A stretch of 64,000 bases of DNA from the sequence record AP018399.1, one strand, 5' to 3'. This document shows, piece after piece, positions 1 to 64,000 of this stretch. How positions within the stretch are numbered: position 1 is the first letter of the stretch; each line of letters begins with the position of its first letter. Under the pieces are notes generated by a model. That model searched no databases, had not been told where the DNA came from, and saw only the letters and a program-made list of their open reading frames with translations. The position numbers and the translations under genes were made by a program.

Positions 1-33
1 CTGCGGAATGATGTTGTTACATACGGTTGGCAT
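1..33 (-). CDS. 5' end of a gene running off the left edge (MPTVCNNIIPQ...)
   Basis: ATG at 33 preceded on the minus strand by AAGGA Shine-Dalgarno, just after the stop of the 48..1634 gene; open to the window edge. Confidence 0.6.
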   Translation of the reverse strand, partial: MPTVCNNIIPQ

Positions 34-47
34 ATTATTCCTTAGTA

Positions 48-1634
48 TTAGCAGAAGCTTAGTTGAGTTCCGCGTTCATTATCAACAACAATGTAGTCGG
101 ACACAATCTGCCATGTACGGTTGCTACCGCTGCTGGCAACTAGCGTTGGGGTCATGTGCATTGTGATAGTAAATGCACGGCTACCAACGTAAATTGTATC
201 GGTCACTGTTTGTGCAGTCGTACCATACACCGTGCGGCTGTAGTTCGTAGAACCAACACCCGCGATGTTCACACGAATGTTGAAGTGATTAGCCGGGGTC
301 GCATTGTAGTATTGCGTGTTGTTTCGAACCGGATTGATAGCAATGGTCTGAGTCGATGTAAAGCTTTGAGCAGTATTACATGCACAGTACGTAGTACACT
401 GGTTATAGTTACCACTACCGCCAGATGAGTTAGTGAAGTATACAAGTGCGCCACCCGGAGAAGTTGCACACATAAATCCAGAACAGTAGCCGCCGTTGAA
501 TCCGTTGTCCGGAGTTACACCCGGAACAATCAAACAAGCTGTTCGTGGTGTAGCTGTAGGTGTCGGAGTTGGTGTAGCTGGCATCGGAGCGTTCTTACAA
601 ATCTGGACGCTTGACTGGTTCGGCGGAATGAATCCCGCAGTCTGGTCTAGTAGCGGACCAACTAGCGTACCATCAGTGCTTGCACACACGCCGTTGTAGT
701 CACCCGAACGTGTTAGGGTGAACGAGTAACCCGCAGGCGGTGCCGGGTTGTTCAGCGTAATGGTGTAGCAAACCTGAGCGCCCGGTAGGATGTTGCCTGA
801 TGGGCTGGCAGAAATGCTTAGTGCGTAGTTGATTTTGCTTGGCGTCGGAGTCGCGGACGGAGCCGGAGTGCTTGTGCGAGTGACAGTAGGCGTCGGAGTC
901 GCAGACACACCCGGAGTCGGAGTGACAGACGGCGTTGGTGACACGACCGGCGTACTTGTACGAGTCGGTGTCGGTGTAGGGGTTGGCGATGGAGCCGGAG
1001 TTGCAGACGGAATCGGCAACTGAGTACCCAAGTTGACATTACCTTTAATGCCGACAATCAGGTAGTTCGCACAACCATAGGTTGGTGTTCCACTTCCTTC
1101 CGGATTGTAGAACATAGTTACATTGGCGTTTTCGTCTGTCAAACACTGCATGTAAGTGAATGTGCTGTCGAATACGAATGGCGAGACAATCCACGAACAT
1201 TCCGAGTAATCGAAAATGTAACCGTGCTGATTGACCGGACGAGGTAGCTGGCTACCGTGGGCGATTACGCCCCAATTGGCGGCAATGTCACCGACCATAC
1301 CCAGAGCAACCCATGAACCGCCGTTGAAAACGAATAGCGATTCCTGAGTGGTGTTGTACCAAAGTTGACCTTCAACCGGCGTCGATAGTAGACGCTTGGT
1401 TGTGTCAGCAATGAATGAGGTCTTGGTTAGGTCCGGAGCGCCGGGTAGTAGTGGGTTTTCTTCACAAGCGAAGTTCTCCAAAATGTGGAGGAAGTTCGCA
1501 TTCATGTCACGACCGTACTCTAGACGCTTTCTACCGAATAGCGAAATGTCAGTGCTTGAGTTGTTGACATTGGACTCTGAAATGGTAATCGGAGTCTTGT
1601 TCTTATTGGTAAATTTAACGTTGTAGTCAGTCAT
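48..1634 (-). CDS. Virion fibre/appendage protein, Pro/Thr-linker family paralog 1 (Cys-rich C-terminal region)
   Basis: Shares the ~200-aa N-terminal domain (FGRxxxxYG..LENFAC, GQxWYN, NWGxxxHGxQLP, ANYLIxG) with five downstream paralogs; PT/PS repeats; late-promoter motif upstream. Structural role is inference. Confidence 0.7.
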   Translation of the reverse strand: MTDYNVKFTNKNKTPITISESNVNNSSTDISLFGRKRLEYGRDMNANFLHILENFACEENPLLPGAPDLTKTSFIADTTKRLLSTPVEGQLWYNTTQESLFVFNGGSWVALGMVGDIAANWGVIAHGSQLPRPVNQHGYIFDYSECSWIVSPFVFDSTFTYMQCLTDENANVTMFYNPEGSGTPTYGCANYLIVGIKGNVNLGTQLPIPSATPAPSPTPTPTPTRTSTPVVSPTPSVTPTPGVSATPTPTVTRTSTPAPSATPTPSKINYALSISASPSGNILPGAQVCYTITLNNPAPPAGYSFTLTRSGDYNGVCASTDGTLVGPLLDQTAGFIPPNQSSVQICKNAPMPATPTPTPTATPRTACLIVPGVTPDNGFNGGYCSGFMCATSPGGALVYFTNSSGGSGNYNQCTTYCACNTAQSFTSTQTIAINPVRNNTQYYNATPANHFNIRVNIAGVGSTNYSRTVYGTTAQTVTDTIYVGSRAFTITMHMTPTLVASSGSNRTWQIVSDYIVVDNERGTQLSFC

Positions 1635-1656
1635 TATGGTGTCTTATCAATAAGTC

Positions 1657-1663
1657 TATTTAT
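1657..1663 (-). promoter_or_regulatory. T4-type late promoter core ATAAATA
   Basis: ATAAATA ~23 nt upstream of the start at 1634; the same motif precedes many structural genes; gp55 is encoded in the window. Confidence 0.65.
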
Positions 1664-1681
1664 GCGGTGAATCTTTACCGT

Positions 1682-2974
1682 TTATAGGCACTCGTTGTTT
1701 AGGCTTAGCTGTACCGTACCAACCGATGCCGTCGAGAATACTACCCCGGTAGATGCTCTACGCATCTGGAATGTACCTGAAATCATTCTCGTTGCTGGCG
1801 TACTTGGTGATGATGCCGTAGTTGTCCAAATGTAATTACGGCCTGTGCCTAGGTTGTACCACACTCCTGCTGTTAGGGAGTTTGGTGGCGAACCAGTGAA
1901 CATGATTTCGAAGTCGCCCGGATTCGGGGCGGAACCCAGCCAGTTACCAGCGTTACCCGGTGGAGCAACGGCCAAGCTTGAGCCTTCGGTAACCTGTCCA
2001 TTAGTTGCGAAGTTGACGAAGTACGAAATTGAACCGGTACCATTACGGGCATAACATGCTCCATCACCATACGAACCACCCAATCCCGGTGGAGTAACTG
2101 GTGGTGGTGTCGGAGCCGGTGTTGAGGATGGACCCGGAGTAGGAGTCGGTGTCACCGTAGCCGCTGGTGTTGAAGATGCGGCCGGTGTTGGCGTCAATGT
2201 AGGCGAAATTGTTGGCTGTGGTGACCCAACCGGAGTGCGAGTACGGGTTGGCGTAATTGTTGGAGTAGCAGCACGAGTTGGTGTCGGAGTCGGAGTTACC
2301 GATGCTTCCGGCGTCATCGTCATTGTCGGAGTCGGTGTAACCGTGAACTCAATAGGCGGAATCGACTGACCAGAGTTGAAGTTACCACGAATACCGATAA
2401 TCAAATAGTTTGCTAGACCGCTGATGGCCGTGTTCGTACCTGAGATACGGTACTTCATGGTCACTACAGCATTGGCATCGGTAGCACAGCTAGCCGCACC
2501 AAGCTTACCGATGTAAGCGGCTGGGGCTACGGACCAGATGCAGTCCTGATAATCAAACACATGACCTGTAATTGGGCTGACAGGCTTAGGAAGCTGCTGT
2601 CCATCCATGATGCTACCCCAATTCGCTGCAACGTATTCACGGAGCGGAATCGGCCACCACACGTCACCACGCCAGTAGTAAACTGTGTCGCGGGTGCTGT
2701 TGAACCATAGCTGGCCGATGGTTGGATTGTGTAGCTGTGTCTTGGACGTTTGGGTCAAATCCGGGGTTGCATCATTGAAGTCGGTCGTCGTAGATGCTTC
2801 CGGGCACGCGAAATTCTCAAGAAGATTTAGCAAATCTTCATCTAGCTTCTCGCCGTATTCTGGATTGATGCGACCAAACAACACCACGTCCAGAGCGGTG
2901 TCGTTGACTTCCGTTTCTGGAACAGTGATTGGGGATACGCTTCGGTCGGTGTGTCTTACGTTATAGTCGGCCAT
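1682..2974 (-). CDS. Virion fibre/appendage protein, Pro/Thr-linker family paralog 2
   Basis: Conserved N-terminal domain, PT-rich linker, ~130-aa C-terminal domain closely similar to that of paralog 3. Confidence 0.7.
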   Translation of the reverse strand: MADYNVRHTDRSVSPITVPETEVNDTALDVVLFGRINPEYGEKLDEDLLNLLENFACPEASTTTDFNDATPDLTQTSKTQLHNPTIGQLWFNSTRDTVYYWRGDVWWPIPLREYVAANWGSIMDGQQLPKPVSPITGHVFDYQDCIWSVAPAAYIGKLGAASCATDANAVVTMKYRISGTNTAISGLANYLIIGIRGNFNSGQSIPPIEFTVTPTPTMTMTPEASVTPTPTPTRAATPTITPTRTRTPVGSPQPTISPTLTPTPAASSTPAATVTPTPTPGPSSTPAPTPPPVTPPGLGGSYGDGACYARNGTGSISYFVNFATNGQVTEGSSLAVAPPGNAGNWLGSAPNPGDFEIMFTGSPPNSLTAGVWYNLGTGRNYIWTTTASSPSTPATRMISGTFQMRRASTGVVFSTASVGTVQLSLNNECL

Positions 2975-2979
2975 CGTGG

Positions 2980-2986
2980 TATTTAT
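2980..2986 (-). promoter_or_regulatory. Late promoter core ATAAATA
   Basis: ATAAATA a few nt upstream of the start at 2974. Confidence 0.5.
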
Positions 2987-2992
2987 CCCCTA

Positions 2993-4288
2993 TTATACAC
3001 ATTCAACGTTCAGACCCAACTGAGTTGACTCTACTTGCGCAGTAGAAATTACCACACCAGTTGATGCTCTACGCATTTGGAATGTACCATTGATGAACTT
3101 GTTTGCTGGGAAGCTTGGCGATGATGCAGTTGTGGTCCAAATGAAGTTTCGACCACTTCCTAGATTATACCAAACGCCTGACGTTGAGCCGGACGGAGCG
3201 GAACCAGAGAACATGATTTCAAAGTCTCCCGGATTCGGGTAGGCTCCGAGCCAATTGCCACGGTTGCCGACAGGAGCCACGGCCAAGCTTGAGCCTTCGG
3301 TAATCTTACCGTCACTACCGAAGTTGACGAAGTACGAAATTGAACCGGTACCATTACGTACATAACATCCGCCACCGTAGTCACCGCCGAAGCCCGGTGG
3401 GTTGGCTGGTGGTGGCGAAGGAGCCGGAGTATTTGACGGAGCCGGTGTCGGTGTAGCAGACGGTGGCGGTGTCGAAGACACAACTGGCGTACTTGATGGA
3501 CCCGGTGTTGGCGTCAATGTAGGCGACACAGTAGGAGCCGGTGTTGACGATGGGGCCGGAGTCGGTGTCACAGACGGCGACGGTGTACGTGTGCGTGTCA
3601 CGGTCGGTGTCGGTGTAGCAGTAGCCGTTGGTGTCGGTGTTGGTGTCATCGTAGCAGTCGGTGAGGGAGCCGGAGGCGTCGGCCACGGACCAGACGACAT
3701 ACCAGAACCCTTCACACCAATAATCAAATAATTGGCTAGACCACTAACAATGGTGTTCGTTCCACCTAGACGGTATTGCATCGTAACGGTCGCCTGAGCG
3801 TCGGTGGCGCAAGCCACGTAGCCAATTTTACCTACGAATATAGACGGTGCCACAGACCAGATACATTCCTCATATGGGAACACGTATCCGGAAATCGGGC
3901 TGACCGGGCGGGGAAGCTGCTGGCCGTGTAGAACCTGTCCCCAATTTGCTGCAACGTCTTCGCGAGAAGTCGAAGGCGACCATTCGGTACCAGTCCAGAA
4001 ATGGATTAGCTGATTAGTGCTATTGAACCATAGCTGACCAATCGTTGGATTGGATAGTTGGTCGTTACTTGTTTCTGACAGGTCAGGAGTAGGTGTAGCA
4101 GCATCTTCAACGGCAGGACATGCAAAGTTCTCAAGAACGTTCAATAGGTCTTCGTTTAGACGCTCACCATATTCAAGGCGAATCTTACCGAACAGAGCAA
4201 CGTCAAGAGAAGTGCTATCAACACGCTTCTCTTGAACGTCGATGCTTGGTGCGTCAATGTCAGTTCGATTTACGATATAGTCAGCCAT
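2993..4288 (-). CDS. Virion fibre/appendage protein, Pro/Thr-linker family paralog 3
   Basis: Same architecture; C-terminal CYVRNGTGSISYFVNF...GNWLG domain shared with paralog 2. Confidence 0.7.
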   Translation of the reverse strand: MADYIVNRTDIDAPSIDVQEKRVDSTSLDVALFGKIRLEYGERLNEDLLNVLENFACPAVEDAATPTPDLSETSNDQLSNPTIGQLWFNSTNQLIHFWTGTEWSPSTSREDVAANWGQVLHGQQLPRPVSPISGYVFPYEECIWSVAPSIFVGKIGYVACATDAQATVTMQYRLGGTNTIVSGLANYLIIGVKGSGMSSGPWPTPPAPSPTATMTPTPTPTATATPTPTVTRTRTPSPSVTPTPAPSSTPAPTVSPTLTPTPGPSSTPVVSSTPPPSATPTPAPSNTPAPSPPPANPPGFGGDYGGGCYVRNGTGSISYFVNFGSDGKITEGSSLAVAPVGNRGNWLGAYPNPGDFEIMFSGSAPSGSTSGVWYNLGSGRNFIWTTTASSPSFPANKFINGTFQMRRASTGVVISTAQVESTQLGLNVECV

Positions 4289-4303
4289 TAATCTATTTAC
4301 CTA

Positions 4304-5608
4304 TTAACACGAACCAATTGATGGCGAGAACGACCAGTTAGCCGATAGAGTACCCTGTGCGGCGTTACTGTTACCGGTACTCTTGTACCAGTTGACATTG
4401 ACTGTCATTGTGAATGTCTGACCGTTGACGGTGAACGGAACGTAGTGCGTTTCCGCAGCACTGACCGATGCGTTAGTGTTCATACGAACGAACACTTCTT
4501 GGTCACCGGTTGTTGCACCGTTCGAAGCTGACACGCGGACAACGAAACGCACCGATGGGTGAGTGTTACCCATGTTTGCGTAAACACGAATCACGTTACC
4601 GGTAGCCGAGTGCGATGTGGTATTCGTGCCCGGTGCGCAGTATCCCGGTGCTGGGCTTGAGTTCGTTGACGATGCTCGTAGTGGTGTCCACACCACTCCT
4701 GAGTCACCGTAGCCCATGCAGAACGACGATACTGTTCGGCAGTACGATACTGTTGGTGCTGGTGTTGGCGTTGGTGGTACAGATGGAGCCGGTGTACCGG
4801 TTGGTGCAGCAGTTGGAGATACAGCCGGTGTCGAAGTTACAGCCGCAGTTGGTGTCGGTGTTGACGAAACTGCTGGTGTTGGTGTCGGTGTTGGCTGAGC
4901 CGTAATCGTCGGAGTAACCGATGGTGTCGGAGTATTCGTCGGAGCCGGTGTAGTCGATACCGATGGTGTCGGTGTTGGCGATGGCTGGATTGGTGGCAGA
5001 ATTACGCCACTGTTCACGTTGCCAGTGATACCGACAATCAAATAGTTTGCGATTCCGTTGACGAAACCCTGAGTATTCGCGTAACGATACTGCATGGTGA
5101 CGTTAGCCACCGCGTCAGTATTACAGTTCAGAGAGTCAATAGTACCGTTGATATTCGCAGGAGCAACCGACCAGATACATTCGTCATAATCGAAAATATG
5201 ACCCTGCTGGTTTACTGGTTTCGGTAGCTGCTGGCCGTGTAGAACCTGTCCCCAATTTGCTGCGTATGTACCGCGCATAGGAACGGGAACCCACTTGGTT
5301 CCATCGTAAAAGTAGATGTTCTCGCGAGTCGAGTTGTACCAGAACTGCCCTTCAATCGGGTTGTTTAGCTGATTCTTGGAAACCTGTGTCAAGTCCGGGA
5401 AGGCATCCGCTTCCGAAGTGGAAAGCGGAGACTCCGGACAGGCGAAGTTCTCAAGAATATTCAGCAAGTCCTCGTTTACTTCCTCACCATAGTTTTGGAA
5501 GATGCGGCCGAATAGAGTCACGTCCACCGTATCACGAAGCACTGTATCTTCCGGTACCGTGATTGGGTTCTTGGTTGCGTCAGTGAAATTAACGTTGTAA
5601 TCAGTCAT
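4304..5608 (-). CDS. Virion fibre/appendage protein, Pro/Thr-linker family paralog 4
   Basis: Conserved N-terminal domain, PT linker, beta-rich C-terminal domain resembling the end of paralog 1. Confidence 0.7.
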   Translation of the reverse strand: MTDYNVNFTDATKNPITVPEDTVLRDTVDVTLFGRIFQNYGEEVNEDLLNILENFACPESPLSTSEADAFPDLTQVSKNQLNNPIEGQFWYNSTRENIYFYDGTKWVPVPMRGTYAANWGQVLHGQQLPKPVNQQGHIFDYDECIWSVAPANINGTIDSLNCNTDAVANVTMQYRYANTQGFVNGIANYLIVGITGNVNSGVILPPIQPSPTPTPSVSTTPAPTNTPTPSVTPTITAQPTPTPTPAVSSTPTPTAAVTSTPAVSPTAAPTGTPAPSVPPTPTPAPTVSYCRTVSSFCMGYGDSGVVWTPLRASSTNSSPAPGYCAPGTNTTSHSATGNVIRVYANMGNTHPSVRFVVRVSASNGATTGDQEVFVRMNTNASVSAAETHYVPFTVNGQTFTMTVNVNWYKSTGNSNAAQGTLSANWSFSPSIGSC

Positions 5609-5619
5609 TGGTTACTCCG

Positions 5620-7860
5620 TTAGGTTGGTGTCACGGTTGGGGTAATCGTTGGTGTAGGTGTCATTTCAGGTGTAACTGACGGGGTTACATCAGGTGTAAG
5701 TGACGGAGTTACATCAGGTGTAAGTGACGGAGTTACATCAGGTGTAACTGACGGAGTTACATCAGGTGTAACTGACGGAGTTACATCAGGTGTAACTGAC
5801 GGAGTTACATCAGGTGTAACTGACGGTGTTGGTGAAGGTGTTGGTGTTGGTGCTGGTAGGTTTGGTACCACGAAGGCGACTTCCGTTACCGGACGTGGGC
5901 TTGGGATTACCGCAATAGTTCCAGCCTGAGCAAAACCTGTACTTCCATCGTATGTCAACGCATTCATGACCGTGGCTGTTGGGTTAGTGATATCCAACGC
6001 TAGAACACGGTTGTCGTATGAAGCAATTGAGTTTGGTGACGATACAGCGAACGGCTTGTTGATGGTATCAGACTGTTCAACCGATAGAGCCGAACCACTT
6101 AGAATAATAGACTCAAACGTGGTTGTGGTTGTTGAACCTGTCGGACGGTAAGCAAGCATTAGGATACCAGTCGAGATATCGAACTGGATTGCTGCTAGGT
6201 TGTCCGTAACAGTGTCGTAGTCTAGGGCGTCAGAGAATAGCAAGCCTGAACCCGGAACGTAATTGTAAGCGATTAGTTCATTATCACTTGAAGCGTAGGC
6301 AATGAATGTAGCATCACGGACAGCCAAGTTGTTCGTACCATTCGGGATGTTAATCGGTGCGCCATCAACTGTGAAGCTCGTACCGTTGAACACTAGAACC
6401 GACAACTTATGTGTTGTTGCAACGTCACTTGCCGCAGTTACAACCAAGATTGTGCTGATGCCTAGCGTGTGGATGCCTAGAACGATTTCATCATTGAAGT
6501 CATACGTACCGGCACGAGTGAAGCCCGTTCCGGAGAATGTGTACGCCGACACTTGCGAATTGAAATCGGTTGGAGCGGCGGTAAAGTCGTTGTCACCACT
6601 GTAAACGTATAGTGAGTCCTGCGTCACGTACTGTGGCTTGTAGTCCAGAGTTGATGCATCGACGCTGGCGTAGTTGTATAGACCGACACCAAGGTTCACA
6701 CCGAAGGCCGCAATACCGTTGTCGTTAGCAGCTAGGTATGATGACCCGAACATGCTACCAACACGCGATAGAGTTGGTTCAACGCCAAATAGATTGTCAT
6801 CGTAGAAGGCAGTCTGAGTGAAGGTGTCGAACGTATTGTCCAACTTCAACTTACGCACATAGTACGCTTCACCGTCGTAGCTAACGTCGGCCGGACGTAG
6901 AGCAACAGCGAAGATGCTTCCGTCATTGATAGGAGCCGAAGGTGTGACAGACGGAGTAACCGTAGCCGTTGGAGTTACGGTTGGAGTAGTCGTAGCTGTT
7001 GGAGTTACAGTCTGAGTTGGTGTAACAGTTGGCGTATCGCTCGGAGGCGGTGTATTTGTTGGGGTCGGAGTTACCGACACGCCCGGTGTAGCCGACAACG
7101 TAGGTGTCGGCGTGATTGTAGCCGTAGCCGTCACGGTTACCGTTGGGGTAATCGTTGGGGTGATGGTCACAGTCATTGTTGGAGTTGGTGTCGGTGTTGG
7201 CGAGCCAATCGGAGTCGAGGTAGGAGCCTGTGACGACTGGCAATCAATCGTACCGATATTGGTATTGCTGCGAATACCAATAATCTGGTAATTCACGTAA
7301 CCGTCGTTTAGTCCAATCTGACCTTCAAGGCGATACTGCATTGTAACCTTAGCAACCGGGTCGCTAAAACAATGCATGAAGTCGATTTCAGAAGGGATGC
7401 TGAACGGCGAAACCGTCCAAGTACATTCGTCTAGAGTGAAGTTGTAACCATCCTGACCGATTGGAAGCGGTAGGAACTGGCCGTGGGCGATAACACCCGA
7501 GTTACCGCCAATGTCGTTTATGCTGGAAAGGGCACGCCATGTGCCAATCGAAGTATAAACGAATGGCTTATTCTGGGTCTTGTTGTACCAAATCTGACCG
7601 GTTGTTGGGTTCTCTAGGAGTGTGCCGTAAGCACGAGTCAGGTCAGGATTGCCGGGATTACCCGGTTCTTCCGGGCACGCAAAATGCTCAAGAACATGCA
7701 ATAGGTTCTCGTTAAAGATTTCACCGTACTCTAGACGGGTCTTACCGATTAGAGCAATGTCTAGTTCATCGGTAATAAGGGCCGACTTCTGAATCTGAAT
7801 CGTGCCTTTGTCTAGGTTGGTGTAGTAAATTACGTATGCATTATCTGCGCAGTTAGCCAT
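5620..7860 (-). CDS. Virion fibre/appendage protein, Pro/Thr-linker family paralog 5 (large beta-rich central domain, terminal PT repeats)
   Basis: Conserved N-terminal domain, PT linker, ~360-aa beta-strand-rich domain, C-terminal PSVTPDVT tandem repeats. Confidence 0.7.
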   Translation of the reverse strand: MANCADNAYVIYYTNLDKGTIQIQKSALITDELDIALIGKTRLEYGEIFNENLLHVLEHFACPEEPGNPGNPDLTRAYGTLLENPTTGQIWYNKTQNKPFVYTSIGTWRALSSINDIGGNSGVIAHGQFLPLPIGQDGYNFTLDECTWTVSPFSIPSEIDFMHCFSDPVAKVTMQYRLEGQIGLNDGYVNYQIIGIRSNTNIGTIDCQSSQAPTSTPIGSPTPTPTPTMTVTITPTITPTVTVTATATITPTPTLSATPGVSVTPTPTNTPPPSDTPTVTPTQTVTPTATTTPTVTPTATVTPSVTPSAPINDGSIFAVALRPADVSYDGEAYYVRKLKLDNTFDTFTQTAFYDDNLFGVEPTLSRVGSMFGSSYLAANDNGIAAFGVNLGVGLYNYASVDASTLDYKPQYVTQDSLYVYSGDNDFTAAPTDFNSQVSAYTFSGTGFTRAGTYDFNDEIVLGIHTLGISTILVVTAASDVATTHKLSVLVFNGTSFTVDGAPINIPNGTNNLAVRDATFIAYASSDNELIAYNYVPGSGLLFSDALDYDTVTDNLAAIQFDISTGILMLAYRPTGSTTTTTFESIILSGSALSVEQSDTINKPFAVSSPNSIASYDNRVLALDITNPTATVMNALTYDGSTGFAQAGTIAVIPSPRPVTEVAFVVPNLPAPTPTPSPTPSVTPDVTPSVTPDVTPSVTPDVTPSVTPDVTPSLTPDVTPSLTPDVTPSVTPEMTPTPTITPTVTPT
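5668..5826. repeat. 24-bp coding tandem repeat (6 full + 1 partial copy) encoding PS(V/L)TPDVT
   Basis: Unit aggtgtaa(c/g)tgacgg(a/g)gttacatc repeated head-to-tail from 5668, in frame within the 5620..7860 ORF. Confidence 0.95.
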
Positions 7861-7881
7861 CTTGATTTCCGAATATCGTTC

Positions 7882-7888
7882 TATTTAT
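7882..7888 (-). promoter_or_regulatory. Late promoter core ATAAATA
   Basis: ATAAATA ~22 nt upstream of the start at 7860. Confidence 0.6.
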
Positions 7889-7898
7889 CCCGTCACAG

Positions 7899-9104
7899 TT
7901 AGGTTACGGTCAGTGTTACGGTGCAAGTATCCATGATGAAGTTATCGACATTGCGCATGATTTCAATCAAGAAAGTAGTTGTACCATTTGCCAATTCCCA
8001 CGTTCTATTTGTGGCACAGTTCAACCATGCATCCATGATACCGGTCGGGGTCGAACCACTGATGCGGGTCGCACGGACGGAGTAGTTGGCCGGGTCATCG
8101 TTGAATAGCCACTGGCTAGGAACGTTCATTCCCTCTTGGTCATAAACAATTACGATGCCAGTATTCAGGACCGAATAGCCTACCGGAGTTGAACGGCTGA
8201 CATTCTGGTCGTAGATATCCACATACTTTGGTGGCGGCAAGCTTGGCGTAATTGTGGCCGTGATTGTCGGGGTTGGAGTAGGGGTCGGTGTGTTTGTACG
8301 TGAGATTGACGGCACTGGCGTCTCTGTACGGGTCACAGTTGGGGTCGGTGTAGCCGAACGGGTCTGACCCGGTGTACGGGTCACAGTCGGCGTTACAGTC
8401 GGCGATACGCCCGGTGTCTTGGACGGTGTGACCGTAGGAGTCAAGGTTGGGGTTGGAGTCAATCCCGGCACGTTCGGTGTTGGGAATGGAACACCGTGAT
8501 TCTTCGTATCGCGGATACCGATAATCTGGTAGGTGGCATAGCCATTCAACAGGGCCGGATTACCAGCACGGCGATACTGCATGTTCACACGGGCAACGGA
8601 ATCCGTGTAACAGGATAGGAAAATGATACGTTCCGGTTCCGAGAAACCAAACGGAGAAACTACCCAAGAACATTCGGAGTAGTCGTAAGTGTAACCATCA
8701 ATGCTGACTGGACGCGGTAGCTGCTGGCCGTGGAGAATGACACCAGAGTTACCAGCAACCGTGTCATTTTGTTCAAATCCAATCCAACTAATACCGTTCC
8801 AAACGGCCGGTGAACCCTTGGTCTTGTTGTACCAAATCTGACCGACAGTAGGCTTTGACAATAGCGGAGCAATGACACCTGATAGCAGCGGGAAGCCAGC
8901 CTTGTTAGGGTCTTCCGGTGCAGCGTAGTGTTCCAACAGGTGAAGGACGTTCTCATTGAACACTTCACCATATTCAAGCCGGTTCTTACCAATGTAGACG
9001 ATATCGCCGGACGTTGTTACGACCGATGAGCGGGGTACGATGATTGGCGTCTTGTCTTCTTTTGTGTAGTAGACTTGGTAGCGTAGGCTTGGATTGCTGC
9101 TCAT
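7899..9104 (-). CDS. Virion fibre/appendage protein, Pro/Thr-linker family paralog 6
   Basis: Conserved N-terminal domain (IGKNRLEYGEVFNENVLHLLEHYA, GQIWYNKT), PT linker, C-terminal domain distantly like paralogs 2/3. Confidence 0.7.
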   Translation of the reverse strand: MSSNPSLRYQVYYTKEDKTPIIVPRSSVVTTSGDIVYIGKNRLEYGEVFNENVLHLLEHYAAPEDPNKAGFPLLSGVIAPLLSKPTVGQIWYNKTKGSPAVWNGISWIGFEQNDTVAGNSGVILHGQQLPRPVSIDGYTYDYSECSWVVSPFGFSEPERIIFLSCYTDSVARVNMQYRRAGNPALLNGYATYQIIGIRDTKNHGVPFPTPNVPGLTPTPTLTPTVTPSKTPGVSPTVTPTVTRTPGQTRSATPTPTVTRTETPVPSISRTNTPTPTPTPTITATITPSLPPPKYVDIYDQNVSRSTPVGYSVLNTGIVIVYDQEGMNVPSQWLFNDDPANYSVRATRISGSTPTGIMDAWLNCATNRTWELANGTTTFLIEIMRNVDNFIMDTCTVTLTVT

Positions 9105-9130
9105 TAAGGTTCAGGTCTGATAGATTCTAA

Positions 9131-9137
9131 TATTTAT
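9131..9137 (-). promoter_or_regulatory. Late promoter core ATAAATA
   Basis: ATAAATA ~27 nt upstream of the start at 9104, at the head of the paralog array. Confidence 0.65.
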
Positions 9138-9142
9138 GCCTA

Positions 9143-9832
9143 TCAGATTTTAAATTCTTCCACAATGGAGCGCATCAGTGCCACCGATTCCGGGTCTTCA
9201 TTGAATCGGTTACGCCACATTTTGTGGCTAATCACGGTATTGATGAGGATTCTCTGTTCCGGAGTAGTGTCGGTTCGTATGTGAGTCATGAAGCCGTTGC
9301 TGAACAATAGAAGCCACGGACTCAGCTTGCGAGCCGTTACCAGACGCATGATATCGGCCGAGGTCATGTGTTCGAACACTTCCCCCGGCTCACACTCAAA
9401 GATTTCAGACAGGTCGAAGATGGTACTCATGGTAATCTCGGCCATCTGTTTCGGCGTCTTGGAAACGTCGAAGTGACGGATGTACTCTTCGTACACATCG
9501 GGCATGACCCAATGCGTTGGCATCAAGCCCTTGTCCACCATGAATTCGACATAGTGCTTCCTGTCAGGCACGCCAACACGGTTGCAAAACTTCACGAACT
9601 CCACAAAACTGTTAAAGTATTTGGAATTCATGAAGGTGTCTTGGTCCTTCACCTGTCTACCTTGGAAGTTCATCCATGCCTTGTAGCAGTAGAAAGCGGA
9701 CTTTCCCTTCATGGTTTGAAGGTATTCGTACCGCTTCTTCTCTTCGCAGTTATGCTTGGCTAGACGTGCTTCGGTGGTAAGCTTCTTACAGCAGTGAGGA
9801 CACTCAAAGAAGGGCTTTACACGTTCCGTCAT
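9143..9832 (-). CDS. Hypothetical protein with N-terminal C2H2-like zinc finger
   Basis: FECPHCCKKLTTEARLAKHNC motif; ATGA overlap with the upstream clamp-loader gene. Confidence 0.65.
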   Translation of the reverse strand: MTERVKPFFECPHCCKKLTTEARLAKHNCEEKKRYEYLQTMKGKSAFYCYKAWMNFQGRQVKDQDTFMNSKYFNSFVEFVKFCNRVGVPDRKHYVEFMVDKGLMPTHWVMPDVYEEYIRHFDVSKTPKQMAEITMSTIFDLSEIFECEPGEVFEHMTSADIMRLVTARKLSPWLLLFSNGFMTHIRTDTTPEQRILINTVISHKMWRNRFNEDPESVALMRSIVEEFKI

Positions 9833-10281
9833 TTCAATTCTGTTTTGAGCTTCTTAACCTGTTCCTTATCGTAACCAAGTTCATCGGCCATTTCAAGGAT
9901 ATCGTCTTCGCTCAATTGCTTCTTGTATCGCAGTGCATCTTTCTTGCTGCACTGATAGTAGGCCGAGATTGCCGCAATAGCGGTCGGGGCACTCTTGTCC
10001 TTGCTCTTTTTCTTAATCCAAGTATATCGCTTGCTCTTACCGTCCGAGGTAGCCACCATCAGCTTGTACAGCAGGCCGGGATGACGATGCAGCTTGAATA
10101 CCATCGGGTTAAGGATGGAGTTCTGTAGCTGGGTCTGTAGCTTGGTTCCACTGGACAGCCAACGCATGGTCAAGAGCGGGACGAACTGCTTCTTGTGTTC
10201 GTCGCTCAGACCGTCATAGAAACCGACATTCCTCTTGTCGATTTCTTTGAGTACGTCGAAGATTTCCAGTTTGTCGCTCAT
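9829..10281 (-). CDS. gp62: Clamp loader small subunit (T4 gp62-like)
   Basis: Helical protein with ...YTWIKK...ISAYYQCSKKDALRYKKQLS pattern typical of gp62; in operon with gp44; start set to ATG 10281 (ATGA overlap). Confidence 0.65.
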   Translation of the reverse strand: MSDKLEIFDVLKEIDKRNVGFYDGLSDEHKKQFVPLLTMRWLSSGTKLQTQLQNSILNPMVFKLHRHPGLLYKLMVATSDGKSKRYTWIKKKSKDKSAPTAIAAISAYYQCSKKDALRYKKQLSEDDILEMADELGYDKEQVKKLKTELK

Positions 10282-10607
10282 TTCTCTCTCGGGATGGATA
10301 GCTTGGCATTGCAGAACTTGCATTCAATGTACGTTTCCTTGTGAACCAGTGAGTTCTTCGGGTGGATACATTCCTTGACCATCTGCTTGCGTAGTACCTG
10401 AATCTTATCTAGCACTTCTTGACGTTGAGCCGTCAACGCTAGGATTTGGTCTTCGATTGGCTGCATTTCAACAACCATTTCCTCAATCTTCTTCTGGCGA
10501 CGAGTCCAAGACAATTTCTCGTTCTTGTCCTTGATGTTCGCCACGTTCTTGAGGTCGCGTTCCTGCTTGTCCTTGTCAGCAATTGTAGGTGCATTCATCA
10601 GGCTCAT
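10278..10607 (-). CDS. Hypothetical coiled-coil protein with C-terminal Cys/His motif
   Basis: Start reassigned to ATG 10607 (TAATG overlap with gp44 stop, GGAGG upstream); CIH...CKFC motif. Confidence 0.65.
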   Translation of the reverse strand: MSLMNAPTIADKDKQERDLKNVANIKDKNEKLSWTRRQKKIEEMVVEMQPIEDQILALTAQRQEVLDKIQVLRKQMVKECIHPKNSLVHKETYIECKFCNAKLSIPREK

Positions 10608-11539
10608 TATACGCCTCCTAGTCGAATCATCATAGCAGCAGCATTGATTTCCGGGTCTGCAACTTGCGAATGACGGAACAGGTGGTCGCCAATGATGACA
10701 ACGCCCTGACTCCAACGGTCGAAGTCGCCCTTGAACTTGCCTAGCTCATGTAGGTTGTCGTACAGGAAACGATAGACTTCATCCCACTCATCGTCCGACG
10801 TGACAGCGCTTAGGGCTTCACGTAGACCGGCGAAGTTGTCGCCTTCAATCATTTCAACCAGCTTCATCTGCCAATCAGAAATGTCTTCCTCGCGTTCATC
10901 AAACGGTAGTAGGTGACCATCAATTGAATTTTGGTCTAGCGTTTCGATGACGCGACGGAAGTCCGGATAGCAGGATTCGATGTAGGCTTCTAGGTTCTCA
11001 ATCGAACCAGCCTTTACCTTTTCCTTCTTTAGAATCGCAGCAGCACGCTCAAGCATCTGGTCCTTGTCCAGAGCCTTGTACTCTAGGGACTGGCAGCGTG
11101 AGTGTAGTTCTGGGATAACCTTGTTCGGCTTATTGCACGTTAGAATGAAGCGAGCGTTGTCCGAGAACTCTTCCATCATCGACTTGAGGGTACCCTGTGC
11201 AGCCGGAGTTAGACCATCGGCCTCGTCCAGTAGCACAATCTTGAACGGACCGTAGGCGAACGTCGAAATGAAGTTCTTGACCTTGGTGCGGATGGTTTCA
11301 ATGTTGTTGTCGTCCGAAGCATTCAGACTTAGGAAGTCCGAGTCTTCGACTTCCAGTAGATTCTTGAGTAGTAGCGCAAGAGAGGTCTTGCCGGTACCAC
11401 GATGACCCTTGAGGAAGATATGCGGGATATTCTTCTCGGTAACCCAACGTTCGACTAGAGCGCGGTGGGCTTCGTCCTTAAAGATGTAGTCGTCTAGGGT
11501 CTTTGGACGGTACTTGATGGACCAGAGTTGTTTTGCCAT
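10607..11539 (-). CDS. gp44: Clamp loader large subunit, RFC-like AAA+ ATPase (T4 gp44-like)
   Basis: WxxKYRPKTLDD, Walker A GHRGTGKT, LNASD, Walker B VLLDEAD, FILTCN, SRC motif. Confidence 0.92.
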   Translation of the reverse strand: MAKQLWSIKYRPKTLDDYIFKDEAHRALVERWVTEKNIPHIFLKGHRGTGKTSLALLLKNLLEVEDSDFLSLNASDDNNIETIRTKVKNFISTFAYGPFKIVLLDEADGLTPAAQGTLKSMMEEFSDNARFILTCNKPNKVIPELHSRCQSLEYKALDKDQMLERAAAILKKEKVKAGSIENLEAYIESCYPDFRRVIETLDQNSIDGHLLPFDEREEDISDWQMKLVEMIEGDNFAGLREALSAVTSDDEWDEVYRFLYDNLHELGKFKGDFDRWSQGVVIIGDHLFRHSQVADPEINAAAMMIRLGGV

Positions 11540-11568
11540 TTAAAATAATACCTCAACGTATGCCGGGT

Positions 11569-11596
11569 ATTATACATGAAAACGGCCGCTAATCAA
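11569..11596 (-). promoter_or_regulatory. Sigma70-like promoter TTGATT-16-TATAAT
   Basis: Near-consensus hexamers upstream of gp44. Confidence 0.55.
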
Positions 11597-12438
11597 GCGG
11601 CCGGGTTTTCATTTAGGATTTGAGTGGTAGGTTCTGGGGTTGGAGTTGGTTCCGGTTCCTTAGCCTGATTGACTTTCTTGTCAATGTATTGCTTTAAGGA
11701 ATCCATATTGACTTCCTGCTTTGGCCCCTCTTTGGCTTCCAATGCCTTTTGTTTTTCTTCCTTGCGTATCTTTATAGCCATGTTGGTAGCTACGGTCAGA
11801 GCAACAGCAAGAGGGTCAAAGACAGAAATCAAAATGATTACAAACCAGAAGACCGCAGCGTTCGGGTCTTTGCCCATAACTTCGGCAATAAACATGATAG
11901 GGCCGACCTTGGCCTTCACTGTCACATGCTGCTGTTCTAGCTTCTGTAGCTCTGGGGTAATCTCCGCTAGACGGGTGTCTAGGGTCTTACGTTCCGTAGC
12001 AAACTCACGTACAAGACGCTGCTTGGCACGGACGTAGTTAGGACCAACATCGGCAATCTGCTTGTCAATCTGGGCCAGACGTTCAGTGATGCGAACCTTC
12101 TCTTCCTTTAGGCTGGTAATCTGCTGCGTCATTTCAGCCAGTGGAAGTGTATCCGACTGGTAGGCAGCGGTCAGGAACCCGAAGATGCCCATCGACGTGA
12201 TGAGCATCAGGACGAGAACGGCAGCACCAAGGTATGCCTTCATCCACAATCCAATTTTATTGGAGTAGCGGTATAGGAATGATGCTGCGACCAACTTACC
12301 GGCTTCCAGCGACGAACCCATGATGATTACCGGGATGAGTGCCCCGGTAAACAAATGAGCTAGACCGTAAACGGAAAAGTAAGCGGCGGATGCTGCAATC
12401 GCGAAGGTTGTCAGCAGCAAAACTATAATGAACGGCAT
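11593..12438 (-). CDS. Membrane protein: several N-terminal TM helices, coiled coil, C-terminal TM helix
   Basis: Hydrophobic segments in aa 1-90 and ~195-220 flanking a heptad-rich region. Confidence 0.7.
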   Translation of the reverse strand: MPFIIVLLLTTFAIAASAAYFSVYGLAHLFTGALIPVIIMGSSLEAGKLVAASFLYRYSNKIGLWMKAYLGAAVLVLMLITSMGIFGFLTAAYQSDTLPLAEMTQQITSLKEEKVRITERLAQIDKQIADVGPNYVRAKQRLVREFATERKTLDTRLAEITPELQKLEQQHVTVKAKVGPIMFIAEVMGKDPNAAVFWFVIILISVFDPLAVALTVATNMAIKIRKEEKQKALEAKEGPKQEVNMDSLKQYIDKKVNQAKEPEPTPTPEPTTQILNENPAA

Positions 12439-12749
12439 TAGATGATATCCGAAGGACGCTTGTCTGATGTTAGCTCAACATGAGCTTCGGCAGTACGCCA
12501 ATACTTCTTGCCTTCGTGTTCTACCGCAGTAGTCCACTTAAGAGGCTCAATCATGATGTAGTCACCCGGCTTGACATGCTTGCAGTCAGGGCCGACGACT
12601 TCGGCTAGACCCCAACGGGCCTTTGATGAATCATAGTCTGAGCCAGCAATCTTAAATCCCCAATCCGTCTCATTACGGAAGTAACCGTCACGAGTAGTCT
12701 GGACGAACGTAAATAGGATGCTGTCCTTGATGGGCTTCAACTCTGCCAT
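12438..12749 (-). CDS. GroES-like co-chaperonin (divergent)
   Basis: LKPIKDSILF start and GLAEVVGPDCKHVKPGDYIMI pattern resemble the GroES/gp31 fold. Confidence 0.6.
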   Translation of the reverse strand: MAELKPIKDSILFTFVQTTRDGYFRNETDWGFKIAGSDYDSSKARWGLAEVVGPDCKHVKPGDYIMIEPLKWTTAVEHEGKKYWRTAEAHVELTSDKRPSDII

Positions 12750-12751
12750 GA

Positions 12752-13102
12752 TTAGCCACCAGTCTTGATGATGCGACGCTTCTGCGGAGTGGCAGTCGGT
12801 TCAACTGCTTCCGGAGCCGAGACGATGGTATCTTCGATAACGACGTGAGGCTGGGCGTCTAGCTGTGCCTTCTTCTTACGACGTTCTTCTTCGATAGCCG
12901 CACGGACTGCCGATTCATTTACCTGCTGCGCGGCCAACATTTCATCGACCTTCTTGCGTGAACCACGACGGCGACGCTTGTCAATGAAACGCTCACGCTG
13001 GTGAACGGTTTCCGGTGTTGGAGCGGTCATAATCTTGTTCTTGATATCAATCAAGTCAAAGTCAACCACTTCGCCTCTAATGCTCTTTGCTTTTCTGCTC
13101 AT
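12752..13102 (-). CDS. Hypothetical protein
   Basis: Compact ORF in the operon, AGGA and ATAAATA upstream. Confidence 0.65.
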   Translation of the reverse strand: MSRKAKSIRGEVVDFDLIDIKNKIMTAPTPETVHQRERFIDKRRRRGSRKKVDEMLAAQQVNESAVRAAIEEERRKKKAQLDAQPHVVIEDTIVSAPEAVEPTATPQKRRIIKTGG

Positions 13103-13135
13103 GTATTTGTGTTCCTAGCGATTAACGTTTATTTA

Positions 13136-13684
13136 TTACCGGAAAAATTCGGATAGCTCCAAGCCATACTTGATTGAGTCCACATCATGTAGGCCAATCA
13201 GGTACAGACAATACGAACAGCATGAGCTTCCTCGGCCGGTTCCCCAGACGACACCGTTCTGTTCGAACTGCTCAACTATATAGATGACAACCCGTAGAAT
13301 ATCAAGTAGGTTGTATTCTTCGTACAATTTGAGTTCGTGGTCAACACGCTCAATGCGTTCGTCAATCTCGTCTTGGACAAAATCGTCCGTCTTTTCCAAT
13401 TCTTTAAGGAGCTTAGTGAACATATACTTGTTCACGTCAATCTCTTTGTACTTGTCTGGAATGTTCCAGCTTGTATCGACTGGCTTGATTTCGGACTTCT
13501 TGCCTAGCTGGCAATCCGGGTTCAACCCGTTGAACTGGCGAATGTCCTTGGTAAACTCAGTTACGAAGACAGAACTGTCCAGCGGATGGCCGGACAGTAT
13601 GAGGTCGTACAGAGCTTCCGGTTCAAAAGACGAATCCCCGTCGTACCAGAGGATTCGTCCATTGAGTTGCGTACCGTTATTCAT
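13136..13684 (-). CDS. Stand-alone fragment of DNA polymerase III alpha (DnaE palm segment)
   Basis: ERVDHELKLY..., VVWGTGRGSSCCSYCLYLIGLHDVDSIKYGLELSEFFR matches the DnaE G.GRGS..GSLVAY.LGIT.VDP....L.FERF motif; only 182 aa. Confidence 0.75.
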   Translation of the reverse strand: MNNGTQLNGRILWYDGDSSFEPEALYDLILSGHPLDSSVFVTEFTKDIRQFNGLNPDCQLGKKSEIKPVDTSWNIPDKYKEIDVNKYMFTKLLKELEKTDDFVQDEIDERIERVDHELKLYEEYNLLDILRVVIYIVEQFEQNGVVWGTGRGSSCCSYCLYLIGLHDVDSIKYGLELSEFFR

Positions 13685-14133
13685 TAATCGAACGAGCCGG
13701 AATAGCCCTTGCTGGTGTCGATGTTCGGCGTCTTGATTGCCTTCTGACCCGAACCTAGCGTTCCGTTCTTCGCAGCGTTATTCAACTGAGTTAGGCTCAT
13801 GTTGGCTTCGGCTGGAACTTCGTCCGGGTTAAACGGCGGATTCGCAGGCTCCGCACCCATCATCGACGGACCGACTGCTGGCTGGCCCATATCACCGCCA
13901 CCGTAGCCCGGAGGCGGCATCACTGGACCCGGAGCCACGGCTACAACCTTCTTAGCCACGCCACGGTCCTTGAGCTTGTAGATGATATCTACAATCATTT
14001 CCCACTGTTCCGCATTCGGAACCCAATCTTCACCCTGTAGCGAGTAAGCACCGGCAAGCCACATCTGGAATTCGGTGATTGACCAATCGGCCTTCTTGCT
14101 TAGGGGGTTTGTATTTTTCTTTTTAGCTGCCAT
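13684..14133 (-). CDS. Hypothetical protein (Pro/Gly-rich C-terminal half)
   Basis: Translationally coupled ORF (TAATG overlap). Confidence 0.7.
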   Translation of the reverse strand: MAAKKKNTNPLSKKADWSITEFQMWLAGAYSLQGEDWVPNAEQWEMIVDIIYKLKDRGVAKKVVAVAPGPVMPPPGYGGGDMGQPAVGPSMMGAEPANPPFNPDEVPAEANMSLTQLNNAAKNGTLGSGQKAIKTPNIDTSKGYSGSFD

Positions 14134-14148
14134 TACTGTTCTCCAAAA

Positions 14149-14637
14149 TTAAGGCAAAATGTCACCAACTGCACAATCCTTCAAGAGTTTCGTGTAGTTG
14201 TCAGTCGGCGAAATGCAGACCCAATGTGATGGGCCTACAGTGTGGCACAACATGACATTCTTGTTCATTGTAGGAGTATGTATCGTTCCATAAGTGTTGT
14301 AATCCACAACGGTCACAATGTTCTTCGTGACCTTGTTGTGCTTATGGTCGAATAGGAAAGCCGAGAAATCACCGCGAGTTAGCTCCGAGACTTCGATGAT
14401 ATCAATCTGCGAAGTCTCCGGGGAGTAAATCAGGATGTTCCAGTCGGCGGGAGCTTCCACAACATATCCACCTACGTTGAAAGCAATCACCGGAGTGGTG
14501 ATTTCTTCCAACATGACCAGTTCGTTAAGCATGAAGTCTCGGTCGTTAAGGTCGAGAACCCAGAAGTGGTCAGTGGACAATGGTGTGTCGATACTGTCTA
14601 GGAGTACCGGGTACGAATTCGCGTCTGAGATTACCAT
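14149..14637 (-). CDS. Hypothetical all-beta protein, possibly a degenerate HINT-like fold
   Basis: VIAFNVGGYVVEAPADWNILIY...IEVSELTRGD resembles HINT block B pattern without catalytic residues; own sigma70-like promoter. Confidence 0.55.
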   Translation of the reverse strand: MVISDANSYPVLLDSIDTPLSTDHFWVLDLNDRDFMLNELVMLEEITTPVIAFNVGGYVVEAPADWNILIYSPETSQIDIIEVSELTRGDFSAFLFDHKHNKVTKNIVTVVDYNTYGTIHTPTMNKNVMLCHTVGPSHWVCISPTDNYTKLLKDCAVGDILP

Positions 14638-14664
14638 TTGTTAAAAAATTCCATGCTGATGGTA

Positions 14665-16206
14665 TCAGTATACCACAGCGTCGGAATTCATGTCAAATGA
14701 TTTCGTATATTCAACTAGAATCTTGTCGAACTTATACTTTTGCTCATCGTAATACTTTTCGCGTTCCTTCAAGTGCTTCTGACCGAACTTCAAGTCACCG
14801 CACACGTCCCAGACGTTCACGGTGTCCTTGTCCTTGGCCTTACGCAGACCACGGCCAATCGACTGGATAATCTGGATGAAGCTCTTGCCCGCATCAATCA
14901 GGAATAGATTGAAGATACGCTTGATGTTTAGGCCGGTAGATGCTAGCTGGAAGGTAGAGACTACCACAACGTCATCATGCTCGGCAAACAGTGCGTAAAT
15001 CTTTTTACGTACTTCGGATTCGTCCTGACCGTAAACGAAGTAGGCATTCTCAATTGAATCAGCCAGCTTCTTGCCGAACGGGATGTTGTTGACCAGCACG
15101 AAAGCGTTACCGGTCTTCTTGACTTCCTGTTCAACCATGTTGGCGATGTATTCGATACGAGGCTTGGCCTTCTGCAAGTAATTCTTTTCAGCCGGATAGT
15201 CCGGGAAGAAATCTCGCTTGAATTGCTTGTACTTCATACCAGCCGCATCAGCCGGACGCTTTTCCTTAAAGTAATTCCATTCAGGAGTCAGGTCTTCCAC
15301 AAGCTGACGAACGTGTAGGTTCAGCTTGGCTAGCCAGCCCTTGTCGATTAGCTCACGGGCCGGAACGGTGTACTGAACGTCGCCAAGAACGTACTTGACT
15401 GACATAGCTTCTGCCGGTTCCTTCGGTAGCGTACCGGTCAAACCGATACGGACTAGGGATTCATTGGCATTCTCAAGTAGCATCTGCTTTAGAACATTAC
15501 CCTGCACACCATGACATTCGTCAACGATGACCACTTGGAACATACCAAGTAGCTGCGGGTTGTTTTGCAGCGATTGCCACGTTGAGACAACGTTGAATGC
15601 GTTTGGTTCCTTCACGTCACCGTAGTAACGGCCAACCGGAATGTCGAACACGGCGATATCCGCACTTGTCTGGTTAATCAAGTCCTTGTTCGGGACGATG
15701 ATGAGACAGCGGAAGTTGGTGTACTTGTTGTAAAGGTCAACCAGCGTAGCGGCACAGATGGACTTACCTGCACCAGTACCGGCAAGCAGGATACCGCCAC
15801 CGTTCTTGGTCAATGCGTTGACGCCATTGACTTGGTGTTCGCCCAATGTAATTGGATTACCGTCGCTGTCCTTGAACGCTTGGAAGTAGGTGTCGTCAAT
15901 CTCTGGGACAGCCGTGTTCGCAGGACTGCGCATATCCATCAGCTTCACCTTGTATCCCATTTCCTTTAGGTCAGGGATGATGTACGGAAGCAGATTGATG
16001 GAGGTCTTGCCGTTCTTGGAGAAGAATCGGGCTTTACCGTCCCAACGGCCAGTCTTGTATTGCGGCTTAAAGATATAGCCCTTGGTAAAAATACCAAAGG
16101 CGTTGTAGAAGTGGGTATAGTCTGCTGGTCTTAGACCAATTACAACTACGTTAACTTCATCTAGTATCTTGATTGTAGCTGTTAGCTTAGGTTCTGATGA
16201 CGACAT
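14665..16206 (-). CDS. uvsW: SF2 DNA helicase, UvsW-like
   Basis: AGTGAGKS Walker A, VDECH (DExH), GLTGT, STFQLASTGLNI, IQSIGRGLR motifs; next to uvsY and uvsX. Confidence 0.9.
   Translation of the reverse strand: MSSSEPKLTATIKILDEVNVVVIGLRPADYTHFYNAFGIFTKGYIFKPQYKTGRWDGKARFFSKNGKTSINLLPYIIPDLKEMGYKVKLMDMRSPANTAVPEIDDTYFQAFKDSDGNPITLGEHQVNGVNALTKNGGGILLAGTGAGKSICAATLVDLYNKYTNFRCLIIVPNKDLINQTSADIAVFDIPVGRYYGDVKEPNAFNVVSTWQSLQNNPQLLGMFQVVIVDECHGVQGNVLKQMLLENANESLVRIGLTGTLPKEPAEAMSVKYVLGDVQYTVPARELIDKGWLAKLNLHVRQLVEDLTPEWNYFKEKRPADAAGMKYKQFKRDFFPDYPAEKNYLQKAKPRIEYIANMVEQEVKKTGNAFVLVNNIPFGKKLADSIENAYFVYGQDESEVRKKIYALFAEHDDVVVVSTFQLASTGLNIKRIFNLFLIDAGKSFIQIIQSIGRGLRKAKDKDTVNVWDVCGDLKFGQKHLKEREKYYDEQKYKFDKILVEYTKSFDMNSDAVVY
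14667..14696 (-). promoter_or_regulatory. Sigma70-like promoter TTGACA-18-TATACT
   Basis: Near-consensus hexamers in the 3' end of uvsW, upstream of the 14637 start. Confidence 0.65.
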
Positions 16207-16651
16207 GCTCTAGTTCTTTCTCTCTAATCTTCACGATGTTGTTGAGCATGTAAGAGCGTGATTCAAAAGCCTTGACGACCTTGACGCACTTCATGTACTG
16301 CTCTTGGGCCATCAACAACAATTCGTGAACTTCCAAGAAGTCCGGGTTAGCATCCACCACCATGTTAATAGCAGAGTCCGTGTAAGCCTTCTGGGAAGTA
16401 TCCTTGATGTACTTGAAGAGTTCGCCGCGAACCTGATTCTCAATCATTTCCACGAAGTCAACCGTGTACTTGAGTTCCGCTGCAATTTCGTCATAGTAAG
16501 CGAGCCATGATGCGTGTTGAACGCAGCATAGCTCAAGGTTCTTGTTGTTGATTTCAAGATTGTCTTCCCATCCCTTCATACGCTCATCGGCGTCTAGGAT
16601 GTTCTTACCAATCTTTTCAATCTTCTTCTTCCAAGTCTTTGTCGTACTCAA
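16187..16651 (-). CDS. uvsY: Recombination mediator UvsY-like
   Basis: ~150-aa helical protein with ...AINMVVDANPDF...KAFESRSYMLNNIVK pattern; adjacent to UvsW. Confidence 0.65.
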   Translation of the reverse strand: MSTTKTWKKKIEKIGKNILDADERMKGWEDNLEINNKNLELCCVQHASWLAYYDEIAAELKYTVDFVEMIENQVRGELFKYIKDTSQKAYTDSAINMVVDANPDFLEVHELLLMAQEQYMKCVKVVKAFESRSYMLNNIVKIREKELEHVVIRT

Positions 16652-17241
16652 TTTACCGTTTCCACTTCAAACTTCTCGTAGAGCTTTAGCTTACGAATCT
16701 GCTCATCTGTGAGTCCGGCCGCTTCAAACCCAAGTACCGTTTCCGGTCTGGTAGCTGCGTCAACGACTTCGACCTTGGTAGGGTCATTCAAAATCTTGTT
16801 CTGATATTCTTCCGATACCTTGTCCAAGATTTTTGCCAATGCTTCGGGAGTGACTTCCATCGCTCCACCAATCTTGGCAATTCGGTTGATATGCTCAACC
16901 AATTCGTCGGTCGTTGCCAATTCCAACATAATTATTGGAAATGCGAACTTCACCAACTTATTGTATTCATTTACATTGGTTTCGTCAAGTAGAACTTCCT
17001 TGTCACCAATGTTGATGGTTTCACCAATCTCTAGGGCCATGAAGCCCGAGACTACAACTGCCTTGTCTGTTCCCTTGATGGAATCAATTGCTGTCCAAAT
17101 GATTCTACGACCGGGAGCATTGTAAATCTTTTGGAAAGCAGGCGTCAGGCGTTCGGAGAACTTATCAACGATTTCGTTGGTCTGGTTCGTGAACGTGGCG
17201 ACACGCTGTTCCAGTAGCTTTGCGATATTTCCTAGCGACAT
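16648..17241 (-). CDS. Hypothetical protein
   Basis: 197-aa ORF with AAGGA SD, ATGA overlap with uvsY. Confidence 0.75.
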   Translation of the reverse strand: MSLGNIAKLLEQRVATFTNQTNEIVDKFSERLTPAFQKIYNAPGRRIIWTAIDSIKGTDKAVVVSGFMALEIGETINIGDKEVLLDETNVNEYNKLVKFAFPIIMLELATTDELVEHINRIAKIGGAMEVTPEALAKILDKVSEEYQNKILNDPTKVEVVDAATRPETVLGFEAAGLTDEQIRKLKLYEKFEVETVN

Positions 17242-17256
17242 ATGATTCCTTAAGAC

Positions 17257-17280
17257 AGAGGGGAGGTTTCCCTCCCCTCT
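17257..17280 (-). terminator. Stem-loop downstream of uvsX (terminator or processing site)
   Basis: Perfect 10-bp stem AGAGGGGAGG/CCTCCCCTCT with 4-nt loop; weak U-tract. Confidence 0.55.
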
Positions 17281-17296
17281 TATTTACATTTAGAAC

Positions 17297-18430
17297 TTAG
17301 GCTGCGTCATCAGTCGCAGCGGCATCCATCAGCTTCTTCTTCCGCTGGTCCGACTTAGAGCCGTTACCATCGGTCGCTTCCACGATTTCGCCTTCTAGCT
17401 GTACGTCTAGGAATTCGCTTTCCTTCGCGATGCAGGCTTCTAGAACCTGTTCCTTCACTTCTTGCCAACCCTTATCGCCCGACCACTTAACGTCGGTACC
17501 TTCTAGGTAGTTCCATGCGCCGGAACCGGTGACAACACCTAGCATCTTGGCAGCGTCTAGTAGACCGTCATACGGGTCCATACCGGTTTCGTATGGGACT
17601 TCGACTGTGGCCGACTGGAACGGCTTGGTGAAGCGGGTCTTCATGCCGTATGCCTTTAGACGGATACCAGAATAATTGGTGTCCTTCTTGCCCGGAATCT
17701 TGGCACCAGACTCATCCTTAAGCATGAAGCGAGTGACAAGTAGAATCTGCGAGAACGCATACTTGGCCGATTCGGTGAACTTCCAAGCGGTCTGCGGGTT
17801 CTTCTGTAGCATCGGGTCTTGCTCTTGGAATACCTGCTTGGTACACACGATAGAAATGTTTAGGTTCTTGATATCGTGTACCCACGGTGCAAGCATGTCC
17901 TTAACCTGCTTGGCGTGCTGACCTTGGTCACCCTTGGTTTCGCCGCTTTCGTAGTTAGCTTCTTGCGAAGCAGTACGCAGCATGTCGATAGAGTCTAGGA
18001 TGATAAGGAACGGCTGGGTTTCCTTGTGTTCGCGGTACGACTTGATGAAGCCTGAAACCATCTTGGTGGCTTCTGGAATCGAAGAGATACCACGGTAGAA
18101 GTAGTCTTCACGTTCGGTATCAACGCCAAGACCCTGCATGAAGCCGTCGTCTAGTGCGTTCTCCGAGTCAAGGACTAGCAGACCTAGACCCTGCTTCTGG
18201 GCTTCGCGTGCAACGTTACCTGCAATGAAGCTCTTGCCCGCCGATGACGGACCGGTGATAGCCGCTAGGCGACCCTGACCGATACCACCACGGAACATAC
18301 CTGAAATAATCTTGTTGAGCGTGAAGTTGCCCAAGCTAATCCAATACTTCGGACGCTCGGACTTAACGGCGATACCAGATTCCTCTAGCTTCGCTTCTGA
18401 CTTACGTAGGTCTTTAAAAAATGATGACAT
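17297..18430 (-). CDS. uvsX: RecA-like recombinase (UvsX)
   Basis: Walker A GPSSAGKS, LDSENALD, IILDSI, GDQGQHAK, KTRF motifs. Confidence 0.92.
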   Translation of the reverse strand: MSSFFKDLRKSEAKLEESGIAVKSERPKYWISLGNFTLNKIISGMFRGGIGQGRLAAITGPSSAGKSFIAGNVAREAQKQGLGLLVLDSENALDDGFMQGLGVDTEREDYFYRGISSIPEATKMVSGFIKSYREHKETQPFLIILDSIDMLRTASQEANYESGETKGDQGQHAKQVKDMLAPWVHDIKNLNISIVCTKQVFQEQDPMLQKNPQTAWKFTESAKYAFSQILLVTRFMLKDESGAKIPGKKDTNYSGIRLKAYGMKTRFTKPFQSATVEVPYETGMDPYDGLLDAAKMLGVVTGSGAWNYLEGTDVKWSGDKGWQEVKEQVLEACIAKESEFLDVQLEGEIVEATDGNGSKSDQRKKKLMDAAATDDAA

Positions 18431-18451
18431 TGTGTATCCTGTTTAGAGAAA

Positions 18452-18477
18452 TTTAAGGGGCATTGCTGCCCCTTAAA
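18452..18477 (-). terminator. Rho-independent terminator after gp32
   Basis: 11-bp stem TTTAAGGGGCA/TGCCCCTTAAA followed by TTTCTC on minus strand. Confidence 0.7.
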
Positions 18478-18497
18478 ATGTGGAGGTATTGCGTGGA

Positions 18498-19511
18498 TTA
18501 CTTCTTAGCGCCGTTGCGACGAGCGCGTAGCTTTTCGAAGATATCCTCTTCCTCATCGTCTTCCTCTTCCACTTCCTGCTTCGGGGCTGGCTTAGCGGCT
18601 GGCTTACGTGGGGCCGGTGCTTCTTCTTCCTCTTCCTCTACTTCCTCGCGAACCGGCTTAGCGGCTGGCTTGGCAGCAGGCTTACGAACCGGAGCTTCGT
18701 CCTCATCCTCTTCCTGCTTCGGGGCTGGCTTAGCAGCGGCCTTAGCTGGCTTGGCTGATTCCTTCTTACCACCGTCTTCATCTTCATACTCTTCGCCGCT
18801 TAGGTGGGCTGATAGCATGTTGTGAACCTTTTCGTAACCCAAGTCCTTCGGTAGTAGGGTGCCTAGGTCGATTAGTTCGATAGACTCCTGAACGTCAGCG
18901 TCAATTGCGCTTGGACGACGAGCAAAGCCCGAGCCAACAGCGTAAGTGCCGTATTCGCCCTGTGGGGTCTTCTTGATGATGAAGTCGTAACCGTCGTTGA
19001 AGTCGGTGAAGTCGCCAAGGTCATCAGAGCTAATCTGTTCCTTAATCTTCTCCATTAGCTGGTAGCCGAACTGAGTGTTCAGAACCTTGCCTTCATAGGT
19101 TTCGCCAGTGTCCTTGTTCGGAGCGAGCGGGTCTTCGACCACGAGTACGCGAACTAGGCTGGTCTTGTTGCGGTAGTAATACTTACCATTCTTGCTGCCC
19201 TTGCCCTCTTCCTTGTAATACTTACGTGAAAGTTCGCAAATCGGGCAATCTTCGCCGTGCATCGAACGGCATGGGATGCGCTTGTCTTCGCCATTGATTG
19301 AAATCTTGTGTTCTAGTCGGTCAACGTAGAACATGAACGGATTGTCTTCGTTACTGTCCGGCAGGATACGGACGCGAGCTTGGTCGCCTACTGCCATCTG
19401 CCAGAAGGGGTAAATGTCGCTGCTGTAGCCACCGCTACCGCCACTTTCCTTCTTCTGCTTCTCTTCCTGTAGCTTCTGCTTTAGGAGTTCAATACGTGAT
19501 AGTTTAGCCAT
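18498..19511 (-). CDS. gp32: Single-stranded DNA-binding protein (T4 gp32-like)
   Basis: VRILP, H/C/C/C zinc motif (H...C...CPIC), GYDFIIKK, long acidic tail with KPAAKPA repeats. Confidence 0.88.
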   Translation of the reverse strand: MAKLSRIELLKQKLQEEKQKKESGGSGGYSSDIYPFWQMAVGDQARVRILPDSNEDNPFMFYVDRLEHKISINGEDKRIPCRSMHGEDCPICELSRKYYKEEGKGSKNGKYYYRNKTSLVRVLVVEDPLAPNKDTGETYEGKVLNTQFGYQLMEKIKEQISSDDLGDFTDFNDGYDFIIKKTPQGEYGTYAVGSGFARRPSAIDADVQESIELIDLGTLLPKDLGYEKVHNMLSAHLSGEEYEDEDGGKKESAKPAKAAAKPAPKQEEDEDEAPVRKPAAKPAAKPVREEVEEEEEEAPAPRKPAAKPAPKQEVEEEDDEEEDIFEKLRARRNGAKK

Positions 19512-19623
19512 TATAGTTTCCTCTGTTGTGTTCTATGAGCTTTCTAAGTGTTCTGGTAGCGAGATAATTCTTGCTACAAGACTATTTAGTACAAACTCCG
19601 GTTTGTGTCACCGGAATGCAAGT

Positions 19624-19651
19624 AGAATACAGGAGGTAGTATAATTAGCAA
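19624..19651 (-). promoter_or_regulatory. Promoter TTGCTA-16-TATTCT upstream of gp32
   Basis: Shares the 12-mer CTTGCTAATTAT with the promoter upstream of gp41. Confidence 0.55.
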
Positions 19652-19654
19652 GCG

Positions 19655-20191
19655 TTATCGAATGATACGTTGCTGCTTCAAGTAGTTGGTTAGCTTGATG
19701 ATGTGCTTGCATAGACCAGATACCTTCTGCGGATTCACAGGAGGATATGAGTCGGTCTTACGGCGGTATGGTTCAGGCGGGTCGCCAGTCAGCGCATCGT
19801 CACGCTGGTCCCACACTGAGAAACGGAAGTAGAAATCCAGACAGGTGCAACGCACCTTGACATTGGACTTGTAAGGGCGGATAGGGTCAATGAAATACGT
19901 TGACCCGTCCGTGGCTTGAATCTCCTGACGGCCGTGACCGCCTTCGTCAAAATACTGGACGCCGGAGAAGACGATGATTGTTTCGTAGAACTTGTCGGAT
20001 GTGCGGGTACGAGCCTTCGCCGTCAGAGTCTTATTCTGCAATGACGGGATTAGGTTGACTTCCTGAATCTGAACCTTATTCGCGTTCTGGTCACGCGGAC
20101 TATCCTTGATAGTCGGAGCCTGCTTAGTTTGCGTAAGCAGCTTATTATAAGTTAGTTCAAGTAGTAGGTGGTCTTGGCCGCACTCACACAT
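19655..20191 (-). CDS. SWIM-type zinc finger protein
   Basis: VKVRCTCLDF...GLCKH (CxC...CxH); the start codon is uncertain. Confidence 0.65.
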   Translation of the reverse strand: MCECGQDHLLLELTYNKLLTQTKQAPTIKDSPRDQNANKVQIQEVNLIPSLQNKTLTAKARTRTSDKFYETIIVFSGVQYFDEGGHGRQEIQATDGSTYFIDPIRPYKSNVKVRCTCLDFYFRFSVWDQRDDALTGDPPEPYRRKTDSYPPVNPQKVSGLCKHIIKLTNYLKQQRIIR

Positions 20192-20736
20192 TAATCGTAG
20201 TCCGGGTGTGGGCGGTTACGCATCATCTGACGACGGTTTTCTGGGTCTTCCGTATCGAACTCTTCGTCAAACGTGTCGCGAACCACGCTATCCAAATTCT
20301 TGGCTAGGTAGCTGCGGGTCATCTGAATTAGATACTGCTCAAACTCTTCGTCTTCGACACGCTTTGAGCCGTAGTTGCGAGGACCGTTCGGAGTTTCCGA
20401 TACCATGATATCAGCACCCTTCAATGTGTCGGGACCGATTTCGTCAGTATCTACCGGCTTGTCTGGATAGACTTCGGCACGGAAAGACTGCTTGGTAGCA
20501 GTGTTGATGATACCAACATCGAATTCGGTAATCTGTCCGCCGTGTGACGAGTAGGAAACGCCGTGGCTGTGCGAGAAGTCACGTAGTTCCTTGTTATCCA
20601 CATAGAAGCGCATAACGTACAGAAGGTAGTCGCCAATCTTCTCGCCAGAGGCTTCGACTTCTACGACTTCTTCCTTTTCAGTTACAATCTGTTCGACTTG
20701 TGGCTTTTGTGTAATAAGTTTCTTGAGGAATTCCAT
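20191..20736 (-). CDS. Hypothetical protein
   Basis: 181-aa ORF with GGTGA SD and ATAAATA late motif at 20756..20762. Confidence 0.75.
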   Translation of the reverse strand: MEFLKKLITQKPQVEQIVTEKEEVVEVEASGEKIGDYLLYVMRFYVDNKELRDFSHSHGVSYSSHGGQITEFDVGIINTATKQSFRAEVYPDKPVDTDEIGPDTLKGADIMVSETPNGPRNYGSKRVEDEEFEQYLIQMTRSYLAKNLDSVVRDTFDEEFDTEDPENRRQMMRNRPHPDYD

Positions 20737-20761
20737 AGTTCACCTTTTATCCCAATATTTA

Positions 20762-22408
20762 TCAGGATAAGATGAAAGGCATAGGAATTTCTTCATAGTC
20801 GTATTCATCACGAAGCTTCTTCGTGTCGTCTTCCGAATACTCCCACTTGCCTTCCATTTCGATTTCCGATTCCACAGTATACATCTTAACGTAGGCGTTG
20901 TCATCATAAGTTGACATTTCCTGTAGGATGCGGAATATAATTAGGATGGCAGAAATGGTATCGTCGTGGGCACCAACGTTCGCAGCGTAAGCACCGTCCT
21001 TACGGACGTAGTTCTTCATTTCGTGGAACAGTGCTTCGGAGTTCAACGTCATCTGACCACGTTCGAACAATTCTTTAAACTTCAAAGCTGCACGAATTTT
21101 GGTCGCGGCCGTCGTGAACATACCCAGCTTGTTACCACCCGGCTCCGAAACGAAGTGAGCGTGGACCGGTGGCGTCTCGTCAGCTTCGTACAGAGAAATC
21201 ATACCGTTACCCACACCGTTATTTTCGATGGAGAAGTAGACTTCCTTGGTGTATGACTCCAAGAACTTAAGTAGGTTCTTAAGCTGGGTGTAAGCCACAG
21301 GCGAGGACATGGTGTTGGTACGGTATTCCATCACTTGAATCAGGGATGGGAATTCAAATACTTGGAATACCGTATAGTCTTCCCCGGAGCCTGTAGCCGG
21401 GTCAACACCAACAAGATAAGTTTTACTTGGGTCAAGTTTCTTCCAGAACTTGTGACCGGCAATTCTGTACGGGAAGCTCGGCATATAGCCCGGAGCATCC
21501 TTGTCATCCAGTCTGGTAAAGTCTTCAACTCGACGCTTGGCGGTCAATTCTGCCTGAGTGATGTGGTAAGAGTCAAATAGTGTATGGTCAGACGAAATGA
21601 ACATACATTCAAATTCCTGCTGCCACTTACGCTCACCAAGCTTGTCAATCATGGTTCGCTTAAACTTTTCGTCTCGGCCCGGAGGCTGGTCCCATTTTAC
21701 GTGCAATGGAATGAAGGCATCATCTTCTCGTTCCTCTGGTACCTTACCAATCGCGGTGAACCACATTCGGGCGAATAGGTTTGAGTCGCCGTTCGGGGTC
21801 GATGTAATAATCATCGCACCACCGGTCGAAATGGTCGGTAGGATTGAGTCCCAGAACTCTTCCTGTACGTGTGGCTTAACGAACGCCAACTCGTCACAGT
21901 AGATAAGCGAGATAGCTAGACCACGACCCGAGTCCTTAGAAGTCGTCGTAGAAACGATACGTGACTTGTTATCGAATGAACAGGTGTGCTTGTTCCAGTT
22001 GTCGGCGTCGATACCCGGCTTTAGCCAGTTCGGTAGCTCTTCGTAAGCGTATCGAATCTTGCCGATAAGTTCCATCGCGTTGGTCGATTTGTTCGACGCA
22101 ATCAGGACGGTCTTGTCGGGATGGAAGATAGCATACCAAAGTAGGAATGCACATGAGGTTTCAGTCTTACCGGTCTGACGAGCCGATAGGATGATGTTGA
22201 ATCGGTTCCCCATGTACATGCGGACCAACTCTTCCTGATAGTCATACAGGTTGAAGTTAATCTTACCACGCTTCGGGTGCTTGATTTTAATGTAATTACG
22301 AATGAAGTAGATTGGGTCTTTGGCACACTTCGCCAGTTCTACAATCTGCTCTTGGGTATATTCTGATAGGGTATTGGACTTCTTGAGTCCGGGATTGCCA
22401 CGAGCCAT
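20762..22408 (-). CDS. gp17: Terminase large subunit (T4 gp17-like)
   Basis: ARQTGKT Walker A, RGLAISLIYCDELAF, IITSTPNG, WQQEFEC, VGVDPATGSGEDY, HDDTI motifs. Confidence 0.95.
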   Translation of the reverse strand: MARGNPGLKKSNTLSEYTQEQIVELAKCAKDPIYFIRNYIKIKHPKRGKINFNLYDYQEELVRMYMGNRFNIILSARQTGKTETSCAFLLWYAIFHPDKTVLIASNKSTNAMELIGKIRYAYEELPNWLKPGIDADNWNKHTCSFDNKSRIVSTTTSKDSGRGLAISLIYCDELAFVKPHVQEEFWDSILPTISTGGAMIITSTPNGDSNLFARMWFTAIGKVPEEREDDAFIPLHVKWDQPPGRDEKFKRTMIDKLGERKWQQEFECMFISSDHTLFDSYHITQAELTAKRRVEDFTRLDDKDAPGYMPSFPYRIAGHKFWKKLDPSKTYLVGVDPATGSGEDYTVFQVFEFPSLIQVMEYRTNTMSSPVAYTQLKNLLKFLESYTKEVYFSIENNGVGNGMISLYEADETPPVHAHFVSEPGGNKLGMFTTAATKIRAALKFKELFERGQMTLNSEALFHEMKNYVRKDGAYAANVGAHDDTISAILIIFRILQEMSTYDDNAYVKMYTVESEIEMEGKWEYSEDDTKKLRDEYDYEEIPMPFILS

Positions 22409-22410
22409 AG

Positions 22411-22451
22411 AAAAAGAGAGCCTACATAGGTTTTAAACTATATAGGCTCTC
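22411..22451 (-). terminator. Rho-independent terminator immediately before the terminase start
   Basis: GAGAGCCTA..ATAG / CTAT..TAGGCTCTC stem followed by TTTTT, 2 nt before ATG 22408. Confidence 0.7.
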
Positions 22452-22457
22452 AATTTA

Positions 22458-23186
22458 TTAGTGAGCCAACGTCTTGATTTTACTTAGAAGTCTCTTTGCT
22501 CGACCCTTAAAGCTATGATTGTAGTTGTATTGCTTGCGTAGGTCATTCAAGAAGTACAGCAGATTGGCGCTGGTGAACTGTGGAACCAATGTCTTACCGT
22601 CCCAGATGGTGACCTTAAGGAAGTTGGTTTCTGATGTTGCCTTGCGCTTTGGATACACAACCTTCGGTAGATTGAACTGGAAGTAATGGCTCTGGTGATA
22701 GATTTCCTTCGGCATCACATTGAACTGGAATCGACCAAGGCTCCATGTCTTCTCCGGAAAGAGAGTTTCCTTACTATTCAGTGAGAATGGTAGCTGTGGG
22801 TCTTGTTGGTTCAGACGGCGGGCTTTGTCCACTGAATCCTTCTTGACCTTCGCCAGCGTCAATAGCGGTTCTCGGAGCTTGTTGAAAGCATCGCCGATTG
22901 ACTTCTCACCTTCGCAGAAGTTGGCAAAGATATCTAAAGTGGAATTGATGAATGGAGAAACCGTCCCACCTAGCTTACGGATATCTTCGGAAGTCGTTAC
23001 CGGAAACATTCGCTTCTCAATATCTTCGGACTTGAGTCCGTATGCACCCGAAGCAAACGTACATACGTAATACTGTGACTTGCGCTTGTCGTGCAGGATA
23101 CCGAAGGTGTAGCGACGACCATTCTGGTCTTCGTCGTGATACACCAGAGTGTATCCATTCTGTGTTGCAAATTCGTCAATAAACAT
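22458..23186 (-). CDS. Hypothetical protein
   Basis: 242-aa ORF with AAGGA SD. Confidence 0.75.
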   Translation of the reverse strand: MFIDEFATQNGYTLVYHDEDQNGRRYTFGILHDKRKSQYYVCTFASGAYGLKSEDIEKRMFPVTTSEDIRKLGGTVSPFINSTLDIFANFCEGEKSIGDAFNKLREPLLTLAKVKKDSVDKARRLNQQDPQLPFSLNSKETLFPEKTWSLGRFQFNVMPKEIYHQSHYFQFNLPKVVYPKRKATSETNFLKVTIWDGKTLVPQFTSANLLYFLNDLRKQYNYNHSFKGRAKRLLSKIKTLAH

Positions 23187-23223
23187 TTGGGTTCCTTATA
23201 GTTTCGACTATATAGGAACCCAA
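23187..23223 (-). promoter_or_regulatory. Long hairpin that sequesters the SD of the 22458..23186 gene
   Basis: TTGGGTTCCT-ATATAGT-CGAA-ACTATA-AGGAACCCAA; the 3' arm contains AAGGAA and abuts the ATG. Confidence 0.6.
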
Positions 23224-23239
23224 AATTATTGTGAGCGGA

Positions 23240-24220
23240 TTACTCTTCGTCGGTCCACTCAGAATCGTGACCGATGTTGTTGTCGTAGATAGCCCACTCC
23301 ACCATGTCCTTCGGACTGATATCGTAGCCTTCTCCTGCAAGACCAGCACGTAGCTGATTAACTCGCTTAACAAAATCCTCGTGGTTGCAGTCGTTGTGGC
23401 GCATCGTGACCATCATGATGATGGTACCGTCGTTATGCTTTTTAAGTGCATTGTGCGACAGGTGACAGCCGGGGTAGCGCTTGATGAGATACTTCAACTT
23501 GTCGTACTCAACATCACCTTCACCGATGGTGACCGGAATGTGGGCTTCGAAGTAGTTGTCTTCGCCACGGTCTGCCGCAGTGTGCGGATGCCACGGAACA
23601 GTCTCAATCTTCTGACGCACTACACGGTAGCCGCGACCTTCCAGTTCCACGGTGATGCGGTCCACTTCCTCAATGACGGTCTGGTTGGTGCCAACCATAG
23701 TCGAAGAGGTCATCACGTCCTTGATGATGCCGGAAGCCTTGGTGTGTAGGTCAAGCACGACAGCCTTGACGCCAATATCCTTACAGTCAATCAGGAATTG
23801 CTCGTAGGACGGAGCCTGAGCAACGGTGATGTGAATCTCATATGGGAAAGTCTCGTAGGACGGTAGGCTCTGTAGCTTCTCCCAATAATGGGTCTTCTTG
23901 AGCATCATCGCCGCGACTTTATCTTCGTGGATTTTCAGCTTGTACAGGATAGAGCGGGCGACAAGAATCACGTCCACGACGCCATCCGTCAATGCAGCCC
24001 GGTCAACGAAACGGTGACGGGTACCATCGGCATTGTCGAACGGAAGCAGAACCTTTGCCAGTTCACCGCATTCTTCCATCAACTTCAAACCCATCTGCGA
24101 CAGGTTCTTTGTGTCCTTTAGGGACAATTCTTTAATCTTATCGTCTAGTTCTTGCATATATTCCTTGTCGCGTACACCGTCTAGAATTCTAGCATACGCT
24201 TTCGATGGTCGTCTACTCAT
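23240..24220 (-). CDS. MazG-like nucleotide pyrophosphohydrolase fused to an uncharacterised C-terminal domain
   Basis: KLMEECGELAK...DGVVDVILVA MazG acidic motifs; C-terminal YEIHITV...KIETVPWHP...YFEAH domain; start set to ATG 24220 (GGAG SD, after terminator). Confidence 0.7.
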   Translation of the reverse strand: MSRRPSKAYARILDGVRDKEYMQELDDKIKELSLKDTKNLSQMGLKLMEECGELAKVLLPFDNADGTRHRFVDRAALTDGVVDVILVARSILYKLKIHEDKVAAMMLKKTHYWEKLQSLPSYETFPYEIHITVAQAPSYEQFLIDCKDIGVKAVVLDLHTKASGIIKDVMTSSTMVGTNQTVIEEVDRITVELEGRGYRVVRQKIETVPWHPHTAADRGEDNYFEAHIPVTIGEGDVEYDKLKYLIKRYPGCHLSHNALKKHNDGTIIMMVTMRHNDCNHEDFVKRVNQLRAGLAGEGYDISPKDMVEWAIYDNNIGHDSEWTDEE

Positions 24221-24244
24221 GTAGAACTCCTGTGTATCTAAATG

Positions 24245-24276
24245 AAAAAAGACGGGAGGACTTGCCTCCCGTCTTT
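24245..24276 (-). terminator. Rho-independent terminator
   Basis: AAAGACGGGAGG/CCTCCCGTCTTT stem followed by TTT. Confidence 0.85.
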
Positions 24277-24287
24277 GTGGTAATCGC

Positions 24288-24470
24288 TTACCCTTGTTTT
24301 GCTTTGAATCTTTTCCAGATGAGTGAGGCCGGGAGTGTAATAGGCCACACAATGGACTTGAGCAATGGCAGCATTACATGCTCAGGTTCTAGGTCACAAC
24401 GGTTGGGTATGAAGTGGAACAACGCTGCTGCGTACCCAGCCCACCAGAGACAGTATGCTAACCAGCCCAT
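24288..24470 (-). CDS. Small membrane protein
   Basis: Two hydrophobic segments, basic C-terminus; directly follows the LemA-like gene. Confidence 0.55.
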   Translation of the reverse strand: MGWLAYCLWWAGYAAALFHFIPNRCDLEPEHVMLPLLKSIVWPITLPASLIWKRFKAKQG

Positions 24471-24472
24471 GA

Positions 24473-25033
24473 TTACTTACGAAGCTGGATACCGTCGTCA
24501 ACACCGGTTTCGAAAGCCTTGTTCGAATGGGTGCTGGAAACAACCTTGATATCTTCCAGCTTAATCTTCGGGTAGCCAGCCAGCTTCAACCAGAAGCCCG
24601 ACCACACAAGACCTAGCTGTGTTTCATACGCACGCTTCTGGTCCAGAAGAACACGCTGCTCGTTGGCGAACTCGTCACGGTTGGCTTCAATCTTCTGCGA
24701 CAGGCGAGTGTACAGAGCGGCGTCCATGTTCGGATTCTGTTCCTGAATCCACTGCATGACAGCGCCAGAACCGTTTTCGCCGTAACGGCCTTCCAGTGCA
24801 TCGGCGTAGACCTTCGACAAGTCATCGCGGTACATGGTGTTGACCTGAGCCATTTCACCAATCTGAGTCGAATGCTTACCAAGCAACTGACGGTTGTCGT
24901 TCAGCTTGGCGACCAGAGCGGTTTCAGTGGCGACACCGTAGTTGGCGTACTTGATGTAGCTACCGATAGCCAGAATACCAGCGAGGACGATAGCGGCGAC
25001 GAATGCGCCAAGAATTACGAATGCTGCTTTCAT
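24473..25033 (-). CDS. LemA-like membrane-anchored helical protein
   Basis: N-terminal TM helix, helical body, KIEANRDEFANEQRVLLDQKRAYETQL...WLKLAGYP pattern resembling LemA. Confidence 0.55.
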   Translation of the reverse strand: MKAAFVILGAFVAAIVLAGILAIGSYIKYANYGVATETALVAKLNDNRQLLGKHSTQIGEMAQVNTMYRDDLSKVYADALEGRYGENGSGAVMQWIQEQNPNMDAALYTRLSQKIEANRDEFANEQRVLLDQKRAYETQLGLVWSGFWLKLAGYPKIKLEDIKVVSSTHSNKAFETGVDDGIQLRK

Positions 25034-25053
25034 TTCTTTAAGTTTCCTTGAGG

Positions 25054-26244
25054 TTAGTAGTAGCGGTTTGAACGAGTTGTGACACGATAGTTCGGGACAT
25101 GCAGCCTATTCAGAAGCGAGCCAGAACGATTGTTTGAAGCCCAATCACCACGTTCCAGTTCGAAATGATAGAAGAAAATGGTGGTTCCTGTCAAGACCAA
25201 AAGCTGGATAATTACAAACCAGAGAATGGCAGAGTCAGACGGCGAGTAATCTTCCTTGAGATATTCGAAGTCCTTCATGGCCTTGCGGTGGAAATCACTG
25301 GTGATTGTGGTCACCAGTACGTCCGACAACATAGTGGCATTACCGAACTGCTGACGAGTCACCAAGTCCTTGATGCGGTCACGCAGAAGTACAGCGAGCA
25401 TTTCGTTACCAGCGTTCTTACCGAAGGTCATGGTATCGACCCACGAGAAGGTGTTGTCGGCATCCATACCCACGATGACATTCACGTCGTTCTTCTTGCC
25501 ACCCAGCCATGCACGCTCAAGAGCGTAGCGGTAGTTGGTGTCGGTCGTCTTGACGAAGAGAACGTTGATGTTTACCTGCTTCGACGGTCCAAGGGTGCGA
25601 AGCGCCATGTTCAGTAAATCATTAAGTTCTTTGGCCTGCGGATACGTCACACCCACTTGAATCACACGGTTGATGCGGTAGTAATCGTAGATTCGCGGAT
25701 ACTTAGGAATCAGCGCACCGTACTTGGCCGCATCACCCTCAAGGTTGTCCATCGCGAACAGGCTCTTCGGAGCAGCCTTCACGTAATTGACATAGGATTG
25801 AGTGTTGGATGCCGGTTCTCCAATCTGAACCATCGTCCAGCGAGGCGGTTCCTCGGTACCCTGACGGTTGATACGGTCAATCTCAAGGTTACCGACGCTG
25901 GTGTAGACTCGCCAGTCAACGTCGTAGGAATGTTCGTAGCACGTCGAGCAATGCTGTGTGCAGGTACGAGTCTTGCCGGTGCTTGAGCAAGTGGTGTAGC
26001 AGTTGCAGCGGTACGAGTGTCCGCAGGAAACCTTGACACGTTCCTTGCCGGTAACCTGACCATTGATGATGGCGGTATCGCCCATGTCCTTGTAGTAGAT
26101 GGCAAAAATCACCATGATACTGACAACCGTGGCGATGCCAGCTTGGAGCAAGGCTTCCTTAAAAGTAATCTTGTTCTTGAAAATCAGATGCACCGCAGCA
26201 GCCCAGAGGATGACGACGATGAGGTTAATGACGAAAATTGCCAT
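25054..26244 (-). CDS. Membrane protein (two N-terminal TMs, Cys-rich segment, periplasmic domain, C-terminal TM)
   Basis: Hydrophobic ends; CGHSYRCNCYTTC...CTQHCSTC; start set to ATG 26244 downstream of a consensus promoter. Confidence 0.75.
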   Translation of the reverse strand: MAIFVINLIVVILWAAAVHLIFKNKITFKEALLQAGIATVVSIMVIFAIYYKDMGDTAIINGQVTGKERVKVSCGHSYRCNCYTTCSSTGKTRTCTQHCSTCYEHSYDVDWRVYTSVGNLEIDRINRQGTEEPPRWTMVQIGEPASNTQSYVNYVKAAPKSLFAMDNLEGDAAKYGALIPKYPRIYDYYRINRVIQVGVTYPQAKELNDLLNMALRTLGPSKQVNINVLFVKTTDTNYRYALERAWLGGKKNDVNVIVGMDADNTFSWVDTMTFGKNAGNEMLAVLLRDRIKDLVTRQQFGNATMLSDVLVTTITSDFHRKAMKDFEYLKEDYSPSDSAILWFVIIQLLVLTGTTIFFYHFELERGDWASNNRSGSLLNRLHVPNYRVTTRSNRYY

Positions 26245-26272
26245 TTGGGTGGTTGTCCTAAGTTGAGCCGCT

Positions 26273-26301
26273 ATAATAAACCAACAACATAGACTTGTCA
26301 A
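26273..26301 (-). promoter_or_regulatory. Sigma70 promoter TTGACA-17-TATTAT
   Basis: Consensus -35, 17-nt spacer, 5/6 -10; upstream of the membrane operon. Confidence 0.8.
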
Positions 26302-26308
26302 TAGGGCG

Positions 26309-26350
26309 TAAAAAGAAAGCCCCGAGTCCGCCTAAGCAAACTCGGGGCTT
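26309..26350 (-). terminator. Rho-independent terminator after the structured RNA
   Basis: 11-bp stem AAGCCCCGAGT/ACTCGGGGCTT followed by TCTTTTT. Confidence 0.85.
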
Positions 26351-26354
26351 CCCG

Positions 26355-26592
26355 ACTGTGATGGTGTGCTGTTACGCCAAATGCTCTAAGGGTCTTGGTA
26401 TGCGTTCGACTTATCGTGTGCCACAATTGTCAGCCGTTGAGTCTAGGCTTCGCCCTTCGACCATACATACCAAACTGCGCTTGTCCTTCCCCTCGTGTTC
26501 TACGCCCATCCGCAAGGCACATGCTTTGGGACCGGTTCCACGTCGCAATTCTTTAAAGGATGGCTGCTTCTAAGCCAACCTCCCATCACAGT
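26355..26592 (-). ncRNA. Structured ncRNA mimicking the 23S rRNA GTPase-associated centre (H43/H44, L11 site) with a 170-nt insertion
   Basis: Minus strand reads ACUGUGAUGG-GAGGUUGGCUUAGAAGCAGCCAUCCUUUAAAGAAU-[170 nt]-GCGUAACAGCACA-CCAUCACAGU. The flanks match E. coli 23S 1051-1108 (GCCAGGAUGUUGGCUUAGAAGCAGCCAUCAUUUAAAGAAAGCGUAAUAGCUCACUGGU, recalled) and the ends form a perfect 10-bp closing stem. Confidence 0.85.
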
Positions 26593-26605
26593 TCAGGAGC
26601 GGATA

Positions 26606-27256
26606 TTACCCGAACTTCTTTTGCAAGTCAAGTCGGATGCCGTTGGGCTTGATGGCCTGATGCATCCAGTGTTCGTCAGTCTGAACATGACCCTTGCGGA
26701 CGTACTTCATGACATACTTGTCGAACTCTTCGTACAGGATTTCATCCGCGATTCGCAGAACAGCACCTTCAATCCTTGAAGTATCCAGCGATTCGCAGAT
26801 ATCACGAATCACCTTCTCATCGTAGATTCCATCGTACAGAACCTTGACGTGCGGCATTCCCAGACGGCCTACGCTAACAGTGTAGTCCCAATCATAGCAC
26901 TTGGTACCGTGCCATACGGAGAATACGTAGAAGTACGATTCCAGTTCTTCGTAGACAACCGAATGCTGGGCGTACATATTCTCGCCACAAATTCGGTCAC
27001 CATCCGGAATCATCCAAGCATTTTCCGCCCAAATGCGCTTGACCCAATCACGGCTAGGGTGATGGGCACTATCAATCGAACGGGCATGAATGCCATCCCG
27101 ATACATGGTCGTGTTTTCACCATCCATCTTCTCGGTCAAGATGACACGACGACCGTTGAACTGGTCGGTGGTCTTGATTACTTTGTCGTCCGACTGAACG
27201 CCCGGTGACCACGGCATATGCATGGTCCGGGGGTACTTGAATCGGTTGGCTTTCAT
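26606..27256 (-). CDS. ATP-dependent RNA ligase (single nucleotidyltransferase domain)
   Basis: KYPRTxHxPWSPG, motif I TEKMDGEN, ICGEN, YFYVFSVW, IEGAVLR, KYVR. Confidence 0.88.
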   Translation of the reverse strand: MKANRFKYPRTMHMPWSPGVQSDDKVIKTTDQFNGRRVILTEKMDGENTTMYRDGIHARSIDSAHHPSRDWVKRIWAENAWMIPDGDRICGENMYAQHSVVYEELESYFYVFSVWHGTKCYDWDYTVSVGRLGMPHVKVLYDGIYDEKVIRDICESLDTSRIEGAVLRIADEILYEEFDKYVMKYVRKGHVQTDEHWMHQAIKPNGIRLDLQKKFG

Positions 27257-27285
27257 GACACTATTCCTTTAAATGTTAAGTGTCA

Positions 27286-27314
27286 ATTATAACAGCTTAC
27301 GGGTTCCCTTGCAA
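27286..27314 (-). promoter_or_regulatory. Sigma70 promoter TTGCAA-17-TATAAT driving RNA ligase and ncRNA
   Basis: Consensus -10, 17-nt spacer, 4/6 -35; ~30 nt upstream of the ligase ATG (AAGGA SD). Confidence 0.75.
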
Positions 27315-28082
27315 GGCGTAAGTGTTACGCAACTGGAAGATTTGACCAGTGTTAGGGGCCATAGGCTGAACGCCAACAAGGTCTTGGGCAATCAGGCCGG
27401 GGATGATACGGCGATACGTTTCCACATCTAAGCCACCGGCTGACATATCGACAATACCAATCTCGTCTTCATCTGCACCGCCATGTAGAAGCCTGTCGGC
27501 CATATCGTCAACGTCATCGCAGACGATAACGAAACGAGCGCCGTTGTAGATTTTGGTCATGCGACGAAGTGGCACAGTGTCATCGGTCAATGACTGATAT
27601 GTCTGCTGGCCTAGCACATACTCTCTACGCTGCCCAACTCTTGCGCGACAAATATGCATCAATTCGAATAGATGCTCTTCGGTATTTCGGTCCGGAATGT
27701 CAAAAATGTATACGTCGCTAGTCAAAGCGCCTCGCATATACTCCGGTCGCAGGATTGATTCAATGGATTCAACTTCAAGGGTGTTATAGTCTGCCTTGAA
27801 TACTCCACGAGCCTTCTTGCAATGCCCCAAGTCTTGGAACATTCTATCAACAGCGTACTTACTATGGACACCAAAAGTAATTTCAATAGGGTCTTCGGAA
27901 TACAAGAACTCCCATTCTGCGTAGTTGCTCAGGGCTGTAGTGATACCATGCATACGCTTATATGGAATAAGCGTGAATTGGCAGCTATCCATCGCATTGA
28001 TGATGTTCTGCTGAGTCTTGGTCGGGAATCGTCCTGTCTTATCCAAGAAGAACGTAGTGGGGTCAATTTTAAAGTGTGCCAT
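27297..28082 (-). CDS. Hypothetical protein ending in a copy of a major-capsid-protein motif
   Basis: C-terminal RRIIPGLIAQDLVGVQPM vs MCP RRIIPGTIATELVGVQPM. Confidence 0.7.
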   Translation of the reverse strand: MAHFKIDPTTFFLDKTGRFPTKTQQNIINAMDSCQFTLIPYKRMHGITTALSNYAEWEFLYSEDPIEITFGVHSKYAVDRMFQDLGHCKKARGVFKADYNTLEVESIESILRPEYMRGALTSDVYIFDIPDRNTEEHLFELMHICRARVGQRREYVLGQQTYQSLTDDTVPLRRMTKIYNGARFVIVCDDVDDMADRLLHGGADEDEIGIVDMSAGGLDVETYRRIIPGLIAQDLVGVQPMAPNTGQIFQLRNTYALQGNP

Positions 28083-28510
28083 TAGTACATATACCTGCCA
28101 ATGAATTTGTTCAAAGCATCCATTGACGGCTTGCCGGTAGGCTCATCCGCGTCAATTTCTCCGAACTGGTCAATCAAGAACTGTCGAATTGGGATTAGTT
28201 CAGGGTCAGTCAACAGTTCATACTTGGTCAGCATGAATGGACGAGCCATATCTTCAATCCACATGGCAAGCTGCAAATCAAGCAAGTGCTTACCCAGAGC
28301 ATATCCGTTGACCATTCCGTCAACGGTGTCATAATGATTTACGAAACCGTTACCGGTTGATTCGTAATCGTACATGGCATACGCTGATTCTTCCGAGAAG
28401 TCAGCGTTGGGATAGTTCCGAGCGAACCATTTGTAGTTCTCGGCCTTAGCCCGCCATTTCTTTGATATGTACATAAACAAAAATCCCACGTTTCCGTGGG
28501 ATTTTAGCAC
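28082..28510 (-). CDS. Hypothetical protein
   Basis: 142-aa ORF, TAATG overlap with next gene. Confidence 0.65.
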   Translation of the reverse strand: MLKSHGNVGFLFMYISKKWRAKAENYKWFARNYPNADFSEESAYAMYDYESTGNGFVNHYDTVDGMVNGYALGKHLLDLQLAMWIEDMARPFMLTKYELLTDPELIPIRQFLIDQFGEIDADEPTGKPSMDALNKFIGRYMY

Positions 28511-28525
28511 ATCATTTATTTTGAA

Positions 28526-30226
28526 TCAACCTCGCCACTTACCATTGATGATGTTGATAAGTGTGCGCTTACCGTCTGGATAGACGATGGCGTGGGTTGT
28601 CATCCATGAACTTGGGCCACTGTTGTAACCCATGTCTAGCTGTGAGCTTGTACCCACCTGATAGACACCTTCGTAGATGCCCGGACTGTGACTGTGGCCG
28701 ATGATGGCCTTGGTACCAATCTTACTCATGTTCTGGATAGAACCGCGAGCGCCGTTTGGACCCTTGTCGCCGTGGAATCCTAGTTCGATGTTACCAACTA
28801 CCATTGACTGGTCACGCTTCAAGAACACAGTGTTGTCGTGAGCCTGTAGACCACGCTGCTGGTCTGGATTCAAGCACCAGAATTCAAACGGGTCGAACGC
28901 TTCGAAGCGACCATTGTCCGACTTCTTAACACTCTTGTACTGATGGTACTTCAAGTAGAAATAGAAGCGGGCGTTCTTCGGGTCGTTCAATGGATTGGCT
29001 TCACGTAGCCAACGGTCCAGAGCTTCGTCATGGTTCGACTTCACGATGACGTTCAATGAATCCGGGTCGTTGTAACGGTCAATCAAGTCTGCCGCAATCT
29101 GTAGTTCAGCTTCAACGTCGTCGTTGCCGAATAGATGCTTTGCAAAGTTGGTTAGGTCGTCACCACGATGGTGATGATTGCGTGAGTAGAAGTCGTTCAA
29201 GTCATGGAACACGCGGATTTCTGGACGTAGAACGTTGACGATGCTGTCCTCATCAGAGTACGTAGCAGCTTCGACTTCCTTATCCAAGAACATTGCGTGG
29301 GTATCGCCGGTTACTAGAGCCGCGATACGCTGTCCACCAACGAAGTCGGTTTCGGTGTAGTACGTGTCTAGGTCGTAGAACGAACCGTCTGCTTGACCAT
29401 GCACATGACGAACATGGAAATCTTCTTCGGTCACTTCAACAATCAAAGCGGCGAGACTGTGGTGGAATTCACCCTTGAATCCAGCCTTCGAATCGGTGTA
29501 GTTCGGGACGGTCACTGCGCCAGTCGTAACTAGGAACTTTGGCAATTCCTTGCTAGGAGTAGGAACAGTCTTCATCTGAATCTTCGGATGGCCGAAGATA
29601 GCTGATGAATTACCGGTGTAGCCTTCGAAGCCCGATAGCGGCTGGACAGCGGTCGGCTGAATCTTGACGCCACCAACCAACACAAGTTCCGGACACACCT
29701 TGACGTTACCGTTGACCATGTATTCGTCCAGTGCTGCGTCCCACTTCTCGTGTTCCTTATCGGAGAATACTGATGTAGGATTCTTGTAGCGATATGGAAT
29801 CACTAGAAGGTCAGCACTGTTGACTTCACAGTAGTTGAGTAGTGCAGCGAAGAATGGCTGGTGAATCGGCGTGTTGTTCTGTGCCGAAGTGATTACGAAC
29901 TTACCAACCTTACGTTGACCGTCAGACTTAATTACTTTAACGATATCAGTTGCGCTAGCAGCCTTTTCCTTTGCTGCTGCGATATCGTCACGGAACTTCT
30001 GGACATTTTCAGCGGAAACAGACTTTCCGTTGTCAGAACGAAGTGCCGGTAGGGTGATACCAAGCTGGTGCTTCACACTCAAAGCACGGCGAGCCACAGA
30101 GGCCGACTTGATACCAAAGAACTCTGCTAGCTGTTCGCGTGTCCACTTATGCTTAGCAGCAGTCTTGTAATGGAGAATAAAATCTTCTAGGTCTTCTCTA
30201 CGCTTATCTTTTTGAATCATTTTCAA
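28526..30226 (-). CDS. Calcineurin-like metallophosphoesterase with N-terminal HTH-like region
   Basis: GDTH, FHDLND, SNHD, FHGD, GHSH metal-binding motifs; N-terminal WTREQLAEFFGIKSASVARR. Confidence 0.75.
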   Translation of the reverse strand: MKMIQKDKRREDLEDFILHYKTAAKHKWTREQLAEFFGIKSASVARRALSVKHQLGITLPALRSDNGKSVSAENVQKFRDDIAAAKEKAASATDIVKVIKSDGQRKVGKFVITSAQNNTPIHQPFFAALLNYCEVNSADLLVIPYRYKNPTSVFSDKEHEKWDAALDEYMVNGNVKVCPELVLVGGVKIQPTAVQPLSGFEGYTGNSSAIFGHPKIQMKTVPTPSKELPKFLVTTGAVTVPNYTDSKAGFKGEFHHSLAALIVEVTEEDFHVRHVHGQADGSFYDLDTYYTETDFVGGQRIAALVTGDTHAMFLDKEVEAATYSDEDSIVNVLRPEIRVFHDLNDFYSRNHHHRGDDLTNFAKHLFGNDDVEAELQIAADLIDRYNDPDSLNVIVKSNHDEALDRWLREANPLNDPKNARFYFYLKYHQYKSVKKSDNGRFEAFDPFEFWCLNPDQQRGLQAHDNTVFLKRDQSMVVGNIELGFHGDKGPNGARGSIQNMSKIGTKAIIGHSHSPGIYEGVYQVGTSSQLDMGYNSGPSSWMTTHAIVYPDGKRTLINIINGKWRG

Positions 30227-30235
30227 TATCCTAAG

Positions 30236-30730
30236 TTATTTCTTTTCTGATTCTGACACTATCTGGCCTTCGATGACGTTATCCTCACTGTTACCCATTA
30301 GACGGCGCAATAGTTCGTTACGGTCTTCGACAAGGACAATGTTGTTTGTGGTGTTGCCACCCTTGGCACCGGCTGTCTTGGCACGGGCAATCAACTTGTC
30401 CTTATTTTCCTTCAAATTCGCCCTCTTGCTCGCTGCCGCTAGGGCCACGTTCAAGTGCTGTACGCTGACTTCACCAAGGCGAGCCGCAAACTTAGTGTCT
30501 GCGGTGTCAATCATTTCCTGTAGATTGTCATAACCGGTCATCGCAGCATCGTAAATCTCTTGGTAAGTTTCCTCTAGCTCCGTATCCTTCTCATCGAATT
30601 CCTGATACGGGGTTAGTTCGGTTTTACGCTGATACTTGACGACCTCGGTAGAAGCGGGTTCGATGTTGAAGAACTCTTCTAGCGGATGGTCAACCAGTTC
30701 TTTGATTTGTTCGATTTTGCGGATAGTCAT
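30236..30730 (-). CDS. Terminase small subunit-like (T4 gp16-like)
   Basis: Helical core, A..ARLGEV..Q.L, then GGNTTNNIVLVEDRNELLRRL, comparable to gp16 C-terminal beta/helix pattern. Confidence 0.6.
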   Translation of the reverse strand: MTIRKIEQIKELVDHPLEEFFNIEPASTEVVKYQRKTELTPYQEFDEKDTELEETYQEIYDAAMTGYDNLQEMIDTADTKFAARLGEVSVQHLNVALAAASKRANLKENKDKLIARAKTAGAKGGNTTNNIVLVEDRNELLRRLMGNSEDNVIEGQIVSESEKK

Positions 30731-30753
30731 GGAGGGTTCTCAACTCCCTCTAT

Positions 30754-31011
30754 TTAGTCCACTTCTGGCTCAGGAGCCGGTTTTGAAGCGGGTTTCAGCG
30801 CGTCCTTAACTAGCTGCTCCACCTGAGCCTTCTTGATATTAAGTAGAATCTCTGCCTTTTCCAGCGCCAGCAGAGCGTCAATGTATTCCTGAGAATACAG
30901 GTTCAGTGTTGCAATTTCGTTTTGGATATGGTCTGGCAAAGCAATCACCGGGACAGACTTACCATCCACGGTGATGCTCGTCAGGGGTTCACTTTTAAGC
31001 GGGTGTTTCAT
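30754..31011 (-). CDS. Small hypothetical protein
   Basis: ITVDGKSV.. followed by coiled helix; GGAA SD. Confidence 0.65.
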   Translation of the reverse strand: MKHPLKSEPLTSITVDGKSVPVIALPDHIQNEIATLNLYSQEYIDALLALEKAEILLNIKKAQVEQLVKDALKPASKPAPEPEVD

Positions 31012-31020
31012 TTAAGTTCC

Positions 31021-32580
31021 TTAGTTTGCGTGTGCGAACGATTGCATCAGTTGTTCAAGAGGATTGTCATTGGACAGCTTCTTCTTGATGGTCTTCGGTA
31101 CGGTCTTCACCGGCTTCTCTTCTGTTTCCCACGGTGGCGAATCATCTTCCTGCGGGATTGCCGGAGTGGTTGCCGGAGTCTTCACCGGAGCGGCGTAGCT
31201 TAGGATTGCCTGACCGTCATTATCTTCCATCGTATCGTCGGAAGTATGGTCGTCAGCGCTTACGCTACCCGGTAGGCCAAGCTCTTCGCCAGTGACAGCC
31301 ATCTTCAACTTATTCTTCTTCGATGGGATAGCCATAATGTCGCGGACTGGTACTGAACCGGTGTCCGTGATTTGCAGGTTGTCCGCATTGAATTTGAGTT
31401 GTTTCGATGTACCTACCGCAGACGATGAACGTGTCTTGAGGAAGTAGATAATCATGTCACCCTGAACACGCATTGCTGGGTCCATGAAAATCGAAATGTA
31501 ATTGTCCACAGTGTTGACCTTGGTGATACCGCCCGCGATTACGCCTTGGTCTGGCGACGCCATACGAATCGCTTCACGGTTCTGCTGCGAAGCAGAAATC
31601 ATGATGGCGTTGTAGACGTAGGCGACTTCGGCTAGCTGCTCCGACTTTAGCTTGTCCTGTTCGGACACGCCCATCGACTTACCAACACCACCGTTCGGTG
31701 ATAGAAGGTCAAGGTAGTCCACGATGATAACGTCAGGCTTTGCCTTGAACGTCAGTTCGTAGTGCTTGAGGTAGCCGCGAATGTCGTTGGCCGAAGAGCC
31801 GTTCGGAATACGCTTGATGAGGAACGAACCGCCATTGGTGGACTGTTCGTTTAGCTTCTGTGCGATGTTCGGAATGTTGTCCTTCCAGTCCATCGCCTTA
31901 ACACCGGTCATAATGGCCGTGTTACGTAGGAAAATCATATCCTCAGAAAGCTCAAGCGACAATAGCAGAACTCGGTAACCACGCTTGGCGTAGTTAGCAC
32001 CGATGTTTGCCATCATAATTGATTTACCACCACCGGAGTTTGCCGAGAATAGGGTAAACTGCTTACGGGCCAGACCACCGCCTAGCGGTTCGTCAATGCC
32101 GTTGATGCCGGTTGGTTCATAAATCTGGGAGTCCACCAAGCGACGCATACGCTCTTCCGGATTCTCAAACATATCCACACCAATGTCTCGCTCAAGGGAA
32201 ACCTCAAGAGCGGCTTGGATGGACTGTAGGATACTTTCAAATGATTTAGTATCCTTGCTGAGCGCCTTCGGAATCGACTCTTCGATGGCAGCGTATAGGG
32301 CTTGCTGCTTACAGAACAGTTCGATATCATCGCATGTGGATTGTTCTTCCGACACGGGGATGTGTTCCCGATACTCGTAGTCCATTTCCGGGAACTTGGC
32401 GTTTAGAGCCTTGCTGCTCGGGATGTTATGGTACTTCTCAAAGTATTCGGAAATAAATTGAACCGAAGGTCGGTACTCCGGGTCAAAGTATTCTGGTTTG
32501 ATGATGCCGATACAACGTGAGAACACGTCTTTGCTCGACAACAGGGTTTCAATGGTTAGTTTTTGTTCGTTGGAATTCAT
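31021..32580 (-). CDS. gp41: Replicative DnaB-like helicase (T4 gp41-like)
   Basis: ANSGGGKS Walker A, LSLELSE, IIVDYLDL, SASQQNR, KTRSS; disordered C-terminal tail. Confidence 0.9.
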   Translation of the reverse strand: MNSNEQKLTIETLLSSKDVFSRCIGIIKPEYFDPEYRPSVQFISEYFEKYHNIPSSKALNAKFPEMDYEYREHIPVSEEQSTCDDIELFCKQQALYAAIEESIPKALSKDTKSFESILQSIQAALEVSLERDIGVDMFENPEERMRRLVDSQIYEPTGINGIDEPLGGGLARKQFTLFSANSGGGKSIMMANIGANYAKRGYRVLLLSLELSEDMIFLRNTAIMTGVKAMDWKDNIPNIAQKLNEQSTNGGSFLIKRIPNGSSANDIRGYLKHYELTFKAKPDVIIVDYLDLLSPNGGVGKSMGVSEQDKLKSEQLAEVAYVYNAIMISASQQNREAIRMASPDQGVIAGGITKVNTVDNYISIFMDPAMRVQGDMIIYFLKTRSSSAVGTSKQLKFNADNLQITDTGSVPVRDIMAIPSKKNKLKMAVTGEELGLPGSVSADDHTSDDTMEDNDGQAILSYAAPVKTPATTPAIPQEDDSPPWETEEKPVKTVPKTIKKKLSNDNPLEQLMQSFAHAN

Positions 32581-32604
32581 CTTGTGCCTTGCAGAACGGG
32601 ATGA

Positions 32605-32633
32605 AGACTATCATCCCAAATAATAATTAGCAA
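32605..32633 (-). promoter_or_regulatory. Promoter TTGCTA-17-TAGTCT upstream of gp41
   Basis: Shares CTTGCTAATTAT with the gp32 promoter. Confidence 0.55.
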
Positions 32634-32665
32634 GGAACCTGCGATGTGCCTGAATTATAAGACAG

Positions 32666-34321
32666 TTATTTTGACGGCTTGATAGCGTCCGAAATCTTGG
32701 ATGGGTCCGTGACTGTCGATGTGTCAGTGTTTTCGTAATTCTGTAGGAGAGGCTTCGCGTCGCGAATGTCAGCGCGGTGGTCGCGTTCCAAGAAAATCCA
32801 GCGCATCTTCTTGACAGACCAGCGGTGCAGGCGTGCAGGAATATCCTTGCCTACATATGTATACGTCAAACGGTGGTATGCACCATCCTTCGGATTTTTC
32901 GGGAACTCATCGCCTTCGGTGTACTCTTCACCGTTCGGTGGCATAGCGTCAATACCGTAGATATTGCGCACACGGTCGTAGCGACGCATGTTCTTTCCAA
33001 CCTTGTCGCCCCACTCAATCATTTCAGGTGAGAACTTCATTACGTCGGCATAGTCTTCACCCTTCTCAGGAACCATAGTGTTCGCTTCGGCCTCAATGTT
33101 TTGAGCGATGGCCGAGTAGTCCTGATACTTCTTGTTGTTCACACCGTCGTCAATGTCGAACAGACCAGTGCTGTCGATATTGCGAGTAAGTTTACCCATG
33201 ATATCCTGAGTCTCCTGCGAGGCGATTACCGGCTTCGCAGTTAGCTTCTGGATGGTAGGCTTCCATGTCGGAGTGTAGCCATTGATGCTCCACGCCACGT
33301 CTGTGATTTCCAAATACTTTAGAACCGGCTTTAGGTCCGGGGTGTATTGGGTTTCAGATGGTAGCTGGACGATATCGCCAATGACGAACGGACGGCCTAG
33401 ACGGGCAACCGCAGTACGGAAGCTGACTTCAAGGTAGTAGGAGTCGGTGTCGAACATCATACCCCACTTACCCAGAATACTTTGAGTGTCGATAGGAGTG
33501 TAGGAACACTTCATAGCCACCGCTTCTTCCTGATAGTCGCGGTCACGGTTTTCTAGCCAGAACTTGTCCTGAATGTTTGTAACGGCAGTCTTCTCGTAAT
33601 CTGTGAGAATCATAGCACGAACTGACCACCAATCGTCAGCACCGCCGTTGAACTTCATCGGACGAATACGCCAGTAGCGTGATGGGACCGATGAAGGGAA
33701 ATTAATTGTGAACCAACCATCACAGTCAGCAACGTCGGCCATAGCCACACCGAACCACTTCTGACCATCCACGGAACGCTCAATGCGGACCTTGGTCACA
33801 CGGTTCTGCTTGTTGCAGCCCTGCATAATCTTGATGCTGGCTAGATTCTTCTTGACGTAGGTTTCAATACCGTAACGAACACGGCCATTCTCAAGACGGA
33901 TAGGGCCGAAGTCGAATCCGATGAAAGCATTGCTCACGACAGACGGACCAGTCTCGGCCGAACGCCATTCTTGGTCGTACTTGTTGAAAGCGTAGCTTGG
34001 TGGGAAGTTCCCTAGGTAGCTGGAAGCCATCGCAGCACCAGCCCCGGTAAGGTCGGTCAAGGAACCCTGTTCGTGGACGCCTAGGAGCTTATGTACATTC
34101 AGGGGAGCGCCCGAAATGTTGATTTGGTCTTCGATGTAATCCGTTGCAAGGCAGGTTACGTTGTCCTGCGTCAAATCCCACGGCGAGCAAGTGTCATTCT
34201 CTGGGCAGAGAGTGACACCATCGGGAAGCACAATGCAACCGGTGTTGGGGTCAAGACCGGTTTCATCTAGAGTGCATTCGTTGTTCTTTCCGCCGCAAGG
34301 CTTGCAAGGATTATCTGTCAT
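32666..34321 (-). CDS. Neck/head-closure protein (gp14-like) with inserted discoidin (F5/8 type C)-like domain
   Basis: LNVHKLLG...FWLENRDRDY...GRPFVIGDIVQLP gp14-like segments; FIGFDFG...RIERSVDGQKW...SRYWRIRP discoidin pattern; adjacent to gp13. Confidence 0.6.
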   Translation of the reverse strand: MTDNPCKPCGGKNNECTLDETGLDPNTGCIVLPDGVTLCPENDTCSPWDLTQDNVTCLATDYIEDQINISGAPLNVHKLLGVHEQGSLTDLTGAGAAMASSYLGNFPPSYAFNKYDQEWRSAETGPSVVSNAFIGFDFGPIRLENGRVRYGIETYVKKNLASIKIMQGCNKQNRVTKVRIERSVDGQKWFGVAMADVADCDGWFTINFPSSVPSRYWRIRPMKFNGGADDWWSVRAMILTDYEKTAVTNIQDKFWLENRDRDYQEEAVAMKCSYTPIDTQSILGKWGMMFDTDSYYLEVSFRTAVARLGRPFVIGDIVQLPSETQYTPDLKPVLKYLEITDVAWSINGYTPTWKPTIQKLTAKPVIASQETQDIMGKLTRNIDSTGLFDIDDGVNNKKYQDYSAIAQNIEAEANTMVPEKGEDYADVMKFSPEMIEWGDKVGKNMRRYDRVRNIYGIDAMPPNGEEYTEGDEFPKNPKDGAYHRLTYTYVGKDIPARLHRWSVKKMRWIFLERDHRADIRDAKPLLQNYENTDTSTVTDPSKISDAIKPSK

Positions 34322-34335
34322 GGTCTTATTTACTG

Positions 34336-37269
34336 TTAGCCCAAAACGAAGTGAGTACGCATACCAGTGTTCACGGCATCCTGCATGACCATATCCGATA
34401 GCTCTTCTTCTAGAGCCTGACGTTCAGCCTCAACCTGAGTCTGTAGGTCTTGAGCGTTCAGCGTAGTCGTTCCGTTTGGACCCGGAAGCGTTGCAAACTT
34501 GCCACGAATCTGAGCCAACATCGACTTAGCTTCCATTGTCGCCCAACGCTGAATGAAGTATGCAGTTTCACGGTCGGTTAGAAGGTCTTGTTCAGTACGT
34601 TCCAACACACAGTCAATCAACACACGTTCACGAGTAGCTAGGTAGCTGTGGAGCTTCAAAGTGCGAGTACGTTCTGTCCACTGGAACATGATGCGTTCAG
34701 CGAATAGAGTTTCTAGCTCTTCCATGTAGGCCGAGGTTAGGTGGTAGGTCAAGATATCGAACGTACCTAGCGTGTATAGCTGCTGTAGGGCGGCGAATGA
34801 GAACGAGTCGTTCCATGCGTAAGCCGACTTGAATGCAGCACCGCGAGTACGGTAGATGGTGTTGATATCCACAATCTTGTTGAAACCAACACATTCGTTG
34901 GTCATCAAATAAACCTGCTGGTTCGGTAGGATGTTCAAGAAGAACAATCCACGTAGGTAGCCGTAGCTTGAACGCTTACGGATGACAAGCAGAGCGTTGT
35001 CAATCGCAATGTCTAGCTGTTCCTTGGTTAGTTCAACCGTCTGGCTCGGAGCGCCAAGCAATGAACGAATCGTATCCGCTAGGGCACGACGTTCAGTTGG
35101 GTCGCCGTCGTCACCAACTCCAAGCTGTTCGTATGTCGGACCACCGACTAGACCTGAGCCGCCACCAACCGGGTCATTGTACATGACCGATGGCTTTAGG
35201 AACGTGAATAGGTTACCTGATTCAACGATGATTTTGAACTGAATATCACAGTCAGCGCAGCCCTTACGCTTCGTCTTGAAACGTAGCGCTTCGTACTTTT
35301 CCTTACAGTCGCGTGGAATCCACTCAACGTAAGCAAATGCTGTGGTCGGAATCCATGTAACACCGTCCCACTCCATCAATAGGTCGTCGGTAGTGTTGAA
35401 CCAGATATCACCCTTCTTCGGCGATAGCGGGATTGTGCTGTAGGCAATCTGTACCCAAGCGCCATCGACACGCTGGAATAGTTCCATCATGTCTGGGTTG
35501 TACCAGAAGATACCGTCTTCGATGATGTACGGGTTCTCATCTGAAATGATTGGCTTTAGGTCAATCCAGTTAGCACCATCCCATTCCTTGAATGTGTCCT
35601 TCCAGCGCCAGATATAACCGGCTGGTAGGTTGGTTGGGTCAGCAGCACTAAAGATTACGTCAGCCTCATCACAGTTTACACTTAGAATCTTGACAATCTT
35701 CTTGGTAGTTGGGTTGTACCACACAGCACAGTCCGGTAGGACGCCCGGAATACGAGGGTCCGAAGGAGCTTGGAAGAACTGTAGGGCTTCAACCCACTGC
35801 AAATTTACAGCGTCCCAAACGTATAGCTTGTCCTGAGTGGAATTCCACCATAGGTCACAAGAGCTACGGTCGCGTGGGTCGGTTGGGAACGAAATGTATC
35901 CAGCTTCGTTCCATGTGTCATTTGAGGCATTACGCTGATAGAACTTACCAATTGAAGGCACGAACCAGAACATACCGGCTTCGGGAGTCGGTGGCTTCGG
36001 GAAGTTACCGGCCTTGGTCGGTTCCTTGTAGTAGACGTTGGTTAGCGTTACGAACTCATCGTTCTCTAGAACCATCATCTTCGAATTGGTTTCGTCGTAC
36101 CAGAACGCACCTTCTTCAAGGTTGTTCGGGTCAACAGCCCAATAGATGGCTAGAGCGTCTTCCCACTTCTTGGCATCACTCCAATGGAATAGTTCCTGCT
36201 TGGTCGTGTCGTACCAGTAAGTATTGCATCCGAATACCGGAGGAAGTAGTGGGTTGCGTTCTGAAATGATAACGCATAGTTTACACCAGTGGTTACCATC
36301 CCATTCCCAAGCATCCGTACCATCGAACCACACCTGTCCGCAGACCGGCTTGGTTGGGTCGGATTCCTGAGTGATGATGTTGGTTACTTCAACCCAACCA
36401 CCAGTTTCATAAATGAATAGCTTGTCCTGCTTCGGGCTGAACCAGTACGAACCGATTGCTGGAACAGTCGGGTCAGAGGTTGACCAGATTAGTGGCTGTT
36501 CGATGTTCTTCCAACCATCCCATAGGAATAGGTTTTCGTTTGGAACGTCTAGGTAGTATTCGCCAGCATTCGGCGGTAGTGGGCCGCGAGGCGGACAGAT
36601 TGATTCAGCGAAAGCCTTGTTGATGGCATTCACCAAATCCTTATAGGTTAGAGCGTCACGGCCATGAATCGTGAAGTCGTAGCGCTTGCAGCACATTTGA
36701 ATGGCGAAGCTGTAATCACGGTTCGATTCCAATCCGCTTAGATTGTTGATGCTTAGCGGAACGTTTGAGACGATGGAGATATCCTGATAAGCCGACTGGT
36801 CATCAGTTAGCTTGTCGTTGACGCCAGTCGGTAGTGAGTAGGCGTGTACGCCCTCACGGTGATAGCGAGCCTGAGCGTCAACGGCATAGCCGGAAATGTA
36901 ATACGGAGTCTTCGGAGATAGACCGGTGATGGTTAGCGATGTGGTCTTCTTGTCATTGTAGAACGCACCAACGACAAGAGCCGTGTCCAACTTCGAACCA
37001 ACGTGCAGGTCACGGTCGGCCGTAGGGTCGGCATCGTAATAGTTACCATCCTTCGGTGAGGTAGAGTTGTAGTTCGCAGGAACGTTGTCTACGGTTACAA
37101 CGATACCGTCGTAAGCCTGAGTTTCCGAGTTGCATCCAGCCGAAGGACGCGGAATGTTCCAAGTGATGACGCCAGTAGTATCATCCGTTCGTGTGAACTT
37201 GATGGTGATTTCCTGACCTTCCTTGCGAATCTGTCCCGGACTGTCGGCGAATTTGTCGTATGTTCCCAT
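34336..37269 (-). CDS. Neck/adaptor protein (gp13-like) with ~720-aa N-terminal extension
   Basis: C-terminal IRSLLGAPSQTVELTKEQLDIAIDNAL resembles the T4 gp13 N-terminus; extension has FN3-like segment and repeated W(Y/F)...L..W.G..W units. Confidence 0.7.
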   Translation of the reverse strand: MGTYDKFADSPGQIRKEGQEITIKFTRTDDTTGVITWNIPRPSAGCNSETQAYDGIVVTVDNVPANYNSTSPKDGNYYDADPTADRDLHVGSKLDTALVVGAFYNDKKTTSLTITGLSPKTPYYISGYAVDAQARYHREGVHAYSLPTGVNDKLTDDQSAYQDISIVSNVPLSINNLSGLESNRDYSFAIQMCCKRYDFTIHGRDALTYKDLVNAINKAFAESICPPRGPLPPNAGEYYLDVPNENLFLWDGWKNIEQPLIWSTSDPTVPAIGSYWFSPKQDKLFIYETGGWVEVTNIITQESDPTKPVCGQVWFDGTDAWEWDGNHWCKLCVIISERNPLLPPVFGCNTYWYDTTKQELFHWSDAKKWEDALAIYWAVDPNNLEEGAFWYDETNSKMMVLENDEFVTLTNVYYKEPTKAGNFPKPPTPEAGMFWFVPSIGKFYQRNASNDTWNEAGYISFPTDPRDRSSCDLWWNSTQDKLYVWDAVNLQWVEALQFFQAPSDPRIPGVLPDCAVWYNPTTKKIVKILSVNCDEADVIFSAADPTNLPAGYIWRWKDTFKEWDGANWIDLKPIISDENPYIIEDGIFWYNPDMMELFQRVDGAWVQIAYSTIPLSPKKGDIWFNTTDDLLMEWDGVTWIPTTAFAYVEWIPRDCKEKYEALRFKTKRKGCADCDIQFKIIVESGNLFTFLKPSVMYNDPVGGGSGLVGGPTYEQLGVGDDGDPTERRALADTIRSLLGAPSQTVELTKEQLDIAIDNALLVIRKRSSYGYLRGLFFLNILPNQQVYLMTNECVGFNKIVDINTIYRTRGAAFKSAYAWNDSFSFAALQQLYTLGTFDILTYHLTSAYMEELETLFAERIMFQWTERTRTLKLHSYLATRERVLIDCVLERTEQDLLTDRETAYFIQRWATMEAKSMLAQIRGKFATLPGPNGTTTLNAQDLQTQVEAERQALEEELSDMVMQDAVNTGMRTHFVLG

Positions 37270-37291
37270 TGCTTATCTCTGGTTATTCCAA

Positions 37292-37298
37292 TATTTAT
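37292..37298 (-). promoter_or_regulatory. Late promoter core ATAAATA
   Basis: ~23 nt upstream of the gp13-like start. Confidence 0.6.
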
Positions 37299-37305
37299 CA
37301 GGGTA

Positions 37306-37986
37306 TTAGTGTTCGATGGCTTCGATGACTTGGCCCTTATACACCTTTCCTGTAATGTCTCCATTCAATTCTTTGATAGAACGTTCGGCGTCACCTAGCA
37401 TGGTTGACATGAGTAGGTTGACGATTAGGAATAGGGTGTTGGTACGGGCGATGTTCGAAGAGTAGGCGTTTGAGCTACCGATGGTTTCCACGTAAGTGAA
37501 TAGCATATCAAACGACGGTCCAGCCCAACGACTGAACTTGGTGATGACTACTTCCGGGATACCTTCCATACGGGCAGTACCGTTCGCCGCAGAAATCATT
37601 TGACTCATGCGGGTACTCATTTCGATTGTCCACTGGTCAGCAGGCCAACCCTTCATGTTGGTCACCGCAATGTCCTTACATCCATCCATGATGGTCTTGA
37701 TGTAGATGCGAAGCAAGTCCACCATCAATTGCTGACGTACAGGCTTGTCCGAAAAGATTTCAAGGTTTGGAAGTTCGATGGCTAGACGATACTGAGCCGT
37801 CGAGAATAGGACATGGTAACGCAAGTCGGATTCGTCTCCAACTTTGATGCCGTTCTTACTCGCTGCCTTCTTGAACTGCCATGTCTTAATCCACTGGATA
37901 GCAGCAAATCCGCCCAAGGCCACCAAGACGAAAGCGATGAATCCCGGCCATCCCAATTGAAGGAGTAGCTTTCCTAAAACTTCCAC
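37306..37986 (-). CDS. N-terminally membrane-anchored protein, holin candidate
   Basis: GTG start, single strong TM (GWPGFIAFVLVALGGFAAIQWI) then soluble domain; late motif at 38011..38017; near endolysin. Confidence 0.55.
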   Translation of the reverse strand: MEVLGKLLLQLGWPGFIAFVLVALGGFAAIQWIKTWQFKKAASKNGIKVGDESDLRYHVLFSTAQYRLAIELPNLEIFSDKPVRQQLMVDLLRIYIKTIMDGCKDIAVTNMKGWPADQWTIEMSTRMSQMISAANGTARMEGIPEVVITKFSRWAGPSFDMLFTYVETIGSSNAYSSNIARTNTLFLIVNLLMSTMLGDAERSIKELNGDITGKVYKGQVIEAIEH

Positions 37987-38026
37987 GGTTTATCCCTAAG
38001 TCTATGCTATTATTTATTTGCCAGTG

Positions 38027-38356
38027 TCAGACTAGGGCTTTAATTTGTTTACAATTGGCACTGGTCCATTCGAACATCTTGTTCGAAGTCCAGCAGGGGA
38101 TGAACTCTTGTTCTTTGTCAGATACGACGATGAGGCGTTTGAGGATGGGGGTGTCAGATTCATATTCCCAAAGGATTTTGACGGTATCCTTTGGCTTCAA
38201 GGAAAGATACGACTTCTCGGTCGTGAAAGATTCCACGACAGGAATCTTGCAATACTTCGTAATGGAATACTCAATGTTCGTGCGGATGTTTTCGACACCA
38301 GCACGCTTGAGAAGTTCCTTATTGTCGTAGTAGTCCTTAAAGGATAGATGCTTCAT
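38027..38356 (-). CDS. Hypothetical protein
   Basis: Start set to ATG 38356 immediately after the upstream stop; LSFKDYY..KE.L pattern. Confidence 0.65.
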   Translation of the reverse strand: MKHLSFKDYYDNKELLKRAGVENIRTNIEYSITKYCKIPVVESFTTEKSYLSLKPKDTVKILWEYESDTPILKRLIVVSDKEQEFIPCWTSNKMFEWTSANCKQIKALV

Positions 38357-38357
38357 A

Positions 38358-38627
38358 TCAGTGTCTTGCGTCAACTAAACTCAATTCAAGATGGTTGGCG
38401 ATGAAAGCATCCCAGCCATTACTATCTAGATTTCCACTCTGGGTGGAGTATCCAACAACAAACGTGTTGCCGGAAACGGTACCGGAGAGATATTGTACTA
38501 TCTCTCCGGCGTGTTCTAACCCGAAATAGATGGTGCCTTCATCAATGAACCAGATTACGTTTGAGCTAATGCGGAGTCCGTACTGTGCGATAGCTCGCTT
38601 GAAATACCTCTGTTGGTCAGGGTTCAT
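38358..38627 (-). CDS. Hypothetical protein
   Basis: TAATG overlap with the endolysin stop. Confidence 0.65.
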   Translation of the reverse strand: MNPDQQRYFKRAIAQYGLRISSNVIWFIDEGTIYFGLEHAGEIVQYLSGTVSGNTFVVGYSTQSGNLDSNGWDAFIANHLELSLVDARH

Positions 38628-39334
38628 TAGATGCCTAGCAACTTCTTGGCTCTGGCGAGTTGCTTAACGCGGTCGTCCATACCATTCGGTGTAGCGGTGC
38701 TTGCTGCGTTACCCAAGTTGACGACCTTTGATACAGCTAGACCATCATCCTTATCAGCCCACTTGTTTAGGTTGTTGGTGTCCCAATACCAAATAGCTGA
38801 CTTCAATGCGTCGATAGGCTGGGCAAGTAGCTCGGGCGTCTTGAGAATGCGGTCGTCGCCATAAGCCGACTTGGAATACTTGGTGTAGTTGTCCTTACCG
38901 GTCAACTGGAAGTAACCACGGCCCCGATGCTTCCACCCATCACCAGATGCTTCGTTCCCGTTACCCATGCGGTTGGCATATACACGGTTGGCAATCTGCT
39001 CTGGCTTACGAGCATACTGCTGCTGTAGAGCGGCAGTTGGGAAATACTTCTTGAACACACGGCCTAGAGCATCAGCCGAGTAGTTCAAGTTCTCTGTCGT
39101 AACGGAGAATAGAGCCGACTCATGACCAGCTTGTGCTAGGAAATGTGCAACGCGGAGTTTTGTGTTTACGTTGCTGGCATTCAAGATGGCAGCTAGGGCT
39201 TCGGCATCCTTCGCAAGAGCCGGAGCAAATTGAGTTAGAATCTGTGCGGTTACTGCGCCCATAGTGGGTTCCTCTGTAATACGAAGACCAACGTCTGGAT
39301 ACTCAAACCATTTGATGAAAGGGTTGTTCTTCAT
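38627..39334 (-). CDS. Endolysin, glycoside hydrolase family 19
   Basis: AHFLAQAGHES, ENLNYS, IANRVYANRMGNG, HRGRGYFQLTGKDNY; late motif at 39340..39346. Confidence 0.92.
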   Translation of the reverse strand: MKNNPFIKWFEYPDVGLRITEEPTMGAVTAQILTQFAPALAKDAEALAAILNASNVNTKLRVAHFLAQAGHESALFSVTTENLNYSADALGRVFKKYFPTAALQQQYARKPEQIANRVYANRMGNGNEASGDGWKHRGRGYFQLTGKDNYTKYSKSAYGDDRILKTPELLAQPIDALKSAIWYWDTNNLNKWADKDDGLAVSKVVNLGNAASTATPNGMDDRVKQLARAKKLLGI

Positions 39335-39368
39335 GGTTATATTTATTTTCGATTGTCAAACTACGGGC

Positions 39369-39395
39369 AAAAAGAAAGGGAGCTTATGCTCCCTT
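39369..39395 (-). terminator. Rho-independent terminator
   Basis: AAGGGAGC/GCTCCCTT stem followed by TCTTTTT. Confidence 0.75.
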
Positions 39396-39794
39396 CTTCT
39401 TGTAACTGTATTGATTTGACTCATCTACTGGCCCAAGTTCAAACTCAGACACGTATGCCTGCTTCTTACTGGTACCCAACTTATATGCTGGTGTGGGTGG
39501 TGTCCAATCCCTTGTCTCAAAGCGTGTAGGCTTCTTTGGTTCCGGCTTGGCAAGATTGTGTTTCTCAATCTCGGCTAGGGTCGGTAGTGGATTGACTTGC
39601 TCTCCATACAGAATCTTGTTGTGTGTATCACGTAGAACCTCGTCAGCATATTCCTTGATGACTTGGTTACTCTGTGCATCATGGATTAGCATCGCAAGGA
39701 ACAACTTAGTTGTATTCTGCTGATGTTTGTTCCACTTGACGCCAAGCTGCTTCTGTAGATTGCCGATTACCGATTCGATTGTTAGTGTAGTCAT
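39384..39794 (-). CDS. Hypothetical protein
   Basis: 136-aa ORF with AGGT SD between capsid and endolysin genes. Confidence 0.65.
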   Translation of the reverse strand: MTTLTIESVIGNLQKQLGVKWNKHQQNTTKLFLAMLIHDAQSNQVIKEYADEVLRDTHNKILYGEQVNPLPTLAEIEKHNLAKPEPKKPTRFETRDWTPPTPAYKLGTSKKQAYVSEFELGPVDESNQYSYKKKGA

Positions 39795-39829
39795 ATAATT
39801 TACCTATAGTGTCAGGCTATATATGACCC

Positions 39830-39861
39830 AAAAAAGAAGGAGAGCATTTCTGCTCTCCTTC
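39830..39861 (-). terminator. Rho-independent terminator after the major capsid gene
   Basis: 11-bp stem GAAGGAGAGCA/TGCTCTCCTTC followed by TTTTTT. Confidence 0.88.
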
Positions 39862-39896
39862 CCGTGTTGCTTTGCTCTTTGCCAGAGCCAAGTTGA

Positions 39897-41288
39897 TTAG
39901 ACTTGGCTTAGGTTTAGAACGTTTAGACGACCGTAGTAGTCGGCCGAGTTGCCTAGCGACGTGTTAGGGTCGGTGAAGGCTAGCTTGGCGTAACGAGTCA
40001 TCAAGGAAACGCTTGGGTTGTAGGTGTCTGGGTTGACAACCACACCGCTTGACATTAGAGGAATGTATGGGCAGTAGAAGTAGCCAGCGTCAGTTTCACC
40101 GTTGCCACCCTTGTAACCGACTAGGATGCGGTTCGGGTTGCTTGAGCCAAGCTGTTCCTGATTCCAGATGTAGCTATACACCTTGATTGTGCCGTTTAGC
40201 GTACCAACCAACTGAGTGTTGTTTGGACCCTTGAACGAACCTTCAACCGCTGGGGCGAAGACAGCCTTAGCTGCGCTCTGTAGGACAGAGACAACAACCG
40301 GCGACACAACGATGTAGTTACCAGCGCCACGACGAGTCTTACGAGCGATTTCGTTCGCAATTTCGTTGATGAACACTGCTAGGTGCGAGTAACGGTCACC
40401 AACCCAAGCCGGAGCGTAAGTAGGACCGCTTGAAGCGTTGAAGTCGAAGGTACGAACGGTACCAGCTAGACCTAGTAGGTCTTGGATGATTTCCGAGTCG
40501 ATTTCCTGAACGATTTCAGCCGATAGAGCCTTAGTCATTTCTGATTCTAGGTCTAGACCGTGCTGCGAGTTCAAGTCCTGCATCGCTTCGATGGTCCAAC
40601 CAGCCTGTAGCTTGCGTGAGCCAGCTTCAACAGCCTGAGATAGAACCTTTAGGCTCATCTTACGACCACCCGAAGCTTCTAGCGTACCACCGCCACCACC
40701 TAGTAGTGAACCACCAACTGGTAGAGAGTAAGCGCCGAAGTTCATTGTGCCGGTGTCGTATGAAGTCACGTTGTCAGCAGCCGGAGCGTACCAACCGTAA
40801 CCCTGACCCGTAGCAGCAGCAATGTCGCCCGGTGAAGCTGGGCCTAGACCTGACGAACCAGCAGGAACGCCGGTACCGATTGTGCCTGAGTAGAACTGAC
40901 GGATTGGCTTAGCGTTGCCGAAAGCTTCGTCACCCTGAGCGATATCGTAACCACCGAACACGGAGTTAGCCGGGTTGTGGGTCATGTCTTCGCCGTAGGT
41001 GTAGCGTAGGGTGTAGGCTAGACCGACCGGACCTGACATTGGCTGGACGCCAACTAGTTCGGTAGCGATTGTGCCCGGAATGATACGGCGAACCATCGGA
41101 AGAAGAGTCTTACGGAAGTTAGCAATGTCATTGGCCTGAATGGCACCAGCAGAAGCCGTTTCGGCTAGCATGATGTTCTTCTGGTTTTCTAGTAGCGGAG
41201 CTACGATTTCCTTCTGGGATTCGTTTAGGCCGGTTAGAAGCGCCGACTTCATTTCACCCCAATTTTCATTTAGTTCTGTATACAACAT
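39897..41288 (-). CDS. gp23: Major capsid protein (T4 gp23-like)
   Basis: LLENQ, VGVQPMSGP, SRKLQAGWTIEAMQDL...HGLDLESEM, EIDSEII, VGYKG, YCPYIPL, MTRY motifs. Confidence 0.96.
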   Translation of the reverse strand: MLYTELNENWGEMKSALLTGLNESQKEIVAPLLENQKNIMLAETASAGAIQANDIANFRKTLLPMVRRIIPGTIATELVGVQPMSGPVGLAYTLRYTYGEDMTHNPANSVFGGYDIAQGDEAFGNAKPIRQFYSGTIGTGVPAGSSGLGPASPGDIAAATGQGYGWYAPAADNVTSYDTGTMNFGAYSLPVGGSLLGGGGGTLEASGGRKMSLKVLSQAVEAGSRKLQAGWTIEAMQDLNSQHGLDLESEMTKALSAEIVQEIDSEIIQDLLGLAGTVRTFDFNASSGPTYAPAWVGDRYSHLAVFINEIANEIARKTRRGAGNYIVVSPVVVSVLQSAAKAVFAPAVEGSFKGPNNTQLVGTLNGTIKVYSYIWNQEQLGSSNPNRILVGYKGGNGETDAGYFYCPYIPLMSSGVVVNPDTYNPSVSLMTRYAKLAFTDPNTSLGNSADYYGRLNVLNLSQV

Positions 41289-41357
41289 TTGAAGTTTCTC
41301 CTAAGAAATTGTTGTTGTGAGGGTACTGCGGAATTACTTGTGTTAGCCGTTTAAAAA

Positions 41358-42314
41358 TTAGCCCTTGATACCAGCTAGCTTCATCATGTTCTTGGCGCTT
41401 TCGCTTAGCTCAACCTTGGCCGGTGCGGCTTCTGGCTGGACTTCGCTATCACCGGTTAGAGTGACAGTGCCTTCGGTTAGTGAATCTTCCTTGGTTTCTA
41501 GAGTTTCACCTTCGGCTAGTACAGGTGCTTCCACGGCGGGAGTGGCACTTTCCTTCTCCGAATTCTTTGTTACACTTTCGTGTAGAACGCGACCAATGAA
41601 CTTCTGGTAGCTTTCTTCTAGCTTCTCGGTCGGAACCGACACTAGGATTGCTTCCATGATTTCACGAGGGCGACCCTGTAGTGACGAAAGCACAGTTTCT
41701 AGCTTGTCCTTGCGGGCCGAAGCTGCAACTTCCTTCTGAGCTTCCGCTAGAAGTTCGTCACGCTTCGCTAGTTCTGCCTGAGCTTCGTCTAGCTTGGCCT
41801 GTAGAGCATCTAGTCCCTTGTCAGCGGTTGAGAACTGTTCGAACTCACCCATGAAGGTTTCGAAAATCTTACGGCCTAGATTGTTCTTACGTACTTCTTC
41901 GATAGATTCCTTTAGCTCTTCGACTTCTTCCGATAGACGTAGTTCTAGGAATGTATCTAGACGCTCAACTAGCTTTTCCATGTCCTTTTCGACAGCTTCG
42001 GCTAGTGATGCCTTTTCGTCTGCAAGCTTGGCTGCAAACTCAACTTCCAAATCGCGGAAGTTAGAAATGTCTTCTGCTAGTTCTGCTAGCTGTTCCTGTA
42101 GCATTTCTTCAACCTTAGTGTCGAGAGCTTCAATCAGAGCTTCGCGGTCTGCGGCGAACTGAGTGGCATATTCAACAACTAGGGCTTCCTTCTGCTCGGT
42201 GACCTGTGCTTCAACCTGTTCAGCGATAGTCTGCTGGATGGCATCTGCTAGTTCGGTCTTGACTTCTTCTGTCAAGAGTTCTGACGATAGAAGCTTTTCT
42301 AGTAGTTCTTTCAT
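41358..42314 (-). CDS. Prohead core scaffold protein (gp22-like)
   Basis: Highly acidic coiled-coil protein directly upstream of the MCP; late motif at 42352..42358. Confidence 0.8.
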   Translation of the reverse strand: MKELLEKLLSSELLTEEVKTELADAIQQTIAEQVEAQVTEQKEALVVEYATQFAADREALIEALDTKVEEMLQEQLAELAEDISNFRDLEVEFAAKLADEKASLAEAVEKDMEKLVERLDTFLELRLSEEVEELKESIEEVRKNNLGRKIFETFMGEFEQFSTADKGLDALQAKLDEAQAELAKRDELLAEAQKEVAASARKDKLETVLSSLQGRPREIMEAILVSVPTEKLEESYQKFIGRVLHESVTKNSEKESATPAVEAPVLAEGETLETKEDSLTEGTVTLTGDSEVQPEAAPAKVELSESAKNMMKLAGIKG

Positions 42315-42461
42315 AATCTTTACAACTCCTGATGTTTAAAAATTACACTAATATTTATGTGGGTTGTTTCTAAATTTAATACAGCCCCTTAAAAAGAATG
42401 TAAGTGCTTGATTTGTAAAGGAAATATTTTTGGAGGATTTTTGAAAATTCGACGTAAGGTA

Positions 42462-42490
42462 TTGATTTGCTTACATGAGTGTGGTAGAAT
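42462..42490 (+). promoter_or_regulatory. Sigma70-like promoter TTGATT-17-TAGAAT (extended -10)
   Basis: Upstream of the 42518 start with AGGAG SD. Confidence 0.6.
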
Positions 42491-42517
42491 CGCCGCGCAA
42501 ATAGGAGCAAGTCTTTC

Positions 42518-42763
42518 ATGTCTAAGTTGAATTCGAATGCAGCATCATTGGCTGGGAAGTACATCCGGCAGACCAGTCCAGAAAACGTGGTCGATACTCG
42601 CAAGCGTCGAGGGCTGCAAGCCGAAATTAATAAGATGGACGCTATCAGGAAGCTCATCCTGAACAGCAAAATTGAGGATAAGGAGCTACTTCGTTTCAGA
42701 ACCGAAGTGAATAAGTTACTCTACGTGGTAGAAAGTCAGCTTACGGGTCCAGTTTCAGTCTAA
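42518..42763 (+). CDS. Small helical hypothetical protein
   Basis: AGGAG SD and promoter upstream. Confidence 0.7.
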   Translation: MSKLNSNAASLAGKYIRQTSPENVVDTRKRRGLQAEINKMDAIRKLILNSKIEDKELLRFRTEVNKLLYVVESQLTGPVSV

Positions 42764-42787
42764 ATAAAATCACCACACAGGTGATTT

Positions 42788-43048
42788 ATGCTTGACTTGA
42801 ATGACTACACCATCCTACTGAAAGTTCTAGAACGTGAAGTGAAAATTGCGGACCCAATGACCGCATCCAATATTGCCAGAGAGCTATCGGCAATTTACTT
42901 GAAATGTACATATGCTGGCCCGCAGAAGGGCACCGCCGAACGGCTACGCAGCATGATTACCTACATCCAGCGGACCATCCCGGATTACTCCGAAGTTCTG
43001 TCCGACCTACTCCAAGACGTTATCCTGAAAATAGAAAACCGTGCTTAG
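42788..43048 (+). CDS. Small helical hypothetical protein
   Basis: AGGTGA SD, follows 42518..42763. Confidence 0.65.
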   Translation: MLDLNDYTILLKVLEREVKIADPMTASNIARELSAIYLKCTYAGPQKGTAERLRSMITYIQRTIPDYSEVLSDLLQDVILKIENRA

Positions 43049-43221
43049 TCTTCCAACGTAAGCACGGTCATTTCTGTTTCTGACTGAGACACCAGTACAT
43101 TCAATCCCGGTACCGAATCCTTTAGCTGCTGTGACAGTTTCGCCATAGCATCCGTGGACATATCGGATGGTACTTGAATTACGATAAGGTGTTTCTTAGT
43201 CTTGAGTTTTACTTCCTGCAT
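43045..43221 (-). CDS. 58-aa hypothetical protein (below ORF-track cut-off)
   Basis: MQEVKLKTKKHLIVIQVPSDMSTDAMAKLSQQLKDSVPGLNVLVSQSETEMTVLTLED fills the otherwise empty gap; AGGA upstream. Confidence 0.5.
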   Translation of the reverse strand: MQEVKLKTKKHLIVIQVPSDMSTDAMAKLSQQLKDSVPGLNVLVSQSETEMTVLTLED

Positions 43222-43909
43222 TCACGATTCCTAGTGCGTGTTCGATGTACACACTCGCATGATGGTACTTGGTGAAGTTGTAGAACTTCTTCTTGAACTT
43301 CCACAGGAATTGTGGAATCGGACGGCTCCATTCCATGAAGAATGTAGTCGGTGGGAGAAGCGGAACCGGGTCACCCTCAATTCGATATCCCACATGAGAA
43401 ATCTTGTTCTTCACGTTCTCGTTGAAGTACACCTTCGGGGAAGCAAATGTAATTGCGAACCCTTCGTAATGTTCTGCACCGAGAATGGCTAGCGCACCAC
43501 CTAGCGAGTGTCCTGTAAAGATAACTGATTTAGGATTAAAAATCAAGGGGTCAATTAGCTTCTTGAGGTCAGCGAACGCCATGACGAAGCCACGGTGAGC
43601 CTTACGGCCAGCCGGATTCTTCTTAGGTAGGAAGTTCAAAACACGCTTGGTGTTCGACCACATGGAGAATTCCGTACCACGGAATGCCACATACTTGTTA
43701 CCCTTGTAGGTGATGTACAGGGCTTTCAAGCCATTTACTTGCAAAATGGTCAGGCTTTCCACACCCAACTCCTGCCCAATCTTGGTGATGAACTCATCAC
43801 TGAAATAGGCAAGAGTAGAGAATAGAAGTGAAGTCTGGGTAATGTCAGAGGCCGTTGAGTCCTTGACTACCGCGTATAGCTTACGAAACGAAAGAAGACG
43901 AGCGTCCAC
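43196..43909 (-). CDS. Lipase class 3 (alpha/beta hydrolase)
   Basis: VAFRGTE, AHRGF, FTGHSLGGALA nucleophile elbow, ITFASPKV, DPVPLLP, HHASVY. Confidence 0.88.
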   Translation of the reverse strand: MDARLLSFRKLYAVVKDSTASDITQTSLLFSTLAYFSDEFITKIGQELGVESLTILQVNGLKALYITYKGNKYVAFRGTEFSMWSNTKRVLNFLPKKNPAGRKAHRGFVMAFADLKKLIDPLIFNPKSVIFTGHSLGGALAILGAEHYEGFAITFASPKVYFNENVKNKISHVGYRIEGDPVPLLPPTTFFMEWSRPIPQFLWKFKKKFYNFTKYHHASVYIEHALGIVNAGSKTQD

Positions 43910-43943
43910 AGAAGAATCCTCATAATAGGGTGTAACCTATTAT

Positions 43944-44246
43944 TTAATCTTCGGTGCCAAACTCCAACTCAATATCCATGCAGAATTCTTCGCAGATTGC
44001 GATGAATTCCTTGATTTGCTTTTGAGATAGTTTGCCGACGTACTGTAGACCGTCTTGTGGCTTGTTAGCCTTCAACAAGCTCTTGAGTGTGACGTAATCG
44101 TAGTAGGTGTAGTTCTCTTCACCTACGAACCAGACTACCAAAAGCTGGTATTTCTTGGCACGGGAATATTCCTTGTCCCAATAAATGTACCAGTCGGAGT
44201 TCTTGAATTCCGAGTAAATTTGGTAGGAGAGTTCGGTGTCAGTCAT
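43944..44246 (-). CDS. Hypothetical protein
   Basis: 100-aa ORF in the accessory operon. Confidence 0.65.
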   Translation of the reverse strand: MTDTELSYQIYSEFKNSDWYIYWDKEYSRAKKYQLLVVWFVGEENYTYYDYVTLKSLLKANKPQDGLQYVGKLSQKQIKEFIAICEEFCMDIELEFGTED

Positions 44247-44490
44247 GGGCTACATGAGTGTGTGCCAGTGAAGCGTCAGCGGCGTGGTCTTCACAGGACT
44301 TGTGTGTACCGTTGAAGCAGGATTCGCACCAGAATTTGACGAGGCCAATGGCTGGGCGGATAAGTTCGACTGCCTGCATGACAGCCATGATTTCTTGAGG
44401 ACAAATATGCATTCTAAGTTTTCCTTGTGTTCTAGAGTGTTCTGAAAGGTTCTCTCCCGTATTTAGGAGAGAACCGTTACAGTATATCAC
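44239..44490 (-). CDS. Small hypothetical protein (Cys/His-containing; start uncertain)
   Basis: ORF overlapping neighbours by a few nt; WCESC...HKSC. Confidence 0.4.
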   Translation of the reverse strand: MIYCNGSLLNTGENLSEHSRTQGKLRMHICPQEIMAVMQAVELIRPAIGLVKFWCESCFNGTHKSCEDHAADASLAHTHVAHD

Positions 44491-44786
44491 TCTACGACAG
44501 CAAAGATATCGTCAGTACGCACCATCTTGTGCGTCTTGTCCAAGGCAATACCAGTCGCAAGACTTAGCACAACCTTGTCGCCAACCTTCACCGGAGGCGG
44601 TACGAACGAGCCAGTCTTGGAATCGAACTTACCTTCACCAACGCTGACGATGACGCCAGTGACCGTTGACTGGTTGTTCGTCTGTTCGCTTTCAATGACG
44701 AACAGGCCGCTTTCACGCTGACTTTCCTTCTTGTTGACTTCCGGAATCTCAACGATTACCGAATCATTGATAGCACGGAACGTCAT
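44487..44786 (-). CDS. groES: GroES co-chaperonin
   Basis: FRAINDSVIV, RESGLFV, GVIVSVGEG, PPPVKVGDKV, DDIFAVV. Confidence 0.88.
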   Translation of the reverse strand: MTFRAINDSVIVEIPEVNKKESQRESGLFVIESEQTNNQSTVTGVIVSVGEGKFDSKTGSFVPPPVKVGDKVVLSLATGIALDKTHKMVRTDDIFAVVE

Positions 44787-44989
44787 TCCGCACCGCCTTC
44801 AACTGCCACTGATGATGCCTGTGCCACTTCGCGTGATGCGGCTTCAATTGCCTTGGAGTAGGCGATGTAGTCGTTCACTGACGCACGCAGGGCACCCTTG
44901 GTGTTATGGTCCATCGCGTTGAATAGACGCTTGGACTTCTTATCCGCACGATTCATCTTGCGTAGAAGCTTTGCTTGTTTACCGTTCAT
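44783..44989 (-). CDS. Small basic hypothetical protein
   Basis: GAGG SD, ATGA overlap with groES. Confidence 0.65.
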   Translation of the reverse strand: MNGKQAKLLRKMNRADKKSKRLFNAMDHNTKGALRASVNDYIAYSKAIEAASREVAQASSVAVEGGAE

Positions 44990-45040
44990 GGAATTTCCTC
45001 AAATTAGGTTACGCAAGTTTATCAAATGAATTTCTGAAAG

Positions 45041-45484
45041 TCAAGCGTAATGTATCAGCACGCGGGTTCCAGTGGTCAAAGAGCGCTGCATGGCTACTTT
45101 GTACAAGTCTTCCCACTCTGGCCTACCGGCTTGGAATCCATATAGCAGAATCGTGTCCAGATTCTTCATGTGCTTGGCACGATAATAACCGCCACGAAAG
45201 CCGGTGGTGTCGAACCTGACAATTGATTTATTCTGATGGGATTTCAAGAAGCCATAATTAGGCTCATAGGTAATATGTCCCATGTCCTTTGAAATCAATT
45301 CTCGCAAGTTCGCCATGACTGCCTGAACAGAGTTACGGGTCTTGCCCTTGGCAATAACCAGTGAGTTCTTATCAGGCTGGAACATATTTGCAAATACCAA
45401 TGGGAGATAATGGTATTGGCTATCCTGAAACTTGTCTTTGGTCAGGTCGAAGAATTCGTCAACCGTTGTCGCTAGCGTTGTCAT
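45041..45484 (-). CDS. Hypothetical protein
   Basis: Start set to ATG 45484 (MTTLATT); alpha/beta pattern. Confidence 0.6.
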   Translation of the reverse strand: MTTLATTVDEFFDLTKDKFQDSQYHYLPLVFANMFQPDKNSLVIAKGKTRNSVQAVMANLRELISKDMGHITYEPNYGFLKSHQNKSIVRFDTTGFRGGYYRAKHMKNLDTILLYGFQAGRPEWEDLYKVAMQRSLTTGTRVLIHYA

Positions 45485-45737
45485 ATGGTTTCTGCCGTAG
45501 TAGGTGTTCGTAGGGAGCGCCGTAGCCGCCCGCCAATTGCCAATCATGGTTGCTCAGTGGAATATACCCCAGAGCAACGTACTTACGTTCCCAGAAATGG
45601 AACCACCGTTCATGCCAGTTCGTTCCAACCGGGTCGCCCATGAAGGAGTAACTATCAAAGTCTCCAACGATTAGGCCGTGATGCGTATAGCGGTTTACGA
45701 TAACCGCTTCCTTCAATTCTTGAAATAGGCTCTTCAT
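45459..45737 (-). CDS. Hypothetical protein
   Basis: ATGA overlap with the SLOG gene stop. Confidence 0.55.
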   Translation of the reverse strand: MKSLFQELKEAVIVNRYTHHGLIVGDFDSYSFMGDPVGTNWHERWFHFWERKYVALGYIPLSNHDWQLAGGYGAPYEHLLRQKPYDNASDNG

Positions 45738-46249
45738 GCGGCCCTCATGTAAAATAAATCAAATGCGTTCATTGGGTCGCCTCGGACAGAGCCGAAATTC
45801 AAGACTGGAATATCGTATTGTTCAGCTAGCTTGATTGCTGTACGGGTTCCACCCTTTGATTCGCCACGTTCTGTCCAGCATAGGAGGAAGCGGCTTGGTG
45901 TTTTCAAGTCCTTTCCTAGAACCTGATACACGTTGCGGGCGTGGAGAAGTCGGGCGTAGGCTCGGCAAGCGTGCCAAGCCGGGTGAATTTTAGATGCAAT
46001 TTCTAGAGCCTGCTCACACACGCCGTAAAGCGGCGACGGATTCTTGTTGAATCCCTTGTCAGGAAGGTAGATATTCTTGCCATCAGCGTGCGGAACGCCG
46101 TCTTCGAAATAGGTGTCTGCACCGGCCGCACCGCCAGAACGCAGAATGTAGCCTTCCTCGTAAAGAAAGGCTGCAATTTTCGTCATGACGTTACCGACTG
46201 GTGGCGGGGTTTCTCGGGAACCGACCCCGGAATAAAATAGCTCTGTCAT
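45734..46249 (-). CDS. SLOG-superfamily (DprA/Smf-like) nucleotide-binding protein
   Basis: YSGVGSRETP, LRSGGAAGAD, HARNVYQVLG, SKGGT. Confidence 0.78.
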   Translation of the reverse strand: MTELFYSGVGSRETPPPVGNVMTKIAAFLYEEGYILRSGGAAGADTYFEDGVPHADGKNIYLPDKGFNKNPSPLYGVCEQALEIASKIHPAWHACRAYARLLHARNVYQVLGKDLKTPSRFLLCWTERGESKGGTRTAIKLAEQYDIPVLNFGSVRGDPMNAFDLFYMRAA

Positions 46250-46671
46250 TTTAGCGTGATGTTCATCATTTCCATGCGCTTGTCGAACGCTGCACGTAGA
46301 AACAAGTTCGCGTATTTCTCAAGACGGAAGCTGGGTTCAAGAGCGTCTTCAACGTCCACCTTCACAATCTCTTCGTCTTCTTGCGTTTCGATAGCATCGA
46401 AACGCTCTCGGTCCATTTCACATTTGAAGAAATGAACGATATCCCGTTCAATGAACAGGTTGCCGATGATTTCCCATTCGTCTACCGTGGTATCGACGCC
46501 AGCTTCTTCCTTGAATTCTCGGACCATACAGACAATAGCGCTGGTGTCGCCAAGCTTGTACTCGACTTTACCACCAAGGCCATTGTGTTGACCGCGTAGA
46601 AAGTCGGGTCGGTTCTTGAGAACCAACGCAACGTCTGGGCCACAGATGGCAAATCCACATACGTACCTCAC
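46246..46671 (-). CDS. NUDIX hydrolase
   Basis: GLGGKVE...REFKEEAG Nudix box. Confidence 0.85.
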   Translation of the reverse strand: MRYVCGFAICGPDVALVLKNRPDFLRGQHNGLGGKVEYKLGDTSAIVCMVREFKEEAGVDTTVDEWEIIGNLFIERDIVHFFKCEMDRERFDAIETQEDEEIVKVDVEDALEPSFRLEKYANLFLRAAFDKRMEMMNITLK

Positions 46672-47207
46672 AGTGCGTCTCCTAGCGGGTCGTCTTCACT
46701 ACCGAATAGTTCCAGAGCCTTCTTGTAGTCTTCATACGAGAAGCCGTTGTACGGGTCAGTCTGGATGAAACGCTTATGCTGATGGTCGTGGAAGTCATAG
46801 CTGTCGTCCACAATGATGTACTGGAAGTTCTTGATACCAACCGTGTGGTTATCAATCCAGTCCTGTACTTCGTCGCCACGGAATCCATTGTTACGGCGAC
46901 CGGTCACGCCGATGATGCGTTCAGCATCACCGTCAGGCCAGCCGAATTCGGTATGGAAAATCTTACGGATATCGCTCAGGCTGATAGCCTTACGCCATGC
47001 CGAAGACACGACGATGTAAGCATCCGTTCGCTGGATGATTTGCCAGATTAGCTTGACTGCCACCGGGTCAAATCCCGACGCGATAGTATGTCCCGCCAGA
47101 ATGGCGTGCTTCGCATTCAAAGCATTGACGCACTTCTGGTCGGCTACGACGCTGCGTACCGAATTGATTACGCCATCGAAGTCAAGGAAGATGATTTTCT
47201 GTTTCAT
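46668..47207 (-). CDS. HAD-family phosphatase (Swiss-army-knife RNA-repair type)
   Basis: IFLDFDGVINS, VVSSAWR, RGDEV..W, YIIVDD. Confidence 0.85.
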   Translation of the reverse strand: MKQKIIFLDFDGVINSVRSVVADQKCVNALNAKHAILAGHTIASGFDPVAVKLIWQIIQRTDAYIVVSSAWRKAISLSDIRKIFHTEFGWPDGDAERIIGVTGRRNNGFRGDEVQDWIDNHTVGIKNFQYIIVDDSYDFHDHQHKRFIQTDPYNGFSYEDYKKALELFGSEDDPLGDAL

Positions 47208-47644
47208 TGTAGGAACTCGTCTCGCACACGCATAATGATTTTACCTAGATTGTTTTCTCCGACACCCTCACAAACTCCCCAGAAGGTATCACCCCACGTA
47301 TTCCCTTCAATGATGAGGGAACCGGTGGTGTCTAAAAGTTTCTGACGAAGCTCATGGTTCGTGCCAAACTTCTCACGGGTGAATTGCTCCATCAGCGTAA
47401 GTCTAACATCATTCCAGTCTTCACGCACGGTAATTCGTCCGCCACGCTCAATCGGCTTGCCGTACTTCTTGGCAAGGGCCGGAGTCTCGGCAGACATGAT
47501 GAGAAGCCAGTCTTGGTAGTTGGTCGTCTTGGCCGCTTGGTAGTGGTGTTCGACGCTCAAGCCTCTGGCGGTATCATGAATCCAGAAGTTCGACAACCAT
47601 CTGTACTCGCCTCTGAACTCTTCAATGATTCGGGTGTATCGCAT
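47204..47644 (-). CDS. NADAR family (YbiA-like) protein
   Basis: FRGEYRWLSNF, EHHYQAAK, KFGTNHELRQKLLDT, EGNTWGDTFWG, GENNLGKIIMRVR. Confidence 0.9.
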   Translation of the reverse strand: MRYTRIIEEFRGEYRWLSNFWIHDTARGLSVEHHYQAAKTTNYQDWLLIMSAETPALAKKYGKPIERGGRITVREDWNDVRLTLMEQFTREKFGTNHELRQKLLDTTGSLIIEGNTWGDTFWGVCEGVGENNLGKIIMRVRDEFLQ

Positions 47645-47714
47645 ATAATTGATTCGCGTAAACTTTTCGCGGAGATAAATAACATCATATCACATCCCTG
47701 TGAAAAGGACAAAC

Positions 47715-48302
47715 ATGGAAACCCTAAAAGAAATCGCGTACCAGAACGAATTGAGCCGTATCGAACGTGGCATCAACTTCCTAGAGAGTGAGCTACAGGA
47801 ACTTCTAACCTACAGCGTCCGTCTAGACGAATACGCTAACGATGCAGAGACAATGCTGAACAACATTCTGAACGATGCCGAGCGTCGTATCGAAGCTGCC
47901 CGTCGCGGACTATCCGCTGCCAGCAAGTTGAAAGACCCTGCTGAACGTAAGCAGCATGTAGGCCGTATGCTTGCCCACTTGAACCGCACCCGTTCATTGC
48001 TGGACAAGGTTGTCAAGGAATTCTTCCCTGAGAAGGTTGACCCGAAGGATGATTCTGCTAAGCCTGTTGACCGTGAGGAATACATTTCTCCACAGCAAGC
48101 CGCTGAAACTCTAGGTATCCCGACTCACAAGATTCAGCAATTGGCGATGCAGAACAAGCTTCGTATGTACAATCACAACGGTAAGTGGGCCTTGAAGGGT
48201 TCCGAAGTTCAGAAGCTAGCTGACGCTGGCCTTGGTGGCGGAACTGCACCGAAGGGCGCACCATCACCGAATCGTGCCGACTTCATGCAGTACGTCAAGT
48301 AA
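47715..48302 (+). CDS. Coiled-coil protein with C-terminal excisionase/MerR-like HTH
   Basis: YISPQQAAETLGIPTHKIQQLAMQNKL; late motif ATAAATA at 47675..47681; AAGGA SD before ATG 47715. Confidence 0.65.
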   Translation: METLKEIAYQNELSRIERGINFLESELQELLTYSVRLDEYANDAETMLNNILNDAERRIEAARRGLSAASKLKDPAERKQHVGRMLAHLNRTRSLLDKVVKEFFPEKVDPKDDSAKPVDREEYISPQQAAETLGIPTHKIQQLAMQNKLRMYNHNGKWALKGSEVQKLADAGLGGGTAPKGAPSPNRADFMQYVK

Positions 48303-48334
48303 AAGGAAACCCGCCGAAAGGCGGGTTTCTTCTT
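48301..48334. terminator. Bidirectional rho-independent terminator
   Basis: GAAACCCGCC-GAAA-GGCGGGTTTC with T-rich runs on both strands between convergent genes. Confidence 0.85.
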
Positions 48335-48518
48335 AGTAGCTTCCGCGAGTCTTAAACCATTGTCCCTTTAGGGAAAAGCTAGTAGGCTGCGGGGTGTCAG
48401 TGCGTTGAAGTGGAGCATCATCTTCGCAATCGCACTGCTGTTCATCGGCATTACGGAAAGACACTAGACGGTCCTGTACCTTCCCGCACTTGGTACACTG
48501 ATATTCGTAAATCGGCAT
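48333..48518 (-). CDS. FmdB-family zinc-ribbon protein
   Basis: MPIYEYQCTKCG...CDC...LQR. Confidence 0.8.
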   Translation of the reverse strand: MPIYEYQCTKCGKVQDRLVSFRNADEQQCDCEDDAPLQRTDTPQPTSFSLKGQWFKTRGSY

Positions 48519-48525
48519 TATGTCC

Positions 48526-48771
48526 TCACTGGCAAATTGATTTGAATTTCAGAAGGAGCTTTCTGAACCAACCAATCTTTGCCTTCGGAGCATCCTCCGG
48601 ATTCTTTGCTGCACGAAGCATAGCTTGGCTCACTTCGCGTTGCGTGAACAGTGCTGGGAACAAAATCCCCTCATCGTCCGAAACGTACACCAAATAGTAT
48701 TCACCACTGGCGAGACGGTGTGGGTTCTTGTTTTCTACAATACTGGACAGGTAAATGATTGACTTAGGCAT
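48526..48771 (-). CDS. Hypothetical protein
   Basis: AGGAGG SD. Confidence 0.7.
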   Translation of the reverse strand: MPKSIIYLSSIVENKNPHRLASGEYYLVYVSDDEGILFPALFTQREVSQAMLRAAKNPEDAPKAKIGWFRKLLLKFKSICQ

Positions 48772-48800
48772 AGAGTCCTCCTAAGTCAATATTTAGAATT

Positions 48801-48826
48801 AAGAAACCCGGCTGTCGCCGGGTTCC
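48801..48826 (-). terminator. Rho-independent terminator
   Basis: AACCCGGC/GCCGGGTT stem followed by TCTT. Confidence 0.65.
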
Positions 48827-48827
48827 G

Positions 48828-49391
48828 TTAATCTCCGTGGTGCTTGAAGATTGGCTGGTTTCGCATGAACAGTTCGACTTCCTCAAACGAGAAAGGACGG
48901 TACGGGGCTTCGCCAGTGATGAACGGCGAGTCAACGCCAACGTCCACTGACTTCCCGTAAGGCTCCATGTCGCCGTGAGTATGGCCGAACAACTGCCATG
49001 AACCGTAGTGCGAACCATTCCATGCACGCTGGGCGTAATGGAACAGACACATCTTCTGCTTGTTCCACGACAGTTCCTTGTAGTCACGGATTTCCTTCAC
49101 CAGACCCGATGCCAGCAGTTCCTTACGGTTCTGGGCAATCTTCTGGCAATGGTTACCCAGAACCATATGCAAGTTACCGTTCAGGCGCTTGATGGTTTCT
49201 ACGGTCTTGTCGTAAGGCATGAACGCGAAGTCACCCAGCGACCAGACGGTATCACCCGGCTTGACCACTTCGTTCCAGCGCTGAATCAGCCCTTCGTTCA
49301 TTTCGTCAACCGACGCGAATGGTCGGTTGCAAAACTTGATGATGTTGGCGTGCCCAAAATGCACGTCCGATGTGAAAAACAGGTTGCTCAT
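48828..49391 (-). CDS. Calcineurin-like metallophosphoesterase
   Basis: FTSDVHFGH, LGDF, LGNH, LFHY, FGHTHG. Confidence 0.9.
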   Translation of the reverse strand: MSNLFFTSDVHFGHANIIKFCNRPFASVDEMNEGLIQRWNEVVKPGDTVWSLGDFAFMPYDKTVETIKRLNGNLHMVLGNHCQKIAQNRKELLASGLVKEIRDYKELSWNKQKMCLFHYAQRAWNGSHYGSWQLFGHTHGDMEPYGKSVDVGVDSPFITGEAPYRPFSFEEVELFMRNQPIFKHHGD

Positions 49392-49404
49392 TTCTTTAAA
49401 TCCT

Positions 49405-50010
49405 TTAGATACAGAGTTCGAATAGTTGATAGACTTGATTATAGCACGCTACTCGGTCGAATGTAAAGGACTTTGGCATCTGGGACCAGACTTCCTTAAC
49501 GGAGTAGGGTTCCCGGCCGGATTTGTACCATACCCGGTTCTCCCTCATGAACAGGTAGAACATGGTATAGGCATTGGCCTTCTGAATGTATTCTTCCTCA
49601 TTCAGACCGGTTTCCCATTCCTTATGCTGCCTGACGCTTCTCATTTCGCAGTCAAGCTCAATCATGTACGCTGCCTTGAACGAACCATCTAGCTGTTCTT
49701 CGGTGAAGCCGTCTTCACCGTCAATCCACCGCCAGATGAAATCGTTGTCGGTTAGGTCTAGCCATTCAGGGGTTTGTTCTAGGAATTGCTGCATGTGGCA
49801 ATACTCATGGACTAGAACGTCGAGAGTATTAGCACCTGTGGCAATGGCTAGACGGGGATTATAACCTTCCCCGTCATCCCCATCAGTAAAGTACCCGTTG
49901 GACTTTACCTTGTCTCGGAACATTACGGTCTTACCGCGACCGTGATAGAACTCAACACCGTACTTCTTGCACTCTTTCTTGATGATGCTCTTAATTTCTT
50001 CGAACTGCAT
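49405..50010 (-). CDS. Hypothetical protein with zincin-like HExxH motif
   Basis: LVHEYCHMQQ and downstream ELDCE. Confidence 0.6.
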   Translation of the reverse strand: MQFEEIKSIIKKECKKYGVEFYHGRGKTVMFRDKVKSNGYFTDGDDGEGYNPRLAIATGANTLDVLVHEYCHMQQFLEQTPEWLDLTDNDFIWRWIDGEDGFTEEQLDGSFKAAYMIELDCEMRSVRQHKEWETGLNEEEYIQKANAYTMFYLFMRENRVWYKSGREPYSVKEVWSQMPKSFTFDRVACYNQVYQLFELCI

Positions 50011-50041
50011 TTATTCCCGTTCTTGATGGTCTACAGCACCA

Positions 50042-50458
50042 TCACTTCAATAGAGGGTACTTCTTGGTGAACGGGTCAATTCGTTCAGCGCTGTGGGGAC
50101 CGATAGCAATACAGGTTTTGGTTTTGACGCCACCAAACTCGGTCGTGCCGTTGTCGATGATAAGACTAACACGAAGTCCAGCTTTTTGCACCTTCTCATA
50201 AAGCTGCATAAGTTTTTCTTCGCTCTTGACGTAGACGACAATCTTGGTGAATGAACCGTTCAGCCATTCCTTCAATTCTTTATCGTTCTCACTGTCGCTG
50301 AATGACAGGTTGTACTCTTCTACTTCGTTGCTCAGACCAATACCCTTACTCATGGCATCGACCAACGCCTTCATAGAAGCGTGGGCCGCTTGGGAAGCAA
50401 TCTTCCCTCTGCTCATGTTGAGGTCTTCGCGGACGACAATAATTTGTTTAACAGTCAT
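50042..50458 (-). CDS. pth2: Peptidyl-tRNA hydrolase, Pth2 class
   Basis: KQIIVVREDLNMSRGKIASQAAHAS, KIVV, IIDNGTTE, TCIAIGP; start set to ATG 50458. Confidence 0.9.
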   Translation of the reverse strand: MTVKQIIVVREDLNMSRGKIASQAAHASMKALVDAMSKGIGLSNEVEEYNLSFSDSENDKELKEWLNGSFTKIVVYVKSEEKLMQLYEKVQKAGLRVSLIIDNGTTEFGGVKTKTCIAIGPHSAERIDPFTKKYPLLK

Positions 50459-50552
50459 TTCTTTTAGCCTTATAACTTTGTGGAGTGGACATGATATCAC
50501 ATTCACAGACGCTTGACAAACCCAAAAAAGTGGGTAGACTTTGACAACGATT

Positions 50553-50560
50553 TATAAATA
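50553..50560 (+). promoter_or_regulatory. Perfect T4 late promoter TATAAATA
   Basis: Exact T4 consensus ~32 nt upstream of the 50593 start; a TTGACA-16-TAGACT element lies at 50513..50540. Confidence 0.75.
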
Positions 50561-50592
50561 ATCGAAACAACCTTACAGGATTACTTTTCACA

Positions 50593-51045
50593 ATGAAGAT
50601 TCAGAACATCTTGAGCGAAGACTTTCAGGCTCAGGTCGCAGCTACCCCGGCTCCAAAGATTAAGTTCAGTGACCTAGACACCCTACAGGTCAGAGTTCTA
50701 CAGAAGCTTGCAGATGGTTCCCTAGACGTGGACACTGCTAAGGACAGCGAATACGATATCATGGCAGACCTAGCCGAGCTAGGATTGCTAGACCAAGATT
50801 ACCAGTTGACGAAGGCAGGCCAGAAGGCCGTTGCCATCGCTCAGAAGCTAGGCGGTAGCGCAGAGCTACTAGCTGCTCGTAAGAAGCAGCAGTCTATGGA
50901 CACATTTGACCGTGGTGGCGCTCCGGCCCTAGACGTTGAGGTTGACGATACTGTCGATGACGACGCTCTACCGGCTGACGATGAAGTTGAAGACGAAGAT
51001 GAGTTCGATTTCAACCTAGGCCAGCGTGGTCGCACCGAGTTCTAA
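50593..51045 (+). CDS. Late hypothetical protein with acidic tail
   Basis: Late promoter, AGGA SD, own terminator. Confidence 0.75.
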   Translation: MKIQNILSEDFQAQVAATPAPKIKFSDLDTLQVRVLQKLADGSLDVDTAKDSEYDIMADLAELGLLDQDYQLTKAGQKAVAIAQKLGGSAELLAARKKQQSMDTFDRGGAPALDVEVDDTVDDDALPADDEVEDEDEFDFNLGQRGRTEF

Positions 51046-51069
51046 TCTTAGAACAACTCCTGAAATGAA

Positions 51070-51130
51070 GAAACCCGCCGATGGCGGGTTTTCTTTTGGT
51101 CAAAAGAAAAGCCCCGTTTCCGGGGCTTTC
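51070..51130. terminator. Back-to-back terminators for convergent genes
   Basis: AAACCCGCC/GGCGGGTTT + TCTTTT (plus) and AAAGCCCCG/CGGGGCTTT + TCTTTT (minus). Confidence 0.85.
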
Positions 51131-51132
51131 TA

Positions 51133-51759
51133 TTACTTCTTGCAGATGCTTTCAAGGAACTTCTTGACTTCCGACTCAAAGAACTTCTGAGCTTCGGGGT
51201 CTTCACGGACCGCTTCGGCTAGAGTTAGCACCTTGCGTCCCTTCTGTTCCTGTAGAGCTTCAAACATCGTAGTTGGATATGCACCCTGAGCCGATGGGGT
51301 AGCCACTAGGTCGATGGTCTGTAGGTTGAAGTTGCTCACCATACCTTCCGACACGACACCAGTACCACGGCTGGATACACCATAACGAACGCCAGACTTA
51401 GCTAGCTCCTTGGCGATTAGGCCAACCGGAGTGTCAAGAATCTTCATCTTGCCCATCACGTTTGAACCGTCCATGTACACTTCCGTGATGACGTGCGAAA
51501 CACGGTCAAGGTTGATGCTGATACGGTCAGCCGGGTGGTCTAGCTCGCCGAACACACCACCGTACTCCTGAATGCTTTGACGCATTGAGTTGACGGCAGC
51601 GGTCATTTCCGCTAGTGGGTAGATACGGCCGTTACGATTCTGGATATCAGCCTGCATGACGATACCAGATAGAAATACGTTCTTACCGTCATTCACGGCT
51701 TCGGTAATGATATTACCCTGAGCCGCGTTTAGGTGTTCGACTAGAATTGCCTGCTTCAT
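51133..51759 (-). CDS. gp21: Prohead protease (T4 gp21-like)
   Basis: GIVMQADIQNRNGRIYP, GELDHP, ILDTPVG, GVSSRGTG, DLVATPSA. Confidence 0.95.
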   Translation of the reverse strand: MKQAILVEHLNAAQGNIITEAVNDGKNVFLSGIVMQADIQNRNGRIYPLAEMTAAVNSMRQSIQEYGGVFGELDHPADRISINLDRVSHVITEVYMDGSNVMGKMKILDTPVGLIAKELAKSGVRYGVSSRGTGVVSEGMVSNFNLQTIDLVATPSAQGAYPTTMFEALQEQKGRKVLTLAEAVREDPEAQKFFESEVKKFLESICKK

Positions 51760-51763
51760 TTTA

Positions 51764-52159
51764 TTACTGTCCTCGCTTTGTGTAACGTTGAATTAGGAAG
51801 TCGTAGAGGTCTTCAACTGTGTTGAATTCCTTACTGAAACGACCACCTTCTTCAATGAAGTTGATACCACTTTCGAAATCAGTTGGGTCATTCTGAATGA
51901 CACCTACCTGCTTCCCGTCAACAATTACACGGTCGCCACGGAACTGAACCGGGCTGTCCTGCTGCAAGTCAACAAATTCGCGGAGCTTAACTAGAAAGGC
52001 TTCGTTCGTTGGCGTTGCGGCCGGAGCAACCGGTTCGCTGTAGCCAAGGATTTCACGAGTCTTCGACTGCACGTAAGGAGCGAATGCGTCCTTAGCGGCT
52101 GAGTCGTCGCCCTTGATGATGCCGTCAATTACTGCTCGTAGCTGTTCTTTCTTATCCAT
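51764..52159 (-). CDS. Prohead core protein candidate (gp67-like N-terminus)
   Basis: LRAVIDGIIKGDDSAAKDAF...K..EIL resembles the gp67 helix; between portal and protease. Confidence 0.5.
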   Translation of the reverse strand: MDKKEQLRAVIDGIIKGDDSAAKDAFAPYVQSKTREILGYSEPVAPAATPTNEAFLVKLREFVDLQQDSPVQFRGDRVIVDGKQVGVIQNDPTDFESGINFIEEGGRFSKEFNTVEDLYDFLIQRYTKRGQ

Positions 52160-52168
52160 TTGGGTTCC

Positions 52169-52396
52169 TTATTGAATTGCGTTGACCACTTGGAAGTAAG
52201 TCGTTAGCTTCTCGTTCTTTGCCGCAGCCAATTCCTTGGGCGGTTGTTCGTTACAAGCTTCACTCTCACTTGGGTCTTTAATCTTGTTCGTCTTCTTTGA
52301 CTTAGGAACATCCGCACCAAACAAGGTCTTATTTGGATTTGCGATGTTCGCGAAGTAGAAGCCACTTTCTGCTAGGTATTCTGAAAACTTACTCAC
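52169..52396 (-). CDS. Small hypothetical protein (MSKFSEYLAE...)
   Basis: GTG at 52396 overlapping the upstream stop; KFSEYLAE is typical of T4-like internal/prohead proteins; the upstream part of the track ORF is probably not coding. Confidence 0.55.
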   Translation of the reverse strand: MSKFSEYLAESGFYFANIANPNKTLFGADVPKSKKTNKIKDPSESEACNEQPPKELAAAKNEKLTTYFQVVNAIQ

Positions 52397-52994
52397 CACC
52401 GCCGCCTCCATCGCCACCGGCTCCGGCGTCACCGCCGTCTGTACCACCGTGGTCACTAGCATGGTCACCATGCCATGCTCCCGGAGCATAGCCAGTGCCG
52501 TAGCGACCCTTATTTACCTTCGGAAGAACTTTTTTCTTCTTCGGAATCTTCTTAGTTGTGTAAGCGTTTGGAATCTTTGGTAGGCCGACAACCACACTGT
52601 CCACTGGACGGGTGATGACGTTACCTAGATTTTCGTCAACCTTCTTAGGGTCGAACTTATAACCAACTAGCTTCTCTAGAGCGTGGATGGCTTTATCCAT
52701 GTAAAGCTTACCCTTGCTCTGAATGTCTTCGGCACACTTACGGAAATCCTCTTCGGATACCGCGTCCAGTGTTGAATATGAGGCCAGCTTCTTGAGGAAC
52801 GCTGCCTTGTCTTCTGCCTTACCGTGAAGCATTTCAATATGCTTCTCCATCTGTTCCGAAGTCATAGTACGCTGATGGTCTTCGCTGATTAGAGCGTGAA
52901 CCTTCTTCTCAGCATACGAGCGGAACAAGCGAGCCGCACGGTCCGTATGGCCCATGCGGAAAGCTTCTAGCATTGAAATCAAATCTTGCTTCAT
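52389..52994 (-). CDS. Prohead core protein candidate, Gly-rich tail
   Basis: LISMLEAFRMGHTDRAARLF...K..ALI N-terminus similar to 51764..52159; perfect late promoter at 53001..53008. Confidence 0.55.
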   Translation of the reverse strand: MKQDLISMLEAFRMGHTDRAARLFRSYAEKKVHALISEDHQRTMTSEQMEKHIEMLHGKAEDKAAFLKKLASYSTLDAVSEEDFRKCAEDIQSKGKLYMDKAIHALEKLVGYKFDPKKVDENLGNVITRPVDSVVVGLPKIPNAYTTKKIPKKKKVLPKVNKGRYGTGYAPGAWHGDHASDHGGTDGGDAGAGGDGGGGGE

Positions 52995-53000
52995 AGGAAT

Positions 53001-53008
53001 TATTTATA
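53001..53008 (-). promoter_or_regulatory. Perfect T4 late promoter TATAAATA
   Basis: Exact consensus upstream of 52994. Confidence 0.65.
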
Positions 53009-53016
53009 AATTAGGG

Positions 53017-54756
53017 TTACTTTTGTGGACCTTCACGCTTCGGACGCTCGACAACCTTGTCAGCACCAGAGTTCACGTCAATATCCTTATCTGTTGGCTG
53101 TCCGGTGTCTCCACCAGCTTCATCGCCACCGGCTTCGTCTCCCAATTCATCCATTCCTTCTGCGTCGTCACCGCCGCCACCGGATAGGCCACCTTGGAAT
53201 CCACCACCGCCGCCACCGCCAGCTAGACCGCCGTCAAATCCACCGGCTTCGGCTTCTTCTGGGAAGTACAACACTGGTAGGTCACGTAGGCTATCGCTGT
53301 TCGGGTCGATACCCTTTTCTTCACGAAGCATACGCTCGTTCAATAGGATTTCTTCCTCGGTCAACTGGCCGTACTTCTTCAACACAAAGCGCTTGGAGAA
53401 GTGAGCAATACCGTCAGCCGTAACCATCGTATTGAGAAGTTCAGCATCCATCTGCTGTTCCTTCGACTTGGAGAAGTTCGACGGAGCCGGTAGTTCTAGG
53501 TGATATAGGGTCGGGTCAACGGCAATGTTGTTTTCGTGTAGCCAACGCTTGAATTCTTGGTCGAAAATCTTCTCAATGTGGCCCTGTAGACGTTCAACGT
53601 ATAGAGAGAACTTGATTTCCTGTAGGTAAGCAATACCCACACGACCGTCGTTGAAGATAGCGCCACCGTCAGCCGAACCATTGATGTACGACTGTGGGAT
53701 GCGTAGACCCATCCACATCTTGTTGAAGAAGTAGTCAAGGTCTTGCAATTCACCTAGGTTCTGACCGCCCGGTAGAACTTCAACGCGGCTACCCTTACCA
53801 TCCGCACCTTCGGCGAAGAAGTAGTCTTCGTTCATCGAAGCTGGGTTGTAGGTGCTGTCCACAACATTCTGACCACCAGACTGAGACGGAATCTTCTTCT
53901 GCTTGATTTCGTTCTTAATCTGTTCTAGGTGGTGGGCTACCTTGTGTGGCGGCATACGGCCAGTCTGAATGTAGAACACTCGACGTTCCGGGGCACGCTG
54001 CACACGGTAAATGATTAGGGCGTCTTCAAGTAGCTCTTTCTGCTTGAATGACTTGTAAGCGTTACGTAGGATGGAGTTGCCGAACGGAGCTTCTTCGCTC
54101 ATGTCGTCGTTCAGGCTGAAACGAATCATCTTCGACTTGTCTACCGGAGTAACAGCGGCATCGCCGATGTTCGAAGACACGTTGAACATGATGCCTGTAC
54201 CCATCTGAGGGTTAGCCATCTTGGAGTCGGTCTTTACATGCCAACCCTTAACGTCGGAGATATCATTCTCCGATACGATGGCACCAATGATGCTCTTAGG
54301 GTGAATCCAGACGTAGCTACCGTTCTTCTTTTCTGGACGCATGAAGAATGCGTCACCATACTTAATTGTATTACGGCAGATTGGGAAGATACGTTCGGCC
54401 CAATTGTGTAGCTGGCACCATGTCTTTAGAGCAGCACGGAGGGTGGTCACGGTACGTGACGGGACTGGATTATTGCCGCTCGGGGTGATGGCGATTTCTA
54501 GCGGAAGGTTCTGCTTACCGTTGTTACCACACATTTCCTCGGCAATGATATCCAAAGCCATAGACACATGAACGTCACCGTCCATAATGTCGAACTCGCG
54601 GTAACGGGTCAGACGTGACGGTGAACCCTGCACCAGACGGTGATACCATGTGTAATTACCGTAGATACCACCTGTACCGGTAGTATCACGGTTATCCATC
54701 GTATCAATGCTAGCAGCAGACGGTGCTACGATTTTGTAATAAGATTTAATCGCCAT
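53017..54756 (-). CDS. gp20: Portal protein (T4 gp20-like)
   Basis: YREFDIMD..V..ALDII, LLEDALIIYRVQRAPERRVFYI, EDYFF, LPGGQNLGELQDLDYF, LRIP; late motif at 54779..54785. Confidence 0.95.
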   Translation of the reverse strand: MAIKSYYKIVAPSAASIDTMDNRDTTGTGGIYGNYTWYHRLVQGSPSRLTRYREFDIMDGDVHVSMALDIIAEEMCGNNGKQNLPLEIAITPSGNNPVPSRTVTTLRAALKTWCQLHNWAERIFPICRNTIKYGDAFFMRPEKKNGSYVWIHPKSIIGAIVSENDISDVKGWHVKTDSKMANPQMGTGIMFNVSSNIGDAAVTPVDKSKMIRFSLNDDMSEEAPFGNSILRNAYKSFKQKELLEDALIIYRVQRAPERRVFYIQTGRMPPHKVAHHLEQIKNEIKQKKIPSQSGGQNVVDSTYNPASMNEDYFFAEGADGKGSRVEVLPGGQNLGELQDLDYFFNKMWMGLRIPQSYINGSADGGAIFNDGRVGIAYLQEIKFSLYVERLQGHIEKIFDQEFKRWLHENNIAVDPTLYHLELPAPSNFSKSKEQQMDAELLNTMVTADGIAHFSKRFVLKKYGQLTEEEILLNERMLREEKGIDPNSDSLRDLPVLYFPEEAEAGGFDGGLAGGGGGGGFQGGLSGGGGDDAEGMDELGDEAGGDEAGGDTGQPTDKDIDVNSGADKVVERPKREGPQK

Positions 54757-54806
54757 AGGGGTTTAAGTTAACTTCGATTATTTATTGCCTTACCTGAACC
54801 CTGAGC

Positions 54807-57563
54807 TTAACTTAGCATCTGCAATGCGGTCTTCTGCACAAAGTCAAACTGCTGCTGACCCTTGGTACGCTGTTCCGCAATTAGTTCTTCACGTTCTGCG
54901 CGTTCGCGTTCTTCCTTCTTGCTGTCCTTGGCGACGCCTAGAGCTTCACGCTGAATTTCAACTAGTTCAACAATAGGGTCATTTGGATTGTTTTGAATGA
55001 CATTACCATTGGCATCACGCTGAATACCAGCCGCAGCGTCAGAACCCACCGAAATAGCGTTGGAGCGTGGGCGGTCACCGGCAGCACTGTTAGCCTGACG
55101 GCGACGTGCGAACGTTGCAAGTTGCTCTAGCTGCTGGATAGATGCCTGACGGTTGGATTCCGATTCTTCATCCGTAACCCACCAGTCACCAACTTCCTTC
55201 AATTTAATTAGGGCAGCAATATCTTCCTGACTGTACTGGCCGGTCTTGGAAACACGGTCCATGATGGAGTCAATGTTATTGGACTGTTTGGTTGAGAAGT
55301 AGTCACTGATAGCCGTCGCACCGTATCCAAGTGGATTTAGAACCTGTGAGGCCATCTTGTACGCAGAGTTGTCGCTGTAATAAGCGTCCTGACCCCACTT
55401 AGAAAGTCCAGTACCAATTCCCCAACCGGCTAGACCGGCTGCACCGACACCAGCAGCACCCGTGGCTAGACCGCCAAGAGTTAGACCACCAGCGGCAGCA
55501 CCGCCCGCTCCTGCGGCACCGGCTGCGCCAGCACCACTTGCACCAGCCCCGAATCCACCTAGACCACCCAGACCAAGACGACCTAGAAGGCCACCGGCAC
55601 CACGGCCAGCAATTGTTTCAAGCGCACCACCGGCCAGCTTACGTTTTAGGACGGCACCAATGATGTTGGTTAGTGAACCACCGATAGCACCCGCGATAGC
55701 CGCACCCGGTAGACCACCAAAACCTCTCATAGATTCAGAAAATTCCTGAACCGCAGATTCGAACATTGTGATGCTATCAGCCTGCTTCTTTTGGTTTTCT
55801 TCGGCGAACTTTAGGTAATCACCAAATGAAATATCACCACGAGCATTACGCTGAGCCTGCGCACGAATGTCATTGTCCACGATACCCTGCATGGTGTCAC
55901 CACCACTACCAGAGATAAAGCGTTCGGTTGCAATGTTCGGAGCAAGAGCCGCAATGAATCCACCTACGTCACCGGCTGCGCTGGCCTTACGCTCATAGCT
56001 CTGCTTGAACTGTGACACATCTGAGTTCAGCGATAGCAAACGCTTTTGTTCAGCGTCATTTAGCTGGGCACCCGGACGACGAGACTTAGCCCATAGTGCT
56101 TGGTCTTCTGCGGACCAACCTAGCTTACCACCAAGGTCTTGAGCCGAAACCTGACCCATGACAGCACCACGAATACGGTCCGCAATGTCACCAAACTGTG
56201 CATTGTGACGCATCTGTTCCTGCTGCTTCATGTACTCAATGTCGTATCCCATGTACTTGGTATACAACATACGAGTCGTCAATTCCTTCTGTAGAACGGC
56301 CTGCTGTTCGGCAGTTTGCGCTCTATTGAACTTGGCAATGTTATAGACTTGAGTTGAGTAATCCTGAATCAGCTTAGCCGATTCCTGAATGCTACCACCG
56401 AAGATTTGTTGAAGCGTCTGAGCCTGATTGGTTAGCTGACGATTCAATTCAATGTTGTAGGTACGGCCCGTTTGGAACGCGGAACGCATCCAGTCCGAAG
56501 TGAACTGAGCCGCTTCCTGACCGATTAGACCAACCTGCTTAGCGTTGTTAGACCATGCACGCAACGATTCCGTTGCGTCCTTTTCCATGTACTTACCGAA
56601 GCCGGTCACGCCATTGATTACGTCGCGGTTGGCCGCACGCATCTGGTTCAATTCATCAGACGACATACCCATACGGAATGCGTCAATGAATTCATTTGAT
56701 TCAAATCCGTACTTTAGGCGAGACGAAATGTAGCTCGGAATCTTTTCAGCGTCCTTGGCGATAGCACTACCAAGAGCCTTCATTGTCGATTCAATCGAAC
56801 GTTGGAAGTCTTCCGTTGCCTTCTTGACACTATCACCAACGTCCTTGAAGAACTGCTTGGTTAGGTCACTGACAGCCTTGTACTGGTCGTTAAGCTGGTT
56901 CGCACCATACTGTGCATTCTGCGACAGCTTGGTGTTTGGATTCTTTTCTAGATTCTTTAGGTACAGTGCTAGCGGACCGCTTAGGACCGGCTTACCACCG
57001 TGGATACCTGACTGCTCAATCTTGATACGAGCATCAGCAGCCTTCTTCAACTTCTGGTTTAGAAGCTCCTGATTCTTGGCATACTCTTCCTGATTGTCCA
57101 CGATATCACTGACCGTAGCAGCTAGGTCAGCATAGTCGTCATTCAATTCCTTTAGCTTATCAACGTTGCCCGACACCTTCTTGACGTAATCAAGGGTGTG
57201 CTTGGCGGCTAGGTTGTAGGCTTTGGTCTGGGTTGTTGCCGCATCCTTAACCGCGTCTTCCAATCGACCGAACGCAGCGTTAAGTGGGTTGATGTTCTTG
57301 ACCATATCTTTGAAATGGTCAGCAATGGTACGTCCACCACTCTTAAACGATTTGTGGAGTTCATTTAGATTTTCGGCAAGGGCTTCTACGGCCTTGTTGC
57401 TGTCACGGACAGCACGCGAGTTCGCAGAGCCGCCACGGCCCATACGAGTACCGCCGTTGTCGCTACCACCACTACCAAACGAGTTCTTATCCTGCTTGAT
57501 AGTGCGGGTAAGGTCGTTTAAAGAATTGAGTAGTTGCTGGAATTGTTGGTCTGTAACAGCCAT
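54807..57563 (-). CDS. Large virion protein, tape-measure-like
   Basis: 918 aa, helical/coiled, Gly/Ala-rich hydrophobic stretch near aa 615-720; late motif at 57588..57594. Confidence 0.5.
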   Translation of the reverse strand: MAVTDQQFQQLLNSLNDLTRTIKQDKNSFGSGGSDNGGTRMGRGGSANSRAVRDSNKAVEALAENLNELHKSFKSGGRTIADHFKDMVKNINPLNAAFGRLEDAVKDAATTQTKAYNLAAKHTLDYVKKVSGNVDKLKELNDDYADLAATVSDIVDNQEEYAKNQELLNQKLKKAADARIKIEQSGIHGGKPVLSGPLALYLKNLEKNPNTKLSQNAQYGANQLNDQYKAVSDLTKQFFKDVGDSVKKATEDFQRSIESTMKALGSAIAKDAEKIPSYISSRLKYGFESNEFIDAFRMGMSSDELNQMRAANRDVINGVTGFGKYMEKDATESLRAWSNNAKQVGLIGQEAAQFTSDWMRSAFQTGRTYNIELNRQLTNQAQTLQQIFGGSIQESAKLIQDYSTQVYNIAKFNRAQTAEQQAVLQKELTTRMLYTKYMGYDIEYMKQQEQMRHNAQFGDIADRIRGAVMGQVSAQDLGGKLGWSAEDQALWAKSRRPGAQLNDAEQKRLLSLNSDVSQFKQSYERKASAAGDVGGFIAALAPNIATERFISGSGGDTMQGIVDNDIRAQAQRNARGDISFGDYLKFAEENQKKQADSITMFESAVQEFSESMRGFGGLPGAAIAGAIGGSLTNIIGAVLKRKLAGGALETIAGRGAGGLLGRLGLGGLGGFGAGASGAGAAGAAGAGGAAAGGLTLGGLATGAAGVGAAGLAGWGIGTGLSKWGQDAYYSDNSAYKMASQVLNPLGYGATAISDYFSTKQSNNIDSIMDRVSKTGQYSQEDIAALIKLKEVGDWWVTDEESESNRQASIQQLEQLATFARRRQANSAAGDRPRSNAISVGSDAAAGIQRDANGNVIQNNPNDPIVELVEIQREALGVAKDSKKEERERAEREELIAEQRTKGQQQFDFVQKTALQMLS

Positions 57564-57618
57564 GCCTTAGTCTTCTCGGATACGTCTTATTTATTTGCGT
57601 GTACCGCTCAATTTTTTG

Positions 57619-57647
57619 TTGACAATTCAAATAAGTTTTGTTAGGAT
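57619..57647 (+). promoter_or_regulatory. Sigma70 promoter TTGACA-17-TAGGAT for gp55
   Basis: Consensus -35 and spacer, 30 nt upstream of the ATG. Confidence 0.8.
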
Positions 57648-57677
57648 ATATACGTCGGTCCAGTATAGGAATACAAA

Positions 57678-58271
57678 ATGACCGAAATTAAGAAGAAAAA
57701 GAAGAACTACATCAACAACGCCGACCTTCTCATTGAGCTAGAGAAGAGTCACAAACAGAACAGAATGACCGAAGAACTCGGCCGTATGCTGCTTCTACTT
57801 TGCCAGCGTTACATCCAAATTCCGCGTTTCGCCAAGTACACCTACACTGACGATATGCAGGGATTCGCTCTCATGACAATTTGCCGTGTTTGGAAGAGTT
57901 TCGACGCTTCAAAGAGCCAGAACCCCTTCGCTTACTTCACGCAATGTATCCACCACGCCTACTTCCAGTACAACAATCAGGAACGTAAGCAGCGTGATAT
58001 CAAGGATGAGATTCGTATTCATAGCGGCCAGAACCCATCGTTCAACTATGCGGAACGAGTTGGTGGCGGTCATGAAGACCATGATGCTAGCGGCGATATT
58101 GACTATATGGATGTGCATGACTCCATTGACCCATACAGGGAAGATGAACCGGGTGCCGGTACATACGACCCAACCGCTCCGGGTGAAGTAATTACTTTGA
58201 ATCCAGATGAAGTCAAGATTCTGGAAATCGGAGCCGAATTCCTCGGCGATGATGTTACCGGAGAAGACTGA
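57678..58271 (+). CDS. gp55: Late transcription sigma factor (T4 gp55-like)
   Basis: NYINNADL, LGRMLLLLC, YTYTDDM, FDASKSQNPFAYFTQCIHHAY; acidic C-terminal tail. Confidence 0.92.
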   Translation: MTEIKKKKKNYINNADLLIELEKSHKQNRMTEELGRMLLLLCQRYIQIPRFAKYTYTDDMQGFALMTICRVWKSFDASKSQNPFAYFTQCIHHAYFQYNNQERKQRDIKDEIRIHSGQNPSFNYAERVGGGHEDHDASGDIDYMDVHDSIDPYREDEPGAGTYDPTAPGEVITLNPDEVKILEIGAEFLGDDVTGED

Positions 58272-58470
58272 GAAGTCTACTGATGAAACCCCGCTTCGGC
58301 GGGGTTTCTTTTTGTCCGCCATTTATGACGGTAACTGACTTAATTAGTTTAACTTTCCATCCGTCGATGGTGAACTCCGTTTCGCCCGCTTCCAGTCGAT
58401 TATAGAATTCATGAACACGGTTCCTGTCAGACAGGAACCGGTTTCCATTTTCGGTACGGGCAGCTTTCAT
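58255..58470 (-). CDS. Small hypothetical protein
   Basis: ATGA overlap with the gp47-46 stop; its 3' end runs through the gp55 terminator, so partly doubtful. Confidence 0.4.
   Translation of the reverse strand: MKAARTENGNRFLSDRNRVHEFYNRLEAGETEFTIDGWKVKLIKSVTVINGGQKETPPKRGFISRLLSLLR
58285..58313 (+). terminator. Rho-independent terminator after gp55
   Basis: GAAACCCCGC-TTCG-GCGGGGTTTC followed by TTTTT. Confidence 0.9.
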
Positions 58471-61400
58471 AGAATGTTGGAGAAGCCGTTTCTCAATTCA
58501 ATTTCGATGCGCTTATCAAACATATTCAGCACTTCGTCACGGTGAGAGATTACGAACATGCTTAGGTGATTGTCTTGAGCAATTGACTTAATCATCTTCG
58601 TGGCTTGTGTCACTCCTACGTTACCAAGACCGGTGTCCAAACATTCGTCTAGGATACACAGGTTAATCTTGCCGAAGCGAGACTGTAGAACATCACGGAA
58701 GGCGAACGCCAAGCACAGGTTCACGCGGGCCTTCTGGCCTGCCGAGAAGTTACCGTACTCATAATCAGCACCGAACTGCGAAATGCTTACTTCCATTTCC
58801 TCAGTGAAGGTGACGCGATGCGGCAGACCTACCTTGTCCAGATTGTTGCGTAGACGGGTGTTCAGCAATGGAATGCTCTTGTTCAGCAGAGCCTTGCGGA
58901 TGAATGAGTCTTTCTTCGTCAACAGCTTCAATAGGAAGTCCTGATGCTTGATTTCCTTGTCCAGCTTGTTGATTTCGTCATGCTTCAACGGTTCCAGCTT
59001 GGTAGCCTGTAGGCTGTCCACAACCGAAATGAATGGGTTGACTTCATCTTCAATCTCTTCGATACGGTTCTTGATGGTATCGACTCGGACTTGGTGGCTC
59101 TGGGCATCGGCCATCGTCTTGAACGACGAATGGATGAATTCCTTTGCCATCGAAATCTTGCTTTGAATCGCAGCAGACTTTGCCGAAATCTCGGCAAGCT
59201 CTTCCAGAATATCATCTTCGGTCAAGGCATCTTCACCGGCAACGTGAGGATTAGTGGACTGAACCACTTCCTCCAAACGACGCTGTAGGTTACCTAGGTT
59301 GGCTTCCTGTGCATCCAAATTACTTGGAATGTTCAGTGCCAGCAAGTCCCTGATACGGGCATCAACTTCACCAATCTTCGTTTCAACGTCAGCCAATGCA
59401 ACATCGACCTCCGAAGCTTCGGTCTGCTTGGCTGCAATTTCTGCGTCGATGGTGTCTAGGTTGTGCTGGCATTCCTGAATCTTGACCTTGGCTTCGGCGA
59501 ACTGCTGCATACAGTACGGGCACTGATTGTCCCCAAGATGGGCAATTTCACTTTCCTTCTTGGCACGAGCATCACGTAGAGTGGTCAGAGTAATACCCGC
59601 AGCGGTGCGAGCAGCCTGCCACTTGCTGAACTCGGACTTGAGTGTGTTTTTCTCGGCCTGAGCCTGTTCCAGTTCCGCCCTCTTGGTTCGCAAGGTTGCA
59701 AAGTCGATTGCCTGCAACGATTTGATTTGAGATTGTAGGTCAGTGATGCTCCTTTCCTTGGAGTCATCCCAACCCTTTCGCTTCTCACCCAACGAAATGA
59801 TGTTACGTAGCTCTGCCTGTAGTGCAGGAACGTTACGCTCCACCTTCGTTAGTTCCTTCGTATGCTTCTCAAGGTCTTCGAAGCATTCAATGGAAACCTG
59901 TGGGTCAATTTTCTGCATTTCCGAAAGCTGAGTTTCCAGTTCGACAATGCGAGCTTCACGACTGTTGTTCCAATCGTTCAAGCGCTGAATGTTGGCTGCA
60001 ACCTGCTGGTCATGACGGCCGTGTTCTGCTTCCAGTCGAGTGTTGATTTCAACTAGATTCTTGAATTCCGACTTCGACGCCGACAGAAGTTCCTTGAGCT
60101 TTTCAGCCTTGTGGGTCAGTTCGGTCAAACCAAACAGTTCTTCAATGATATCGCGCTGGTTGGCCTTCGAAGCGTGGGACGACGGCAAGCTTAGGAACGG
60201 TTCATGGGTAGCCGAGAAGACCACGATGCGGATGAACATTTCATATGGAATACCAATGATGCGTTCAATTTCGCTGTTGCAGTTCGTCACGCTGTCTGGC
60301 GTCACGTCCTGCTCTTCACCGAACACCGGCTCATCAGCGTTCATGAATAGACGAACGCCGTCACCGCCCTTGAGCTTGTTCTTGCGGTAACGCTCAACCT
60401 TGTAATACTTGCCGTCCACCTTGAAGGTACAGGTCAACAGCATGTTCTTCTTGTTGGCCTTATTGATTTGGGCATTCTTGTCAACGCCCATCAGGTTCTT
60501 GTCGAACATACACATCAACAATCCGTTTAGGATGGTTGACTTACCTGCACCGTTTGAGTCAACCTGACCGTCAACCACGGAGTCGTAGTTGCGACCAACA
60601 ATCAGAGTTGGGGTGTCGAAGTTCAAGTTCACTGTCGTGGTGTTGTTGCCATACGACAGGTAGTTCTCCATCGTCAGTTCCATGAACTCGACGTTCGCGG
60701 CCTTGGAATTCACTTCCTTTGCCGACGTGGAAAGCTTCTTGTAGATGCTTAGCAGAAGTTCGGTGTCAACGCTGCTGTCCTTGATTCGACGTAGAAGTTC
60801 TGTGATGACTTCATTGGTCGTCTCAAGCTGTAGCTCTTCAATGGCCTGTTCGTCTTCCGATAGCTTCACGTCAATGGAATACGATTCTTCCAGCGTGATT
60901 TCACGTAGGGCGAACTTCTTCTGTAGCTTCTCACGGATGATGTTGCTTTCTTCAAAGGTGATTTCAGTGTCCACGTCAACCTTGACGCGAGCATTCTTAA
61001 CCAGAACTTTCTTGGAATTTTCCAGAACGTCCGACAGGCTGACCTTGATGTACTTCGGGCAGTCAGCCCAATCCAAGTAATCCAGCTTGTCCGTGGTGAA
61101 GTCGTACACCGCCATACCACGCTTGGTATCGTTGGTGTCGGAGAAGTCCATCGGGAATGTGTTGCCGATGTAGTGAATGTTCTTGTCGGTCTGGCGCTTG
61201 TGGAAGTGGCCGGTGAAGACTCGCTTCTGCTTCTTGAAGAAGGTACCAGCTTCCGGGCCATGTTCCATGACGTTGTTTGCACCAGCGACCACAAAGCCCT
61301 TGAGTTCCAAGTGACCCATAGCCACCGGAACCTTCGAATGCTCAATTAGAGTCGGGTACTCATCTTCACGCAGATATGGAATCGCAAGGACTTCGTTGTG

Positions 61401-61766
61401 AATTTCCTTGATTACCTGAGTCTCGCTTAGGAGGATGAAGTTCTCAAGCGGCTCAAAGATTTCAGTTGTGAATGTGGTACGAGTGTTGCGGAACGCAAGG
61501 TCGTGGTTACCGACTAGGAAGTAAATCGGTAGGCCAAGTTCGTTCAGCATCTTCGCTCCGTGGAAGGAGCGCTGCAACGTAAATGCATTGATGGCAGCAC
61601 GATGCTCATGCCAGTCACCCAAGAACCAGATATGGTCAATCTCAGGGTCGGCCTTGACTTGTTCACAGAACCACTTGATGAAATTCAAGCAGTCTTGGTT
61701 ATGTTCTTCCGAGTTGTTCTTTTTACCGAAGTGAATATCGGTAAACATTGCAGCTTTCTTTAGCAC
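58467..61766 (-). CDS. Fused Mre11/SbcD nuclease (gp47) and Rad50/SbcC ATPase (gp46)
   Basis: N-terminal TDIHFG, LGDWHE, GNHD, GHLE, GHFH; then NYLSYGN, NGAGKST Walker A, coiled coils, CPYC zinc hook, FSAGQ signature, LDECLD, ISHRD; one uninterrupted 1099-aa ORF. Confidence 0.92.
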   Translation of the reverse strand: MLKKAAMFTDIHFGKKNNSEEHNQDCLNFIKWFCEQVKADPEIDHIWFLGDWHEHRAAINAFTLQRSFHGAKMLNELGLPIYFLVGNHDLAFRNTRTTFTTEIFEPLENFILLSETQVIKEIHNEVLAIPYLREDEYPTLIEHSKVPVAMGHLELKGFVVAGANNVMEHGPEAGTFFKKQKRVFTGHFHKRQTDKNIHYIGNTFPMDFSDTNDTKRGMAVYDFTTDKLDYLDWADCPKYIKVSLSDVLENSKKVLVKNARVKVDVDTEITFEESNIIREKLQKKFALREITLEESYSIDVKLSEDEQAIEELQLETTNEVITELLRRIKDSSVDTELLLSIYKKLSTSAKEVNSKAANVEFMELTMENYLSYGNNTTTVNLNFDTPTLIVGRNYDSVVDGQVDSNGAGKSTILNGLLMCMFDKNLMGVDKNAQINKANKKNMLLTCTFKVDGKYYKVERYRKNKLKGGDGVRLFMNADEPVFGEEQDVTPDSVTNCNSEIERIIGIPYEMFIRIVVFSATHEPFLSLPSSHASKANQRDIIEELFGLTELTHKAEKLKELLSASKSEFKNLVEINTRLEAEHGRHDQQVAANIQRLNDWNNSREARIVELETQLSEMQKIDPQVSIECFEDLEKHTKELTKVERNVPALQAELRNIISLGEKRKGWDDSKERSITDLQSQIKSLQAIDFATLRTKRAELEQAQAEKNTLKSEFSKWQAARTAAGITLTTLRDARAKKESEIAHLGDNQCPYCMQQFAEAKVKIQECQHNLDTIDAEIAAKQTEASEVDVALADVETKIGEVDARIRDLLALNIPSNLDAQEANLGNLQRRLEEVVQSTNPHVAGEDALTEDDILEELAEISAKSAAIQSKISMAKEFIHSSFKTMADAQSHQVRVDTIKNRIEEIEDEVNPFISVVDSLQATKLEPLKHDEINKLDKEIKHQDFLLKLLTKKDSFIRKALLNKSIPLLNTRLRNNLDKVGLPHRVTFTEEMEVSISQFGADYEYGNFSAGQKARVNLCLAFAFRDVLQSRFGKINLCILDECLDTGLGNVGVTQATKMIKSIAQDNHLSMFVISHRDEVLNMFDKRIEIELRNGFSNIL

Positions 61767-61776
61767 TAAATTTCCC

Positions 61777-62253
61777 TTACATATTTTCCGGGTTCAAGAA
61801 AATCACTTGAACTCCGTCACCCACAGTATACCTCATTTCATGTGGGGCTGTATCATCAAATAAAATGTATCGCTTATAATCCAAACCCGCTTCAATCATT
61901 CGGCGAACCGTCATCAGGAACGCGAATTCCTTGGGCTGTGACCAGATTGTATTTCCATTCGGCTTGAGGTAGTTGTGACGATGGAGTCCAGCCCAATCTT
62001 CGGCCATACCCATCGTCGTTTCGATGCTGATGTAGCCGCTCTTACTCTTGGCCGACAAGTCCTTAATCAATTGGCTTGCTCGTAGCGTCTGATAGTTCTC
62101 GTCATTCCAGACCGCGTAGGAGTAGATGAGCCAGTCTTCCGGTTGGTACTCCGCGACGATGGAGTCAAGCTTGTCGAAATTGATGTAAGTATCCATCTGG
62201 TTCCAATGCGGAATGATGGTGCTTTCAAGGTCTAGGGCTAGCAGGGTTTTCAT
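61777..62253 (-). CDS. HAD-like hypothetical protein
   Basis: LLALDLESTII and ILFDD resemble HAD motifs I and IV (second Asp replaced by Glu). Confidence 0.5.
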   Translation of the reverse strand: MKTLLALDLESTIIPHWNQMDTYINFDKLDSIVAEYQPEDWLIYSYAVWNDENYQTLRASQLIKDLSAKSKSGYISIETTMGMAEDWAGLHRHNYLKPNGNTIWSQPKEFAFLMTVRRMIEAGLDYKRYILFDDTAPHEMRYTVGDGVQVIFLNPENM

Positions 62254-62795
62254 TCGGATTCCTCTGTGGCGATTTCCACACGCGGTTCGGTTACCGTGCA
62301 GAAGTATCCGAGCTTTTCGTTGTCCACGATGGCGTCCGGATAGCCTTGAGCCTCAATCTTTTCACTCAACAATCCACCACCACGAACCTGTGTTGTCTTG
62401 GTGATGTAGGTTCCCTTGGGGATTTCAATTTCGTTGAGTGACTTGAACTTACTCTTGGTGATGAACTTGGTCTGGAAGGTGTGCGTCTTGGCTGGGCCAA
62501 GCGTCACAATCTCGCCCGTCATCTTGACGTACTTACTTAGATTTTCTTCTGACAGAAGAGCAGACTTCATAGTGAAGGTGTTCTTCTTGTGGTCATACGA
62601 AGCACCCGTCACGATGTACACGGGTTCCACTGCCTCAATGTCTGTACACGTCACCGACACCAATTCGTTGTTGTGAAACAGTTCCTTGTCACCATACTGA
62701 GCCTTGAATGGCTTGATGATACGGCCATTGGTCTGTTCATGACGTTCCCGCGCTTCAACCATGCGGGCATAAACACTCTTAAATTCTTCGGTCAT
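62250..62795 (-). CDS. Hypothetical protein
   Basis: 181-aa ORF, ATGA overlaps both sides. Confidence 0.7.
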   Translation of the reverse strand: MTEEFKSVYARMVEARERHEQTNGRIIKPFKAQYGDKELFHNNELVSVTCTDIEAVEPVYIVTGASYDHKKNTFTMKSALLSEENLSKYVKMTGEIVTLGPAKTHTFQTKFITKSKFKSLNEIEIPKGTYITKTTQVRGGGLLSEKIEAQGYPDAIVDNEKLGYFCTVTEPRVEIATEESE

Positions 62796-63145
62796 TGTGG
62801 GATTTCGATGTTGATGTTCACGTCCACATAATGGTCGGGGAAACGTGATTGTAGTACGTTACGAATCAAATCTTGGAATGCGTCAACATCGACTTCTCCA
62901 TCCTCTTCCGGAAGATTGAAGTCCATTGCCAGTACGGTATCTCCGGGCACAATGTTGATATCACCGCGACCATTAACCAGATACTTTGCATTATCTTGAC
63001 TCAAGATTTCCTTAAGACCACCAGAGCCTTTGGTGTCATATGTGTAAATCTTAAGGTTGTCGCGGACGGTGAACTCTTGCGTACCAGTCTTCTTGGTTAC
63101 AACAGTTCCGTCAGGAATGTATTTGGCTTCAAGTAGTAGTTTCAT
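62792..63145 (-). CDS. Hypothetical protein
   Basis: Start set to ATG 63145 (MKLLLEAK). Confidence 0.65.
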   Translation of the reverse strand: MKLLLEAKYIPDGTVVTKKTGTQEFTVRDNLKIYTYDTKGSGGLKEILSQDNAKYLVNGRGDINIVPGDTVLAMDFNLPEEDGEVDVDAFQDLIRNVLQSRFPDHYVDVNINIEIPQ

Positions 63146-63249
63146 TCTGGCTCTTCTTGTATAGGTTCTTACAATACCAAATGACTCCACCCAACACTGC
63201 GAAGGGTAGAGCCATGATGGTTAGCAGCCCACCGGCTAGGGCATACAAT

Positions 63250-63663
63250 TTAATTATTTCTAGCGTGTCGCTCACTGGCGATTTCCTTTAGTTCCTCAAA
63301 TCTGACGAACTCAAAGTAAGGCGGATGTTCCGTCTCACTCATGAATCCATCTTGGATTTCCGTTTCATAATCATATTCTACCAGCTTGAACGTGTAATCT
63401 CTATAGTTCGGGTTCAGGAGGTACGGACGACTGGAAACGGACTTGATGGTAAGCTCTTCGCCTAGCACCAAATCCTCGTAGTCGTCATCGTTCACGCGAG
63501 TGACCCTGACTTTCTCGCCAACCAACTCTTCGCCCAATTTGGCGAAGATGAACTCGACCCACACTTCACGGGAGAGATTCTTGATTAGCTGTTCGCCGCG
63601 AGGGGTCTTGGCGAATCTTTCATACTCATCTTTCAGTTCAGGATTCCACTCGCTCATAGCCAC
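63250..63663 (-). CDS. Hypothetical protein
   Basis: 137-aa ORF in the minus-strand run. Confidence 0.65.
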   Translation of the reverse strand: MAMSEWNPELKDEYERFAKTPRGEQLIKNLSREVWVEFIFAKLGEELVGEKVRVTRVNDDDYEDLVLGEELTIKSVSSRPYLLNPNYRDYTFKLVEYDYETEIQDGFMSETEHPPYFEFVRFEELKEIASERHARNN

Positions 63664-63995
63664 TTCTTATCCATGTAAACATTGCGTTGGATGCAATCGG
63701 TATCCCGGCCGAAGCCACAGATGTGGGTACCATCCATCTTGTACAAATCGTAATTGGAAACTTTGTTCATCGCGTTGAAGGTCTTGACCAGCAGCACAAG
63801 TTCGTCTTTCTTGAACATCGGTTCCCGCAAGGTCACGATGGTCCGATTACGTTGGTGGTCCCAATCGTAATCGTATGCTTCTTGGTCTTTGACTGCATAG
63901 GTTTTGTAAGTGGTAACGGTCAGTGAAGAGAGGATGGTTTCCCTCTTCACCTGACCGCAATGCTTACGTAGCGGATTGGGTTGTTCGTCGCTCAT
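63654..63995 (-). CDS. Hypothetical protein
   Basis: 113-aa ORF at the window end. Confidence 0.6.
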   Translation of the reverse strand: MSDEQPNPLRKHCGQVKRETILSSLTVTTYKTYAVKDQEAYDYDWDHQRNRTIVTLREPMFKKDELVLLVKTFNAMNKVSNYDLYKMDGTHICGFGRDTDCIQRNVYMDKKWL

Positions 63996-64000
63996 AATTA

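Follow-up and report, generated by a model that had tools for sequence, protein, structure and literature searches.

The GTPase-associated centre (GAC) of 23S rRNA, comprising helices 42-44, brings together uL11, the L10/L12 stalk, EF-G, EF-Tu and RelA-dependent signalling at one place, which thiopeptide antibiotics attack. Its uL11-binding portion is known as the 58-mer (1051-1108) or thiostrepton loop. In bacteria, mRNA leaders that mimic rRNA and so bind a ribosomal protein are a familiar kind of regulator; those of the L10 and L1 type, which act in cis from the 5' UTR of a ribosomal-protein operon, imitate a protein-binding site of rRNA only loosely. Phage tRNA arrays are now being reinterpreted in terms of translational takeover and counter-defence, and the tRNA cluster of phage T4 also encodes, on the strand of the tRNAs, two small stable RNAs, rnaC and rnaD, known too as species 1 and 2. 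The large phage and prophage non-coding RNAs GOLLD and ROOL are often found near tRNA islands (PMC12286853). The RNA described here, from the Xanthomonas jumbo phage XacN1, belongs to a family that resembles GOLLD and ROOL in being phage-encoded, located in or beside tRNA arrays and without a cis-encoded protein partner, and resembles rnaC and rnaD in being small and in sharing the strand of the phage tRNAs. However, it is much smaller than GOLLD and ROOL, has no Rfam match to either, and has mimicry of a functional centre of the ribosome, not a novel ornate fold, as its defining trait. It differs from the L10 and L1 leaders in copying its rRNA counterpart almost exactly, in being phage-encoded and in having a terminator or tRNAs after it.

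The window analysed is a 64-kb stretch of the XacN1 genome (AP018399.1), and all elements of the segment of interest lie on its minus strand. The original prediction listed a promoter, a Shine-Dalgarno sequence, an RNA ligase gene, a structured RNA, a terminator and the promoter of the next operon, and every one of these is present at the positions given below. A sigma70-like promoter, TTGCAA-17-TATAAT with an extended -10 TG (10/12 match; 27286-27314), lies upstream of the ligase gene and overlaps the last codons and stop of ORF261; its -10 end is 30 nt from the ligase ATG (27256), and the sequence AAGGA at 27266-27270 reads as a Shine-Dalgarno element 8 nt before that codon. At the other end of the segment, which is thus bracketed by a promoter-like site and a terminator as predicted, a 14-bp G+C-rich hairpin followed by UUUCUUUUU (26310-26350) folds at about -30 kcal/mol as a strong intrinsic terminator, and this region gives partial matches to terminator-type Rfam models. 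The promoter assigned to the next operon, TTGACA-17-TATTAT (11/12), is located at 26273-26301. The 6-kb region shows no overall enrichment of promoter-like sites (9 observed, 6.9±2.5 expected). The predicted promoters of the segment are nevertheless plausible, because five of the nine strongest minus-strand promoter-like sites in the window end 29-47 nt 5' of an ORF start, the spacing of the ligase site matching that of the four others. A second, weaker promoter-like site, TTGACT-17-TAATAT (9/12; 26603-26631), falls inside the 3' end of the ligase gene, with 10 nt between its -10 end and the closing stem of the RNA. Sites matching at 9/12 or better occur at the equivalent place in 6/56 members of the RNA family, compared with 1/56 and 1/53 in controls. 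From its position just before the RNA, the weaker site may be the RNA's own promoter, from which a separate transcript could start.

Measured from the first to the last base of its closing stem, the XacN1 RNA is 238 nt long (26355-26592) and begins 13 nt past the TAA stop of the ligase gene. The 5' strand of this H42-like stem (26584-26592) pairs with its 3' strand (26355-26363); the stem runs for 10 consecutive pairs in XacN1, and 9/9 modelled pairs covary across the family. Enclosed by the stem is the 5' half of the GAC module (26548-26583), equivalent to 23S 1055-1090, which contains H43 with its UUAGAAGCA loop and the UUUAAAGAAU junction. Over 23S 1055-1088, positions 26583-26548 agree with the bacterial LSU consensus without a mismatch, and the equivalent of A1067 is 26571. 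The 3' half, GCGUAACAGCACAC (26364-26377), is equivalent to 1091-1104, with near-identity to the 23S sequence, and forms the H44 hairpin GC-GUAACA-GC followed by ACAC. Between the two halves, precisely at the 1090/1091 junction where an extra domain had been predicted, lie 166 nt of inserted sequence and a UUUG linker (26378-26547, with the linker at 26381-26378). The phage RNA and the 23S GAC share their helices, the covarying pairs 1058:1080 and 1082:1086, and the nucleotides of the loops and junction that never vary. The phage RNA differs in standing outside any rRNA as a gene of its own, about 100-450 nt long, with a generic variable stem in place of H42, A in place of U1101, and an added structured domain and linker. 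Identity as a 23S gene or fragment was rejected for the XacN1 RNA, as its flanks are the ligase gene and the terminator and its Rfam LSU match is partial, covering only 51 nt (E 8e-4); at E ≤ 10 Rfam returned only this match and terminator-type matches.

Relatives of this RNA were found in viral contigs and in cultured phages. An exact scan of IMG/VR for the H43 motif returned 83 loci, 82 of which are not rRNA and part from the rRNA sequence directly after AAAGAGU, and a scan for a family-specific 3' motif gave more than 119 loci among the matches listed; together the two scans represent about 140 distinct RNA copies in viral contigs. Cultured phages carrying the RNA include GAP32, CBB, BF and others of that group, pf16 and RSP15, in addition to Astolliot, Milchi, 4_4572, UNO-G1W1, Pd_22F, ME3 and Vibrio 2.275.O, and the RNA is unannotated in nearly all of these records. 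The family copies the uL11-binding helices 42-44 of 23S rRNA over positions 1055-1104. An alignment of 71 cores has base pairing in 94.1% of cells and compensatory changes at 18 of its 23 pairs; its covariation score is 0.64, as compared with 0.16 for shuffled alignments (0/500 reach the observed value) and 0.10-0.18 for slid controls. The GAC elements maintained by covariation are H43, the 1082:1086 and 1087:1102 pairs, H44 and the closing stem, and the 1058:1080 pair varies among G-C, U-A, A-U and C-G. The H43 and H44 loops are highly conserved, and U1060, A1088, U1065, A1073 and C1072 are invariant. In the L11-RNA crystal structures these five nucleotides make tertiary contacts, so their invariance is an indirect sign that the RNA may take up the GAC tertiary fold and bind uL11 and thiostrepton.

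The covariance model R1 scores 40 bits at the 5' half of the GAC module in XacN1. The XacN1 RNA is almost certainly a true member of a GAC-mimic family, upholding the predicted mimicry of the 23S GTPase-associated centre. The same model argues against kinship with T4 rnaC and rnaD, since it reaches at most 5 bits over the rnaC/rnaD interval, which has no GAC motif, and its best score anywhere in a 10-kb T4 stretch is 11 bits (E 0.15). At the gathering threshold, Rfam 15 detected only tRNAs and one unrelated group I intron in the window and 13 family loci, and no description of a phage GAC mimic was found in searchable full texts outside subscription-only journals. The family is widespread in phages and apparently previously undescribed.

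In every member the insert occupies the 1090/1091 site, from which it leaves the GAC core via a 4-bp covarying stem, and it measures 41-340 nt. Distinct subfamilies of insert can be told apart, each conserved and with covariation of its own. That of XacN1 contains the conserved motifs GGGGAAGGACAAGCGCAGUUUG, GGGCGAAGCC and AAGACCCUUAGAGCAUUUG and is of a type common to four metagenomic loci (L088, L090, L143 and L177) and phage ME3, with compensatory changes in 26 of the 46 alifold pairs in the alignment of this type. The shortest members, L091 and L094, have a hairpin-sized insert of 41-43 nt and a complete GAC module. The inserts were also considered as mimics of other parts of the ribosome: blastn-short comparison with an rRNA locus (23S to about position 2500) gave matches at chance level, and a fuzzy sarcin-ricin loop motif had one weak match in 58 inserts, and both identities were rejected. 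The insertion site lies in the three-way junction, where an insert could block the binding of uL11 or uL10.

Phage tRNA arrays are the usual home of this RNA family, and the XacN1 copy is displaced from that setting. Genes for tRNAs are present at 47/58 RNA loci and at 51/83 further distinct copies, and all neighbouring tRNAs are on the strand of the RNA, including 383/383 in the second set. A tRNA lies no more than 50 nt away on the upstream side in 16 of the first 58 loci, and on the downstream side in 23. When the 711 flanking ORFs were clustered all against all, only those from near-identical contigs grouped together, and no protein neighbour recurred. Identity as a ribosomal-protein leader was rejected on the same ground, together with the position of the XacN1 RNA before a terminator and the tRNA flanks of other copies.

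The gene preceding the RNA, ORF260 (26606-27256), encodes a 216-aa stand-alone protein with significant similarity to the Pfam RNA_ligase family PF09414 (E 6e-26; 92 bits, cut-off 27) and to phrog_34045 (E 2e-132). Motif I reads EKMDGEN, of the KxDGxN type, with K43 as its lysine, and K43, D45, G46, E47, N48, E163, G164, R168, K184 and R187 are invariant in 50 homologues. An AlphaFold2 model (pLDDT 89.6) compared with the PDB using Foldseek had its best matches to the adenylyltransferase domains of Rnl3, Rnl5 (both E 2e-6) and Rnl2 (E 2e-5), with TM-scores of only about 0.55 and 15-19% identity. A sequence search of the PDB gave only spurious matches to fatty-acid-binding proteins, to which a profile search added weak ligase matches. 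ORF260 is thus a predicted ATP-dependent RNA ligase of the covalent nucleotidyltransferase superfamily, and the Pfam match, motif I and the fold match agree with the original prediction that this is a genuine RNA ligase gene. It is like Rnl2 (T4), Rnl3 (Pab1020 and MthRnl) and Rnl5 (NgrRnl and DraRnl) in its adenylyltransferase fold, its motif I lysine and its motif IV/V residues, however it differs from them in a conserved N-terminal KYPRTxHxPWS motif and in its small size: the nucleotidyltransferase domain spans the protein end to end, and it has neither of the accessory domains of the named subfamilies, which Rnl1-4 carry at the C terminus and Rnl5 carries as an OB domain at the N terminus. 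Some homologues have an N-terminal extension, such as the 342-aa protein of RsoM2USA, the locus of which has no synteny with XacN1. The GenBank label for ORF260, "2'-5' RNA ligase", is a mis-annotation, the fold and motifs being those of an adenylyltransferase instead; no 2H phosphoesterase (LigT) match was found in Pfam or NCBIfam.

ORF260 is a minimal predicted ligase of a family common in jumbo phages, and is probably a general RNA-repair or nick-sealing enzyme. No conserved partner gene recurs in 80 ligase loci; a cluster present at 18 loci near the ligase was rejected as an out-of-frame ORF within the ligase gene. The next ORF begins within 60 nt of the ligase stop in 56/79 loci. Among 13 neighbouring XacN1 ORFs scanned, none has a Pfam match to a Pnk-like kinase/phosphatase, the end-healing enzyme with which the ligase is paired in tRNA repair cassettes of the T4 Rnl1/Pnk type, and ORF257, in which HxT-like motifs were seen by eye, has no Pfam or PDB support as an RNA-repair partner and is MazG-like in PHROGs. 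T4 57B, annotated as an RNA ligase, is not homologous to ORF260. It was also considered whether the cassette interrupts a major capsid gene of which ORF261 would be exon 1; this was rejected, the resemblance of ORF261 to gp23 being confined to 32-35 C-terminal residues and no MCP-like sequence occurring in the two downstream ORFs scanned.

The original prediction treated the enzyme and the RNA as a closed two-part system and proposed that the ligase might act on the RNA, either sealing the 1090/1091 junction once the insert was excised or joining the base-paired ends into a circle. In its favour, only 13 nt separate the two genes in XacN1, a single promoter-like site and a single terminator flank them, and the paired 5' and 3' ends of the RNA would bring its termini together. 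The co-occurrence to which that prediction looked was not observed, however: homologues of the ligase are without the RNA at 80/80 loci, as judged by a fuzzy motif search and the covariance model (best E 2.4), and no ligase homologue was found near any of the about 140 distinct RNA copies in flanks of 787 kb and 847 kb (1.63 Mb), up to about 15 kb being examined around each metagenomic copy. The RNA and ligase sets have no contigs in common, and XacN1 holds the only copy found in which a ligase adjoins the RNA. The Acinetobacter phage ME3 is the only other cultured phage with both genes, a point in favour of a connection, but they are 32 kb apart there. A promoter-like site directly before the RNA, likewise seen in other members, also speaks against a single unit. 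As for removal of the insert, no group I intron or other ribozyme or intron model matched at the gathering threshold, and none matched at E ≤ 10 in 26200-26700; since the insert is a conserved, covarying, structured domain without such a match, unlike an intron, it is not a removable intervening sequence. Adjacency of ligase and RNA is very probably not a conserved system, and it is highly unlikely that the ligase acts on the RNA as part of one. The tight spacing in XacN1, with 13 nt and one terminator, could reflect a functional link specific to this phage.

Two cultured phages, XacN1 and ME3, possess both genes, which is above the expectation from chance alone, although each gene is characteristic of large phages with many translation genes.

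The best explanation of the segment as a whole, with roughly even chances of being correct, is that it comprises two independent genes, neighbours in XacN1 only, and that the RNA is a trans-acting mimic of the ribosomal stalk base. The RNA, a free-standing gene of a widespread phage non-coding RNA family, would be co-transcribed and processed together with tRNAs where it lies in tRNA arrays. In XacN1 its transcript would come from the ligase promoter by read-through, from a weak promoter of its own, or by both routes, and would end at the terminator. Folded as the stalk base, it would be in competition with ribosomes for one of the conserved ligands that the stalk base binds, most likely the ribosomal protein uL11 and alternatively a translational GTPase, RelA or a site-recognising toxin, and would thereby alter host translation or stress signalling during infection, with the variable insert adding a lineage-specific function or partner. 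Action through GAC-ligand mimicry has an even chance of being right. The broader proposal, that large phages of many bacterial phyla encode a trans-acting GAC copy alongside their tRNAs to capture uL11, EF-G, RelA or a GAC-targeting toxin, is more tentative, at a little under even. Loop positions 1067-1070 are altered in some divergent members, which argues against a single universal ligand.

The original prediction also offered a decoy-plus-repair role for the pair. It is possible, though unlikely, that the RNA, by itself, is instead a decoy or inhibitor that displays the H43/H44 surface to a GAC-targeting toxin, an effector of host defence or of a competitor that cuts or modifies the ribosomal site, and so spares the ribosomes. 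The Rhs toxin Tre23 ADP-ribosylates H44 at exactly 23S 1095-1098 (PMC8661411), giving the GAC a precedent as a target in biological conflict. Such a decoy would account for the strong conservation of the H43 and H44 loops and, placed in tRNA arrays, would parallel the role proposed for phage tRNAs against anticodon nucleases; however, a decoy acting stoichiometrically does little against a toxin that is catalytic, except where its binding inhibits the toxin. The arrays themselves are widely read as counter-defence against tRNA-targeting nucleases, but we know of no anti-phage defence system aimed at the GAC. In XacN1 the ligase might additionally reseal the cleaved RNA, however every other copy lacks a ligase in the flanks examined, and this repair step therefore falls outside the function of the family.

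The distinct, conserved and self-covarying insert subfamilies, their range of 41-340 nt and their constant exit from one site on a 4-bp covarying stem would also be expected if the GAC module were a mere handle, a stable and possibly uL11-capped fold presenting a functional insert that is, for example, sRNA-like, protein-binding or RNA-binding and specific to each lineage. A scaffold need not remain near-identical to rRNA over 50 nt across phages of unrelated hosts, however, and L091 and L094 keep the full GAC module with minimal inserts, making this quite improbable. The agreement of the H43 part with the rRNA consensus, and the familiarity of rRNA-mimic leaders in bacteria, would suit non-functional capture of host 23S rDNA or a cis-acting leader that autoregulates a neighbour via a ribosomal protein. 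This reading is extremely unlikely and already largely refuted by the family data: about 140 distinct copies have one non-rRNA architecture with compensatory changes, their flanks are not rRNA, and the RNA is followed in XacN1 by a terminator and no ORF and lies elsewhere between tRNAs with no recurrent ORF.

These results correct the annotation of XacN1 ORF260 and add an RNA gene to reference phage genomes including GAP32, CBB, pf16, RSP15 and ME3, identifying the GAC-mimic RNA as a consistent, overlooked non-tRNA passenger of phage tRNA arrays. If the mimicry is true, the family would constitute a previously unrecognised class of viral RNA that copies a functional site of the ribosome and so manipulates or shields the translation machinery of the host, and would offer structural study a natural compact structured RNA combining the GAC with modular inserts. 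It would also hint that further host factors, or defences, have the stalk base as their target, and would represent a new viral route to tune or protect host ribosomes.

The region from 25000 to 29000 of the window is 100% identical to positions 149000 to 153000 of the Xanthomonas citri jumbo phage XacN1 genome (AP018399.1, 384,670 bp), and position 1 of the window therefore corresponds to position 124001 of the record. All elements listed in the original prediction are present on the minus strand. A predicted TTGCAA-17-TATAAT promoter with a TG extended -10 (27314-27286, 10/12 match) precedes ORF260, which begins at an ATG at 27256 with the Shine-Dalgarno sequence AAGGA 8 nt ahead of it, ends at 26606 and encodes a 216-aa protein. 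The closing stem of the RNA mimicking the GTPase-associated centre (GAC) of 23S rRNA starts at 26592, 13 nt past the ORF260 stop codon. It is followed by a terminator predicted by folding (26350-26310), a 14-bp G+C-rich hairpin and then UUUCUUUUU, and by the predicted TTGACA-17-TATTAT promoter of the next gene (26301-26273). A weaker promoter-like site missing from the original list, TTGACT-17-TAATAT (26631-26603, 9/12), lies on the same strand 10 nt upstream of the RNA, within the last part of the ligase gene. Promoter-like sites as a class are not enriched (9 observed vs 6.9 ± 2.5 expected); among the nine highest-scoring sites on the minus strand of the window, however, five end 29-47 nt upstream of an ORF start, making it plausible that XacN1 uses sigma70-type promoters.

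GenBank has no annotation between ORF260 and ORF259, where the RNA lies. Positions 26583-26548, GGGAGGUUGGCUUAGAAGCAGCCAUCCUUUAAAGAAU, are identical to the bacterial LSU consensus at 23S 1055-1088, and positions 26377-26364, GCGUAACAGCACAC, are equivalent to 23S 1091-1104. The domain is closed by a 10-bp stem pairing 26592-26583 with 26364-26355, and an insert of 166 nt plus a UUUG linker separates 1090 from 1091. Only 1 of 100 shuffles folds as well as the whole RNA region (z = -2.8), and a search of the whole window against Rfam 15 returned no family at threshold.

Scanning IMG/VR with TTAGAAGCAGCCAYCNTTTAAAGA identified 83 loci, and in only one of them (L148) does true rRNA sequence follow; in the remaining 82 the motif leads into GU-R, a segment that varies, UUUG-GCGUAAYAGCACAC and a stem that complements the 5′ flank. 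A second scan with a family-specific 3′ motif yielded at least 119 loci, including at least 83 further distinct copies. Cultured carriers include GAP32, CBB, BF, pEa_SNUABM phages, XbC2, fHe-Yen9-03/04, pf16, RSP15, Astolliot, Milchi, Aeromonas 4_4572, UNO-G1W1, Paenibacillus Pd_22F, Vibrio 2.275.O and Acinetobacter ME3, and the site is without any annotation in nearly all of these records. The RNA is rare in bacterial genomes: 185,579 species gave 44 matches, chiefly from MAGs and Clostridia, and 23 of these matches have a recognisable 5′ half.

Structural support came from an alignment of 71 distinct cores (82 ungapped columns, insert interiors removed), scored over the rRNA-derived pairs and the 4-bp basal stem of the insert; cores were anchored by conserved motifs rather than structure, the sole exception being the choice among candidate 3′ motifs. 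Pairing is kept in 94.1% of cells and 18 of 23 pairs show compensatory changes, giving a covariation score of 0.64 vs 0.16 for shuffles (0/500 reach 0.64) and 0.10-0.18 for slid controls. The 1058:1080 pair, for example, occurs as G-C, U-A, A-U and C-G, and 1082:1086 as U-A, C-G and A-U. The loop and junction nucleotides U1060, U1065, C1072, A1073 and A1088 are invariant among the 71 cores, and these are tertiary contacts in the L11-RNA crystal structures. The rRNA mimicry proposed in the original prediction is thus real, with GAC sequence and pairing kept across a family of phage RNAs. The copy in phage ME3 (L210 2712-3055) has a diverged H43 loop, CUGAAGGUA in place of UUAGAAGCA, and U1072 with a U1092-A1099 pair replacing C1072 with C1092-G1099. 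The changes may reflect covariation within the GAC base triple already known; another locus, L110, has U1092-A1099 yet keeps C1072, making the pattern inconsistent.

Insert lengths span 41-340 nt, and the position is always 1090/1091. The XacN1 type, common to ME3 and four other loci (L088, L090, L143 and L177), has its own conserved helices and motifs, with compensatory changes in 26 of 46 predicted pairs, while a separate subfamily of 17 of 58 members shares CACCCCGNNANNGGUAAGG. Beyond chance-level hits, the inserts showed no similarity to other parts of an rRNA locus reaching to about 23S position 2500, and a fuzzy sarcin-ricin loop motif matched weakly in just one of 58 inserts.

The home of the RNA is among tRNA genes. 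These occur in 47 of the 58 first-set loci and, among the matches listed, in 51 of the 83 further distinct copies of the second set, every one on the strand of the RNA (383/383 in the second set, among the matches listed). Rfam-confirmed tRNAs lie within 50 nt upstream of the RNA in 16 of the 58 first-set loci and within 50 nt downstream in 23. A strong promoter (≥9/12) is found directly upstream in 6/56 cases vs 1/56 and 1/53 controls, one of the six being a perfect 12/12 match (TTGACA-16-TATAAT, L135), and no recurrent protein neighbour was found in the RNA flanks. The tRNA-array setting, the upstream promoters and the lack of such a neighbour together argue that the RNA is an autonomous gene, and its surroundings indicate that it would usually share a transcript with tRNAs or have a promoter of its own. 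The XacN1 copy departs from this pattern, with no tRNA gene anywhere in the 64-kb window. On one contig, a group I intron (L126 2334-2589; Rfam RF00028, 72 bits) lies approximately 2.6 kb upstream of the GAC-mimic RNA and is unrelated to it.

ORF260 matches Pfam RNA_ligase PF09414 (E 6e-26) and phrog_34045 (E 2e-132), and its AlphaFold model (pLDDT 89.6) resembles the adenylyltransferase domains of archaeal Rnl3, Naegleria Rnl5 and T4 Rnl2 (E 2e-6 to 2e-5, TM ~0.55). By family and predicted fold it appears to be a real RNA ligase, of another kind than its GenBank label, '2′-5′ RNA ligase', which this adenylyltransferase-type match marks as a misnomer. Motif I residues K43, D45, G46, E47 and N48 are invariant among 50 homologues, as are E163, G164, R168, K184 and R187; unlike Rnl1-5, however, ORF260 is a bare catalytic domain lacking the accessory domains that define them. 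Jumbo and huge phages often carry homologues of ~50% identity, with 160 stretches confirmed in IMG/VR and others in RsoM2USA, SCTP-2, the Caulobacter CcrSC group, Atu_ph07, Phosso, ME3 and the LR75xxxx huge phages. The ligase is thus an ordinary member of a known enzyme family. The RsoM2USA homologue (L209 3593-4618; 342 aa, phrog_24030 type) carries a 136-aa N-terminal extension, and the family therefore has forms with and without an extra N-terminal domain. T4 gene 57B (L307 7953-8411), annotated as 'RNA ligase' in RefSeq and located near the T4 tRNA cluster, was considered as a relative and rejected, showing no similarity to ORF260 (BLASTP E 0.55).

Several neighbouring genes also gave matches. 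The last 32-35 residues (…YRRIIPGLIAQDLVGVQPMAPNTGQIFQLRNTYA…) of the otherwise orphan ORF261 (261 aa; C-terminus at 27297-27400, minus strand) match the N-terminal region of the T4-type major capsid protein gp23 (Pfam Gp23, E 4e-8; phrog_138; phrog_12830), and tblastn similarity to the capsid genes of T4-like phages infecting Yersinia, Aeromonas, Rhizobium and Synechococcus is confined to this short piece. The piece resembles a scar of recombination or a fragment of a gene, and the predicted promoter of the ligase sits within it. ORF257 (23240-24157, minus strand) is listed as a 'hypothetical protein' but is a MazG-like pyrophosphatase (phrog_1247, E 1e-121). Two HxT/HxP-like motifs in its C-terminal ~200 residues, EIHITV and EAHIPV, recall 2H phosphoesterases, a likeness without support in Pfam or PDB searches. 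For ORF264 (30236-30730, minus strand), labelled 'predicted ORF', the match is to the small subunit of terminase (phrog_445, E 3e-30), ~8 kb from the large subunit, ORF255, and ORF263 matches a T5 A1-like DNA transfer protein (phrog_1745).

The original prediction further paired ligase and RNA as a two-part cassette, to be checked by their co-occurrence across phages, and this part was not supported: ligase homologues rarely carry the RNA. None of 80 ligase loci (±3 kb) contained it by exact motif, 30-mer with ≤5 mismatches or R1, a covariance model that recovers XacN1 and two other RNA loci (L091 and L102) at 40-76 bits; the best match in the ligase loci had only E 2.4. In 56 of 79 loci the gap between the ligase stop and the start of the next ORF is at most 60 nt, too short to hold such an RNA. 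Conversely, no ligase homologue was found, among the matches listed, in 787 kb and 847 kb of sequence flanking at least ~140 distinct RNA copies, and no contig was common to the two lists. Among cultured phages both genes occur only in XacN1 and in ME3, where they are 32 kb apart, and the RsoM2USA homologue has an unrelated neighbourhood. No recurrent neighbour gene of the ligase was found in the homologue loci; tRNA genes occur in 13 of 80, all on the ligase strand. Since both genes tend toward tRNA islands, what is seen in XacN1 could be the remnant of one, and a residual thematic link is possible. Among the ligase loci, some lie inside tRNA arrays (L033, L047, L054 and L062), and by eye only, a small neighbour protein resembles a SpoT/Mesh1-type HD hydrolase in seven and a neighbour resembles a nucleoside deoxyribosyltransferase in nine.

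The RNA is conserved, structured and phage-specific, and preserves the GAC in sequence and pairing. That near-identity to rRNA persists across phages whose hosts are unrelated implies that the constraints acting in the ribosome act on this RNA too; these would be the tertiary fold and recognition by conserved host ligands. uL11 binds the GAC domain on its own and is required for RelA activation. The most economical hypothesis is that the RNA competes for uL11, although another stalk-base ligand is possible. No anti-phage defence system is known to target the GAC. The RNA could plausibly be a decoy for toxins that act on the GAC, since one is on record: Tre23, which ADP-ribosylates 23S 1095-1098 (PMC8661411). 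Another possibility is that the GAC module serves just as a stable handle for the variable insert.

The RNA belongs with two known kinds, the tRNA-island phage ncRNAs and the rRNA mimics. By context, its nearest analogues are GOLLD and ROOL, phage RNAs of unknown function near tRNA islands (PMC12286853), and T4 rnaC and rnaD, none of which matched it using R1 or Rfam. By principle, the nearest are the ribosomal-protein leaders, which also mimic rRNA, though in cis and with only loose similarity. Full-text literature outside subscription-only journals, queried with the H43 sequence as well, yielded no account of a GAC mimic in phages. The significance of the finding rests on the RNA family and not on a ligase-RNA cassette; should the family be shown to mimic a functional centre of the ribosome in trans, it would represent a new class.

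Follow-up and report, generated by a model that had tools for sequence, protein, structure and literature searches.

The XacN1 locus

The window analysed here is a 64-kb stretch (64,000 nucleotides) of the genome of the Xanthomonas jumbo phage XacN1 (AP018399.1). The segment 26355-26592 on its minus strand had been described in the initial annotation as a gap without a credible ORF, adjoining an RNA ligase gene. Both points hold: only mechanical ORFs occur in the gap, GenBank lists no feature there, and the upstream ORF260 matches PF09414 in Pfam (6e-26; GenBank name 2'-5' RNA ligase). The minus-strand reading of the segment was also exact, and its ends, ACUGUGAUGG and CCAUCACAGU, are perfectly complementary over 10 bp. 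The segment holds an ncRNA resembling the GTPase-associated centre (GAC) of 23S rRNA (H42-H44, nt 1051-1108, the 'thiostrepton loop'). The covariance model of the family described below finds one copy in the window. The features are given here from upstream to downstream, with 23S rRNA numbering for the GAC-like parts.

26606..27256, minus strand: ORF260, ATP-dependent RNA ligase domain protein, 216 aa, directly upstream of the RNA; context only
26603..26631, minus strand: promoter-like site TTGACT-17-TAATAT, 9/12 matches; a weak site, consensus match only
26355..26592, minus strand: GAC-like ncRNA core, 238 nt, both closing-stem strands included
26583..26592, minus strand: closing stem, 5' strand ACUGUGAUGG, equal to the top of H42 and containing G1054 and G1055
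26557..26581, minus strand: H43-like hairpin (1057-1081) with loop UUAGAAGCA; holds A1067, U1060 and C1072
26548..26556, minus strand: junction UUAAAGAAU (1082-1090) with the tertiary partners U1082-A1086 and A1088, plus U1090
26382..26547, minus strand: domain X, 166 nt, starting and ending with helix X1
26378..26381, minus strand: UUUG linker from helix X1 to H44
26365..26377, minus strand: H44-like hairpin GCGUAACAGC (1091-1100), then A1101-C1102-A1103; A1095 present
26355..26364, minus strand: closing stem, 3' strand CCAUCACAGU, from C1104 onward
26313..26354, minus strand: downstream intrinsic terminator, 11-bp GC-rich stem AAGCCCCGAGU/ACUCGGGGCUU, 12-nt loop and U-tract

Read from its 5' end, the RNA consists of the closing stem, the H43-like hairpin, the UUUAAAGAAU junction, a 166-nt insert, UUUG, the H44-like hairpin and the closing stem again. 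All base pairs of the GAC are present, namely the closing helix (1051-1055/1104-1108), H43 (1057-1081) and H44 (1090-1101), and the tertiary triple 1072/(1092-1099) is C/C-G. The compensatory pairs that had been listed for this copy (G1058-C1080, U1090-A1101 and an altered closing stem) are real. It is not the uninterrupted 58-nt domain within a full-length 23S rRNA, as the insert falls at 1090/1091 and the flanks carry no rRNA. In a 451-nt stretch, the 5' part of the RNA (26534-26584) matched positions 1095-1146 of the Rfam model LSU_rRNA_bacteria at 19.2 bits (E=7e-4), which falls below the gathering score of 50. No other rRNA surrounds this match, as first stated. With Rfam 15, none of these RNA elements, whether in the XacN1 window or in 20 loci of the family, was matched by any Rfam family at its gathering score.

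The promoter-like site and the stop codon of the ligase gene overlap, and the predicted start lies 2-6 nt ahead of the closing stem. Terminator-like sRNA models of Rfam match 26313-26354. The terminator search tool has an 8-nt loop limit and therefore recovered only the inner 5-bp piece of the stem. The promoter-like site, the 10-bp closing stem and the strong terminator support a gene-like anatomy in XacN1. This copy is unusual in the family in having no nearby tRNA and a promoter match of just 9/12, and its single-sequence folding energy is unremarkable (z = -1.27).

A phage RNA family with a covarying core

The search for homologues returned covarying relatives in dozens of unrelated phage genomes, and it is this recurrence of one architecture that places the structure of the XacN1 RNA beyond chance. 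The architecture was found in about 70 IMG/VR viral contigs and in more than 40 sequenced phages; 70 IMG/VR loci came from one pattern scan and 11 from another, with the isolated phages in addition. The named carriers are XacN1, XaC1, XbC2, GAP32, CBB, BF, the Erwinia pEa_SNUABM phages, fHe-Yen9-04, RSP15, ME3, pf16, Astolliot and the Lak megaphages. All copies in the genomes examined occupy unannotated gaps. Over long inserts the family covariance model mostly matches the 5' half only, at 35-50 bits.

The usual setting of the RNA is a tRNA array. A tRNA lies within 300 nt of 36 of the 57 copies, and in 46/46 cases the RNA shares its strand with the closest tRNA. The synteny with an RNA ligase that had been suspected from XacN1 did not hold up: among about 95 other loci, only 2 have a ligase homologue nearby. 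Tandem copies with different types of X occur in single phages (Astolliot, L006 and L010). When cellular genomes were scanned with the type-A 3' motif, we obtained one true match, on a small MAG contig that also has a tRNA, and nine chance matches in coding genes. From these comparisons, the family appears to be large and restricted to phages, and its members would as a rule be produced and matured along with the phage tRNAs; this forms part of our best explanation, which as a whole we hold with even confidence.

GOLLD, ROOL and phage tmRNA and tRNA genes share the tRNA-array niche, and GOLLD is found in the same array at locus L052. The phage RNA has no sequence or structure similarity to any of these, and no Rfam covariance model matched the element itself at gathering score in the XacN1 window or the 20 loci. 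Unlike GOLLD and ROOL, it has in part a recognisable model, the GAC. We found no paper describing such an RNA family and no Rfam entry for it, in agreement with the initial annotation, whose author knew of no phage ncRNA of this kind.

We also looked for a protein partner. All-against-all clustering of 1,275 neighbouring ORFs gave no conserved cis partner, only clade-restricted families and homing-endonuclease-like proteins. By tblastn, no uL11 gene was found among the phages carrying the RNA, and the matches obtained were bacterial contaminant records and one Microcystis phage, all non-carriers. Since no neighbouring protein family is conserved across the diverse loci and these phages have no uL11 gene, the partner must be host-encoded.

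Covariation was counted in 48-56 distinct copies. In the helices, 94.7% of cells were paired versus 73.7% in shuffles, and the covariation score was 0.539 versus 0.151. None of the 500 shuffles reached 0.539, and slid partners scored 0.09-0.14. The pair 1058-1080 occurs as four Watson-Crick types plus one G.U across the family, and the closing stem is free in sequence yet paired in 90% of cells.

The tertiary contacts follow the same pattern. Positions 1072 and 1092 were never discordant, with C/C-G in 33 copies, U/U-A in 15 and U/U.G in 9; the C1072/C1092-G1099 contact is documented for E. coli (PMC2952862). U1060-A1088 is invariant, G1071 is present in 54/56 copies, and U1082-A1086 is flipped to A-U in loci L012 and L013. 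Positions 1073-1090 were set by the search pattern (1082-1088 partly), so the invariance of the 56 copies there is partly ascertainment; loci recovered via the 3' motif do vary within this stretch. The family-wide covariation, including the C1072/(C1092-G1099) triple, bears out the earlier view of a structural mimic of the H43/H44 L11 site that is under structural selection and is not a scrap.

The initial annotation had further emphasised that A1067 and A1095 are retained. This is correct for XacN1 and does not extend to the family, where, of the 56 copies, 35 have A at position 1067, 20 have G and one has U. Position 1095 is mostly A, with C, U and G too, and 1095-1097 and the H44 loop are variable. 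Variation at 1067 and 1095 makes EF-G, EF-Tu or thiostrepton a weaker candidate for the conserved ligand and favours the fold and uL11 instead. With 1067 and 1095-1097 varying and the core constant across the alignment, the conserved ligand is probably not a translation factor.

Compared with the 23S rRNA GAC, the phage RNA has the same secondary structure, a near-identical H43 stem, junction and H44 stem, the tertiary partners U1060-A1088, U1082-A1086, G1071/G1091 and C1072/C1092-G1099, and the same kind of covariation in the triple. The family model scores the real H42-H44 of Salmonella and E. coli 23S rRNA at 48.8 bits. In contrast to the rRNA domain, the phage RNA is free-standing, phage-encoded and about 240-500 nt long, it always carries an extra domain and UUUG linker at 1090/1091, its 1090-1101 pair is flipped to U-A, and its loop bases at the factor and thiostrepton contacts lack conservation across the family. 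The family signature, U1090-A1101 plus ...AGCACAC, is absent from rRNA matches.

The inserted domain

The 166-nt insertion is not incidental: every member has an extra domain, always between 1090 and 1091, and no insert-less ('spliced') copy was found in the phage or IMG/VR collections. The type of domain differs by lineage and its size ranges from 45 to 360 nt. In XacN1, X contains the following elements.

26494..26542, minus strand: X2 hairpin domain, stem CGUG/CACG; UGUGCC (26516-26521) is one arm of a proposed loop-loop contact
26489..26493, minus strand: X3, AGGGG paired with CCCU (26389-26392)
26475..26488, minus strand: conserved 14-nt bulge AAGGACAAGCGCAG between X3 and X4
26466..26474, minus strand: X4 helix, 5' strand UUUGGUAUG, paired with CAUACCAAG (26394-26402)
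26446..26455, minus strand: X5 mini-hairpin GGGCGAAGCC
26407..26436, minus strand: X6 hairpin; loop GGCACA (26417-26422) complementary to UGUGCC of X2

Helix X1 is formed in XacN1 by UGC (26545-26547) and GCA (26382-26384) and is extended by tandem G.A pairs. It covaries among copies as UGC/GCA, GUC/GAC, UCC/GGA, UUC/GAA, GGG/CCC and GGAG/CUCC. The linker that follows X was UUUG in 49 of 56 copies, CUUG in 4 and UUUA in 3. X4 has 9 bp with compensatory changes at 8 of them, and 37 of the 52 predicted X pairs show such changes. Judged from the sequence comparison, X is a folded domain. The X2-X6 loop-loop pairing was not significant in single sequences, where 32 to 465 of 500 shuffles equalled it. 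The one support for this proposed contact is that four lineages have complementary pairs of differing sequence in these loops, other phages having AUCCC/GGGAU, ACUCCCA/UGGGAGU and CACCAC/GUGGUG.

Some X domains contain further rRNA-like parts. A sarcin-ricin loop (SRL) copy is part of X in 11 Lak-like contigs, as exact AGUACGAGAGGA in 8 and as AGUACGGGAGGA in 3, and its stems covary. A degenerate form occurs in L044 and in the Lak phages, where the copies replace the SRL bulged G (AUUACGAGAGGA). The X domain of L089 is made of several rRNA-identical segments (0/2000 shuffles). Apart from the SRL clade and L089, sense matches of the X types to E. coli rRNA were at the antisense and shuffle background, and the XacN1 insert has no SRL hairpin (AGUA/GA bulged-G motif with GAGA tetraloop). 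Lying between U1090 and G1091, the insert splits H44 on its 5' strand and might in this way perturb the L11 site. The diversity of X is great, and adaptive function may lie in X and not in uL11 capture.

Proposed role and alternatives

Our preferred reading, to which we give an even chance, is that this is a stable ncRNA gene whose product captures host uL11 through the GAC fold, mimics the stalk base together with X and acts on the factor-binding centre. We infer that the RNA is transcribed. Its outer parts (top of H42, H43, H44 and the native tertiary contacts) would then fold as a stand-alone uL11-binding copy of the GAC, while X would fold separately and project from between 1090 and 1091. 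The GAC part would most likely take host uL11 off the ribosome. The resulting RNA-uL11 particle would be nuclease-resistant, mimic the base of the ribosomal stalk and bear the lineage-specific X, with the SRL copy in the Lak-like megaphage contigs. It might target the host factor-binding centre by titrating uL11 or GAC-binding proteins; alternatively, it might lure GAC- or SRL-directed enzymes off ribosomes. Since uL11 is mostly ribosome-bound, the effect of such a sponge would hinge on RNA abundance.

The autoregulatory leaders of r-protein operons (the L10 leader and the L1, S8 and S15 sites) are likewise off-ribosome RNAs copying an rRNA protein site. These leaders, however, act in cis as 5' UTRs in bacterial r-protein operons and are usually loose mimics, whereas the phage RNA is a near-exact copy located in tRNA arrays with no r-protein gene downstream. 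Its neighbours are tRNAs, hypothetical proteins and the RNA ligase, not r-protein genes as for a 5' UTR, and in XacN1 the RNA is followed by the terminator. To our knowledge, there is no uL11-site mimic among the r-protein leaders.

A different use of the same mimicry would be as a toxin decoy, which we consider unlikely. The RNA, with or without uL11, would bait or inhibit host or competitor enzymes acting on the factor-binding centre, for example ADP-ribosyltransferases on H44 or RNases and N-glycosidases on the SRL, and it would do so from a tRNA 'anti-defence' island. We know of no anti-phage system aimed at the GAC. Suitable enzymes do exist, as a bacterial toxin ADP-ribosylates H44 of the GAC (nt 1095-1098) and the VapC and MazF toxins cleave 23S rRNA (PMC8661411). 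The exact SRL hairpin on the same RNA in Lak-like contigs, the rRNA-identical segments of L089 and the location in tRNA arrays also fit a decoy. Against it, the bases recognised by toxins (1095-1097 and 1067) vary in the family, the SRL hairpin is absent in XacN1, and a substrate decoy is a poor shield from a catalytic toxin unless tightly bound. Phage tRNAs are known to replace cleaved host tRNAs. Like these tRNAs and the pseudo-ToxI of phage PhiTE, a phage RNA decoy or mimic (PMC3475682), the GAC-like RNA is phage-encoded and imitates a host or defence RNA; unlike them, it imitates an rRNA domain and is not known to have a matching defence system.

RelA activation needs uL11. The mimic could act as a trap that binds translational GTPases or RelA, or strips ribosomal uL11, so that RelA activation is blunted when the flood of phage tRNAs and the drain on amino acids would otherwise trigger it. 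Co-expression with tRNA arrays, predicted from co-location, would fit the link to uncharged tRNA. GAC and SRL, which jointly form the factor-binding site (PMC8661411), are found on one RNA in the Lak-like contigs. We nevertheless regard such a trap as quite unlikely. G takes the place of A1067 in 20/56 copies, most of those with an SRL among them, and the H44 loop is variable, which means that the canonical contacts to EF-G, EF-Tu and the tRNA elbow are not conserved; in the Lak copies, the SRL bulged G is itself substituted.

It is distinctly improbable, in our view, that uL11 is irrelevant and the GAC fold serves purely as a compact nuclease-resistant scaffold, comparable to tRNA scaffolds, for a functional X. 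X differs wholly between lineages on a constant GAC, has its own conserved tertiary fold and occurs as distinct types in tandem in one phage (Astolliot, L006 and L010), all of which would suit a scaffold. Plenty of simpler scaffolds exist, however, and precise rRNA sequence is selected here at uL11-contacting and tertiary positions, beyond the needs of a generic stable fold.

We also considered an intron-bearing mini-gene, from which X would be spliced out to leave a continuous GAC mini-RNA of about 70 nt. Excision of UGCGAC...CAUUUG would restore an uninterrupted H44 with U1090-A1101, U is the last base of the 5' 'exon', and G is the usual last base of X. Yet the last base of X is A in 3/56 copies, X can be as short as 45 nt, and spliced copies are missing from both collections. 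The UUUG linker and the covarying basal helix are common to unrelated X types, which is the behaviour of a structural junction. Rfam group I and group II models gave no match even at E up to 10, and reading the sequences directly we saw neither an IGS/P1 pairing nor a conserved P7. The group I reading was rejected on the lack of an Intron_gpI match and of a guide sequence, on the size range of 45-360 nt, and on the P7-like GACU/AGUC of XacN1, which is not conserved in homologues. Splicing is highly unlikely.

Finally, a captured nonfunctional rRNA fragment, an assembly chimera or a 3'-UTR structure of the ligase mRNA is contradicted by the comparative data and almost certainly wrong: the H43 segment of 36 nt shares >90% identity with bacterial rRNA and the XacN1 RNA directly follows an ORF, but dozens of phages with different hosts, each assembled independently, show compensatory changes and the family signature, which rules out a chimera, and the RNAs sit in tRNA arrays, not behind ligase genes.

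Returning to uL11 capture, we tentatively offer a wider version of it, which we think is rather less than likely to be right in full. The phages would make a 'ribosome-in-pieces', a soluble stalk-base RNA, probably with host uL11 and joined to an SRL in Lak-like contigs, which is made together with tRNAs. Its targets would be translational GTPases or RelA, which it would trap or activate wrongly, or else immune or competitor toxins directed at the GTPase centre, which it would neutralise. X would serve as an exchangeable payload, and the system would represent a new class of host takeover or counter-defence by RNA. Synthetic 58-nt GAC and 27-nt SRL RNAs have been used to bind L11, thiostrepton, EF-G and ribotoxins. 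The phage RNA uses the same minimal domains, and the Lak-like members join both in one molecule; unlike the synthetic oligonucleotides it is natural, evolved and equipped with extra domains.

If it is expressed and binds uL11, this RNA would be the first virus copy of a functional rRNA centre as a separate molecule, as far as we found, and the third kind of translation-related RNA in phage tRNA arrays, beside tRNAs and tmRNA. The family hints at unknown host or competitor activities against the GAC and the SRL. Its natural sequence variants, those of the 1072/1092/1099 triple among them, are a resource for work on a classic model of RNA tertiary folding, and they indicate that the GAC tolerates an entire domain inserted into H44. 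The family is also of use for annotation, as a single RNA gene label now fits 200-500-nt gaps in dozens of jumbo-phage genomes.

The XacN1 element and its flanks

An RNA with a closing stem and parts of H43/H44 of 23S rRNA had been proposed at window positions 26355-26592, in sequence of the Xanthomonas jumbo phage XacN1 (AP018399.1), and this observation was confirmed. Both termini pair as a perfect 10-bp stem. In a permissive Rfam scan, 26534-26584 aligned with positions 1095-1146 of the bacterial LSU rRNA model (19.2 bits, E=7e-4), which covers H43 and the junction, and no Rfam family reached its gathering threshold across the whole window. Besides the element itself, there is no rRNA sequence flanking it. 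We call it the GAC-like RNA, after the uL11-binding GTPase-associated centre (GAC; top of H42, H43 and H44); 23S positions follow E. coli numbering.

The GAC-like RNA and neighbouring features
26606-27256, minus: ORF260, upstream of the element; Pfam RNA_ligase (PF09414) match, 6e-26; GenBank name 2'-5' RNA ligase
26631-26603, minus: promoter-like TTGACT-17-TAATAT, overlapping the ORF260 stop codon
26592-26355, minus: GAC-like RNA, in order ACUGUGAUGG; GAGGUUGGCUUAGAAGCAGCCAUCCUUUAAAGAAU; 166-nt stretch; UUUG; GCGUAACAGCACA; CCAUCACAGU
26313-26354, minus: strong hairpin, then U-tract, directly 3' of the GAC-like RNA
26273-26301, minus: near-consensus sigma-70 promoter TTGACA-17-TATTAT (11/12), directly after the terminator

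Since a promoter-like site precedes the RNA, and a hairpin with U-tract and then the promoter presumably driving ORF259 (396 aa, no Pfam match) follow it, the element looks like a small transcription unit of its own. PF09414 is an ATP-dependent Rnl2/DraRnl-type nucleotidyltransferase domain, and the GenBank name of ORF260 is probably wrong. In the neighbouring ORF261 (27297-28082, minus; 261 aa), the last 34 residues match the N-terminal part of the Pfam Gp23 major capsid protein (33 bits), which is odd for a protein of such size and position. The folding energy of the XacN1 sequence alone is ordinary (z = -1.27), so the case for the element rests on comparison with other sequences.

A phage RNA family with a covarying GAC fold

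In BLAST searches of sequenced phage genomes, the H43-like segment turned up in gaps without annotation in Pseudomonas phages Astolliot, Milchi and pf16, Aeromonas phage 4_4572 and Acinetobacter phage ME3, with a common layout of closing stem, H43, UUUAAAGAGU, insert, UUUG, H44 and closing stem. Further searches added XaC1, RSP15, UNO-G1W1, 15 Lak megaphage records and the GAP32 group (GAP32, XbC2, Kaldavass, CBB, Serratia BF, six Erwinia pEa_SNUABM phages and Yersinia fHe-Yen9-03/04), whose full-length matches, Kaldavass excepted, fall near 284-289 kb in their records. Only two records, Milchi and Kaldavass, carry any annotation over the element. Scanning IMG/VR with sequence patterns yielded 11 loci carrying the XacN1-type 3' motif and 70 carrying AGCCATCNTTTAAAGAGTKG; many of the contigs are 100-540 kb long. 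Among genomes of 185,579 species, a scan with the type-A 3' motif turned up a single genuine copy, on a MAG contig of 8 kb also bearing a tRNA, and the nine remaining matches were chance matches inside coding genes. For comparison, 57 non-identical copies were extracted. Rfam 15 reported nothing over the elements of 20 loci, where its matches were limited to tRNAs, a single tmRNA and a single GOLLD, and we found no description of such an RNA in the literature. As far as these searches reach, the RNA class is undescribed, as the initial annotation had supposed.

The core alignment comprised 48 sequences with the insert interior removed, and was scored for the GAC secondary structure together with X1, the basal helix of the insert. 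Paired cells amounted to 94.7% vs 73.7% in column shuffles, and the covariation score was 0.539 vs 0.151 in shuffles (reached by 0/500), falling to 0.09-0.14 with partners slid. In the closing stem, pairing is kept although the sequence varies freely, with six pair types at 8/9 positions. Pair 1058-1080 is G-C in 20 sequences, U-A in 17, A-U in 8, and C-G, G.U and a mismatch in one each; a count over 56 copies agrees. The base at 1072 follows pair 1092-1099 without exception: C always accompanies C-G (33 copies), and U always accompanies U-A (15) or U.G (9). Conn, Gutell and Draper (1998) reportedly inferred the triple from the same covariation in rRNAs. Position 1072 was not part of the search pattern, and contact of C1072/C1092 with G1099 is documented in the E. 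coli GAC (PMC2952862). U1060-A1088 is invariant across copies and U1082-A1086 is swapped to A-U in loci L012 and L013; because the scan constrained positions 1073-1090, the search itself accounts for part of their invariance. With a covariance model built from the phage core, true 23S rRNA of Salmonella and E. coli scored 48.8 bits at H42-H44, and the model found one copy in the window. Judged by these comparisons, the GAC fold of the family is under selection, as had been proposed along with the mimicry, and together they establish that the RNA is functional and takes up the GAC tertiary fold.

U1090-A1101 (or U.G) and ...AGCACAC occur in every copy and set the family apart from the rRNA matches; by this signature it is an old, independent lineage, and its members were not recently captured from hosts. 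An rRNA scrap or assembly chimera is effectively excluded or unlikely.

Exposed bases in the loops, which touch EF-G, the tRNA elbow and thiostrepton, appear relaxed in the family. A1067 and A1095, whose presence the initial annotation had noted, are both retained in XacN1 and vary across the family: at 1067, 35 copies have A, 20 have G and one has U, and the H44 loop reads GUAACA, GUAAUA, GUAGUA, GUCAUA, GUUAAA and others.

Lak megaphages (L092/L093, about 1480-1560 and about 1870-1900) have a divergent GAC part with H43 stem GGG/CCC, loop AGUAGAGUU and H44 GCCGAGUAAAGGAC; they retain junction UUUAAAGAGU and helix X1 and score only 29-37 bits with the family model. L013 (3150-3429) has an extra hairpin of about 36 nt between the H43 3' strand and the junction, after A1077.

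The inserted domain X

Helix X1 emerges between 1090 and 1091 in every copy, and is followed by a linker (UUUG in 49/56, CUUG in 4/56, UUUA in 3/56). Its three basal pairs covary (UGC/GCA, GGG/CCC, GGAG/CUCC, GUC/GAC, UCC/GGA, UUC/GAA). Inserts measure 45-360 nt, lack ORFs and are of several types unrelated to one another. Copies lacking the insert gave 0 matches in IMG/VR and none in phage records, where contiguous matches were true rRNA contaminants only. Tandem copies carry different insert types in Astolliot, L006 and L010; the tandem pairs in Astolliot-like phages (L003 2160-2490 and 2500-2675; L006 47-124/389-553; L010) have type A first, then type B or a short type. From this distribution, the insert is obligatory and modular. 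A group I intron is effectively excluded or unlikely: no intron model matches, the linker is common to the inserts, the terminal base is sometimes A, and neither P1 nor P7 is conserved.

XacN1 has the commonest insert, type A, which also occurs in ME3, RSP15, the GAP32 group, XaC1, Astolliot and Lak. In nine diverse members, RNAalifold showed compensatory changes in 37/52 predicted pairs.

Parts of the type-A insert
X1: lengthened by tandem G.A pairs
X2: hairpin domain
X3: AGGG/CCCU
Conserved bulge: 14-nt, AAGGACAAGYRCAG
X4: 9-bp helix
X5: small hairpin GGC-GAA-GCC
X6: hairpin

The X2 and X6 loops are complementary in each lineage though their sequences differ (AUCCC/GGGAU in most, ACUCCCA/UGGGAGU in RSP15, CACCAC/GUGGUG in GAP32, UGUGCC/GGCACA in XacN1), which suggests a kissing contact. 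The pairing was not significant in a single-sequence shuffle test, so we rate the contact as likely, not proven.

Eleven Lak-like contigs with X of about 350 nt (L029, about 7100-7130; also L030, L031, L033, L035, L039, L050, L058, L064, L069 and L082) contain the hairpin UUCCA-AU-AGUACGAGAGGAGC-C-UGGAA. The exact core of the sarcin-ricin loop (SRL), AGUACGAGAGGA, is present in 8/11 as a 12-13 nt match to 23S rRNA; L035, L064 and L082 carry AGUACGGGAGGA there. The stems covary (UUCCA/UGGAA, GUGCA/UGCAC, UUGCA/UGCAA). L044 and the Lak phages (L092/L093, about 1750-1780) have AUUACGAGAGGA(C/A), without the bulged G. The match is not significant in any one sequence; hairpin context and conservation make an SRL copy in these domains credible. 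The XacN1 insert has no SRL hairpin.

Four segments of 10-13 nt in the L089 insert (4114-4314) are identical to E. coli rRNA (16S 1360-1372; 23S 76-85, 1300-1310 and 1466-1478), a level reached by 0/2000 shuffles, and this insert looks like a mosaic of rRNA-like pieces. Without the SRL group and L089, inserts are no more rRNA-like than their own antisense strands. At insert positions 105-120 of L029, L033 and L039, the site of the conserved type-A bulge, GGUGCAAGCAUUAAUC matches 16S rRNA 541-556 at 15/16; this match is borderline (E-value 0.08) and may be due to chance.

Genomic neighbourhood and possible function

A tRNA gene lies within 300 nt of 36/57 copies, often at only 7-20 nt, and in each of the 46 loci with a tRNA, the nearest one shares the strand of the element. 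This closeness and shared strand indicate that family RNAs are almost certainly made and trimmed within tRNA precursors. Stand-alone versions occur in XacN1, the GAP32 group and RSP15, whose copy has a consensus promoter. The suggested synteny with an RNA ligase did not hold, as ligase homologues lie near only two other loci.

No protein family is common to the neighbourhoods of diverse loci and none of the carrier phages encodes uL11; from this gene content, any protein partner must be host-derived. Host uL11 would be the most probable ligand, since the core is strictly conserved, the factor-facing bases are relaxed and there is no phage partner gene. Capture of uL11 by the GAC-like RNA, as decoy or handle, ranks first among the explanations, at roughly even chances. 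Each specific downstream mechanism has a low probability of its own: the complex could be a decoy for enzymes attacking the GAC or SRL, such as the toxin Tre23, which ADP-ribosylates H44 (PMC8661411); it could titrate uL11, factors or RelA; or it could serve as a stable carrier for an X payload.

Other RNA genes share these tRNA arrays. GOLLD RNA (Rfam RF02032, 236.7 bits) at L052 1359-1772 is in the same array as the GAC-like RNA at L052 7174-7325, and phage tmRNA genes accompany the element in L089 (1661-1968) and in L012, about 140 nt away. Several matches to the tRNA model span 117-120 nt, far over tRNA length (L035 5356-5474, 7723-7842 and 7858-7976; L005 4859-4975), and may represent tRNA genes with introns or other interruptions.

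Follow-up and report, generated by a model that had tools for sequence, protein, structure and literature searches.

The segment at 26378-26547 of the Xanthomonas jumbo phage XacN1 probably forms an arm that folds independently and stays permanently in a free-standing phage noncoding RNA, the core of which faithfully copies the 58-nt GTPase-associated center (GAC) domain of 23S rRNA; judging from sequence comparison, we put the probability of this reading at about 0.8. A sequence-only reading of the same DNA had proposed a group I-like or degenerate ribozyme, a protein-processed intron, or a removable switch. The comparative data do not support that inference and favor an expansion-segment-like domain, an option that the same reading had also raised. 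The strings and coordinates it gave were all verified on the minus strand: GAAU ends at 26548, the insert runs from 26547 to 26378 (UGCGACG...GCAUUUG), and GCGUAACAGCAC begins at 26377.

The XacN1 RNA gene and its GAC-like core

The window, meaning the whole 64-kb stretch of DNA that was analyzed, contains a single match to the family profile (nhmmer, 26594-26358, minus strand). The RNA gene is housed in a 361-nt gap upstream of ORF259 and is flanked on the other side by an RNA-ligase gene (coordinates of all features are given in Table 1). A promoter-like site stops a few bases short of the closing stem of the RNA, and Rfam models of terminator-like sRNAs give weak matches at the terminator hairpin. 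Read from its sequence, the XacN1 RNA is a small phage gene of its own: it begins behind a promoter-like site, is closed by a covarying stem, and ends in a terminator, and ORF259 has a separate promoter-like site. ARAGORN gave no hit in the window, and across its 64 kb no Rfam family, rRNA included, reached its gathering score. Because the RNA lies outside any 23S rRNA gene, between protein genes and with its own terminator, we take it for a mimic rather than for rRNA. Folding z-scores of the single sequence were unremarkable and uninformative, the complete RNA scoring -1.4 and the isolated arm +0.9.

The core of the RNA matches helices 43-44 of 23S rRNA, which form the L11/thiostrepton-binding GAC, and positions 1095-1146 of the Rfam LSU_rRNA_bacteria model match 26584-26534 (E 7.8e-4). 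The core helices (helices 2, 3, 4, and 11 of the alignment) are 90-100% paired among relatives. Within the H43 mimic, no change is seen in the 1062-1064/1074-1076 pairs, while 1058-1080 is found as U-A, A-U, G-C, and C-G. Columns U1081, U1083, A1085, G1087, A1088, and U1090 are invariant or near-invariant, as are U1060, the 1082-1086 bases, and the loop bases at the near-invariant level; A1067 and A1095 vary. Removing the insert does give an H44 of canonical length, as had been claimed, and the U1090-A1101 pair is formed in all 25 aligned relatives and in 100 of the 103 listed instances.

The 1072/1092/1099 base triple provides a view of the tertiary fold. Among 25 sequences, it is C/C-G in 14 and U/U-A in 11, with no mixed combination, and the 103 listed instances comprise 90 C/C-G, 11 U/U-A, and 2 mixed. 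Covariation of the 1072/(1092-1099) triple in rRNA was reportedly described by Conn, Gutell & Draper in 1998. Since this covariation is kept in the phage RNAs, the rRNA tertiary fold is under selection in them. In one relative that lacks an arm (L236), the match to positions 1080-1157 of the LSU model reaches 65.5 bits, which exceeds the gathering score, and Rfam finds no other 23S segment at its locus.

Compared with the 58-nt L11/thiostrepton domain (H43-H44, E. coli 1051-1108), the phage RNA has the same helices, near-identical loops and junction, the same triple covariation, and conserved bases at U1060, A1088, and 1082-1086. It differs from the 23S GAC in being a free-standing gene, in having an arm inserted between 1090 and 1091 and followed by the linker UUUG, and in carrying A at position 1101, in a Watson-Crick pair with U1090. 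It also has a plain variable stem in place of H42, so the uL10 site is probably absent.

Table 1. Positions of the XacN1 RNA, its structural elements, and neighboring signals in the window.
Feature	Position	Strand	Basis
Promoter-like site TTGACT-17 nt-TAATAT	26603..26631	-	Consensus scan, 9/12 matches; consensus match only
Complete folded RNA (236 nt), both P1 strands included, with GAC-mimic core and arm	26356..26591	-	Family-profile nhmmer and covariation-supported structure
P1 5' strand CUGUGAUGG, H42-like closing stem (partner 26364-26356)	26583..26591	-	Two-sided changes in 8/9 pairs, 25 relatives
H43 mimic (E. coli 1057-1081), including 1067 loop GGCUUAGAAGCAGCC	26557..26581	-	Rfam LSU match and covariation
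UUAAAGAAU: 1082-1086 junction and H44 5' strand (G1087...U1090)	26548..26556	-	Conserved columns
166-nt arm and 4-nt linker UUUG (26381-26378)	26378..26547	-	Same site armed in all 103 paired instances listed
Pa 5' strand UGC (partner GCA 26384-26382), arm closing helix	26545..26547	-	Covariation
Pb (CGUG 26542-26539 / CACG 26497-26494) around hairpin Pc (26530-26505)	26494..26542	-	Pb, covariation; Pc, sequence and single-sequence fold
Ph 5' strand AGGG (partner CCCU 26392-26389), then 15-nt asymmetric internal loop GAAGGACAAGCGCAG	26475..26493	-	Covariation, conservation
Pd 5' strand UUGGUAUGU (partner 26403-26395)	26465..26473	-	Two-sided changes in 8/9 pairs, 96% paired
Pf hairpin AGGGCGAAGCCU, conserved GGGCNNAGCC	26445..26456	-	Covariation of outer pair
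Pg hairpin (CGGCU 26436-26432 / AGUCG 26411-26407)	26407..26436	-	RNAalifold covariation, 14 sequences
H44 hairpin and 3' strand GCGUAACAGCAC (1091-1102, including 1095 loop)	26366..26377	-	Covariation
Terminator hairpin GGGAAGCCCCGAG...CUCGGGGCUUUCUUUUU	26310..26353	-	Read from sequence
Strong promoter-like site for ORF259, downstream of terminator	26301-26273	-	Promoter scan

Fold of the arm

The arm folds as a nested three-way junction where Pa, Pb/Pc, and Ph-Pd meet, with strong support from covariation among relatives. Over 25 sequences, the 47 proposed pairs are formed in 89.2% of cells and reach a covariation score of 0.521; shuffles gave 0.138 (0 of 500 reaching 0.521) and sliding the partners gave 0.06-0.14. 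An independent RNAalifold run recovered the same helices, and the minimum free energy fold of the excised insert alone yields Pa, Pb, Ph, Pd, Pf, and Pg.

Two of the helices had been pointed out, as evidence against an intron, before any relatives were compared, and both proved real, with support far above chance. The AAUUGC/GCAUUU closing helix corresponds to Pa, whose UGC/GCA is swapped for UCG/CGA, GAU/AUC, or GUC/GAC in relatives (two-sided changes in 3/3 pairs, 97% paired), and the 11-bp helix 26475-26465 / 26403-26392 corresponds to Pd. Two-sided changes were also found in all four pairs of Pb (94% paired). Ph is 99% paired and its first pair switches from A-U to C-G, while the outer pair of Pf covaries (C-G, U-A, G-C, A-U) around invariant inner pairs. 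The consensus of the internal loop, GGGGAARRAYAAGYRYAG, is near-invariant across relatives, and a column-pair scan for a partner of this loop found none. We rejected the idea that this conserved loop (AAGUAC...GAC) is sarcin-ricin-like, given that its GUA varies (GUG, GCA, GCG) and that three extra bases intervene before the helix.

The distal part of the arm (Pf, Pg) probably docks onto Pc through a loop-loop contact. GGCAC in the Pg loop (26422-26418) could pair with GUGCC in the Pc loop (26520-26516), and this complementarity persists in relatives whose loops differ in sequence (AUCCC/GGGAU, UCACA/UGUGA, AUAUCAC/GUGAUAU, CACCAC/GUGGUG, UUCGU/ACGAA, and UUCCA/UGGAA). A fixed-column test of the kissing loop gave a moderate result (73.6% paired, covariation 0.214 vs 0.149), and a longest-complementary-run statistic discriminated poorly.

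Relatives in phages of many hosts

Contigs of phages and metagenomes yielded at least 103 distinct relatives. They were sampled by sequence patterns, which biases their diversity and frequencies, and the matches listed from the two generic scans number at least 120 each. The named carrier phages, pf16, Astolliot, and GAP32 among them, have hosts in at least 10 genera, including Pseudomonas, Acinetobacter, Aeromonas, Cronobacter, Pectobacterium, and Erwinia, and an RNA gene annotation at the match is absent from every named phage record. A lone Arthrobacter match from the genome-contig scan lies within a coding region, lacks a match to the family, and was set aside as chance. In Rfam 15 no entry matches the RNA family, the core alone matching an LSU fragment, and a full-text literature search found no paper describing a phage GAC-mimic RNA family. 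The one paper covered on insertion tolerance of rRNA contains nothing on 23S H44.

All 103 listed instances have their arm at one H44 position. Arm length varies between 29 and about 330 nt, and clustering by sequence gives 44 unrelated groups. The shortest consists of a 25-nt hairpin and the 4-nt linker (29 nt in total), and L236 is the single arm-less copy among 90 arm-agnostic matches listed. A closing helix of at least 3 bp is present in 94% of the 103 listed relatives vs 17% in controls; it is mostly 3-5 bp long, and its register is set by the 4-nt linker. The XacN1 arm belongs to a sequence class of 24 members (type A) that is conserved, down to near-invariant unpaired motifs, among phages whose hosts differ widely, and a type A RNA and a type B RNA are found in tandem within the same phage. 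The arm showed no similarity to E. coli genomes at E ≤ 1.

Many of the relatives lie beside tRNA genes, with a tRNA gene at most 100 nt away in 49 of the 103 listed instances and at most 500 nt away in 61, always on the same strand. The types of flanking tRNA (tRNA-Pro upstream in 10/38, tRNA-Met downstream in 8/41) are suggestive of enrichment but uncorrected for relatedness. All-vs-all BLAST of ORFs within 3 kb revealed no conserved neighboring protein (the best cluster was present in 6/103), and the RNA-ligase neighbor of the XacN1 RNA is not kept in the family. T4 rnaC/rnaD, GOLLD, ROOL, and theta ribozymes resemble the family in being phage-encoded, structured, and on the same strand as and near tRNA genes, and their functions, too, are at best just emerging; theta ribozymes are described as phage-encoded RNAs beside tRNA genes (PMC10879173). 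Unlike the family, these RNAs contain no rRNA domain, and they have no sequence or model similarity to the GAC mimic. T4 rnaC/rnaD were rejected as homologs when their sequences, read directly, were not GAC-like, and the GOLLD and ROOL covariance models have no match in the window. Over the window region and homologous loci, Rfam at gathering and permissive thresholds gave no intron, ribozyme, riboswitch, GOLLD, or ROOL; the matches there were limited to the LSU fragment, tRNAs/tmRNA, and noise from models of terminator-like sRNAs.

Alternative explanations and possible role

A minimal or degenerate group I intron, or another self-splicing or self-cleaving ribozyme whose removal of itself would leave behind a canonical 58-nt GAC mimic, seems very improbable to us. 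Like group I introns (RF00028), the arm is a structured RNA of about 170 nt in an rRNA-like helix, with a U before it and a G at its end; its excision leaves an H44 of canonical length, and one homolog has no arm. The U preceding the arm and the linker-terminal G are indeed conserved across the family, as at group I splice sites; the G was partly fixed by the search patterns, and the fold has no P7 to bind it. Models of Intron_gpI, GIR1, HDV, hammerhead, twister, and other ribozymes are unmatched at E ≤ 10 in XacN1 (for Intron_gpI, over 26200-26700) and at E ≤ 1 in six homologous loci, and RF00028 has no match at gathering score in the 64-kb window. The sequence-only reading had reported no internal guide or P1. 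In XacN1, and in 94% of the 103 listed relatives, the first three or more bases of the insert are paired to those just ahead of its 3' linker and not to the upstream flank, leaving no P1 or internal guide sequence. The P/Q/R/S-like motifs of the sequence-only reading are located where it had placed them (AAUUGCG 26550-26544, CGCAG 26479-26475, AGACUCAACG 26444-26435, GAUAAGUCG 26415-26407), but the proposed P/Q pairing of UUGCG with CGCAG does not covary in relatives, UGC pairing instead with GCA at the 3' end of the insert. For the R/S pairing (GACU/AGUC), the AGUC of GAUAAGUCG does belong to a conserved helix, as part of the Pg 3' strand AGUCG, but its partner is CGGCU rather than GACU and shares with AGACUCAACG only the latter's last CG. 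The topology is nested, with a probable kissing loop, and lacks a P3/P7 pseudoknot. Unlike a group I intron site, this one site carries dozens of unrelated arms; its 44 classes, spanning 29 to about 330 nt, and the single arm-less copy among the 90 arm-agnostic matches listed fit a variable structural arm rather than a mobile intron. U...G boundaries and short P/Q/R/S-like strings thus do not suffice to call a group I intron.

Nor is it probable that a host or phage nuclease cuts the arm out as an intervening sequence (IVS) with no ligation, which would leave a two-piece GAC mimic held by P1 and H44. Excision of an IVS from rRNA is known to leave function intact, and RNase III removes IVSs from 23S rRNA. 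The arm resembles these IVSs (H25, H45) and rRNA expansion segments in its fixed point, its closing helix, and its hypervariable length and sequence, and an RNA ligase gene adjoins the XacN1 RNA. However, the usual 3-5 bp at the base of the arm are far too short for an RNase III substrate, the many conserved unpaired bases and the probable, conserved tertiary contact would be unexpected in a discarded segment, and the ligase neighbor is not conserved in the family. The phage RNA further differs from expansion segments and IVSs in lying outside the ribosome in a separate small gene, with an arm that branches off sideways from the stem at a three-way junction instead of lengthening the tip of a hairpin.

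The arm could instead be the working part (an aptamer, ribozyme, or protein-binding module), with the GAC copy as a common handle for stability or uL11 docking, a reading that we consider unlikely but worth some weight. The conservation of the type A arm and its unpaired motifs across very different hosts speaks for it, as do the tandem type A and type B RNAs, which suggest non-redundancy. However, the GAC core is the sole element common to all 103 listed instances, arms shrink to a 25-nt hairpin and are missing altogether from one copy, and the arm matches neither known RNA families nor E. coli genomes. We give hardly any credence to a cis-regulatory leader or switch for ORF259, or to a captured, functionless fragment of host rDNA. 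The RNA does sit in the gap upstream of ORF259, but the terminator and a separate strong promoter-like site intervene, the neighbors of the relatives are unrelated and mostly tRNAs, and the covariation of helices and triple shows purifying selection on the fold. The U/U-A triples of phages of gammaproteobacteria (Pseudomonas, Acinetobacter), vs C/C-G in the Rfam bacterial LSU consensus, argue against recent host capture as far as a comparison with that consensus goes. Leaders of ribosomal protein operons (L1, L10, S15) also mimic a ribosomal protein site on rRNA, but they are cis-acting parts of cellular mRNAs upstream of ribosomal protein genes, whereas the phage RNA is a separate terminated transcript next to tRNAs or unrelated ORFs; Rfam leader models have no match in the window.

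For the arm as a permanent part of a GAC-mimic RNA, we propose the following mode of action. The arm leaves the H44 stem between U1090 and G1091 via Pa, with the linker UUUG following, and would be retained in the mature RNA ("not spliced" being a reading of comparative anatomy only). By analogy, the RNA may act as a molecular mimic that binds a ligand of the ribosomal GAC. The first candidate would be ribosomal protein uL11; toxins or factors directed at the GAC would be alternatives, for example Tre23-like ADP-ribosyltransferases, whose target is H44. The ADP-ribosylation of H44 by Tre23 falls at about 1095-1098 (PMC8661411), and phage tRNAs counter tRNA-targeting defenses (PMC10264068, PMC11464382). 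During infection the mimic might serve as a decoy or sponge, and the arm may stabilize the RNA or give it a second binding surface specific to the arm class.

Extended to the whole family, our proposal is tentative, and we regard it as somewhat less likely than not: these RNAs may be an undescribed gene class in large phages of many hosts, copies of the GAC with an interchangeable arm at a fixed H44 point, usually among tRNA genes, that would be decoys for uL11 or for GAC-directed host toxins or factors and would protect or re-program translation. The XacN1 arm would then represent one of two major pseudoknotted classes adding a second specificity. If the family is truly undescribed, it would be the first case known to us of viruses encoding a functional rRNA domain as a free-standing copy. 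The constant core and hypervariable arm amount to a natural experiment on how an RNA domain tolerates and uses insertions. If the proposal is true, an rRNA part would join the translation-related cargo of phage tRNA islands, and the family would offer a handle on which host or phage factor reads the GAC off the ribosome and on whether defense systems target it.

The rRNA-like core and its gene in XacN1

Window positions 26378-26547 (minus strand) lie within a separate phage RNA gene that has a conserved GAC tertiary fold, a variable arm of conserved fold at a fixed site, and linkage to tRNA genes. The gene, here called the GAC-mimic RNA, copies H43-H44 of 23S rRNA. Its source is the Xanthomonas citri jumbo phage XacN1 (AP018399.1, 384,670 bp), in which record positions 150240-150610 correspond to window positions 26240-26610 (-) at 100% identity by BLAST of phage records. 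It occupies the minus strand of the 361-nt gap between ORF260 and ORF259, where the XacN1 record annotates no RNA gene; across the 64-kb window, Rfam at gathering score gave no matches and ARAGORN no tRNAs. The closing stem of the RNA, P1, begins 15 nt after the end of ORF260, and the promoter-like site of the RNA sits within the 3' end of that ORF. Together these features have the anatomy of a free-standing RNA gene about 285 nt long, its promoter and terminator being consensus matches only. This copy is atypical in lying outside any tRNA cluster and in having its own promoter-like site and terminator. As for the neighboring genes, the Pfam match of ORF260 is to the ATP-dependent RNA ligase family, at odds with its record name, and that of ORF261 is to the N-terminal region of the Gp23 major capsid protein; the ORF261 stretch may be a motif resembling a prohead-protease cleavage site rather than a capsid protein.

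Features of the XacN1 locus (window positions) and structural elements of the GAC-mimic RNA
Feature	Position	Strand	Description
ORF261	27297-28082	-	261 aa; short Pfam match to Gp23, PF07068 (33 bits, residues 223-256 only)
ORF260	26606-27256	-	2'-5' RNA ligase in the record; Pfam PF09414 RNA_ligase (6e-26, 92 bits)
Sigma-70-like site TTGACT-17-TAATAT	26631-26603	-	Consensus match; stops just upstream of the closing stem
G+C-rich hairpin and U-run (terminator-like)	26353-26310	-	Consensus match; after the closing stem
Second promoter-like site	26301-26273	-	11/12 consensus; ahead of ORF259
P1			Closing stem; covariation
H43, H44			Core helices; covariation
Pa			UGC/GCA; covariation
Pb			Encloses hairpin Pc; covariation
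Ph			AGGG/CCCU; covariation
Internal loop			Conserved, asymmetric, 15 nt; GAAGGACAAGYRYAG opposite GA
Pd			11-bp helix; covariation
Pf			Hairpin GGGCNNAGCC
Pg			Hairpin

The flanks read CUGUGAUGG-GAGGUUGGCUUAGAAGCAGCCAUCCUUUAAAGAAU, then 170 nt, then GCGUAACAGCAC-ACCAUCACAG, and the 5' part matches positions 1095-1146 (H43-H44) of the Rfam bacterial LSU model with 19.2 bits (E = 7.8e-4, permissive thresholds). Judged by sequence, the core is the 58-nt L11/thiostrepton-binding domain, the GAC. Twenty-five RNAs of type A, the arm class of XacN1, were gathered via arm motifs rather than via the core, so their core counts are unbiased. Position 1072 (E. coli numbering) is C with a C-G pair at 1092-1099 in 14 of them and U with a U-A pair in the other 11, without exception; among the matches listed, 103 instances divide into 90 C/C-G, 11 U/U-A and 2 mixed. 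We take this covariation to be the base triple known from the rRNA domain, with the same isosteric alternatives; the triple was reportedly established there by Conn, Gutell and Draper in 1998. Four versions of the 1058-1080 pair (U-A, A-U, G-C and C-G) are found among the 25 type A sequences. Their alignment shows no variation at G1062-C1064, U1066, G1071, A1073-A1077, U1081, U1083, A1085, G1087, U1090, G1091, G1093, U1094, A1098 and C1100-C1102, and at least 90% conservation at U1060 and A1088; A1067 and A1095 are frequent yet not invariant. These patterns argue that the core is selected for the rRNA fold. Below the core, P1 covaries freely and retains no H42 sequence; the copied part is therefore the minimal uL11 site, and the uL10 site is probably absent from the RNA. 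One type A RNA (L013:3147-3437 (-), the same RNA as that of L036) is also interrupted at a second site: following GCAGCCA, near position 1077, the 3' strand of its H43 takes in a further hairpin, about 36 nt long.

The arm and the intron question

The sequence-only reading saw in 26378-26547 a structured insertion that splits the H44 mimic and has group I-like features, and suggested a minimal or degenerate ribozyme, a protein-processed intron or a removable switch, with an expansion-segment-like domain as a competing possibility; the strings on which it drew are all present on the minus strand at the coordinates it gave. From comparison with relatives, we consider the segment a permanent arm of the GAC-mimic RNA, not an intron, with a probability of roughly 80%. 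All 103 instances among the matches listed share one layout, AAAGAGU, arm, UUUG, GCGUAnnAGCAC (the conservation of UUUG being partly imposed by the search patterns); the shortest arms (L045, L069, L130) are simple hairpins of 29 nt, and the longest reach about 330 nt. All-against-all BLAST sorts the arms into 44 clusters, led by type B with 26 members and type A with 24, the rest being mostly singletons. Irrespective of class, the first bases of the arm pair with those just 5' of the 4-nt linker: at least three consecutive closing pairs form in 94% of instances versus 17% for 5' and 3' ends taken from different instances. This register arises with a 4-nt linker only, with over 20 different base-pair triplets represented.

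The helices of the XacN1-type RNA came out alike in an RNAalifold run with 14 sequences and in a pair count over 25, both from MAFFT-based alignments in which Pc and Pg are partly out of register. Over 47 pairs, 89.2% of cells hold standard pairs, with both-side changes in 32; the covariation score is 0.521 versus 0.138 when shuffled (reached in 0 of 500) and 0.06-0.14 with partners slid by 1-3 columns. The minimum free energy fold of the excised 170 nt recovers Pa, Pb, Ph, Pd, Pf and Pg; its energy is not better than that of shuffles. The loops of Pc and Pg are complementary in XacN1 (GUGCC/GGCAC) and remain so in relatives (AUCCC/GGGAU, UCACA/UGUGA, AUAUCAC/GUGAUAU, CACCAC/GUGGUG, UUCGU/ACGAA, UUCCA/UGGAA). 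A fixed-column test of this contact is only moderate (73.6% paired, reached by 1 of 500 shuffles) because of register shifts between sequences, and we therefore grade the loop-loop contact as probable.

The boundaries described as intron-like do exist, with U preceding the insert and G ending it; the group I reading as a whole is not supported. No Rfam intron or ribozyme model matched the XacN1 region at E <= 10 or six other loci at E <= 1, and the arm folds as nested helices plus a hairpin-loop contact, with no P3/P7 pseudoknot. The proposed P/Q pairing is lost in relatives, some of which, for example, have UUCGG or UGAUG at the 5' end yet retain AAGUACAG or AAGUGCAG at the second site, and so is the R/S pairing GACU/AGUC, AGUCG being the 3' strand of Pg with its partner CGGCU at 26436-26432. 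A group I P1 is absent, as that reading had itself noted, the 5' end of the insert being engaged in Pa instead, and its competing 11-bp helix is Pd, present in both the RNAalifold and pair-count folds.

The features that still look intron-like are the U and G at the boundaries and a single arm-less copy among 90 distinct arm-agnostic 5'-pattern matches listed, a lone 78-nt stretch from IMG/VR that copies 23S H42(top)-H43-H44 (L236:4337-4414 (+); 65.5 bits to Rfam LSU 1080-1157) in a locus with no other part of 23S. Against a group I intron, dozens of unrelated arms occupy the same site, down to a bare hairpin, so a structural arm fits and a single intron family does not. Self-splicing appears extremely improbable, and protein-mediated excision quite unlikely.

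Relatives and genomic context

BLAST of phage records found the same core in Pseudomonas, Aeromonas and Acinetobacter phages, mostly within tRNA clusters, and at each locus read a large insert breaks it at the identical H44 position. A second BLAST added Cronobacter GAP32, Pectobacterium CBB, Serratia BF, several Erwinia jumbo phages, Xanthomonas XbC2, a Vibrio phage, Ralstonia RSP15, Pseudomonas UNO-G1W1 and Paenibacillus Pd_22F. None of the named carrier phage records annotates an RNA gene at the matched site, the RNA matches no family in Rfam 15, and full-text literature searches aimed at it turned up no description. The long-known T4 stable RNAs rnaC and rnaD, considered as relatives, are unrelated. 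Sampling was by sequence patterns, with counts referring to the matches listed: scans for XacN1-type insert motifs gave 14 distinct IMG/VR loci and 16 metagenome loci, generic 5'-core and 3'-core scans gave at least 120 matches each, and pairing of 5' and 3' core modules in 241 loci gave the 103 distinct instances. A single 21-nt pattern, specific to the arm/H44 of type A, found no cellular copy in 185,579 species genomes, since its sole match (L037:2325-2345, Arthrobacter livingstonensis) is a chance one inside a G+C-rich coding region.

Nearby tRNA genes are always on the same strand as the RNA, at most 100 nt away in 49 and at most 500 nt away in 61 of the 103 instances among the matches listed, where 32% of loci positions lie that close. 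No neighboring protein recurs in these instances, the best family reaching 6 of 103. Upstream, tRNA-Pro is the closest tRNA in 10 of 38 cases; downstream, tRNA-Met is the closest in 8 of 41, each against a background of about 5-6%, phage relatedness being ignored. On one 536-kb IMG/VR contig (L012), a type A RNA lies between tRNAs and a tmRNA; this full-length tmRNA gene (L012:2721-3121 (-), 145 bits) is about 130 nt from the RNA on a very large phage contig. Type A and type B RNAs stand in tandem in several phages. In Pseudomonas phage Astolliot (L003) they are head to tail at 2152-2489 and 2489-2680, with a tRNA-Met within a few bases downstream and with triples of U/U-A in type A and C/C-G in type B; head-to-tail pairs also occur in L006, L010 and L021.

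Possible function

The RNA may bind a ligand that normally recognizes the ribosomal GAC and thereby act as a decoy or sponge, a proposal we make tentatively. Alternatively, it could be bait for GAC-directed toxins, by analogy with phage tRNAs, which evade tRNA-targeting defences (PMC10264068, PMC11464382); such toxins exist, since Tre23 ADP-ribosylates H44 around 1095-1098 and blocks the EF-G GTPase (PMC8661411). Stability is one probable contribution of the arm; its conserved unpaired motifs and the presence of two arm classes in one phage make a second binding surface probable as well. The simplest ligand to propose for such a decoy would be uL11, because the RNA copies the minimal uL11 binding site. 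L11 has an established role in RelA-dependent stringent signalling and in factor use; more speculatively, titration of uL11 could blunt this signalling or alter factor use.
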